Part shown: positions 1-11,124 of the stretch, in pieces
Layout: every line of letters starts with the position of its first letter
Position numbering within the stretch: position 1 is the stretch's first letter
Assembly: GCA_018697205.1 (NCBI GenBank)
Contig: JABHTG010000134.1
Span: 1 to 11,124 of the forward strand
Reading direction: 5' to 3'
From: Nitrospina sp.
Lineage (GTDB): Bacteria; Nitrospinota; Nitrospinia; Nitrospinales; VA-1
Length of the DNA stretch: 11,124 nucleotides
The notes under the pieces: generated by a model
Seen by the model: only the letters and a program-made list of their open reading frames with translations
The model's database searches: none
What the model was told of the DNA's origin: nothing
Made by a program: the position numbers and the translations under genes

Positions 1-71
1 CTAGATTAATATCACGCTTTCCTATTTCATAATAAGGAAAAACTGTTAACATTAAAATATAAAAACTATCT

Positions 72-76
72 AGGAG
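72..76 (+). promoter_or_regulatory. Shine-Dalgarno (AGGAG) 7 nt upstream of the SPFH gene ATG
   Basis: The AGGAG at 72-76 followed by ATG at 84 is read directly from the sequence. Confidence 0.5.
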
Positions 77-83
77 ATGGTAA

Positions 84-854
84 ATGGACGTTACCATAAT
101 CATTTTAATAATAGTTGGCCTGCTTCTTTTTAGCGCATTTAATGTTCTTAGAGAATATGAACGTGGAGTTATCTTTATGCTAGGTCGATACTGGAAAGTT
201 AAGGGACCTGGGCTCATCATAGTCATACCCGGAATTCAAAAAATCGTCAAAGTAAGCCTTCGCACAGTTGTAATGGACGTACCTCCCCAAGATATTATTA
301 CTCTAGACAATGTGACAGTTAAGGTTAACGCAGTTATATATTTTCGGGTAATGGACTCTAAGAAGGCTATCATAGAAGTCGAAGATTACCTTTACGCCAC
401 ATCCCAATTAGCCCAAACTACTCTACGAAGTATACTAGGTCAGAGTCAACTTGATGACCTTTTGTCTAAACGTGATGAAATCAACTCCCAACTTCAAAGA
501 GTGATTGACGAACAAACAGAACCATGGGGCGTTAAAGTTGCTAATGTTGAGGTTAAAAATGTTGATTTACCTCAAGAAATGCAGCGAGCCATAGCTAAAC
601 AGGCAGAAGCAGAGCGGGAACGACGTGCCAAAGTAATTAATGCCATGGGTGAGTTTGAAGCAGCGGAAAAATTAGGCCAAGCTGCAGATACTATAGGACA
701 GCATCCACCAGCGCTACAATTAAGATTTTTACAAACAATTTTAGACATCTCAACTGACCGAAACACAACCACCTTCTTCCCTCTCCCAATGGAACTTTTT
801 GAAGGATTTTACAAACAAAAACAATCTAAAAATGAGAACATAGATAGTAAATAA
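84..854 (+). CDS. SPFH/band-7 family membrane protein (stomatin/prohibitin-like, QmcA/YbbK type) with a single N-terminal TM anchor
   Basis: The N-terminal hydrophobic helix is [19 protein letters not shown]. The canonical SPFH core follows ([13 protein letters not shown]...[12 protein letters not shown]...[24 protein letters not shown]...[15 protein letters not shown]), and then an Ala/Glu/Arg-rich coiled-coil segment ([13 protein letters not shown]). A good SD lies upstream. Confidence 0.9.
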
Positions 855-945
855 GCCAGCTTTTTTCCGTTTATTTATGTTTTTAAGGAGGTCGTTTCCA
901 GCAAAGTAAAAGCTATAAATTAGTTCGCTATCTAAGTCTATTAAT

Positions 946-3900
946 ATGGAATCTCAAACAAAAATCCTAAACTTTCTGAATAGAGTTAGACGACTGCACT
1001 TTTATGCCCATACCCTCCAAGGAACCTATATCCTCCTAGCATATTTTACTGGAGCTGGTCTTTTAGGTTGTTTAATAGGGTTGAGCTATAAACCGGCTGA
1101 TGGATGGATTATTCCAGCAATAAGTTTTTTTTGCATAGGGTTGGTCTATATAGTTTACAAGTATTTCATCAAAATTCTAATCTCGCCGTTTTCCAATGAT
1201 GATGCAGCGCTACTTGCAGAGTCACGTTACCCAGAGGTAAATAACTCTCTCATAAATTCCTACCAATTAAGCAAACACCTTAAAGATTCGCATTTTAAAA
1301 ATACTATTTCCCTAAATTTAATCAAAGAGTTACACAAAAGAACAAGTAAAGAGCTAGACCAAATTGATCCAGCGTTATTAATCAGCCAAAGTAGTATAGT
1401 TTTTCATCGGAACTGGTTTTTTGGCATATTAGCGACGCTTGTACTAACAGTCATTTTTTTTCCCGAGCTTCTAACAAAGGGTTATGAAAATTGGGCTAAT
1501 CCTAGAATATTAGCTAAAACTGAACAAGATAAAATGGCTAATCAAAACCAGACAAAACCTAAGCTAGGTGCTGTCAATTACTCAATTGAATCTCTGGATT
1601 TAAATTTTCATTTTCCTTCATATACGCGAAAGAACTCTGAGCTAATAAAAAATTCTAAAGGAATAATCCATGTCCTACCTGGAACTGAAGTCAATATATC
1701 GGCTAAAACTAACACCAAGATAAATGGAGGAAATCTAATATTTAAAGGCAAAGACTCATTTGCCATGAAAAAAGAAAATAGTAAATACCTAAAGAGCAGT
1801 CTACTAGTCAAAGAAGGAGGGTTTTATCAGTTTAAAATTAAGGGTTCAGATGGTAGTGAGCAGCTGCTCGCAAAAAAATATCCAGTAACACTTGTTAAAG
1901 ATAACCCTCCTAACATTATTTTATTTTTAGCCAACCCTAGGCCAGTATATTTTCTCACTGATAAAGTTGAGTTGTTTTATGAAGGGAGTGATGATTTTGG
2001 CATAAATACAATAGATTTGGTTATTTCCATAAATGGAACAACAGAACGACTTCCAGTTAAAAAAAATAACAACCAAGAAAAGATGGCTAAAGGTAGTTAC
2101 ACCTGGTCTCTCGCGCAAATGTCTATAAATCCTGGCGATGAAGTTAATTACTATTTAGAAATTAATGATAATGATAATATTTTTGGCCCTAACAAAGGTC
2201 AGTCCGAGACCTACAGTTTTAAAATTTTTGACTCTGGAAAAGAGCTGGAAAACCTTGTTGAGATGCAAGAAGATCTTGTTGAAAAAATGATTGCTCTTCT
2301 AGCAACAGGACTAGTAAAAGGAGCATCTCTTAATAATCAACCAAACAACCTCATAGGCTGGAAAGAATTATTAACAGGCAATATTGATGAACTGATCAAA
2401 ATAGTAAGCCTTACACAGAAAGTTTACGACCGAGGAAAAGCAATTGATCAATTTCCTCAGAAATACTTAGACTTACTTAAAAATATTACCAGAGGATTAT
2501 CCCAAATTCGGAAAAATCAAATAAAATCTCTTAGTAACCTTCAAAGTCAAATTCATAAGCCCAACCAAGCAATACTAAAACTCATATCACCATACGCACC
2601 CGCCAATAATGAAATGACGGATCACCTCGAAAAAGATATTTTATTTTTAGTTAAAATGACCAATCAGCAAAAGATAACTAGAGCAAAGACTCTAGAGGAG
2701 GAGTTAAATGACCTCACCCAAAAACTACGAGAAGACTTAGAGAAATCCAACAACGAAAAAATTTCTAAAAACTCGAAAAAGTTAGTTGACAAAATAGATG
2801 AACTCCAAAAAGTTCTACAAAAATTGATGAACCAATTATCACGTCAGACGAATGGTACACCAGATGAGTTTTTAAACCCAGATGCCTTTAAGCGATTAAA
2901 TATTGAAAAGCTTTCTGATGCACTAAAAAAGATGCAGAATATGGTAAGCCGAGGAAAATTTGAAGAAGCTATAGAAGAATTAAAAAAAATGGAAGAAGAC
3001 CTCAAGCTTCTCGCGAATCAGATACATCGTGCTGACTCAGAAAAAGAAAGCTTTTTTGATCCAGAAACAATCAAAATAATAGATAGTAGTATCAAAAAAG
3101 TGGACAAATTAGAGAGGAGACAGCAGAAACTAGCAGAATCAACGACTCAAATAAACCAGGAGCTAAGAGAGCAGCAATCAAAAGCATTTGAAAACCAAAT
3201 TGACAAACTATTCAAGGGTCTACTCCTCGATATAGACTCAATCCGCAGTATTTTTAAAGAAGATGAAAAGTTCCTAGCAAGTCACAAAGCGATGAACCAA
3301 ATAAAGATTTTCATAGATAAAGAAATTGAGATGAAGAAAAAGATAAAACAATTAAGCCAAGCAACTGTCGATTTTTCAGGGTCAGAAAAACTAGACCAAA
3401 GCTTCACTAATCTTAAAGAAGCGCGCAATAAGCTCTCGGAGTTAATCGTAAAGAAAAGTTCACTTAATTTAGATGAGCCTCAGAAATTTAGAGAAACTCT
3501 ACCTCAAATACTTAAAAAATACGACTCCCTCAAAAAGCTGGCTAAGTTACAAGATCTTAATGAATTTAAAGATGTTTTCAAGCAGGCCTACCCAAATGTA
3601 TTGAGATGGCAGTATAAGATACGTACTACACCTAATCTCCGAAATGACATTTCAGACAAATTGGAAGAAGATTTAGCGCGAGTATCTCAGATAAATAACT
3701 CGATATCTAAAAAAATTGGTTCGATGGTACGCTCAATTAGAAAAAACTACAGTTCATCGATAACAAGGAATCAAAAAAAAGAATTAAAACAAATGGGAAA
3801 ACAGGAACAACAACTACAACAGGAAGTACAAAAACTGTCTAAGCAGTTTAATGAGTTAAGCAAAAAAAACCCAATGATACCCTCAGAGCTTTCACAAAGA

Positions 3901-4281
3901 ATGAAAAAAACCGCGCGTCATATGGAACAAGCGGCAACTAACCTTAAAGAACAAAATGTCCGCCAAAGTATCGAATCTGAAAACCAAGCCCTCAAAGGTC
4001 TAAACGAGACAAGCGACTTATTAAGGCAAATGAAAAGCTCTAACGGAGAAACGAAACAAGCAAAAAGACAAAATCCTCGAAAACTCGGGACTGGCAGCAG
4101 CCCAGATTCTCGACGAGGTAGTGCGTCACGAATGAAAAAAGAACACGTGCGACTCCCAGATGAAACCCAGTATAAAGCACCAAAAGAATTCCGCGAAGAA
4201 ATATTAAACGCAATGAAAAAACAAGCGCCTAAAAACTACGAACGTATGATTATGGAATATTATAAGGATCTAGTGCAGTGA
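946..4281 (+). CDS. Giant (1111 aa) membrane-anchored coiled-coil protein of unknown function. It has three N-terminal TM helices, a beta-rich module and a ~600-aa K/E/Q-rich coiled coil; the architecture is reminiscent of DUF4175/TIGR02302-like proteins
   Basis: The ORF is long and uninterrupted. Hydrophobic helices sit at aa ~27-46, 54-79 and 157-176 (nt ~1021-1473). A beta-strand-like region spans aa ~200-430. A heptad-like Lys/Glu/Gln-rich region spans nt ~2233-4066. There is a basic Arg/Ser-rich tail (RQNPRKLGTGSSPDSRRGSASR) and a conserved-looking C-terminus (YERMIMEYYKDL). The family assignment is from memory and not verified. Confidence 0.75.
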   Translation: MESQTKILNFLNRVRRLHFYAHTLQGTYILLAYFTGAGLLGCLIGLSYKPADGWIIPAISFFCIGLVYIVYKYFIKILISPFSNDDAALLAESRYPEVNNSLINSYQLSKHLKDSHFKNTISLNLIKELHKRTSKELDQIDPALLISQSSIVFHRNWFFGILATLVLTVIFFPELLTKGYENWANPRILAKTEQDKMANQNQTKPKLGAVNYSIESLDLNFHFPSYTRKNSELIKNSKGIIHVLPGTEVNISAKTNTKINGGNLIFKGKDSFAMKKENSKYLKSSLLVKEGGFYQFKIKGSDGSEQLLAKKYPVTLVKDNPPNIILFLANPRPVYFLTDKVELFYEGSDDFGINTIDLVISINGTTERLPVKKNNNQEKMAKGSYTWSLAQMSINPGDEVNYYLEINDNDNIFGPNKGQSETYSFKIFDSGKELENLVEMQEDLVEKMIALLATGLVKGASLNNQPNNLIGWKELLTGNIDELIKIVSLTQKVYDRGKAIDQFPQKYLDLLKNITRGLSQIRKNQIKSLSNLQSQIHKPNQAILKLISPYAPANNEMTDHLEKDILFLVKMTNQQKITRAKTLEEELNDLTQKLREDLEKSNNEKISKNSKKLVDKIDELQKVLQKLMNQLSRQTNGTPDEFLNPDAFKRLNIEKLSDALKKMQNMVSRGKFEEAIEELKKMEEDLKLLANQIHRADSEKESFFDPETIKIIDSSIKKVDKLERRQQKLAESTTQINQELREQQSKAFENQIDKLFKGLLLDIDSIRSIFKEDEKFLASHKAMNQIKIFIDKEIEMKKKIKQLSQATVDFSGSEKLDQSFTNLKEARNKLSELIVKKSSLNLDEPQKFRETLPQILKKYDSLKKLAKLQDLNEFKDVFKQAYPNVLRWQYKIRTTPNLRNDISDKLEEDLARVSQINNSISKKIGSMVRSIRKNYSSSITRNQKKELKQMGKQEQQLQQEVQKLSKQFNELSKKNPMIPSELSQRMKKTARHMEQAATNLKEQNVRQSIESENQALKGLNETSDLLRQMKSSNGETKQAKRQNPRKLGTGSSPDSRRGSASRMKKEHVRLPDETQYKAPKEFREEILNAMKKQAPKNYERMIMEYYKDLVQ

Positions 4282-5846
4282 AACATATGTTTTTTATAAT
4301 AAGTACTTGCCTGATTGGATTCAATTTAATCCCCCCACTTATTACATCAGCAATTGGGTTGCCTCAAAAAGAGATATATGCAGGGCACAAACTAATAGAT
4401 AAATGGAATACTAATGCAGCAGAGCAATATGCAAACAACTTACTTAAAAAGTATCCTAAATCAGGAGATGTATATTTCCTTAAAGCGCGCATAGAATTTT
4501 TAAAAGGAAACCATGAAATAGCCTGGGAAATTCTAAAACAAGTAAATAGTAACCATAAAGAAGTACGCGAATTCAAAAACCTCATCTACAACACCTACGA
4601 AGAAACAAAACTATTTACAACAAGCGAATCAAAACATTTTATCTACCGCTATCAAAAAGGACCGGATGAAATACTAGTTCATTATGCTACCCAAGCTATG
4701 GAAAAATCTTATGAGGTTCTAGGAAACATTTTAAATTACTATCCAAAAGAAAAAGTTTTAGTTGAGTTCTATCCGAACCAAAAATCCTTATCTAAAGTTT
4801 CTCCGTTAACTCTTGATGATATAACTACCTCCGGCACAGTCGCTCTCTGTAAATACAATCGAATTATGATTATCTCCCCAGGATCTTTAGTCCGCGGTTA
4901 CAATTGGATGGACACCTTGAGCCACGAATATATTCACTACATACTGACTAAGAAAAGCCAAAACAACCTACCTTTATGGTTACATGAGGGAATAGCAAAG
5001 TATTACGAAGCACGATGGAGAAATAAACACGAATACTTATCGCCCATCATGGAAACAATGCTTGCGGGAGGACTACAAGAAAACTATCTAATATCATTAG
5101 AGAATATGATGCCTTCGCTGGCAAAGCTAAAAACAGCCGAGGATGTTCAACTTGCTTATGCTGAAGTTTCTACAATGATTGAATACATTACCAAAGTTCA
5201 TGGAGATAAAATAATTTCAACTCTTCTGGAAAGATTGGCAAGAGAAGAAACATTTGAATCTGTAATATATACAACTCTAGGAACAAACCTAGATATAATT
5301 CAGGAAAATTGGAAGCACTTTGTAAAACAAAAACAACTCAAAATTATTCCAAGACTCAAGCCGCCAGGAGTTTATTTTAAAACAGACCGTTCGTCTAAAG
5401 AGCCAAGCAAAGAATATCGTGAAATTGATAATAGGAAGAGTCGAGACCTAATATTTTTAGGTGACGTTTTAAAATCAAGGAACTTTTATAAAGCAGCTCT
5501 TATCGAATATCAACGTGCGATCGAACAATCAAAAAATTTCTCCCCCCAACTCCATAACAAACTAGCCAAGACTCATCTAATCACCAGGGAATATAACAAA
5601 GCCAAAGTTATCCTAAATAGAAGCTTACATTACTATCCTATGTTTCACTCTACCCTTGCAAGTTTAGGTGAATTATATTTTGATCTAGGAAAAATAGAAA
5701 AATCTCGGACTTTCTATGAACGAGCGATTAAAATTAACCCTTTCAATCCTTTTGTTCATATGCGACTAATAACGATCTACCAAAAACTAGGGTGGAAAAA
5801 AGAAAAAGCATTACAGGTAAAACTTGCCGGCTATATAAACCACTAA
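4278..5846 (+). CDS. Secreted or periplasmic TPR-repeat protein with a gluzincin-like (peptidase MA-type) HExxH...E zinc-binding motif; putative metalloprotease
   Basis: The start codon GTG at 4278 overlaps the upstream TGA stop (GTGA); an alternative ATG lies at 4287. The N-terminal hydrophobic signal or anchor is FFIISTCLIGFNLIPPLI. A TPR-like helix pair is near the N-terminus, and HEYIH sits at nt 4923-4937 with the downstream Glu at 4986-4988 (WLHEG). C-terminal TPR repeats follow (YKAALIEYQRAIE..., LGELYFDLGKIEKSRTFYERAIKINP). Confidence 0.7.
   Translation: MKHMFFIISTCLIGFNLIPPLITSAIGLPQKEIYAGHKLIDKWNTNAAEQYANNLLKKYPKSGDVYFLKARIEFLKGNHEIAWEILKQVNSNHKEVREFKNLIYNTYEETKLFTTSESKHFIYRYQKGPDEILVHYATQAMEKSYEVLGNILNYYPKEKVLVEFYPNQKSLSKVSPLTLDDITTSGTVALCKYNRIMIISPGSLVRGYNWMDTLSHEYIHYILTKKSQNNLPLWLHEGIAKYYEARWRNKHEYLSPIMETMLAGGLQENYLISLENMMPSLAKLKTAEDVQLAYAEVSTMIEYITKVHGDKIISTLLERLAREETFESVIYTTLGTNLDIIQENWKHFVKQKQLKIIPRLKPPGVYFKTDRSSKEPSKEYREIDNRKSRDLIFLGDVLKSRNFYKAALIEYQRAIEQSKNFSPQLHNKLAKTHLITREYNKAKVILNRSLHYYPMFHSTLASLGELYFDLGKIEKSRTFYERAIKINPFNPFVHMRLITIYQKLGWKKEKALQVKLAGYINH
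4923..4988 (+). other. HExxH + downstream E zincin signature (HEYIH x16 E) inside the TPR protein
   Basis: The motif is read directly from the translation: H216-E217-x-x-H220 ... E237. Confidence 0.6.
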
Positions 5847-5870
5847 TTAACCTTTCAATTAAAACGTAGA

Positions 5871-6860
5871 ATGACTACAAACTTAGAACTAGTAAAAGAG
5901 TTAGTGGATTCCAAAAGTCTCATCATAAAAGAAATTCGTAAAGTGATCGTAGGACAAGACGACGTACTAGAAGATTTGCTGGTAGCTCTTTTTTGCAAAG
6001 GGCATTGCCTTTTTGTTGGTGTCCCCGGCTTGGCAAAAACACTACTTGTAAAAACTCTAGCGAGGGTACTAAACCTTAGTTTTAGTAGAATACAATTTAC
6101 TCCTGACCTGATGCCTTCAGATATTACAGGAACAGATATACTTTATGAAGATCACACAACCAACAAAAGGGGTTTTCGCTTTATAAAAGGTCCGATTTTT
6201 TCAAATATTGTTTTAGCCGATGAAATAAATCGAACCCCACCTAAGACGCAAGCCGCGCTGCTCCAGGCGATGCAGGAACAGCAGGTAACCGTTGGTGGAA
6301 ATACCTATGAACTAGATCAACCTTTTCTAGTTTTTGCGACACAAAATCCCATTGAGCACGAAGGTACTTACCCCTTACCTGAAGCACAACTCGACCGTTT
6401 TATGTTCATAATAAATGTAGGTTATCCTACAATGAAACAAGAAGTGAGAATTGCGATGACCACTACTTCTGGAATACACCCAGAAATGAATATGGTGTTA
6501 AATGCAAAACAGGTGAAAGATTTTCAAAGGCTAGTGCCATGCGTTCCAGTTTCAGAGCATGTCGCTGAGTATGCAGTAAGGCTAGCGCAAAGTTCACGTC
6601 CAAGTAAAAATGGTAGTACTCCCGACTTTATAAACGAGTGGGTTGATTGGGGAGCTGGACCTCGTGCTTCTCAATATCTCCTAATGGGGGCAAAAGCACG
6701 CGCCCTAATGGACAATAGAGTCGCTGCAACTATCGAAGATGTTAAACGTGTAACCCGCCAAGTCCTTGAACACAGAATCATACTTAACTTCAAGGCCAAA
6801 GCCGAAAATATCACCACAAATGATATCATCGAAAAACTTTTAAAATCAATCAAGGCATAA
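5871..6860 (+). CDS. MoxR-family AAA+ ATPase (AAA_3 / MRP subfamily)
   Basis: Walker A GVPGLAKT sits at nt 6018-6041 and Walker B is VLADEINR. The MoxR-diagnostic stretch is PPKTQAALLQAMQEQQVTVGG...FLVFATQNPIEHEGTYPLPEAQLDRF. The length (329 aa) is typical. Confidence 0.92.
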   Translation: MTTNLELVKELVDSKSLIIKEIRKVIVGQDDVLEDLLVALFCKGHCLFVGVPGLAKTLLVKTLARVLNLSFSRIQFTPDLMPSDITGTDILYEDHTTNKRGFRFIKGPIFSNIVLADEINRTPPKTQAALLQAMQEQQVTVGGNTYELDQPFLVFATQNPIEHEGTYPLPEAQLDRFMFIINVGYPTMKQEVRIAMTTTSGIHPEMNMVLNAKQVKDFQRLVPCVPVSEHVAEYAVRLAQSSRPSKNGSTPDFINEWVDWGAGPRASQYLLMGAKARALMDNRVAATIEDVKRVTRQVLEHRIILNFKAKAENITTNDIIEKLLKSIKA

Positions 6861-6861
6861 A

Positions 6862-7500
6862 CTAGGAAGGGCTAATTAGGCCGGCTGTTTTCCAATCAAC
6901 TTTCAACTCTTTAACTACCCCTGAGCGAGTACAATATTTCACATGACCATGTGATTCGCCATACAGAAACAAATCTCGGGTAATCTCAACATCTTGTTTG
7001 CAGTACTCAATAATCTTGTCTATTTTTCCTTCTTTATACCATTGCAAAGAAACCAAACCGTCAGCACTTTTTTTTGCATTCAGTGAGTTTTCTGCTAAAT
7101 GATTAAGGCTAAGTCTGTGGTTAAGTTTGGCCTTAATATCGTCCAACATGTCAAAAGTAGCTATTTCATTAAGGTCAAAATCAGCGTATGGCTGCAATAC
7201 AGTATAATCAAATTTTTTCACATTAAACCCCACAACCAGATCGGCTTTACTAAGTTTTTCGACTAACTGGGAAGCCTCGCTTTCAAGGTAGCTAAAATGC
7301 TTTTGCTCAACACTGTCCCACACTACACCCACAGCAAGCCCCATAAGGTGAATATTTCCCCACCCTCCAACGTCGTCAGCGCTTTTTTGAGTTTCCAAGT
7401 CAAAATAAAGCACACGATACGAATTCAACGCTTTAGGGATAGTTTTAGGCTCTATTTTATTCTTTATGGGGTCTTCAAACAGGTCCAACTGCTCTGACAT
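6862..7500 (-). CDS. DEDDy-type 3'-5' exonuclease (DnaQ/RNase D/PolB-exo-like fold), standalone 212 aa
   Basis: Exo I is FDLET (D34, E36). Exo II is FNVKKFD (D98). Exo III is YCKQD (Y166-x3-D170). These are read from the reverse-strand translation. Confidence 0.7.
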   Translation of the reverse strand: MSEQLDLFEDPIKNKIEPKTIPKALNSYRVLYFDLETQKSADDVGGWGNIHLMGLAVGVVWDSVEQKHFSYLESEASQLVEKLSKADLVVGFNVKKFDYTVLQPYADFDLNEIATFDMLDDIKAKLNHRLSLNHLAENSLNAKKSADGLVSLQWYKEGKIDKIIEYCKQDVEITRDLFLYGESHGHVKYCTRSGVVKELKVDWKTAGLISPS

Positions 7501-7707
7501 ATCGCACTAACTCCAAATATTAATACCGTTCACGGCGGCTCAAAGGACATAGTTTTAATTGAACTTGATAACTCTAGCACTCCCCAGAATCAAATCAAGA
7601 AAAACAACTTAACATCAAATAAAATAAACCCTTAGATAAAATTTTTTAAAACTCTTTAAAGCTACGACCAATCGGTTAAAAACAATCACCTAAACCCTTG
7701 AAATCAA

Positions 7708-7736
7708 TTAAAGATATGATTTTTAGAAACCGATAA
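7708..7736 (+). promoter_or_regulatory. Candidate sigma-28 (FliA) class-III flagellar promoter upstream of fliD
   Basis: TAAA at 7709-7712 and ACCGATAA at 7729-7736 compare with the consensus TAAA-N15-GCCGATAA; the spacing here is 16. The element lies ~57 nt upstream of the fliD ATG. Confidence 0.4.
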
Positions 7737-7792
7737 AATCTATGAAGAGAATTGGTGAAAACATTCCCACCTAAAAGGGTCCAATATATTTT

Positions 7793-9415
7793 ATGGCACA
7801 AAACGCAGTATTTGGCATAAATTCTAATCTAGACACTCAGGATATCATCAATAAGATGGTTTCACTGGAAGCTCGGTCGATGGATCTTATCGAAGCCAAA
7901 AAACAAATAGAGCAGCAAAAGTTGTCTAGTTTTCAGGAATTAAAAAATAGGTTACAAACGTTCAAAAGCGTTGTAACCACATTAAATACCGAAAGCCGCT
8001 TTATAGTTAATAAAAGCTCTTTTTCAAATAGCAGCTCTTCAGACAGCAATAAAGTCGTAGATATAACTACCACCAGTTCAGCAACTTCTGGCACATATTC
8101 ACTAATAGTTAATAACCTAGCTACTGAAACAAAAATTATTTCAGAAGGCTTTCCTACTACTACTTCAGAAGTAACAATGAGTAGCTTAGTTGTCACCGTT
8201 GGCGGAGTTGCAAAAACAATTAATGTCGATAGTTCAAATAATACGGTAGATGGCCTAAGGCTAGCTATTAACAACCTAGGGCTTGATGTGAAGGCATCTT
8301 TTTTAAATGATGGCGATGATACTAATCCAATTCGACTTCTTATTTCGGGTAATTTAACTGGAGCAAGCGGGGCTGTAACGGTGGTTAATCCTGTTAGTGG
8401 AATAGGAACAGGAGCATTATCAGGTATAGACTTCAAAACAAAACAATATGCCCAAAATGCTAGTTTTACAATAGATGGTGTTGCTGTTAGTAAATCGTCT
8501 AATACTGTTTCAGACGTTATTAGCGGCGCGGCCTTAAAGCTGCAATCAGCTGGTTCAGGAACTATCTCTCTTTCCACAGATACAGATGCGATAACCAGCA
8601 AAGTCTCTGACTTTGTAGATGAATACAATGAAATTTCTTTATTCCTTCGTGAACAGCTAGCGTTAGATCCAGAGTCTGAGGAGACGGGTGTGTTATTTGG
8701 CAATTTTGCCGTACAAAATTTACAACAAATCCTTCGAAGTTCAATAAGTAGTGAAGTAACTGGTATTAGCGGTGACTATAAATACCTTTCGCAAATCGGT
8801 ATTACCACTGAGTCAGACGGGTCTCTAGTTTTAGATACCGATGACCTTTCTGAAGCATTAATAGACGACATACAGAATGTAAGCCAGCTGTTTTCGAGTA
8901 AAGGAACCGTAACACATTCATCTGTAGCTTATGTCGGCTTCACTAGCGATACAGAGCCGGGATACTACGACTTAAAAGTAGCTAACGGAGTCCCTCAACT
9001 GAGTAACTCAGGGGCCGCTACCTTTGTGAACGCTTCCGGATCTGGAAATTTTTGGGCAGGTTCCTCAGGAGATGCAACTGGCCTTAACTTTCGTATCAGT
9101 AATTTATCTAATGGTGATTATGGACAAGTATGGCTATCAATCGGAGTCGCAGAAATTCTTAATCGCCAGTTGGAGAATATGGTTGACTCTTCATTAAATG
9201 GCCCCTTGGTCACAGAAGTTGACACGATCACCGAGACAGTTGACGATTTCAATATAACACTACTTAACCAAGCAGAACGTCTACTTGAATTCGAAGAAAG
9301 CCTTAAAGCAAAATTTTCCAACTTAGAAATTGTCCTGGGAAGACTTAACGCACAAAGAGATACCTTTAATAGCTCTTTAGCAGGAATTCAAAATATTTTC
9401 TCTCAGAAAAAATAA
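7793..9415 (+). CDS. fliD: Flagellar filament cap protein FliD (hook-associated protein 2)
   Basis: The N-terminal FliD_N-like segment is GINSNLDTQDIINKMVSLEARSMDLIEAKKQIEQQKLSSFQELKNRLQTFKSVVTTLN. The central domain is Ser/Thr-rich and variable. The C-terminal FliD_C-like helix is KAKFSNLEIVLGRLNAQRDTFNSSLAGIQ. Confidence 0.9.
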   Translation: MAQNAVFGINSNLDTQDIINKMVSLEARSMDLIEAKKQIEQQKLSSFQELKNRLQTFKSVVTTLNTESRFIVNKSSFSNSSSSDSNKVVDITTTSSATSGTYSLIVNNLATETKIISEGFPTTTSEVTMSSLVVTVGGVAKTINVDSSNNTVDGLRLAINNLGLDVKASFLNDGDDTNPIRLLISGNLTGASGAVTVVNPVSGIGTGALSGIDFKTKQYAQNASFTIDGVAVSKSSNTVSDVISGAALKLQSAGSGTISLSTDTDAITSKVSDFVDEYNEISLFLREQLALDPESEETGVLFGNFAVQNLQQILRSSISSEVTGISGDYKYLSQIGITTESDGSLVLDTDDLSEALIDDIQNVSQLFSSKGTVTHSSVAYVGFTSDTEPGYYDLKVANGVPQLSNSGAATFVNASGSGNFWAGSSGDATGLNFRISNLSNGDYGQVWLSIGVAEILNRQLENMVDSSLNGPLVTEVDTITETVDDFNITLLNQAERLLEFEESLKAKFSNLEIVLGRLNAQRDTFNSSLAGIQNIFSQKK

Positions 9416-9448
9416 CAACTAATATTTTTCATAAAAAAAAATTCAAAT

Positions 9449-9895
9449 ATGGTTAAGCATAGATTTCATAAAGAATATCATAAAAACGAAATAGCTACTT
9501 CCAGCCAGGCTAAACTAATCGTCATGATGTACGAAGGTGCCTTAAAATTCGTAAATTTGGCTATCGAGGGAATTGACAATCACGACCTATCAAAAAAAGG
9601 GAAATATATCAATAAAACTCACGATATCATAAATGAGCTGTCGTGTGCTTTAGACATGAAAAAAGGTGGTGAGGTGTCCCAAAAACTTGAATCGCTTTAT
9701 CAATTTATTCTTCATCAATTAACCCTAGCTAATATTAAATCAGATCGTAAAACTCTCGAGTCGATAGTAAGTGTTATCACACCACTAATGGAAGCTTGGA
9801 AAGAATTATTAGTGAAAAAGAATACTAACGACAAAGGCAATAGCCACCAAAACATATCTACCCAGCCACACAAAAAGATCGCATCAAAATGTTGA
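9449..9895 (+). CDS. fliS: Flagellin-specific export chaperone FliS
   Basis: The protein is 148 aa. Conserved FliS blocks are LIVMMYEGALKFVNLAIEGI, KGKYINKTHDIINELSCALDMKKGGEVSQKLESLYQFILHQL and PLMEAWKEL. It lies immediately downstream of fliD, with a 33-nt gap. Confidence 0.9.
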   Translation: MVKHRFHKEYHKNEIATSSQAKLIVMMYEGALKFVNLAIEGIDNHDLSKKGKYINKTHDIINELSCALDMKKGGEVSQKLESLYQFILHQLTLANIKSDRKTLESIVSVITPLMEAWKELLVKKNTNDKGNSHQNISTQPHKKIASKC

Positions 9896-10010
9896 CAAAG
9901 CTTACCTATACTTAGTTTTATTTTTTCCCCTTTCTATTATTCTTAAACCTAAGTTTTATTAAATTAATACTACCTTTCCCAAATAGAACCAAATACCGAT
10001 AGATTATTTT

Positions 10011-10039
10011 TTGACAAGGCATACGAGCTATGATAAAAA
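10011..10039 (+). promoter_or_regulatory. Sigma-70-like promoter candidate (TTGACA-N17-TAAAAT) upstream of sucC
   Basis: TTGACA at 10011-10016, a 17-nt spacer and TAAAAT at 10034-10039 lie ~54 nt upstream of the sucC ATG. Confidence 0.35.
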
Positions 10040-10092
10040 TTTTCTTCTGCGTGCAAACTTTATCGTCTTTAATTTTTTTTATTTTTTGAATC

Positions 10093-11124
10093 ATGAATAT
10101 TCACGAATATCAGGCAAAGGAAGTCCTTGCAAAACACGGTGTAGCTGTTCCTAAGGGTGTAGTCATCGATAACCCAGATAAAGCAGAAGATGTTTCTCGC
10201 CAACTAGGAACAGATGTTGTCGTAGTAAAAGCCCAAATTCATGCTGGAGGACGAGGTAAAGGCGGAGGAGTTAAGCTTGCCAATAGCCCAAAAGAAGCCA
10301 AAGTTCATGCAAAAAAAATAATAGGAATGCAATTAGTAACACCCCAAACTGGAACAGAGGGCCGAAAGGTCAAAAAGATTCTAATAGAAGAAGGTATGCC
10401 TATTGATAAAGAACTCTATCTAGGCATCCTTCTGGATAGGCAGAGTAGTCGTGTAATGATTATGGCAAGCGAAGCTGGCGGTATGGCAATCGAAGAGGTC
10501 GCCGAAGAAACTCCGGAAAAAATTATCAAAGAAATAATCGACCCTATTATTGGAGTTAAACCTTATCTAGCTAGAAAAATAGCATTTGCTCTCAATGTAA
10601 AAGGAAACGCTCTTAAACAAATGATTCCTTTAATAATCAATCTTTATCAGGCTTTTCTTAAAGAAGATTGCGATATGCTAGAAATCAACCCTCTTGTCAT
10701 AACAAAAGACGAACGAGTCCTTGTCCTTGATGCAAAAGTTAATATTGACAGTAATGCCCTCTACCGCCAAAAAGAAATTCTTGCATACCGAGATCTAGAT
10801 GAAGAAGATCCCATGGAAGTGGAAGCCAGTAAATTCGACTTAAACTATATTAAACTTGATGGAAATATTGGTTGTATGGTCAATGGGGCTGGCTTAGCCA
10901 TGGCAACTATGGACATAATCAAACATTCAGGTGGCGAACCCGCGAACTTCTTGGATGTTGGAGGCGGAGCTGATGAGGAAAAAATTGAAAATGGATTTCG
11001 CATTCTACTATCAGACCCGCATGTAAAAGGAATATTTATTAATATATTTGGCGGCATTTTACGTTGTGACATTCTGGCTCGAGGTGTTGAGATCGCAGCC
11101 AAAAAACTAAAAGTAAAAATCCCA
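10093..11124 (+). CDS. sucC: Succinyl-CoA synthetase (ADP-forming) beta subunit, 5' partial (344 codons, runs off the window end)
   Basis: The product begins [22 protein letters not shown]...[20 protein letters not shown] and includes the ATP-grasp region. [17 protein letters not shown]...NFLDVGGGA and [13 protein letters not shown] are diagnostic of SucC. The ORF is not in the six-frame track because there is no stop within the window. Confidence 0.9.

Follow-up and report, generated by a model that had tools for sequence, protein, structure and literature searches.

A conserved gene block encoding a DUF4175-family membrane protein, a putative exported TPR-gluzincin and a MoxR ATPase in marine Nitrospinota

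The window, an 11,124-nt stretch of DNA from a marine Nitrospinota MAG, contains four adjacent open reading frames on the positive strand that encode, in order, a stomatin-type SPFH protein, a giant DUF4175-family membrane protein, a TPR-containing gluzincin peptidase and a MoxR-type AAA+ ATPase (Table 1). The SPFH and giant genes are separated by 91 nt, the giant and peptidase genes overlap by 4 nt, and 24 nt lie between the peptidase and moxR genes; the ORF coordinates agree in this with an earlier sequence-only reading of the DNA, which had described four co-directional genes with these spacings. The GTGA overlap probably reflects translational coupling of the giant and peptidase genes. A check of the 91-nt gap revealed neither a terminator-like nor a promoter-like site, and the SPFH gene may be co-transcribed with the other three in the source genome. 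In its own genome the cluster is bounded by a divergent gene upstream and a convergent gene downstream, the latter encoding a 3′-5′ exonuclease, as expected from the earlier description of a cluster that stops at a convergent gene. A Pfam search of the window placed fliD and fliS 0.9 kb downstream of the cluster and returned no DUF58 or VWA gene.

Table 1. Features of the four-gene cluster and its convergent neighbor, by position in the window.
Feature	Position	Strand	Basis or remark
Stomatin-type SPFH protein, 256 aa	84-854	+	Pfam Band_7 6e-38
SPFH protein, N-terminal TM	90-146	+	
SPFH domain	147-653	+	
DUF4175-family inner-membrane protein (giant), 1111 aa	946-4281	+	Pfam DUF4175, hydropathy
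Giant, TM1	1030-1086	+	
Giant, TM2	1102-1170	+	
Giant, conserved K/R-rich loop, ~80 aa, predicted cytoplasmic	1171-1416	+	
Giant, TM3	1417-1473	+	
Giant, two Ig/FN3-like beta-sandwich domains	1585-2229	+	
Giant, helical region, ~17 helices	2233-4053	+	
Giant, basic and disordered linker	4054-4182	+	
Giant, conserved C-terminal helices	4183-4278	+	
GTGA start/stop overlap, giant and peptidase genes	4278-4281	+	GTG start 4278, TGA stop 4279-4281
Exported TPR / clan-MA gluzincin / TPR protein, 522 aa	4278-5846	+	Pfam
Peptidase, signal or anchor	4278-4361	+	
Peptidase, N-terminal TPR	4365-4607	+	
Peptidase, catalytic domain	4614-5327	+	
Peptidase, HEYIH motif	4923-4937	+	Residues 216-220
Peptidase, third zinc ligand E237, in WLHEGIA	within 4977-4997	+	
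Peptidase, C-terminal TPR	5433-5837	+	
MoxR-type AAA+ ATPase, 329 aa, AAA_3 and AAA_lid_2, cytoplasmic	5871-6860	+	Pfam
MoxR, Walker A GVPGLAKT	6018-6041	+	
MoxR, Walker B LADEINR	6213-6233	+	
MoxR, sensor 1 ATQNP	6336-6350	+	
MoxR, LDRF	6390-6401	+	
MoxR, sensor 2 GAGPRA	6651-6668	+	
3′-5′ exonuclease gene, convergent	6862-7500	-	Begins 1 nt past moxR stop

Pfam searches confirm the domains assigned to the four products at the outset, namely Band_7, DUF4175, TPR with Peptidase_MA_2 and its HEYIH…E signature, and a MoxR AAA_3 domain. The giant protein matches the DUF4175 profile with an overall E-value of 8e-19 and 67.6 bits (cutoff 27.3), and the match is collinear at both ends, residues 213-425 aligning with profile positions 192-390 and residues 941-1091 with positions 655-806. 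This collinear match, the N-terminal TM helices and the extracytoplasmic C-terminal part place the protein in the DUF4175 family (PF13779 / TIGR02302-like); no NCBIfam model matches it. Its topology was derived from hydropathy and the positive-inside rule: three TM helices, an N-in, C-out orientation indicated by the distribution of K/R residues across more than 60 homologues, and approximately 930 residues predicted to lie in the periplasm. The sequence-only reading of a coiled-coil membrane protein stands with respect to the membrane, but not to a single long coil; the helical region comprises about 17 shorter helices of 16-55 residues each, most of them 24-42, preceded by two Ig/FN3-like domains. 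An AF2 model of the protein has a pLDDT of 70 and a pTM of 0.42, with low confidence in the helical part, and Foldseek matches to this model consist of FN3/Ig tandems only. Motifs of the giant protein, including those of the cytoplasmic loop, are conserved across phyla, and its C-terminal region is part of the general Pfam DUF4175 model rather than specific to peptidase-linked members. By description, the protein resembles the essential cell-division protein AdvA of Acinetobacter baumannii, annotated with DUF4175 at its N-terminal end (PMC7481262), in its Pfam assignment and in two TM helices near the N-terminus; in AdvA, however, DUF4175 covers the N-terminal part only, and AdvA is not reported to be linked with a peptidase or MoxR.

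The peptidase has a Peptidase_MA_2 match (4e-14) with TPR repeats on both sides of the catalytic domain, and its fold matches MA-clan M30/M9 enzymes. It carries the conserved HExxH motif and downstream glutamate of a clan MA(E) gluzincin on a thermolysin-like fold, and the catalytic residues, HEYIH…E among them, are invariant across the homologues, which answers an earlier concern that the motif might not be conserved. The HExxH…E site is intact and the proteolytic activity is putative. Homologues possess classical Sec signal peptides, and the Nitrospinota protein is likewise predicted to be Sec-exported. The periplasmic E. coli protein BepA (YfgC), a TPR-containing M48 zinc metalloprotease that functions in outer-membrane protein quality control, offers a model for this peptidase, since it too is an HExxH metalloprotease that Sec exports to the same compartment and that is combined with TPR repeats, the resemblance being architectural and functional only. 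Unlike BepA, the locus peptidase belongs to Peptidase_MA_2 with a fold nearest M30/M9 and no Pfam match to Peptidase_M48, has TPR repeats both before and after the catalytic domain, and is encoded by a gene linked to those of a DUF4175 scaffold and MoxR.

The MoxR protein matches AAA_3 (5.5e-63, 211 bits) and AAA_lid_2 (58.5 bits), and all of its ATPase motifs are intact, including Walker A and B, sensor 1, the arginine finger and sensor 2 expected of the family. It matches PDB 2r44 (E 2.6e-80), an entry annotated merely as an uncharacterized protein. Neither a signal peptide nor a convincing TM segment was detected in the protein, the sole hydrophobic segment overlapping Walker A. It shares 56-61% identity with MoxR genes of other phyla that have DUF58 as the next gene downstream.

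A synteny comparison of 88 loci separates the last three genes from the first. In Nitrospinota the giant gene lies directly upstream of the peptidase gene with the 4-nt overlap in all 40 loci, and MoxR follows directly downstream in 39/39. Among other informative loci the giant gene directly precedes the peptidase gene in approximately 33 of 35, with gaps mostly of -8 to +28 nt, and the pair is found in Brocadiales, Myxococcota, Binatia, Thermodesulfobacteriota, Verrucomicrobiota (Udaeobacter), Bradymonadia, HR37 and others. MoxR adjoins the pair in 12 of the 36 non-Nitrospinota loci, standing downstream of it in Binatia, Thermodesulfobacteriota, Udaeobacter, Bradymonadia, HR37 and deltaproteobacterial MAGs; the triad block is common to at least six named bacterial lineages. 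Because this order is conserved across phyla, the arrangement of the three genes is more than chance. The flank upstream of the triad is replaced in about ten loci, and by this comparison it is the triad, rather than the four genes, that rearranges as a unit. It is therefore only in part that the synteny proposed earlier for all four genes holds, the giant, peptidase and MoxR genes being syntenic across phyla and the SPFH gene being found with them in none (0/26) of the informative loci outside Nitrospinota.

The same comparison bears on whether MoxR belongs to the module at all. The true module could be the giant-peptidase pair only, with the adjacent MoxR a remnant of a longer, ancestral operon that works with unlinked DUF58/VWA proteins on clients unrelated to the pair. 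The pair has no MoxR beside it in more than 20 loci of Brocadiales and in some of Myxococcota, MoxR may accordingly not be obligatory to it, and the giant/peptidase junction, with its overlap in every Nitrospinota locus, is far tighter than the peptidase/moxR junction, which ranges from -4 to 154 nt. However, MoxR is immediately 3′ of the pair in every Nitrospinota locus assessed and also in several other lineages, gene order conserved over such distances usually signifies functional coupling, and the giant protein has a conserved cytoplasmic loop that needs a partner in the cytoplasm. A module limited to the pair is thus considered unlikely, though it retains some weight.

The proximity of fliD and fliS, together with a sub-threshold match of the peptidase to the NCBIfam flagellinolysin model (E 3e-4, 20 bits against a cutoff of 205), might suggest a flagellum-associated function for the cluster, such as a protease that processes flagellin or hook proteins. 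The flagellinolysin match, however, is restricted to the generic HExxH region, the oppositely oriented exonuclease gene intervenes before fliD-fliS, and fliD adjacency occurs only in Nitrospinota, where it is itself interrupted by inserted genes in four loci (L007, L008, L013 and L016). In other phyla the neighbors of the block are DUF58/BatA or unrelated genes. A flagellar role is scarcely tenable on these grounds, and the position beside fliD-fliS is coincidental, as had been supposed from the outset.

The SPFH gene behaves differently from the triad. It lies upstream of the triad in 21 of 34 Nitrospinota loci, is convergent downstream in two (L012 and L014) and is absent from 11; in one locus (L044) it alone is missing. 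In L012 and L014 the triad is inverted relative to a MetRS-TatD-DUF423-X-SPFH series, and SPFH keeps its X-DUF423-TatD neighbors. Its conserved partner is a divergent gene of 256-285 aa without a Pfam match. In PDB comparisons the protein is closest to stomatin/PH1511 (E ~1e-65), with weaker matches to HflK (1e-10) and HflC (1e-6), and it falls far below the cutoffs of the NCBIfam hflK (72 bits, cutoff 159) and hflC (63 bits, cutoff 134) models. The positive-inside pattern of its N-terminus (MD-TM-LREYERG...) suggests that the SPFH domain is cytoplasmic. In sequence the protein stands close to PH1511 and human stomatin, a likeness to stomatin-NfeD (STOPP) operons; in contrast to those operons no NfeD gene is adjacent, no neighbor of SPFH having a Pfam match to NfeD, and the divergent gene takes the place of conserved partner. 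Judged by gene order, SPFH is a lineage-specific neighbor in Nitrospinota and not a core component.

These observations also weigh on the proposal, made in the sequence-only reading, of a distributed analogue of the SPFH-regulated AAA+/zinc-protease theme. The four genes would then form a split FtsH-HflKC-like machine, in which an SPFH cage scaffolds the complex, MoxR feeds the HExxH protease and the giant protein bridges them. The locus does share its nominal ingredients with FtsH-HflKC (SPFH, AAA+ ATPase and HExxH zinc-protease components, together with membrane anchoring), the genes are co-directional without a terminator-like site between SPFH and the giant gene, and SPFH is adjacent in most of the Nitrospinota loci, even if convergent in two. 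Against this, SPFH is missing from all 26 informative loci of other phyla and from nearly a third of those in Nitrospinota, remains beside X-DUF423-TatD in the loci with an inverted triad, is of the stomatin rather than the HflK/C type, and has a domain that the positive-inside pattern would place in the cytoplasm. The ATPase is of the MoxR clade, whereas FtsH is a classical-clade unfoldase fused to its protease. Since the peptidase is predicted to be exported to the periplasm and MoxR is cytoplasmic, a design in which the ATPase feeds the protease is topologically implausible. The split-machine proposal is therefore very improbable, and a tempting analogy is removed as unsupported.

The alternative raised in the same reading, a Bat-operon-like MoxR system with non-canonical partners, fares better. 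In seven non-Nitrospinota loci (L071, L077, L079, L083, L084, L086 and L087), with Binatia, 'Deltaproteobacteria' and Bradymonadia represented, the triad continues into DUF58 and BatA_N/VWA genes, with DUF4159 in four and a GATase1-like gene in three where the contig reaches, which is the layout of the canonical MoxR/Bat-like operon; in HR37 (L073) and one deltaproteobacterial MAG (L085) the triad occurs without DUF58. Because in other phyla a MoxR-DUF58-BatA_N/VWA-DUF4159-GATase1_like operon has the same block as its 5′ part, the Nitrospinota locus is best read as a reduced variant of widespread Bat-like/MoxR envelope systems. Such MoxR-DUF58-VWA operons include Bacteroides fragilis BatI (aerotolerance), Borrelia bb0170-bb0176, Leptospira bat and Rhizobium leguminosarum RL3499-RL3502, and share with the locus an AAA_3-type MoxR and membrane or periplasmic partners that include TPR proteins. 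They differ in that none of the Nitrospinota loci fetched carries DUF58, VWA/BatA, BatD or DUF4159 at a distance of up to 10 kb, in line with the earlier impression of a cluster without a VWA/DUF58 partner, and in that the Nitrospinota TPR protein has an active-looking gluzincin domain and is probably translationally coupled to DUF4175; the Bat TPR proteins BatC and BatE are not known to be peptidases. By its gene content the locus is a reduced relative of the Bat-like operon and not a full member. The treatment of these operons in one source describes them as conserved and without a clear function, and attributes envelope and morphology defects to disruption of the Rhizobium operon (PMC5700661, citing Vanderlinde 2011).

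The functional unit is probably this three-gene envelope module, with SPFH an incidental neighbor specific to Nitrospinota. Within such a module the DUF4175 protein would act as a periplasmic scaffold for the TPR-protease, whose TPR domains plausibly bind part of the scaffold, for instance the conserved DUF4175 C-terminal tail, and the protease may process or quality-control envelope proteins in a manner analogous to BepA. MoxR could serve as a chaperone-like remodeller at the cytoplasmic face that governs assembly or activity of the complex, acting either on the DUF4175 cytoplasmic loop directly or through DUF58/VWA adaptors encoded elsewhere. A stronger version, in which the triad is a self-sufficient inside-out regulator without a VWA adaptor, is decidedly doubtful; a MoxR hexamer on the DUF4175 loop would switch the TPR-gluzincin on or off, ATP-driven remodelling passing via the TM helices and the periplasmic helical region to the tethered enzyme. 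Such a triad would be the MoxR counterpart of FtsEX-EnvC, where an ATPase in the cytoplasm acts via a helical adaptor to control a hydrolase in the periplasm.

Few bacterial gene clusters still without a mechanism are as widespread as MoxR/Bat-like operons, and the favored three-gene module suggests periplasmic proteolysis as a candidate enzymatic output for the family. In many phyla the genes of the DUF4175 scaffold and the exported TPR-gluzincin are closely paired and joined to such operons, with reduced versions kept by Nitrospinota, which are major marine nitrite oxidisers, and by anammox Brocadiales, and the triad offers a minimal three-gene form in which MoxR/Bat-like systems may be studied.

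Four co-directional genes occupy the left part of the window, encoding a stomatin-type SPFH protein, a 1111-aa DUF4175 membrane protein (the giant), an exported 522-aa peptidase in which TPR repeats flank a gluzincin domain, and a 329-aa MoxR AAA+ ATPase. The sequence-only reading of this layout was confirmed by ORF calls and sequence, with a 91-nt gap between the SPFH and giant genes, a GTGA start/stop overlap between giant and peptidase, and 24 nt between peptidase and moxR, and all of the domains it named were confirmed by Pfam (Band_7, DUF4175, TPR/Peptidase_MA_2 and AAA_3). No promoter-like or terminator-like sites were found among the four genes on the + strand except for one terminator-like match within moxR, and an Rfam scan of the window returned no RNA family. 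The stop codons of moxR and the convergent exonuclease gene lie 1 nt apart (6860-6862) with no terminator-like site between them, and overlapping transcripts from the two strands are expected at this junction. Genes fliD and fliS lie beyond the exonuclease gene.

Features of the DUF4175-peptidase-MoxR locus, its proteins and selected homologous loci (L numbers)
Feature	Position	Strand	Basis or remark
SPFH gene	84-854	+	ORF call; Pfam Band_7, 6e-38
Giant gene	946-4281	+	ORF call; Pfam DUF4175, 8e-19
Peptidase gene	4278-5846	+	ORF call; Pfam TPR / Peptidase_MA_2 / TPR
moxR	5871-6860	+	ORF call; Pfam AAA_3 plus AAA_lid_2, 5.5e-63
3'-5' exonuclease gene	6862-7500		Convergent to moxR
TTG ORF, 256 aa	7933-8703	-	Antisense within fliD
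ATP-citrate-lyase-like gene, 5' part	10093-11124	+	ATP-grasp_2, Citrate_synth_N, Ligase_CoA; truncated by window end
Giant, beta-sandwich domains	residues 214-316 and 323-428		AF2 model
Giant, helical region	residues 430-1036		AF2 model; ~17 helices of 16-55 residues
Giant, disordered basic stretch	residues 1037-1079		AF2 model; followed by two C-terminal helices
Giant, ZorA-tail match	residues 719-1028 (window 3100-4030)		PADLOC, E 1.8e-5
Peptidase, HEYIH	residues 216-220		Plus E237
Gene X, L001	9092-9862	-	~55 nt left of window position 1
Gene X, L014	13406-14263		
Insertion between giant and peptidase genes, L053	7312-9896		~2.5 kb; Planctomycetota MAG
Peptidoglycan amidase gene, L038	12708-13490	+	Amidase_2 + PG_binding_1

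A scan of one genome per GTDB species with a 40-sequence peptidase alignment confirmed 566 relatives, and 80 loci were retained; ORFs were called in 88 loci in all and compared with the four window proteins, the survey being anchored on the peptidase. The retained loci derive from Nitrospinota, Brocadiales and other Planctomycetota, Myxococcota (including Bradymonadia), Binatia, Thermodesulfobacteriota, 'Deltaproteobacteria', Udaeobacter (Verrucomicrobiota) and bacterium HR37. The giant gene is directly upstream of the peptidase gene in all Nitrospinota loci (40/40), with a 4-nt overlap every time, and in 30 loci from other phyla by automatic test, to which inspection added L070, L076 and L053; among the other-phyla loci, only two Brocadia contig copies (L060 and L065) have the peptidase without an upstream giant. 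MoxR follows the peptidase directly in 39/39 Nitrospinota loci and in 12/36 from other phyla, with Brocadiales and some Myxococcota carrying the giant-peptidase pair only. The conserved unit is composed of the DUF4175 protein, the exported TPR-gluzincin and MoxR. In L053, additional sequence is inserted between the giant and peptidase genes, and Brocadia assembly WYAU01 contains two separate giant-peptidase pairs (L055 and L058).

The SPFH gene is a neighbour of this unit rather than a component. It is located upstream on the same strand in 21 of 34 Nitrospinota loci, elsewhere in the locus in two and absent from 11, and it was found in none of 26 loci from other phyla; where present, its distance from the giant gene ranges from 46 to 574 nt. 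Upstream of it come, in order, the divergent gene X (256-269 aa), a DUF423 gene, a TatD/radical-SAM gene and MetRS. L012 and L014 have the triad inverted as one block, with SPFH remaining beside gene X and the upstream genes (giant-peptidase-moxR, SPFH(-), X(+), DUF423(-), TatD(-), MetRS(-)); in L044 SPFH alone is gone (TatD-DUF423-X-giant-peptidase-moxR), and approximately ten loci have an entirely different upstream flank made up of unrelated genes (TolC-like OEP, PBP-like and histidine kinase). The protein is of the stomatin type, matching human stomatin and PH1511 at E ~1e-65 versus 1e-10 for HflK, and an identical copy is present on contig JABGTZ010000122.1 of GCA_018646845.1 and on several marine metagenome contigs. 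No NfeD partner was found. In 21 of 24 Nitrospinota loci the stomatin gene has as its neighbour gene X, whose product of 256-285 aa belongs to no Pfam family and has one weak NPCBM_assoc match. The two remain together where the triad is inverted, and X may be the stomatin's real partner, in place of NfeD.

In seven loci (L071, L077, L079, L083, L084, L086 and L087) the block runs on past MoxR on the same strand, the next two genes encoding a DUF58 protein (176 bits) and a 700-aa BatA_N + VWA_2 protein, followed by a DUF4159 protein in four of the seven and a 753-aa GATase1_like protein in three; other contigs mostly stop earlier. This gene order is that of the canonical extended MoxR/'Bat-like' operon, placing the triad evolutionarily within the MoxR-DUF58-VWA family. 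The triad occurs without DUF58 in HR37 (L073) and one deltaproteobacterial MAG (L085), and no DUF58, BatA/VWA, DUF4159 or GATase1-like gene was found within 10 kb in any fetched Nitrospinota locus. In Nitrospinota loci lacking the exonuclease gene, no hidden VWA or DUF58 domains were found in the same-strand genes after moxR, which encode unrelated NUDIX, DUF6603, Amidase_2 and T2SS E/F proteins. The amidase gene lies immediately 3' of moxR in one Nitrospinaceae genome (L038), a single case, but suggestive of a link to the cell wall.

In a full HMMER search against 1.84 billion cluster representatives, 419 peptidase relatives were identified at E < 1e-30, sharing length and architecture at 30-39% identity. 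The peptidase's nearest named relatives belong to Candidatus Nitromaritima and Nitrospinaceae, which places the organism among the marine Nitrospinota. Residues H216, E217, H220 and E237 are invariant in the 40-sequence alignment. A PDB profile search with this alignment returned TPR proteins only; the relationship of the catalytic domain was established by fold searches. A classical Sec signal peptide with an AxA-type cleavage site is present at the N-terminus of nearly all homologues; in the window peptidase the hydrophobic N-terminal stretch is longer and could serve as either signal peptide or signal anchor. A lipoprotein N-terminus (IISTC) was rejected on account of the T at -1, the presence of only 10 residues before the Cys and the signal peptidase I sites in homologues.

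Once the giant is split, its two ends align collinearly with those of the Pfam DUF4175 model. The protein begins with TM1, a very short loop, TM2, a loop of ~80 residues and TM3. Across more than 60 homologues, the N-terminus and the 80-residue loop are basic (4-8 and 8-16 K/R) and the short loop is K/R-poor (0-2), predicting an N-in/C-out topology with ~930 residues in the periplasm. The AF2 model (pLDDT 70, pTM 0.42) is of low confidence in the helical part, and includes a helical loop on the cytoplasmic side and a disordered linker; Foldseek hits in the PDB were confined to generic FN3/Ig tandems and to long helices matched non-specifically (e.g. in dynein). Motifs kept across phyla include cytoplasmic loop residues 88-107, FPsYT, pdEFlN, an acidic E..DND..GP in the second beta domain and a C-terminal YkaP..FR.eIL…Yy..L tail. 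Word-indexed searches with the N-terminal 465 aa and C-terminal 182 aa returned Nitrospinota fragments only and no full-length protein; every giant of >1000 aa was missed, including an identical one, suggesting a length or indexing limit rather than biology.

MoxR has all ATPase motifs intact and no export signal, with PDB 2r44 as its closest solved relative. The ATPase is therefore predicted to be cytoplasmic, whereas the protease and most of the scaffold are predicted to be extracytoplasmic; on this topology an FtsH-like design, with the ATPase delivering substrates to the protease, is excluded. The proposal of a split FtsH-HflKC-like module of four genes is unsupported, given this separation of compartments and the position of SPFH outside the conserved unit; the alternative raised alongside it, a Bat-like MoxR system with non-canonical partners, is supported and refined to a three-gene module. 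A stoichiometric complex is suggested by the tight coupling of giant and peptidase together with the pair of peptide-binding TPR modules; in it, DUF4175 would scaffold the protease in the periplasm. By analogy with BepA, the protease may act on envelope proteins, and MoxR could remodel the complex from within the cytoplasm, by way of the conserved loop or with the help of DUF58/VWA adaptors whose genes would lie outside the locus.

The triad is a variant of a kind already known, the Bat-like MoxR systems, whose mechanism is obscure. MoxR/VWA Bat-like operons are conserved and of unclear function (PMC5700661); disruption of one caused envelope and morphology defects in Rhizobium, according to a passage of that paper citing Vanderlinde 2011, and a general MoxR-VWA remodelling logic is shown by studies of NorQ/NorD (PMC9976466, PMC13036017). 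Neither the triad combination nor a pairing of DUF4175 with a TPR-peptidase was found in the literature searched on DUF4175, Peptidase_MA_2 (PF13485), DUF4159 and Nitrospina with MoxR, where the only functional notes on DUF4175 concern AdvA, an Acinetobacter division protein whose N-terminus it forms (PMC7481262).

A defence system was considered and rejected, as PADLOC gave only a weak ZorA match in the giant helical region, taken to be compositional similarity of long helical regions, and a weak DolB match to MoxR. The Ser/Thr/Leu-rich TTG ORF within fliD can almost certainly be dismissed as a shadow ORF. The ATP-citrate-lyase-like gene downstream of fliS fits the reductive TCA cycle of Nitrospinota.

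Follow-up and report, generated by a model that had tools for sequence, protein, structure and literature searches.

The window analysed here, a stretch of 11,124 nt of Nitrospina sp. DNA (NCBI GenBank assembly GCA_018697205.1, contig JABHTG010000134.1), raised the question of what a very long membrane protein encoded next to a peptidase and an ATPase might do. A sequence-only reading had proposed a 1111-aa ORF at 946–4281 and had suggested a resemblance to the DUF4175/TIGR02302 class of proteins. The ORF was confirmed, on the plus strand and with an ATG start (Table 1), and its product is identical (100%) to a hypothetical protein of a Nitrospina sp. MAG. The suggestion of DUF4175 proved correct, as Pfam PF13779 matched the protein with 67.6 bits (cut-off 27.3, E 8.2e-19) and did so colinearly, with aa 224–425, 585–745 and 941–1091 corresponding to profile positions 193–390, 485–634 and 655–806, respectively. 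TIGR02302 was absent from an NCBIfam scan, of which the sole return was an unrelated match (E 0.071). The N-terminal transmembrane (TM) helices, the motifs of the β-module and the C-terminal motif are common to the window protein and the family, whereas the former exceeds the 825 positions of the Pfam model by ca. 290 residues; these extra residues appear to be located in the helical region.

Judged by its sequence, the protein is therefore an ordinary member of the widespread, uncharacterised DUF4175 family, which counts 8970 representatives (50% identity clusters, E ≤ 1e-3) with no assigned function, and for this window itself the corrected annotation and structural picture are the main gain. 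The DUF4175 profile also matched 30/30 distant relatives tested. Full-length Nitrospinota homologues measure 1089–1125 aa, and this clade shares only 18–24% identity with the other sampled clades. Family-wide counts given below refer to 134 representatives, i.e. the full-length members (930–1194 aa) among the best 150 of the 8970. Some homologues have been named 'SbcCD ATPase subunit' by database annotators. Literature searches with DUF4175, TIGR02302, DUF4159 and Peptidase_MA_2 yielded nothing functional, the DUF4175 search returning only a partial domain match in Acinetobacter AdvA. Neither Rfam nor tRNA scans detected anything in the window, and promoter and terminator scans scored no better than shuffles.

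Table 1. Features of the window, with positions counted from its first nucleotide
Feature	Position	Strand	Basis or remark
SPFH/Band 7 membrane protein	84..854	+	Pfam Band_7, 131 bits; 91 nt upstream of DUF4175 gene
DUF4175-family gene	946..4281	+	1111 aa, ATG start, stop TGA at 4279–4281; ORF list, Pfam
Basic N-terminus (RVRRL), aa 1–25, predicted cytoplasmic	946..1020	+	K+R bias
TM helical hairpin (TM1, TM2) with ca. 7-aa outer loop, aa 26–72	1021..1161	+	Kyte-Doolittle, AlphaFold
Conserved TM2–TM3 helical insert, aa 73–154, predicted cytoplasmic	1162..1407	+	Helices 84–145, conserved motif, charge bias
TM3, aa 155–177	1408..1476	+	Kyte-Doolittle peak 2.24, AlphaFold helix 149–171
Poorly conserved flexible linker, aa 178–211	1477..1578	+	pLDDT <50 at 187–208; column identity 0.30
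First predicted Ig-like β-sandwich, aa 212–317	1579..1896	+	Strands 214–316 (AlphaFold), Foldseek, invariant columns
Second predicted Ig-like β-sandwich, aa 320–428, with acidic family motifs	1903..2229	+	Strands 323–427 (AlphaFold), invariant columns
All-α region, ca. 17 helices in predicted tandem up-down helical bundles, aa 429–1034	2230..4047	+	
Disordered basic Gly/Ser/Arg-rich linker, aa 1035–1065	4048..4140	+	pLDDT <50
Family-wide C-terminal peptide, candidate docking motif, aa 1066–1111	4141..4278	+	Conservation
TPR-gluzincin-TPR partner: signal peptide, N-terminal TPR, Peptidase_MA_2, C-terminal TPR	4278..5846	+	Pfam, junction sequence
MoxR-type AAA+ ATPase (AAA_3)	5871..6860	+	Pfam AAA_3, 211 bits; 24 nt after peptidase gene

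The strongest finding comes from gene context, beginning with the downstream peptidase gene, whose GTG start overlaps the stop codon of the DUF4175 gene (GTGA), an overlap of 4 nt that recurs at 45 of 67 DUF4175-peptidase junctions. The gluzincin site residues of its product (H216-E-x-x-H220, E237 and E244) are all kept in 62/62 orthologues, the N-termini sampled among these orthologues resemble signal peptides, and the C-terminal TPRs resemble peptide-binding TPRs (OGT, Hop, CTPR3). These features point to translational coupling of DUF4175 to a probably secreted TPR-gluzincin-TPR metallopeptidase with intact active-site residues. Homologues retrieved with the peptidase core were mostly fragmentary, and their names were uninformative. 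Across at least four lineages the peptidase gene lies directly downstream in 134 of the 138 testable loci (Nitrospinota 37/37, Planctomycetota 22/26, Myxococcota 6/6, distant clade 69/69), the exceptions being four Planctomycetota loci without a downstream peptidase, so that in terms of gene order the pairing is present in every lineage sampled. This conserved order strongly supports the initial suggestion that the membrane-anchored protein could serve the adjacent peptidase and ATPase as a scaffold. For one distant member (L090), the gene table shows DUF4159 upstream and lists no peptidase.

The wider neighbourhood was compared by a genome-locus search based on a seven-sequence alignment, in which neighbouring genes of high-GC loci were located by tblastn, and three contigs (P0120, P0144 and P0195) were too short for useful gene context. 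MoxR follows downstream in 27/27 Nitrospinota, 4/5 Myxococcota and 37/58 distant-clade loci, and was found within 10 kb of the pair in 0/21 Planctomycetota loci, indicating that the locus does not require the ATPase. A Band 7 neighbour is present at 30/42 Nitrospinota loci and at no locus outside this group. The genes fliD and fliS, 3.5 kb downstream here, are present behind many Nitrospinota loci. In many lineages the gene order reads DUF4175-PepMA/TPR-MoxR-DUF58-BatA, and the membrane protein of the operon with the BatA N-terminus often carries a VWA domain. Specifically, DUF58 was found at 31/53 and BatA/VWA at 27/45 loci of the distant clade, both were found in 3/4 Myxococcota, and within 10 kb of the Nitrospinota loci the counts were 0/25 for DUF58 and 0/24 for BatA/VWA. 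As far as gene order tells, the pair thus heads a MoxR-DUF58-BatA operon in many lineages, and Nitrospinota retain MoxR alone of these, which suggests that MoxR may serve another client there.

Among known systems, the nearest are the Bat/MoxR-DUF58-VWA envelope operons of Bacteroides fragilis (BatI), Borrelia (bb0170-0176), Leptospira (bat) and Rhizobium leguminosarum (RL3499-RL3502), for which envelope integrity and stress phenotypes are reported (PMC5700661 and its references); the VWA domain of the BatA/VWA protein of a Bat-like locus is periplasmic (PMC5700661). Such MoxR operons have eluded explanation since 1999. In these operons, as here, an AAA_3 MoxR adjoins large membrane proteins and TPR proteins, and the DUF4175-peptidase pair of related clades stands directly upstream of MoxR-DUF58-BatA. 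In contrast, the Nitrospinota loci combine the adjacent MoxR with no DUF58, BatA or VWA gene within 10 kb, a gluzincin domain forms part of the TPR protein here, and the window protein does not itself belong to BatA, BatB or BatD, as no match to BatA (PF07584), BatD or VWA was obtained with Pfam at E ≤ 0.1. BatC and BatE are not known to carry a peptidase domain.

The three TM helices that had been read behind RVRRL were borne out, with Kyte-Doolittle peaks (aa 26–48, 51–82 and 155–179) and AlphaFold helices (3–47, 55–79 and 149–171) in agreement, and 104 of the 134 representatives likewise have three N-terminal hydrophobic segments. The anchor therefore consists of three helices with a conserved insert of ca. 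80 aa between TM2 and TM3, in which the motif AALLxExKYPELNNSLINSxQL is conserved among homologues and E92, P96, L102, I103, Q107 and S122 are invariant in the seven-sequence alignment (21–24% identity). Across homologues, K+R averaged 5–6 in the N-terminus, 0.3–0.5 in the TM1-TM2 loop, 3.1–3.7 before TM3 and 1.8–2.1 after it. From this charge bias and the signal peptide of the partner we infer an N-in topology, which would place the last ca. 930 residues in the periplasm alongside the peptidase and predicts the insert to be the only sizeable cytoplasmic part.

Following the anchor, a β-rich module with a possible Ig-like or other β-sandwich fold had been suggested, and the AlphaFold model indeed resolved aa 214–427 into two β-sandwich domains. 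Foldseek matched them to tandem Ig-like domains with probability 1.0 (C3 MG domains, KIR, Fab and GH157 C-terminal domains), the TM-scores being low because the query was the full chain, and Big_7 matched 3/30 relatives. Among distant relatives P224, Y226, G239 and G246 of the first sandwich are invariant, as are D319, P322, D349, D350 and D408; the motifs of the second sandwich are DDFG (349–352) and E405-x-x-D408-N-D410, with DD[FY][GA] found in 126 of the 134 representatives. The model thus portrays aa 212–428 as two tandem Ig-like β-sandwiches with invariant acidic motifs.

At the other end of the protein, the tail originally described as basic and RS-rich retained its basic character (K+R 28% in aa 1036–1078, pLDDT <50), and in family representatives G+S+R+Q+P make up 49% of the linker. 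The conserved-looking C-terminus beyond it turned out to be the best-conserved stretch of the whole protein, its ca. 45 aa showing 0.78–0.83 column identity within Nitrospinota. Its consensus, hxIPxxExYKVPKEFRxEILxAMKxxxPxxYxxxxxxYYxxL, was recovered in 30/30 aligned distant relatives and in 120 of the 134 representatives. This peptide has low pLDDT in the AlphaFold model despite its top conservation, a combination that folding upon binding would explain.

Taken as a whole, we tentatively favour, with slightly less than even confidence, DUF4175 as an inner-membrane-anchored periplasmic scaffold that belongs to a Bat-like envelope system and keeps the peptidase in place, or regulates it, via its C-terminal peptide. 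Its putative rod would act as a membrane-anchored scaffold in the periplasm, and the C-terminal peptide, on its flexible leash, may dock into a TPR groove of the peptidase, thereby positioning, activating or restraining the enzyme at a fixed distance from the inner membrane. MoxR, elsewhere with DUF58/BatA, might assemble or remodel the complex at the cytoplasmic insert. Together they would form a module of a Bat-like system, devoted to maintaining the envelope or to quality control. TolA, a helical and highly charged protein of the periplasm, is anchored in the inner membrane and contacts the TPR protein CpoB/YbgF with its far end, and BepA is a periplasmic TPR-fused zinc metallopeptidase of envelope quality control. 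DUF4175, likewise putatively anchored, charged, helical and provided with a TPR partner, and its partner, likewise a predicted zinc peptidase fused to TPRs, may be functional analogues of these; both likenesses serve as leads only, as no homology to TolA, CpoB or M48 peptidases was detected. Should an active periplasmic metallopeptidase be the obligate partner of DUF4175, and should DUF4175 often head MoxR-DUF58-BatA, this would give the system a concrete testable hypothesis and a mutable interaction motif. More doubtful is the bolder view that DUF4175 and the TPR-gluzincin protein make up a periplasmic arm of Bat-like systems that had not been described before, with a talin-like rod, a tail-docked zinc peptidase and AAA+ assembly or switching through the cytoplasmic insert; if true, ATP would control a trans-membrane machine for proteolysis or quality control that is widespread in several phyla.

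The intact active site of the partner, together with the disordered, protease-accessible linker right before the invariant tail, would also suit DUF4175 as a substrate or sensor, in which the peptidase cleaves the basic linker or tail as a trans-membrane regulated-proteolysis signal (cf. an anti-sigma factor or RseA) that the conserved cytoplasmic insert could relay inward. An ECF sigma factor gene is indeed located divergently upstream on one contig (L089), but this neighbour occurred only once, Pfam detected no sigma or anti-sigma domain in the protein, the operon lacks a site-2 protease, and a conserved bundle region of 600 aa is more than a cleavage substrate requires. We consider this explanation rather unlikely.

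The helical region had initially been taken for a low-complexity, K/E/Q-rich coiled coil of ca. 600 aa. Its K/E/Q richness stands (31% of aa 429–1035). Its entropy (3.57 bits per 40-aa window) is close to the 3.6–3.7 bits elsewhere in the protein, and the region is so conserved that the low-complexity label is wrong: 33 homologues of 37–75% identity introduced no more than 33 insert columns, and invariant positions occur throughout. A failed coiled-coil prediction, named beforehand as counting against the original idea, was observed in part. Ten heptad-like stretches of 28–40 aa exceeded the 99th percentile of shuffles, but these were the only ones, 14 prolines interrupt aa 429–1035, and the hydrophobic periodicity peaked at 3.67 rather than 3.5. 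Neither the heptads uninterrupted over hundreds of residues nor the extended helix of a canonical long coiled coil was found, the helices measuring 16–74 aa with conserved Pro/Gly turns between them (longest 53 aa, or ca. 8 nm, in the full-length model and 74 aa in a sub-model).

The helices match four-helix bundles, and the region is modelled as four to five up-down bundles of the talin/vinculin/FAT kind. These matches are generic four-helix bundles that include de novo designs, and thus indicate a fold class and not homology: identity to talin, vinculin and α-catenin rods and FAT domains is 4–15%, without sequence relationship, and the site of talin-type rods is the cytoskeleton, whereas here it would be the bacterial periplasm. 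Foldseek of the helical sub-model against PDB found nothing at E ≤ 1e-3, a sequence profile search of solved structures retrieved only designed helical bundles (E ≥ 0.002), and hhalign among the five helical segments revealed no internal repeat (best probability 33%). The all-helical, K/E/Q-rich composition, the ten heptad-like stretches and the tight length of the Nitrospinota homologues would fit a single membrane-anchored coiled coil of ca. 600 residues and ca. 90 nm, serving as a molecular ruler or as a tether across the periplasm, as would a weak match to the ZorA tail (PADLOC defence library, 21.7 bits, E 1.8e-5). However, the latter was judged compositional, since MotA/ExbB models gave no match in the TM region, and the modelled series of bundles, with its split helices, its periodicity and a conservation pattern typical for folded domains, replaces a continuous ruler. 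The width of the Gram-negative periplasm, moreover, is about one third of 90 nm. On balance, the ruler is very improbable.

A cytoplasmic location of the large domain, as a ZorA- or SMC-like helical tail on which MoxR acts directly and with the peptidase linked through a shared pathway without contact, would agree with MoxR and DUF58 being generally considered cytoplasmic, with the ZorA-tail match and with the SbcCD names. Yet Pfam and NCBIfam found no SMC, ATPase head or other ATPase domain, nor a MotA/ExbB channel domain, in the protein, and no ZorB/MotB-like gene is present at the locus. The charge bias favouring N-in, C-out, the predicted tandem Ig-like domains with acidic motifs typical for extracytoplasmic proteins, and the signal peptide on the partner likewise oppose this option, which is highly improbable. 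A flagellum-associated protein, as the fliD-fliS genes downstream of many Nitrospinota loci might suggest, is almost certainly the wrong reading, since an opposite-strand exonuclease gene intervenes (with four further genes between in L005), in Brocadiia anammox bacteria neither MoxR nor Band 7 accompanies the pair at its locus, and the downstream genes checked by Pfam in other lineages are non-flagellar.

The 1111-aa protein is a regular member of the known, uncharacterised DUF4175 family (PF13779), which it matches in Pfam at 67.6 bits (cut-off 27.3). Pfam sub-scans revealed colinear coverage of the model, with aa 224-425, 585-745 and 941-1091 corresponding to profile positions 193-390, 485-634 and 655-806, respectively. 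The sequence-only reading had likened the protein to both DUF4175 and TIGR02302; the former was right, whereas the latter was wrong, since an NCBIfam scan yielded no TIGR02302 match. A Nitrospina sp. MAG has an identical entry, annotated as a hypothetical protein, and 93 close homologues (37-75% identity; full-length members 1089-1125 aa) apparently all belong to Nitrospinota, all source names given being Nitrospina, Nitrospinae or Nitrospinota. A family profile search of 1.84 billion representatives revealed 8970 proteins at E<=1e-3, 982 of them reaching E<=1e-30. The family also has an Elusimicrobiota clade. Among the best 150 members, 134 were full-length (930-1194 aa, median 1044), of which 104 carried three N-terminal hydrophobic segments, 126 DD[FY][GA] and 120 the C-terminal motif. 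In databases homologues already bear the label "DUF4175 family protein", and a literature search on the family returned nothing functional. The gene context and the corrected fold are useful, not surprising in kind.

Gene context is the main new result. A genome scan yielded 80 loci (ca. 41 Nitrospinota, ca. 33 Planctomycetota, mostly Brocadiia, and 6 Myxococcota or unclassified deltaproteobacterial), and scanning metagenomes with a distant DUF4175 clade as seed added 80 further loci. The common gene order was DUF4175, peptidase/TPR, MoxR, DUF58 and BatA. A widespread Bat-like operon is thus represented in the window by its 5′ half.

Downstream genes detected by tblastn (denominators: loci whose 3′ flank was long enough to test)
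Gene	Nitrospinota	Planctomycetota	Myxococcota	Distant clade
Peptidase core	37/37	22/26	6/6	69/69
MoxR	27/27	0/21	4/5	37/58
DUF58	0/25	0/19	3/4	31/53
BatA-type	0/24	0/19	3/4	27/45

The pairing of DUF4175 with a secreted, active-site-intact metallopeptidase is obligate and translationally coupled, and linkage to MoxR-DUF58-BatA is frequent. In the window the peptidase GTG start overlaps the DUF4175 stop as GTGA, and 4-nt overlaps occurred at 45/67 junctions of the first locus set (L001-L087). The partner has the Pfam order TPR, Peptidase_MA_2, TPR, with HExxH, E237 and E244 invariant in 62/62 orthologues; its C-terminal TPRs resemble peptide-binding TPRs, and its peptidase core has no sequence relative among solved structures. 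MoxR (AAA_3, 211 bits, Pfam) follows 24 nt downstream. A VWA protein is the usual partner of MoxR ATPases. Though MoxR is kept in Nitrospinota (window and L008-L048), neither DUF58 nor BatA/VWA was present downstream at any of the 24-25 testable loci, so that its partner is either encoded elsewhere in the genome or dispensable for MoxR action. An SPFH/Band 7 gene lies 91 nt upstream of DUF4175 in the window; it is conserved at 30/42 Nitrospinota loci and absent from other lineages; because SPFH proteins often organise membrane proteases, its product may be part of the DUF4175-peptidase unit.

A few Planctomycetota loci lacked a peptidase 3′ of DUF4175: L054 and L083 (both Brocadiaceae), L073, L077 and L078. 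In L054 and L083, the only matches were weak ones, confined to the TPRs and located upstream on the other strand. An alternative genomic context is seen at locus L090, where a DUF4159 gene (1967-2668) overlaps the start of the distant member P0262, pyruvate:ferredoxin oxidoreductase genes come next, and the gene table holds no peptidase. At two Brocadiia loci a PlsC-type acyltransferase gene lies divergently upstream of DUF4175 (L058, 8803-9540 (-); L067, 8920-9723 (-)).

An AlphaFold2 model built on a 33-sequence alignment (mean pLDDT 79.4, pTM 0.47) resolved the domain anatomy.

Features of the window (nt) and of the DUF4175 protein (aa)
Feature	Position	Strand	Source
SPFH/Band 7 (stomatin/HflK-like) membrane protein	nt 84-854	+	
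DUF4175 protein	nt 946-4281	+	
Peptidase/TPR partner	nt 4278-5846	+	
MoxR	nt 5871-6860		Pfam
DEDD-type 3′-5′ exonuclease, 212 aa	nt 6862-7500	-	
fliD (filament cap)	nt 7793-9415		
Antisense ORF within fliD, 256 aa	nt 7933-8703	-	
fliS (flagellin chaperone)	nt 9449-9895		
Hydropathy peaks	aa 26-48, 51-82, 155-179		
TM hairpin helices	aa 3-47 and 55-79		AlphaFold2
Helical insert	aa 84-145		AlphaFold2
TM3 helix	aa 149-171		AlphaFold2
Disordered linker	aa 187-208		AlphaFold2
Two beta-sandwich domains	strands aa 214-316 and 323-427		AlphaFold2
Helical region, ~17 helices	aa 430-1033		AlphaFold2
Disordered stretch	aa 1035-1078		AlphaFold2
Two short terminal helices	C-terminal end		AlphaFold2

The model and the hydropathy peaks bore out the basic RVRRL N-terminus with three TM helices noted beforehand, and the beta-rich module, for which an Ig-like or beta-sandwich fold had been put up for checking, matched tandem Ig-like domains in the PDB at Foldseek probability 1.0 (complement C3 MG domains, KIR/LILR, Fab light chains, GH157 C-terminal domains). 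Big_7 (Pfam) was matched by 3/30 distant relatives, and P224, Y226, G239, G246, D319, P322, D349, D350 and D408 in this module were invariant at 18-22% identity. The C-terminus, already remarked on as conserved-looking, is the most conserved part of the protein: it aligned as hxIPxxExYKVPKEFRxEILxAMKxxxPxxYxxxxxxYYxxL in 30/30 distant sequences, with P1071, R1083 and Y1105 invariant at 18-22% identity. Since so conserved a stretch is modelled at low pLDDT in the monomer, the tail is a candidate motif that folds on binding.

A scaffold for peptidase and ATPase had been proposed; the peptidase pairing and frequent MoxR linkage agree with it, and the scaffold role itself stays conjectural. The periplasmic rod would serve as scaffold, its leashed C-terminal peptide might enter a TPR groove of the peptidase to localise or gate the peptidase, and the conserved cytoplasmic insert (aa 73-154) could be a handle for the ATPase module. 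In Borrelia, a BatA/VWA protein is an inner-membrane protein with a periplasmic VWA domain (PMC5700661), and a Rhizobium MoxR operon is cited there for envelope and morphology defects; PMC3557215 describes Bat protein function as still undemonstrated. Such knowledge of Bat-like loci fits an envelope role without defining it. Possibly, DUF4175 is instead a substrate or sensor in regulated proteolysis: its linker is exposed, and a single ECF sigma-70 gene (L089, 331-999 (-)), located on a short metagenome contig in divergent orientation 5′ of a distant DUF4175 gene, hints at a signalling link.

A continuous coiled-coil ruler, as suggested by the supposed ~600-aa K/E/Q coiled coil of ~90 nm, is contradicted by the heptad scan and by helix lengths and matches of the helical model. 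The scan picked out no more than ten heptad-like stretches, each 28-40 aa long, 14 prolines break the region, and hydrophobic periodicity peaks at 3.67, not 3.5. Nor is the region low-complexity as described: its entropy is ordinary (3.57 bits per 40-aa window), column identity (0.51-0.72) is the same as elsewhere in the protein, and 33 sequences with identity down to 37% required only 33 insert columns. The longest helix measures ~8 nm in the full-length model, and a sub-model has one 74-aa helix. The region is therefore a succession of four to five separate helical bundles, each conserved, and not a 90-nm coiled coil.

Across homologues, mean K+R was 5-6 in the N-terminus versus 0.3-0.5 in the 7-aa TM1-TM2 loop, and 3.1-3.7 just N-terminal versus 1.8-2.1 C-terminal of TM3, a distribution that favours an N-in topology with the last ~930 residues outside. 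Partner N-termini were signal-peptide-like in sampled orthologues, and acidic-motif-bearing Ig-like domains are typical of extracytoplasmic proteins; because of these features and the charge bias, the large C-terminal part is likely periplasmic. The charge bias, the signal-peptide-like partner N-termini and the Pfam/NCBIfam scans all contradict a cytoplasmic tail of the ZorA or SMC kind.

The other lineages lack the neighbours specific to Nitrospinota, which contradicts a flagellar role. In the window, fliD and fliS stand by themselves as a pair and are the only flagellar genes. In the gene table of L001, a contig identical to that of the window, a succinyl-CoA ligase beta-subunit gene is next after fliS and should pass the window's 3′ end. 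The Ser/Thr/Val-rich antisense ORF within fliD is most likely a shadow ORF and no gene. The exonuclease gene (DNA_pol_A_exo1 / RNase_H_2) between MoxR and fliD, on the opposite strand, is kept in many Nitrospinota loci.

Follow-up and report, generated by a model that had tools for sequence, protein, structure and literature searches.

A TPR-flanked gluzincin encoded beside a DUF4175 membrane protein in Nitrospina sp.: a candidate component of a Bat/MoxR-like cell-envelope module

We find that a Nitrospina sp. contig encodes a gluzincin flanked by tetratricopeptide-type (TPR) modules, and that its gene keeps company with a DUF4175 membrane protein gene across bacterial phyla. The window, meaning the whole stretch of DNA that was analysed, comprises 11,124 nucleotides and comes from a member of the Nitrospinaceae. 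Our preferred reading, which we hold with moderate confidence, is that the protein is a periplasmic zinc gluzincin working with DUF4175, and often with a MoxR ATPase, in a Bat/MoxR-like module of the cell envelope. The single protein is ordinary, being a predicted peptidase of an already catalogued type (Peptidase_MA_2) in a marine nitrite-oxidiser lineage; the interest lies in its gene context. The DUF4175-peptidase(-MoxR) gene module appears to be previously undescribed, as full-text searches of open-access papers returned no description of either the peptidase or the module. DUF4175 is a large and common membrane protein for which we know of no function. Envelope, stress and morphology phenotypes are associated with the widespread MoxR-proper ATPases and Bat-type operons; to our knowledge, no molecular mechanism has been established for them. 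A protease that adjoins DUF4175 across phyla, often together with MoxR, could thus give an experimental handle on the function of both DUF4175 and MoxR/Bat. The features that we refer to below are as follows.

84..854, + strand: SPFH/Band 7 membrane protein, a lineage-specific upstream neighbour (Pfam Band_7, 131 bits)
946..4281, + strand: DUF4175 membrane protein, 1111 aa (Pfam DUF4175, 67.6 bits)
4278..4281, + strand: GTGA start/stop overlap of the peptidase gene with the upstream DUF4175 gene (from the sequence)
4278..5846, + strand: TPR-flanked gluzincin gene (Peptidase_MA_2 family), complete, 522 aa (ORF list, Pfam match)
4278..4355, + strand: predicted Sec signal peptide, aa 1-26, likely cleavage TSA/IG (hydrophobicity, homologue N-termini)
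4365..4607, + strand: N-terminal TPR-like module, aa 30-110, five helices (Pfam and AlphaFold)
4608..5327, + strand: gluzincin catalytic domain (Peptidase_MA_2), aa 111-350
4848..4850, + strand: Cys191, on a beta-strand of the sheet preceding the active-site helix (invariance across phyla, model strand 189-192)
4923..4937, + strand: HEYIH, with predicted zinc ligands His216 and His220 and predicted catalytic Glu217 (sequence, invariance)
4986..4988, + strand: Glu237 in LWLHEG, predicted third zinc ligand (invariance, helix 233-243)
5328..5432, + strand: flexible linker, aa 351-385 (pLDDT 57-79 and no regular secondary structure in the full-length model)
5433..5837, + strand: C-terminal TPR domain, aa 386-520, eight helices forming four TPRs
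5871..6860, + strand: MoxR-type AAA+ ATPase (AAA_3), a frequent partner, 24 nt 3' of the peptidase gene (Pfam AAA_3 at 211 bits, plus AAA_lid_2)

The central domain is confirmed as a gluzincin of the Pfam family Peptidase_MA_2. An earlier note on this DNA had read HEYIH and the Glu of LWLHEG as an HExxH+E arrangement, and both the sequence and a family match above cut-off bear this out. HEYIH spans residues 216-220, and 16 residues separate His220 from Glu237, whose codon is GAG. By a rough estimate from typical residue frequencies, about 1-2% of proteins of this size (522 aa) would carry an HExxH by chance. A Glu as third zinc ligand on the next helix sets gluzincins apart from metzincins and aspzincins. 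Searched with the full protein, Peptidase_MA_2 (PF13485) matches residues 184-350 at 53.3 bits against a cut-off of 32.4 (E 4e-14); the catalytic domain alone reaches 55.6 bits, and all 50 relatives tested, from several phyla, match the family above cut-off. The note had named the domain type as 'Peptidase_MA_2/DUF1570', and the first half of that label stands. The second half does not: DUF1570 (PF07607) scores 16.0-17.2 bits, short of its cut-off of 22, and only 10 of the 50 relatives match it at E <= 0.01.

The active-site residues are strictly conserved. The note had proposed an orthologue comparison at H216, E217, H220 and E237, and all four are invariant throughout alignments A1, A2 and A4: none varies among 60 Nitrospinota homologues or among 75 relatives as little as 26% identical. 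Among the 150 best representatives of 50%-identity clusters, HExxH is kept in every one, an EG-type Glu motif follows it in 143 and the x16 spacing is found in 142; four of the seven without an EG-type motif carry Glu-Ala. Cys191 likewise never varies in alignments A1 and A4, and its conservation in A2 is 90% or higher. No other part of the protein is as well conserved as the catalytic domain, at 57-93% identity versus 51-89% for the full length in the same sequence set. From this motif and its conservation, we predict that His216, His220 and Glu237 bind zinc, that Glu217 acts as the general base, and that the protein is proteolytically active.

These data bear directly on the idea, also raised in the note, that the zincin domain is non-catalytic and the protein a periplasmic TPR adaptor or scaffold. 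Such a role would fit the TPR modules on either side of the zincin domain. M1 and M4 enzymes stabilise the transition state by a Tyr or His, and a residue of this kind was sought in the alignments with none assignable; Tyr294 is replaced by Phe in most distant relatives. Pseudo-enzymes normally lose their catalytic residues, however, and here those residues persist down to 26% identity, HExxH occurs in all 150 representatives, and the catalytic domain is better conserved than the protein as a whole. Because the catalytic residues are under such strict conservation, we consider the scaffold reading very unlikely.

The predicted structure agrees with the profile matches. A solenoid of TPRs or other helices throughout had been the note's stated alternative to a zincin fold; the central domain is instead predicted to take the gluzincin fold, with the two subdomains of thermolysin-like enzymes. 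HEYIH lies inside the model helix 210-227, and Glu237 inside the following helix, 233-243. TPRs were expected on both sides of the peptidase domain and are found there by profile and by fold, as tandem 34-residue helix-turn-helix repeats. The domain order is signal peptide, about 2.5 TPR-like repeats, Peptidase_MA_2 domain, flexible linker and four C-terminal TPRs. Pfam matches to TPR_17, TPR_19 and ANAPC3 at residues 44-100 mark the N-terminal module, and AlphaFold places its helices at 30-41, 45-58, 63-75, 79-86 and 94-110 with pLDDT >90. The TPR modules on both flanks most likely serve as protein-docking surfaces. When the PDB was searched by sequence, the full peptidase matched only TPR proteins. 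A subfamily profile of the catalytic domain matched no PDB sequence even at E <= 10, and thus no solved relative of this domain is detectable by sequence.

The protein is probably exported. Residues 4-28 are its sole hydrophobic segment, and every aligned homologue has a signal-peptide-like N-terminus that ends at an AXA-type site (TSA/IG, ANA/AP or FAS/LP). A hydrophobic segment at the N-terminus is present in 113 of the 121 distant representatives that show the complete architecture. The signal-peptide call was made by inspection of these N-termini, and it upholds the suggestion that the hydrophobic N-terminus is a secretion signal, through which the peptidase would reach the periplasm by the Sec route. 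We also considered a lipoprotein anchored at Cys11. The lipobox L-[AS]-[GA]-C does not fit, since I-S-T-C is found there, with Thr at -1, and a lipoprotein is unlikely because Cys11 varies among homologues. Metagenomes contain a protein identical to the 522-residue peptidase, and homologues at 51-89% identity come from Nitrospinaceae and Ca. Nitromaritima.

At this locus the peptidase gene is paired with the DUF4175 gene. The peptidase ORF starts with GTG, and this codon shares the sequence GTGA at 4278-4281 with the TGA stop of the preceding DUF4175 ORF; a Shine-Dalgarno-like AAGGA lies 9 nt 5' of this start. The 4-nt overlap suggests that translation of the peptidase gene is coupled to that of the DUF4175 gene, and the same overlap recurs at related loci (L001, L003, L047, L049, L039, L045 and L069). 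Neighbourhood counts were drawn from the 80 best-scoring related loci. There, 68 of 72 loci have a DUF4175 gene immediately 5' of the peptidase gene; they represent at least six lineages, among them Nitrospinota, Brocadiales, Myxococcota, Bradymonadia, Thermodesulfobacteriota and Dadabacteria. The pair stays constant while the genes that flank it vary between phyla.

The DUF4175 protein has three transmembrane helices (26-48, 51-75 and 156-179). Together with the positive-inside rule, these place about 930 of its residues in the periplasm, in a predicted region composed of a beta-rich part, a long helical part and a conserved C-terminal tail. The tail, which comes after a low-complexity stretch, follows a strictly conserved pattern that is shared across phyla (V.IP....Y..P..FR..IL.AMK...P..Y......YY..L-COOH). 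The peptidase would be produced along with DUF4175, an inner-membrane protein whose gene directly precedes its own, and DUF4175 is most likely its target or its working partner, through a putative physical contact.

A stand-alone secreted protease, devoted to housekeeping or nutrient scavenging and functionally unrelated to its neighbours, would account for some of the same observations: the closest folds, those of M30 hyicolysin-type enzymes and M9 collagenases, belong to secreted degradative endopeptidases, and the Brocadiales loci have no MoxR gene. It would leave unexplained why the DUF4175 pair persists when the surrounding genes change between phyla. If the two had no function in common, it would be difficult to account for their adjacency in 68 of 72 loci, where the stop and start codons often overlap. 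Furthermore, the TPR modules suggest specific protein partners, not bulk substrate. We judge a stand-alone protease to be quite improbable.

The note had proposed action in concert with the adjacent membrane proteins, which is supported for DUF4175 and unsupported for the SPFH protein. The SPFH gene is separated from the DUF4175 gene by 91 nt; Nitrospinaceae loci alone have it upstream, and other phyla do not. Because of this restricted occurrence we reject it as a core partner, and the SPFH protein is probably outside the core module.

The gene downstream of the peptidase, which the note did not mention, encodes a cytoplasmic MoxR ATPase and is a frequent third partner. This MoxR-proper AAA+ (AAA_3) gene is in the same transcription unit, 24 nt away on the same strand, and its translation shows a Walker A (GVPGLAKT) and a Walker B (LADE) motif. 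At 35 of 73 loci, the gene immediately 3' of the peptidase gene encodes MoxR. At two loci (L047 and L049), DUF4175, peptidase and MoxR form a unit with opposite-strand genes on either side. In 19 more distant loci, DUF58 and BatA-N/VWA genes come after MoxR, giving the set of genes that is canonical for Bat/MoxR. No DUF58 or BatA-N/VWA gene occurs in the window or within 10 kb in Nitrospinaceae loci, and no DUF58/VWA gene was found nearby in Dadabacteria and Thermodesulfobacteriales loci. The Brocadiales loci and some Myxococcota loci have no MoxR gene nearby, so MoxR is not an obligatory partner. A promoter and terminator scan of positions 1-7800 does not set the operon boundaries, because shuffled sequence contained more promoter-like sites and the scan turned up no terminator of use.

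Two other assignments were rejected. No PADLOC model matches the peptidase, and the resemblances of the DUF4175 helical part (to ZorA) and of MoxR (to DolB) are weak and compositional only; we reject a defence-system reading. Flagellar genes (fliD and fliS) are adjacent, and the NCBIfam model 'flagellinolysin' gives 20 bits against a cut-off of 205; we attribute this to generic HExxH similarity and reject a flagellar protease.

In the reading that we prefer, the DUF4175-peptidase pair would be co-transcribed with the cytoplasmic MoxR ATPase in Nitrospina sp. and in many other bacteria. Together the three proteins would make up a module of the cell envelope that is akin to the Bat/MoxR ('aerotolerance', cmd) operons. 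The peptidase of this module may process, mature or clear envelope proteins by analogy with BepA. Any control of the peptidase by MoxR is putative. A more specific and speculative version, which we think unlikely as it stands, holds that an undescribed envelope module, present in at least six bacterial lineages, has DUF4175 and the TPR-gluzincin as its conserved core, that the TPR groove docks the DUF4175 tail, and that MoxR, where present, gates periplasmic proteolysis through the 75-residue cytoplasmic loop of DUF4175 at aa 80-155. If this were true, DUF4175, TPR-gluzincin and MoxR would act as a protease switch that spans the membrane under the control of ATP, and would represent a branch of the poorly understood Bat/MoxR systems that carries a protease.

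Among known peptidases, the window protein shares HExxH and the downstream Glu with Peptidase_MA_2, the 'peptidase MA family metallohydrolase' of NCBI, a name already given there to a close homologue (P0027). PF13485 is a broad, computationally defined group, and the fixed architecture and fixed DUF4175 neighbour of this subfamily lie outside its definition; no characterised member was found in the open-access full-text literature. The closest folds are the M30 hyicolysin-type enzymes (lugdulysin, PDB 7bb8), the M9 collagenases (7wss, 4ar8 and 2y3u) and M1 aminopeptidases (ERAP1, APN, LTA4H and tricorn factor F3), to which sequence identity is only 10-15%. The M9 enzymes have collagen-binding and activator domains, whereas the window peptidase has neither. 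The note had named an M48/M1-like fold as something to search for. M48 gives no match, and M1 likeness is at fold level only: just 2 of 50 subfamily members match the M1 Pfam model, and weakly, and the residues of the beta-strand region that precedes HExxH are SGTVALCKYNR, which lacks the GxMEN motif of exopeptidases. The absence of GxMEN from this strand makes an aminopeptidase mechanism of the M1 type unlikely, and since this anchor of the substrate amino terminus in M1 aminopeptidases is not seen, the peptidase is probably an endopeptidase.

BepA (YfgC) of E. coli offers the nearest functional analogy. This M48 metalloprotease of the periplasm carries a TPR domain at its C-terminus and acts in outer-membrane protein quality control, and the TPR domain docks the protease on an envelope machine for client maturation or degradation (PMC8423444, PMC7950410). 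On paper the two proteins are alike, each a Sec-exported HExxH...E zinc protease with a TPR docking domain (PMC8423444, PMC7950410). This shared logic would also suit a BepA-like quality-control factor serving other envelope machines, for instance outer-membrane protein assembly intermediates, with DUF4175 only an anchor or regulator and MoxR acting elsewhere. BepA binds substrate by an edge strand (PMC8423444), and the invariant Cys191 is strand-borne, which points the same way. We regard such a factor as improbable.

The Bat/MoxR operons remain the closest parallel at the level of gene context. According to PMC5700661, Bat/cmd operons combine MoxR with VWA and TPR proteins, TPR proteins being standard members, and their mutants have cell-envelope and cell-shape phenotypes. 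Such defects, with the predicted periplasmic location of the peptidase, could indicate that the zincin domain cleaves a non-protein amide (peptidoglycan stem peptides, or a lipid- or glycan-linked peptide) in cell-wall remodelling. This appears extremely doubtful, as a Pfam scan found no peptidoglycan-binding domain (LysM, SPOR or PG_binding) and the close structural neighbours all act on polypeptides or peptides. In the passages of PMC5700661 considered here, no protease is mentioned for Bat operons, and none was found in searches of the open-access literature. The Bacteroides BatI, Rhizobium cmdA-D and spirochaete bat operons share with the window locus an adjacent MoxR-proper AAA+ gene. Their constant partner is a VWA protein, whereas in the loci related to ours that place is taken by DUF4175, together with a TPR protein that bears a gluzincin domain.

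The protein encoded at 4278-5846, a TPR-flanked protein that we call the peptidase, is of an already known type: it matches a Pfam family, and a close homologue is listed by NCBI as 'peptidase MA family metallohydrolase'. HExxH by itself is a common motif. Here it is more than chance, because it lies inside a Peptidase_MA_2 match (aa 184-350) scoring 53.3 bits against a curated cut-off of 32.4. The peptidase-MA-like domain claimed in the earlier note is thus borne out, and the ORF list and translation place the reading frame, HEYIH and the downstream Glu where that note had them. Its assignment to the DUF1570 type fell below threshold (Pfam score 16, cut-off 22), and no M48 or M1 Pfam model matched the protein. 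A 'flagellinolysin' identity was rejected as a weak match of generic HExxH similarity.

Features of the window (position, strand, description)
84-854, +, SPFH/Band 7, stomatin-like membrane protein, separated by 91 nt from the DUF4175 gene that follows
946-4281, +, DUF4175 protein, 1111 aa
4278-5846, +, peptidase, 522 aa, GTG start
4923-4937, +, HEYIH, aa 216-220
4986-4988, +, GAG codon of Glu237, within LWLHEG; 16 residues between His220 and Glu237
5871-6860, +, MoxR (AAA_3, 211 bits)
6862-7500, -, convergent 3'-5' exonuclease gene, 212 aa, DnaQ-like (DNA_pol_A_exo1 / RNase_H_2)
7793-9415, +, fliD (flagellar filament cap)
9449-9895, +, fliS (chaperone)
10093-11124, +, open frame off the 3' end, resembling a succinyl-CoA-synthetase-type ligase beta subunit

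Conservation of H216, E217, H220 and E237 among orthologues held in each of three alignments. All four residues are kept in 60/60 Nitrospinota homologues (Nitrospinaceae and Ca. Nitromaritima), which are 51-89% identical to the peptidase. They are among only ten invariant columns of a 75-sequence alignment reaching down to 26% identity, and are invariant again in a 50-sequence domain alignment from genomes of several phyla, together with Cys191, Trp234, Gly238, Lys241, Glu244 and M-x-P at 277-279. With aa 100-372, the catalytic region, as query against 1.84 billion cluster representatives, we obtained 2697 matches at E <= 1e-3, of which 376 reached E <= 1e-30. The best 150 of these 2697 are mostly 500-600 aa long with the domain equally positioned; HExxH is kept in all 150, and an EG-type Glu motif follows it in 143 (with the x16 spacing in 142), with Glu-Ala in 4 of the remaining 7. 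A pseudo-protease, retaining the fold as a scaffold, is unlikely given this strict conservation of catalytic residues. Cys191 (4848-4850) is a single Cys in the beta-strand before the active-site helix (ALCKYNR); it is also invariant in the 60-sequence alignment and at least 90% conserved in the 75-sequence one, with relatives from six lineages. It might sense redox state, act as an additional metal ligand or be structural.

An AlphaFold2 model built on the 60-sequence alignment (pLDDT 91.1, pTM 0.89) divides the peptidase as follows.

Predicted elements of the peptidase (AlphaFold2)
Residues 2-16, signal helix
Residues 30-110, five helices
Residues 113-199, beta-sheet with helices
Residues 210-227, HExxH-bearing helix
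Residues 233-243, Glu237-bearing helix
Up to residue 350, helical subdomain
Residues 351-385, low-confidence linker
Residues 386-520, eight helices

Fold similarity, at only 10-15% sequence identity, was greatest to M30 lugdulysin (16.5), followed by M9 collagenases (15.7, 13.7, 12.8), M1 enzymes (ERAP1, PSA, APN, LTA4H and factor F3; 11.1-14.6), M61 (11.3) and thermolysin (10.3). On these similarities the central domain is modeled as a gluzincin fold, rather than the pure solenoid without a zincin fold that would have told against the earlier note. A subfamily sequence profile matched no PDB chain at E <= 10, and the subfamily therefore has no solved member.

The signal peptide or anchor that had been read at the N-terminus is upheld: aa 4-28 form the sole hydrophobic stretch, and a signal-peptide-like N-terminus with an AXA-type site occurs in every homologue. 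An N-terminal hydrophobic segment is also present in 113/121 distant cluster representatives of full architecture. These features point to a periplasmic location. A lipoprotein formed via Cys11 is unlikely, as homologues do not consistently keep this residue, which follows a Thr.

The peptidase gene is tightly joined to its upstream neighbor. In the sequence GTGA (4278-4281), the DUF4175 stop codon (TGA) and the peptidase start codon (GTG) overlap; AAGGA lies 9 nt before the start, and alignment puts the start at the same position in homologues. Scanning one genome per species, with neighbors detected by tblastn using the window proteins, we found peptidase relatives in at least 594 genomes. 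The best 80 loci span Nitrospinota, anammox Planctomycetota (Brocadiales), Myxococcota, Bradymonadia, Thermodesulfobacteriota, Dadabacteria and a gammaproteobacterial MAG. Among them, a DUF4175 homologue lies directly upstream on the same strand in 68 of the 72 loci with enough upstream sequence, and MoxR directly downstream in 35/73. In six diverse loci the upstream proteins exceed the Pfam threshold for DUF4175, and the 4-nt stop/start overlap recurs across unrelated phyla. One Dadabacteria and one Thermodesulfobacteriales locus contain the trio by itself, with genes of the opposite strand on either side; in Brocadia the linkage is limited to DUF4175 and the peptidase, amid unrelated genes. 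A stand-alone scavenging protease is unlikely because this linkage crosses phyla. In one Planctomycetota locus (L020, 7306-10001), ~2.7 kb separates the two genes, in contrast to the tight junction elsewhere.

DUF58 and BatA-N/VWA follow MoxR in 19 of the best 80 loci, mostly Myxococcota and Bradymonadia (L042, L045, L046, L048, L054-L057, L059-L061, L064, L065, L067, L071, L076, L077, L080 and L082), giving the canonical Bat/MoxR set. Neither gene was found within 10 kb in the Nitrospinaceae, Dadabacteria and Thermodesulfobacteriales loci. SPFH proteins are often partners of membrane proteases. The SPFH-DUF4175-peptidase-MoxR order is kept in Nitrospinaceae contigs whose peptidases are 78% and 55% identical to this one; among the best 80 loci SPFH is a neighbor in Nitrospinaceae only, a lineage-specific link. 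Downstream, the exonuclease gene converges on moxR with stop codons one base apart, leaving no terminator room, and fliD-fliS synteny is kept in other Nitrospinaceae loci. The L001 equivalent of the terminal frame (ATP-grasp_2, Ligase_CoA) precedes genes for an alpha subunit and for a 2-oxoacid:ferredoxin oxidoreductase, an arrangement that would be consistent with reverse-TCA genes. Promoter and terminator scans were uninformative, and PADLOC defence models gave nothing meaningful.

DUF4175 has hydrophobic helices at 26-48, 51-75 and 156-179 and a positively charged N-terminus; by the positive-inside rule, its 75-residue loop would be cytoplasmic and ~930 residues periplasmic. Its last 45 residues (4144-4278), compared in L004-L083, are strikingly conserved across phyla (V.IP....Y..P..FR..IL.AMK...P..Y......YY..L-COOH) and follow a low-complexity, variable stretch. 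C-terminal peptides are common ligands of TPR domains, which makes this tail a candidate docking site for the peptidase TPRs. No solved DUF4175 relative was found by sequence. AT skew is very high (0.27-0.33) at 2500-4500, the second half of the gene, coinciding with a Lys/Glu/Gln-rich helical region; this is probably a codon-composition effect, not a separate feature.

Full-text searches of the open-access literature found no papers on Peptidase_MA_2/PF13485 and no link of DUF4175 to a protease or to the gene module seen here. The DUF4175-peptidase gene linkage thus appears undescribed so far, and offers a testable handle on the function of DUF4175 and MoxR-proper. We propose that, after Sec export, the protein acts as a zinc endopeptidase that processes or clears envelope proteins; its TPR modules would tether it to DUF4175, or to proteins that DUF4175 holds. 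A BepA-like factor with other clients is a less probable alternative, and a hydrolase of a cell-wall amide a less probable one still. M1 aminopeptidases carry a GxMEN anchor, whereas the corresponding strand here reads SGTVALCKYNR; because this anchor is absent, we prefer an endopeptidase over an aminopeptidase. In many lineages, peptidase action would be set within a MoxR-containing, Bat-like module. PMC5700661 ties Bat/cmd operons with MoxR, VWA and TPR proteins, although of no known mechanism, to cell shape and an intact envelope.

Follow-up and report, generated by a model that had tools for sequence, protein, structure and literature searches.

A MoxR AAA+ ATPase of Nitrospinota lies in a conserved cassette with a DUF4175-family membrane protein and a TPR-flanked putative zinc peptidase, with no DUF58 or VWA gene alongside

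The stretch of DNA analysed here (the window) comprises 11,124 nt of a Nitrospina sp. contig (JABHTG010000134.1; assembly GCA_018697205.1) and carries on its plus strand a gene for a 329-aa MRP-type MoxR AAA+ ATPase (positions 5871–6860). Upstream on the same strand lie the genes for a 1111-aa DUF4175-family membrane protein (946–4281; hereafter, the giant) and a 522-aa secreted TPR–gluzincin–TPR protein (4278–5846), preceded by a variable neighbour, an SPFH/Band_7 membrane protein gene (84–854; Pfam Band_7, E 6.4e-38). On the minus strand, a 3′–5′ exonuclease gene of the DnaQ/RNase H-like type (6862–7500; Pfam DNA_pol_A_exo1 and RNase_H_2) is convergent with the MoxR gene and forms the 3′ boundary of the cassette: the MoxR stop codon TAA occupies 6858–6860 and the exonuclease ORF ends at 6862, leaving a gap of 1 nt. 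A preliminary description of this DNA had pointed out both this close convergence and the lack of a DUF58 or VWA partner in the window; the ORF coordinates agree with the former, and a Pfam search of all window ORFs, which returned no DUF58 or VWA match, agrees with the latter. It had further placed a TPR-peptidase and a 1111-aa coiled-coil protein upstream of MoxR, of which the positions stand but the coiled-coil label does not, the larger protein being a member of DUF4175. Scans of the window for Rfam families, tRNAs, promoters and terminators yielded nothing informative.

MoxR matches Pfam AAA_3 (E 5.5e-63; 211 bits, cut-off 27) and AAA_lid_2 (E 5.6e-16), and its closest solved structure is PDB 2R44 (E 2.6e-80). 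Its motifs—Walker A GVPGLAKT, Walker B LADEINR, sensor-1 ATQNP, DRF and GAGPRAS, with roles assigned by inspection—are intact, Arg finger and sensor 2 included, and are kept in 35 Nitrospinota and 46 other sequences. The protein thereby displays the AAA+ core, lid domain and catalytic motifs of the MRP subfamily. A further mark of this subfamily, adjacent DUF58 and VWA gene(s), is attributed to Snider & Houry 2006 in PMC12067865; no such genes adjoin MoxR in the window or within ±10 kb at 45 Nitrospinota loci, and they do adjoin MoxR in relatives at 57–65% identity. Outside Nitrospinota, the closest MoxRs come from Brocadiales and Neomarinimicrobiota (61–65% identity) and have DUF58 directly 3′, the Brocadiales relatives continuing from MoxR and DUF58 into BatA_N+VWA; the same 61–65% identity holds for the DUF58-linked MoxRs of the Brocadiales and of the long-form loci described below. 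Given these relatives and the ±10 kb covered at the Nitrospinota loci, the absence is a real departure from the clade norm, one that the position of the window ends does not explain.

Other MoxR systems fit less well. The NCBIfam RavA model scores only 16 bits (E 0.0044) against a cut-off of 681, MoxR is only 329 aa long, and neither a LARA domain nor ViaA is present, placing the protein outside RavA–ViaA; likewise, its bpMoxR score (36 bits) lies far below that for AAA_3, which sets it apart from the bpMoxR ternary systems. No VWA or effector gene of the kind expected of a conflict or defence system was found near MoxR, and we discarded a defence-system reading since PADLOC gave weak, non-specific matches only (DolB, E 1e-4; ZorA, E 1.8e-5, the latter covering the helical region of the giant).

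The giant matches Pfam DUF4175 (PF13779) in three stretches (67.6 bits against a cut-off of 27.3, E 8.2e-19). Its hydropathy profile shows transmembrane helices at about residues 26–48, 54–76 and 156–176, and a conserved helical loop (77–155), putatively cytoplasmic, lies between the transmembrane segments; conservation of this loop is moderate (majority fraction 0.55–0.63), with 10–25% identity to distant giants. In the AlphaFold2 model (mean pLDDT 79.8), DSSP assigns residues 214–427, comprising two Ig/MG-like beta-sandwich domains (214–316 and 323–427), as all-beta and 430–1032 as all-helical; a disordered linker of basic character comes next, and then a conserved tail at the C-terminus (1051–1111). 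Foldseek matched the giant to C3 MG, Ig and FN3 domains. Within the literature searched, the only bacterial DUF4175 protein was A. baumannii AdvA, whose short N-terminal match is uninformative here.

The 522-aa protein matches Pfam Peptidase_MA_2 (53.3 bits, cut-off 32.4) together with TPR families, and no M48 match was found in it in the Pfam search of the window ORFs. Its HEYIH motif spans residues 216–220 and the Glu of HEGIAKY is E237; none of H216, E217, H220 and E237 varies among 54 close homologues, nor do their equivalents among 61 distant ones. The AlphaFold2 model (pLDDT 88.4, pTM 0.89) has a TPR/gluzincin/TPR architecture, with a beta-sheet N-subdomain (113–199) and helices from 210 to 350, and Foldseek matched it to TPR proteins, collagenase T (4ar9) and tricorn factor F3 (1z1w). 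Judged by its HExxH motif, its downstream Glu ligand and a modelled thermolysin-like fold, the protein is predicted to be a clan MA gluzincin. A signal-like helix occupies residues 4–26 at the N-terminus and is Sec-like, with no twin arginine. The family is large: a profile search gathered 689 clusters at 50% identity with E ≤ 1e-30, of which the best 150 are essentially all near-full-length.

The preliminary description had named a VWA fold hidden in either upstream protein as one observation that would overturn its reading. We rejected this candidate on several lines of evidence: DSSP of the confident AlphaFold2 models revealed no alpha/beta domain in the giant or the peptidase, the Foldseek PDB matches of the two contained no VWA, and hhalign of both against DUF58 and BatA profiles gave probabilities of 0.1–0.2%, compared with E 1e-3 for the control. 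The DFSGS of the giant (aa 809–813; positions 3370–3384, plus strand), which had already been suspected of not belonging to a VWA, sits in the loop between helices 781–809 and 816–839 of the model and is not a MIDAS; a DxSxS motif occurs in just 19 of the 84 giants and 8 of the 119 peptidases compared, and S813 in 29 of those giants. The absence extends to the neighbourhood. With HMMs built from related loci, we detected no DUF58 or BatA/VWA gene up to ±10 kb from the cassette in 45 Nitrospinota loci and no DUF58 in 24 further Nitrospinota-like contigs. Nor did the ~20 kb around the cassette in those 45 loci give a DUF4159 or GATase1_like hit, so that the MoxR, DUF58 and BatA_N/VWA combination of Bat/cmd-type operons is found neither in the window nor at any Nitrospinota locus.

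All 34 Nitrospinota species loci, and 11 metagenome contigs as well, share the order giant>peptidase>MoxR, while the flanks vary, with at least five upstream contexts, several downstream ones and, at one locus (L023), a block inversion around the cassette. The genes are tightly packed. A 4-nt overlap joins the giant and peptidase genes at 31 of 31 loci—in the window, the GTG start of the peptidase overlaps the TGA stop of the giant (GTGA), with an in-frame ATG 9 nt downstream—and 33 of 34 loci have a peptidase–MoxR gap between −4 and 92 nt.

The trio is not confined to this phylum. A metagenome scan with distant peptidase homologues as queries yielded 80 loci, and nearly all of those with enough sequence show giant>peptidase>MoxR; named MAGs outside Nitrospinota belong to Deltaproteobacteria, Planctomycetia/Brocadiales and Limnocylindrales. 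The trio-bearing lineages span a GC content of 38–71%, their peptidases are 30–46% identical and their remaining surroundings differ, although most loci have no assigned taxonomy and the breadth of lineages was judged from GC content, how far the sequences diverge and the names of a few MAGs. At 14 non-Nitrospinota loci, MoxR is directly followed by DUF58 (E 1e-19 to 1e-119) and then mostly by BatA; six of them carry a DUF4159-like gene after BatA, and the fullest hold seven genes, the trio being followed by DUF58, BatA_N+VWA, DUF4159 and GATase1_like. Pfam resolves one such locus, L168, into DUF4175 / Peptidase_MA_2+TPR / AAA_3 / DUF58 / BatA+VWA_2 / DUF4159 / GATase1_like, where the giant covers positions 183–752 of the 825 of the DUF4175 model (E 3.9e-23) and the MoxR and DUF58 genes overlap by 4 nt. 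Along their full length, the giants of long-form loci are homologous to that of the window (E 1e-72 to 1e-156), and in short and long forms alike the cassette genes overlap or lie a few nt apart. The linkage is not obligatory and its modules are separable, because the components sometimes occur apart: L100 and L143 have giant and peptidase without an adjacent MoxR, L103–L105 have a peptidase with no giant or MoxR detected nearby, L092 has the different order VWA – DUF4159 – giant with no MoxR within 10 kb, and Brocadiales have MoxR–DUF58–BatA without giant or peptidase alongside, the peptidase family being encoded in Brocadiales MAGs.

The giant and the TPR-peptidase are thus supported as conserved partners of this MoxR clade; the alternative outcome, a clade routinely devoid of conserved neighbours, did not materialise. 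Since the same trio is elsewhere continued by DUF58 (and BatA_N+VWA), the two proteins coexist with the canonical partners and are therefore co-components or candidate clients of MoxR, not VWA substitutes, and the Nitrospinota locus is a short form. The earlier idea of a non-canonical client or adaptor accordingly survives in part: the conserved partnership holds in 34 of 34 loci and in distant lineages, but a replacement of VWA/DUF58 does not, as 14 loci have both. We state with high confidence that MoxR is the third gene—in Nitrospinota, the last—of a tightly coupled cassette, that the Nitrospinota locus is the short form of a seven-gene operon whose DUF58/VWA half is not in cis, and that the upstream proteins harbour no hidden VWA.

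How these proteins work together can be sketched more tentatively, and a scheme in which MoxR runs a membrane giant and a periplasmic peptidase falls well short of an even chance. The giant would be held in the inner membrane by its three transmembrane helices with a cytoplasmic N-terminus, presenting the helical loop of about 80 aa (77–155) to the cytoplasm and its beta-sandwich, helical and C-terminal tail regions to the periplasm. There, the TPR-zinc-peptidase, Sec-exported and translationally coupled to the giant, may be its partner, and a cytoplasmic MoxR hexamer might drive assembly, remodelling or gating of the complex with ATP via the giant's cytoplasmic face. By analogy with the defects of Rhizobium cmd mutants, the role could be envelope maintenance or quality control. 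The topology of the giant, its contact with MoxR and the envelope function are, in this scheme, what we infer. Taken as a whole, observed arrangement and proposed mechanism together, we consider this explanation probable.

The analogy to Rhizobium rests on the cmd locus of R. leguminosarum (RL3499–RL3502), which encodes MoxR / DUF58 / BatA_N…DUF4159 / a GATase1_like membrane protein and whose mutants have envelope and cell-morphology defects, as related in PMC5700661 and PMC5118466 (citing Vanderlinde et al. 2011). Its MoxR is also of the MRP type and 44% identical to that of the window, and its downstream set of DUF58, BatA_N+VWA, DUF4159 and GATase1_like recurs in the long-form relatives. 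Unlike the window locus, however, cmd has no upstream DUF4175 giant or TPR-peptidase but a divergent DUF1285 gene, and the window in turn lacks all four downstream genes. In the Bat (aerotolerance) operons of Bacteroides and spirochaetes, of unknown function (PMC5700661), the order is MoxR – DUF58 – BatA/BatB VWA – BatC TPR – BatD – BatE. Common to these and the window is a MoxR combined with membrane-anchored, envelope-facing proteins, including TPR and large beta-sandwich membrane proteins; by contrast, the window has no DUF58/VWA in cis, its TPR protein carries a gluzincin domain, its large membrane protein is a DUF4175 member and not BatD, and the accessory genes lie upstream of MoxR, in reversed order. 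A third parallel is the mycobacterial ripAB – moxR1 – DUF58 – VWA locus, where secreted-peptidase genes likewise directly precede an MRP moxR and a MoxR–peptidase client relationship has been proposed: PMC12067865, citing Bhuwan et al. 2016, reports MoxR1 as a chaperone of the secreted peptidase RipA for Tat export. RipA, a cysteine peptidase of the NlpC/P60 type, carries a Tat signal, whereas the window protein has a Sec-like one and is a putative zinc gluzincin flanked by TPRs; DUF58 and VWA, moreover, are retained at the mycobacterial locus. With RavA–ViaA of E. coli, the window shares the AAA+ MoxR family, its MoxR belonging to a different subfamily. Finally, the periplasmic zinc protease BepA, which is of family M48 and has a TPR domain, acts in outer-membrane protein quality control and, to our knowledge, is not linked to a MoxR or DUF4175 protein. 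It resembles the window peptidase in joining a HExxH metalloprotease to TPR repeats and in its periplasmic location, which for the window protein is predicted. The latter belongs to a different peptidase family, Peptidase_MA_2, and we would treat the likeness as an analogy only.

MRP-type MoxR/DUF58/VWA operons of the Bat and cmd kinds are widespread and, in the studies cited above, tied to aerotolerance, stress tolerance and envelope integrity, while their clients and mechanism are still undefined. The recurrent linkage, across several lineages, of a large MoxR clade to a DUF4175 giant and a TPR-flanked zinc peptidase, with or without the DUF58/VWA half, offers two concrete candidate clients or co-components; the literature searched contained no account of it. 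The three-gene Nitrospinota cassette, moreover, is a natural minimal system for asking whether VWA adaptors are needed, and as Nitrospinota are the main marine nitrite oxidisers, a putative envelope module conserved throughout the phylum is of ecological interest.

Whether the DUF58/VWA functions of Nitrospinota are supplied from another locus or have been dispensed with, we judge about equally probable. The former would mean that the operon was split, with DUF58, BatA/VWA, DUF4159 and GATase1_like residing elsewhere in the genome and a canonical MoxR cooperating with them in trans, and we give this an almost even chance. The modules are indeed separable, as seen in Brocadiales, L100 and L092, and neither MoxR nor the giant of Nitrospinota has gained a domain able to replace the adaptor; the 4-nt overlap of MoxR and DUF58 in L168 also points to a partner needed in stoichiometric amounts, whose loss would be difficult. 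Against a split stand the searches described above, with none of the four genes in ~20 kb at 45 loci and no DUF58 in the 24 further contigs, and the small size of some Nitrospinales chromosomes (2.3–3.3 Mb), which makes outright loss plausible.

The latter possibility, that DUF58/VWA was lost in Nitrospinota and independently in a second short clade so that MoxR engages the cytoplasmic domain of the giant directly, is the strong version of the idea in the preliminary description; it appears rather unlikely, though several observations fit it. In a rough neighbour-joining tree of MoxR, short forms arise at least twice, in Nitrospinota and in a clade A (L106, L115, L131/132, L137, L142/169 and L160/161), with the short L148 additionally nested among long forms, and in both clades the operon ends at MoxR against a convergent gene. 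Furthermore, MoxR positions 137, 141 and 150, just before sensor 1 and read from the sequence as a putative pre-sensor-1 beta-hairpin, show at least 92% conservation among 60 DUF58-linked MoxRs and other residues in both short-form clades. The signature is not strict, however: L148 retains Y/A/L, a Nitrospinota locus (L044) retains A141, and alphaproteobacterial DUF58-linked MoxRs differ as well, so the difference may simply be phylogenetic. In addition, the absence of DUF58/VWA covers ±10 kb around the cassette only, and neither the giant nor the peptidase showed a compensating domain. We regard as unlikely, too, the bolder proposal that goes with such a loss, namely that an MRP-type MoxR without any DUF58/VWA adaptor, in Nitrospinota and independently in a second clade bearing the name 'Deltaproteobacteria' in MAG records, might bind the giant's cytoplasmic loop directly and from there control, across the membrane, a TPR-zinc-peptidase in the periplasm or, more broadly, that the DUF4175 and TPR-gluzincin pair might be the physiological client so long sought for Bat/cmd-type MoxR systems.

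That MoxR neighbours the giant and the peptidase by inherited gene order alone and acts on unrelated clients is very improbable: exonuclease, FliD/FliS and citryl-CoA synthetase genes are also widely syntenic in Nitrospinota without an obvious functional link, and the cassette components do occur apart in some lineages, yet the trio persists across the above ranges of peptidase identity and GC content where other surroundings have changed, its genes overlap or nearly abut in short and long forms, and none of the other Nitrospinota neighbours accompany it into other lineages. Returning to the cassette as a functional unit, two neighbours were considered as further members and set aside. The exonuclease gene follows MoxR in 31 of 34 Nitrospinota loci, at times with insertions between, and is a Nitrospinota-only synteny neighbour absent from other lineages. 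The SPFH gene adjoins the cassette upstream in about one-third of the 34 species loci (a cluster of 12 members), lies convergently after MoxR in L023, and went undetected beside non-Nitrospinota cassettes, which argues against a fourth core component. As a separate observation, a Band_7 gene lies near the distant giant-like gene of L092.

The window (11.1 kb, GC ~36%) carries four consecutive + strand genes upstream of a convergent exonuclease: an SPFH/Band_7 gene (84–854), which opens the row, a 1111-aa ORF for a DUF4175-family membrane protein (946–4281; hereafter the giant), a 522-aa ORF for a TPR/Peptidase_MA_2 gluzincin protein (4278–5846; hereafter the peptidase), and a 329-aa ORF (5871–6860). 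The product of the 329-aa ORF is clearly a MoxR (AAA_3, E 5.5e-63; AAA_lid_2, E 5.6e-16) with every catalytic motif intact, and its closest solved structure is 2R44 (E 2.6e-80). Its stop codon lies 1 nt from that of the 212-aa exonuclease (6862–7500, − strand), beyond which follow fliD, fliS and the start of a citryl-CoA-synthetase-type gene, the last identified from homologous contigs. Pfam returned no DUF58 or VWA match among the window ORFs, and the preliminary description of a MoxR lacking these partners, with a convergent exonuclease 1 nt away, was thus correct as written. Identical or related contigs opened ~10 kb on each side to view, with MetRS, a TatD/radical-SAM gene, DUF423 and a hypothetical gene upstream, and FliD/FliS, citryl-CoA synthetase and POR genes downstream; no DUF58/VWA gene was found in this span.

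Scanning a species-dereplicated genome collection with the MoxR yielded 34 Nitrospinota species loci and 46 other loci, from Brocadiales, other Planctomycetota and Neomarinimicrobiota, whose MoxRs are 61–65% identical to that of the window. Immediately 3′ of moxR, 37 of the 46 have an ORF of mostly ~301 aa; Pfam assigned DUF58 to all four of these ORFs on which it was run, and in three of those four loci (Brocadiales/Planctomycetota) a BatA_N+VWA protein of ~710 aa comes next. HMMs for DUF58 and BatA/VWA, built from the 46 loci, found zero matches among all ORFs of at least 70 aa in 45 Nitrospinota loci. Since its relatives carry the canonical partners, the clade of the window MoxR normally has this set, from which the Nitrospinota deviate.

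All 34 Nitrospinota species loci have giant, peptidase and MoxR in this order. The first two genes share a 4-nt overlap in 31/31 loci (GTGA in the window), and the peptidase–moxR gap ranges from −4 to 92 nt in 33/34. Around them, clustering of neighbouring ORFs in the 34 loci revealed at least five distinct upstream contexts, and moxR is followed by the exonuclease directly, by DUF8220, DCC1-like and HTTM insertions, by a transposase with methyltransferases or, at locus L023, by a block inversion. Such fixed order, overlap and spacing amid variable flanks argue for selection on the trio as one operon rather than for passive synteny.

The SPFH gene was rejected as a core component because it clusters upstream, adjoining the giant as in the window, in only about one-third of the species loci. 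Elsewhere, L023 has an SPFH gene (11044–11799) convergent just past MoxR, after the block inversion, and locus L092 has a Band_7 gene (14938–15783) two genes downstream of P0334, the sole distant giant-like match; SPFH and DUF4175 may be loosely associated.

A word-seeded search recovered giant orthologues from Nitrospinota only, at ≥37% identity, with P0334 as the single distant match. Its locus (VWA-like 791-aa protein, DUF4159, DUF4175-like giant, 339-aa protein, Band_7) already ties such giants to Bat/cmd-type genes. Searching exhaustively with a profile of the aligned peptidases gave 689 clusters (50% identity) at E≤1e-30; among the best 150, essentially all were near-full-length with the same architecture, and cluster-member names place the family in Nitrospinota, Planctomycetia/Brocadiales, ‘Deltaproteobacteria’ MAGs and Limnocylindrales. 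Metagenome contigs were then scanned with 60 distant peptidase representatives aligned with the window peptidase (61 sequences, ~30–41% identical to the first, zinc ligands invariant), giving 80 loci of 38–71% GC. By HMM annotation, nearly all loci with enough sequence, many clearly non-Nitrospinota, contain giant, peptidase and MoxR in this order; some have giant and peptidase, or a lone peptidase, with no MoxR detected nearby. DUF58 directly follows MoxR in 14 non-Nitrospinota loci with the trio (E 1e-19 to 1e-119), with BatA next in most, and is missing from 11 non-Nitrospinota loci whose sequence runs ≥1.5 kb past MoxR.

The long form is exemplified by L168, where Pfam confirmed seven co-directional genes with overlaps or very short gaps: DUF4175 (1054 aa), TPR/Peptidase_MA_2 (521 aa), AAA_3 MoxR (341 aa), DUF58 (295 aa), BatA_N+VWA (659 aa), DUF4159 (257 aa) and GATase1_like (730 aa). 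A DUF4159-like ORF follows BatA in six long-form loci, and a GATase1-like ORF comes next in five of the six; in content, the final four genes correspond to the Rhizobium cmd operon (MoxR, DUF58, BatA_N…DUF4159, GATase1_like). Long-form giants are full-length homologues of the window giant (E 1e-72 to 1e-156) with the same four-part layout. The window cassette is thus very probably a short form of the seven-gene operon, with giant and peptidase as conserved co-components, and the Nitrospinota cassette is best described, on gene content, as a Bat/cmd-like MRP-MoxR system without its DUF58/VWA half in cis. The preliminary description had proposed a non-canonical client or adaptor, perhaps the TPR protein or the giant: both are indeed recurrent partners of this MoxR clade, but the same trio continues into DUF58/BatA elsewhere, which tempers the non-canonical part. 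Our literature search found no paper linking these families; the two proteins appear to be previously unremarked partners and, on comparative genomics, concrete candidate clients for a long-enigmatic chaperone system.

A rough NJ tree of MoxR (alphaproteobacterial root) places long forms, short forms and a Brocadiales MoxR-DUF58-BatA form without adjoining giant or peptidase in one clade, 57–65% identical to the window MoxR. Short forms occupy three places: Nitrospinota; clade A (L106, L115, L131/132, L137, L142/169, L160/161), with peptidases that group with one bearing a Deltaproteobacteria MAG name; and L148, which falls inside the long forms. Most simply, this would be a modular system, [giant-peptidase] + MoxR + [DUF58-BatA-DUF4159-GATase1_like], either flank of which repeatedly detached from MoxR. 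For the Nitrospinota, a split of the operon comes close to an even chance, and true loss of DUF58/VWA is a less likely but live account. Bearing on the latter, MoxR positions 137, 141 and 150, just upstream of sensor 1, are ≥92% conserved in 60 MoxRs linked to DUF58 but carry other residues in both short clades, a possible though not strict signature of a lost DUF58 contact; as exceptions, L148 retains the residues, A141 persists in L044, and the MoxRs of alphaproteobacteria differ too.

Several loci depart from these arrangements. L100 (5493–10560) and L143 (5513–10950) have giant and peptidase with no MoxR within ~9 kb, the L143 peptidase being longer (716 aa), and in L101–L105 the available sequence shows a peptidase but neither giant nor MoxR. 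The L100–L105 peptidases are nearest to a Planctomycetia/Brocadiales cluster, so Brocadiales may carry giant/peptidase and MoxR-DUF58-BatA at separate loci. In L096, a MoxR fragment right after the peptidase (7020–7550) and a second ~2 kb on (9671–9949) suggest an insertion or frameshift within the gene in that contig. In the second short-form clade (L106, L115, L131, L142, L160), a convergent (−) gene of ~520–527 aa follows MoxR; in L142 it encodes an NADH:quinone oxidoreductase/Mrp antiporter M-type subunit (Proton_antipo_M), and in L142 and L160 the convergent ORF overlaps the MoxR 3′ end by ~60 nt.

A VWA domain hidden in the giant or peptidase was ruled out by AF2 folds, Foldseek, profile–profile comparison and a poorly kept DxSxS. 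The giant model (47 sequences, mean pLDDT 79.8) comprises N-terminal helices including three hydrophobic segments (26–48, 54–76, 156–176) and an intervening helical region, two all-beta domains (214–316, 323–427), a wholly helical stretch (430–1032), and a low-confidence basic linker before a conserved C-terminal tail. Foldseek (PDB) matched the beta region to complement C3 MG, Ig and FN3 domains, with no VWA-like fold among the giant's matches. The peptidase model (pLDDT 88.4, pTM 0.89) shows TPR (30–110), gluzincin (113–350) and TPR (386–521) regions, with matches to TPR proteins, collagenase T and tricorn factor F3; no variation occurs in HEYIH or at the Glu of HEGIAKY. Profile–profile probabilities of both families against DUF58 and BatA were just 0.1–0.2%, and the positive control, DUF58 against BatA, gave E 1e-3 across the VWA region. 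The giant's only DxSxS match, DFSGS (3370–3384), had been placed outside a VWA context; it indeed lies in an inter-helix loop, and DxSxS occurs in only 19 of 84 orthologues. A weak PADLOC match of giant residues 719–1028, in the helical region, to the ZorA tail (E 1.8e-5) is read as coiled-coil composition, not homology.

Several basic residues ahead of TM1, together with three TM segments, suggest an N-in, C-out giant. Its conserved, helical loop 77–155 (consensus FSxDxAALLxExKYPxLNNSLINSxQL) would lie on the cytoplasmic side, with the beta-sandwich, helical and tail regions on the periplasmic side. The peptidase N-terminus is Sec-type signal-like without a twin arginine and, given translational coupling, giant and peptidase probably form a periplasmic/inner-membrane complex. 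MoxR, with neither TM segment nor signal, would have to act from the cytoplasm, most obviously by contacting the part of the giant exposed there; where the long form is present, DUF58 and the membrane VWA protein may join in. MoxR might thereby assemble, remodel or gate the giant–peptidase complex in envelope maintenance or quality control, a role proposed from the parallel with the cmd and Bat systems, which are linked to envelope integrity, morphology and stress tolerance (PMC5700661), and with mycobacterial ripAB-moxR1, a comparison case for a MoxR–peptidase link (PMC12067865). We offer this specific docking and remodelling mechanism tentatively, with more doubt than confidence.

The flanks hold further features. 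In some Nitrospinales, an insertion between MoxR and exonuclease (L010 12664–15335 [= L029]; L027) encodes DUF8220, a DCC1-like thiol-disulfide oxidoreductase, a hypothetical protein and HTTM (vitamin-K-carboxylase-like). At this position one complete Nitrospinales genome (L011/L034, ~12600–19600) has no fliD/fliS; an IS1595 transposase fragment stands there together with two N6/N4 DNA methyltransferases and a ResIII helicase, resembling a restriction-modification or defence island that has inserted. FliS (9449–9895 in the window) is called from either of two starts in related contigs, at 148 or 154 aa. Judged by offset from L001, the window (~10093–11124) apparently ends inside the citryl-CoA synthetase large-subunit gene (ATP-grasp_2/Citrate_synth_N); in homologous contigs the small-subunit and POR genes come next, making up a reductive-TCA set in keeping with Nitrospinota.
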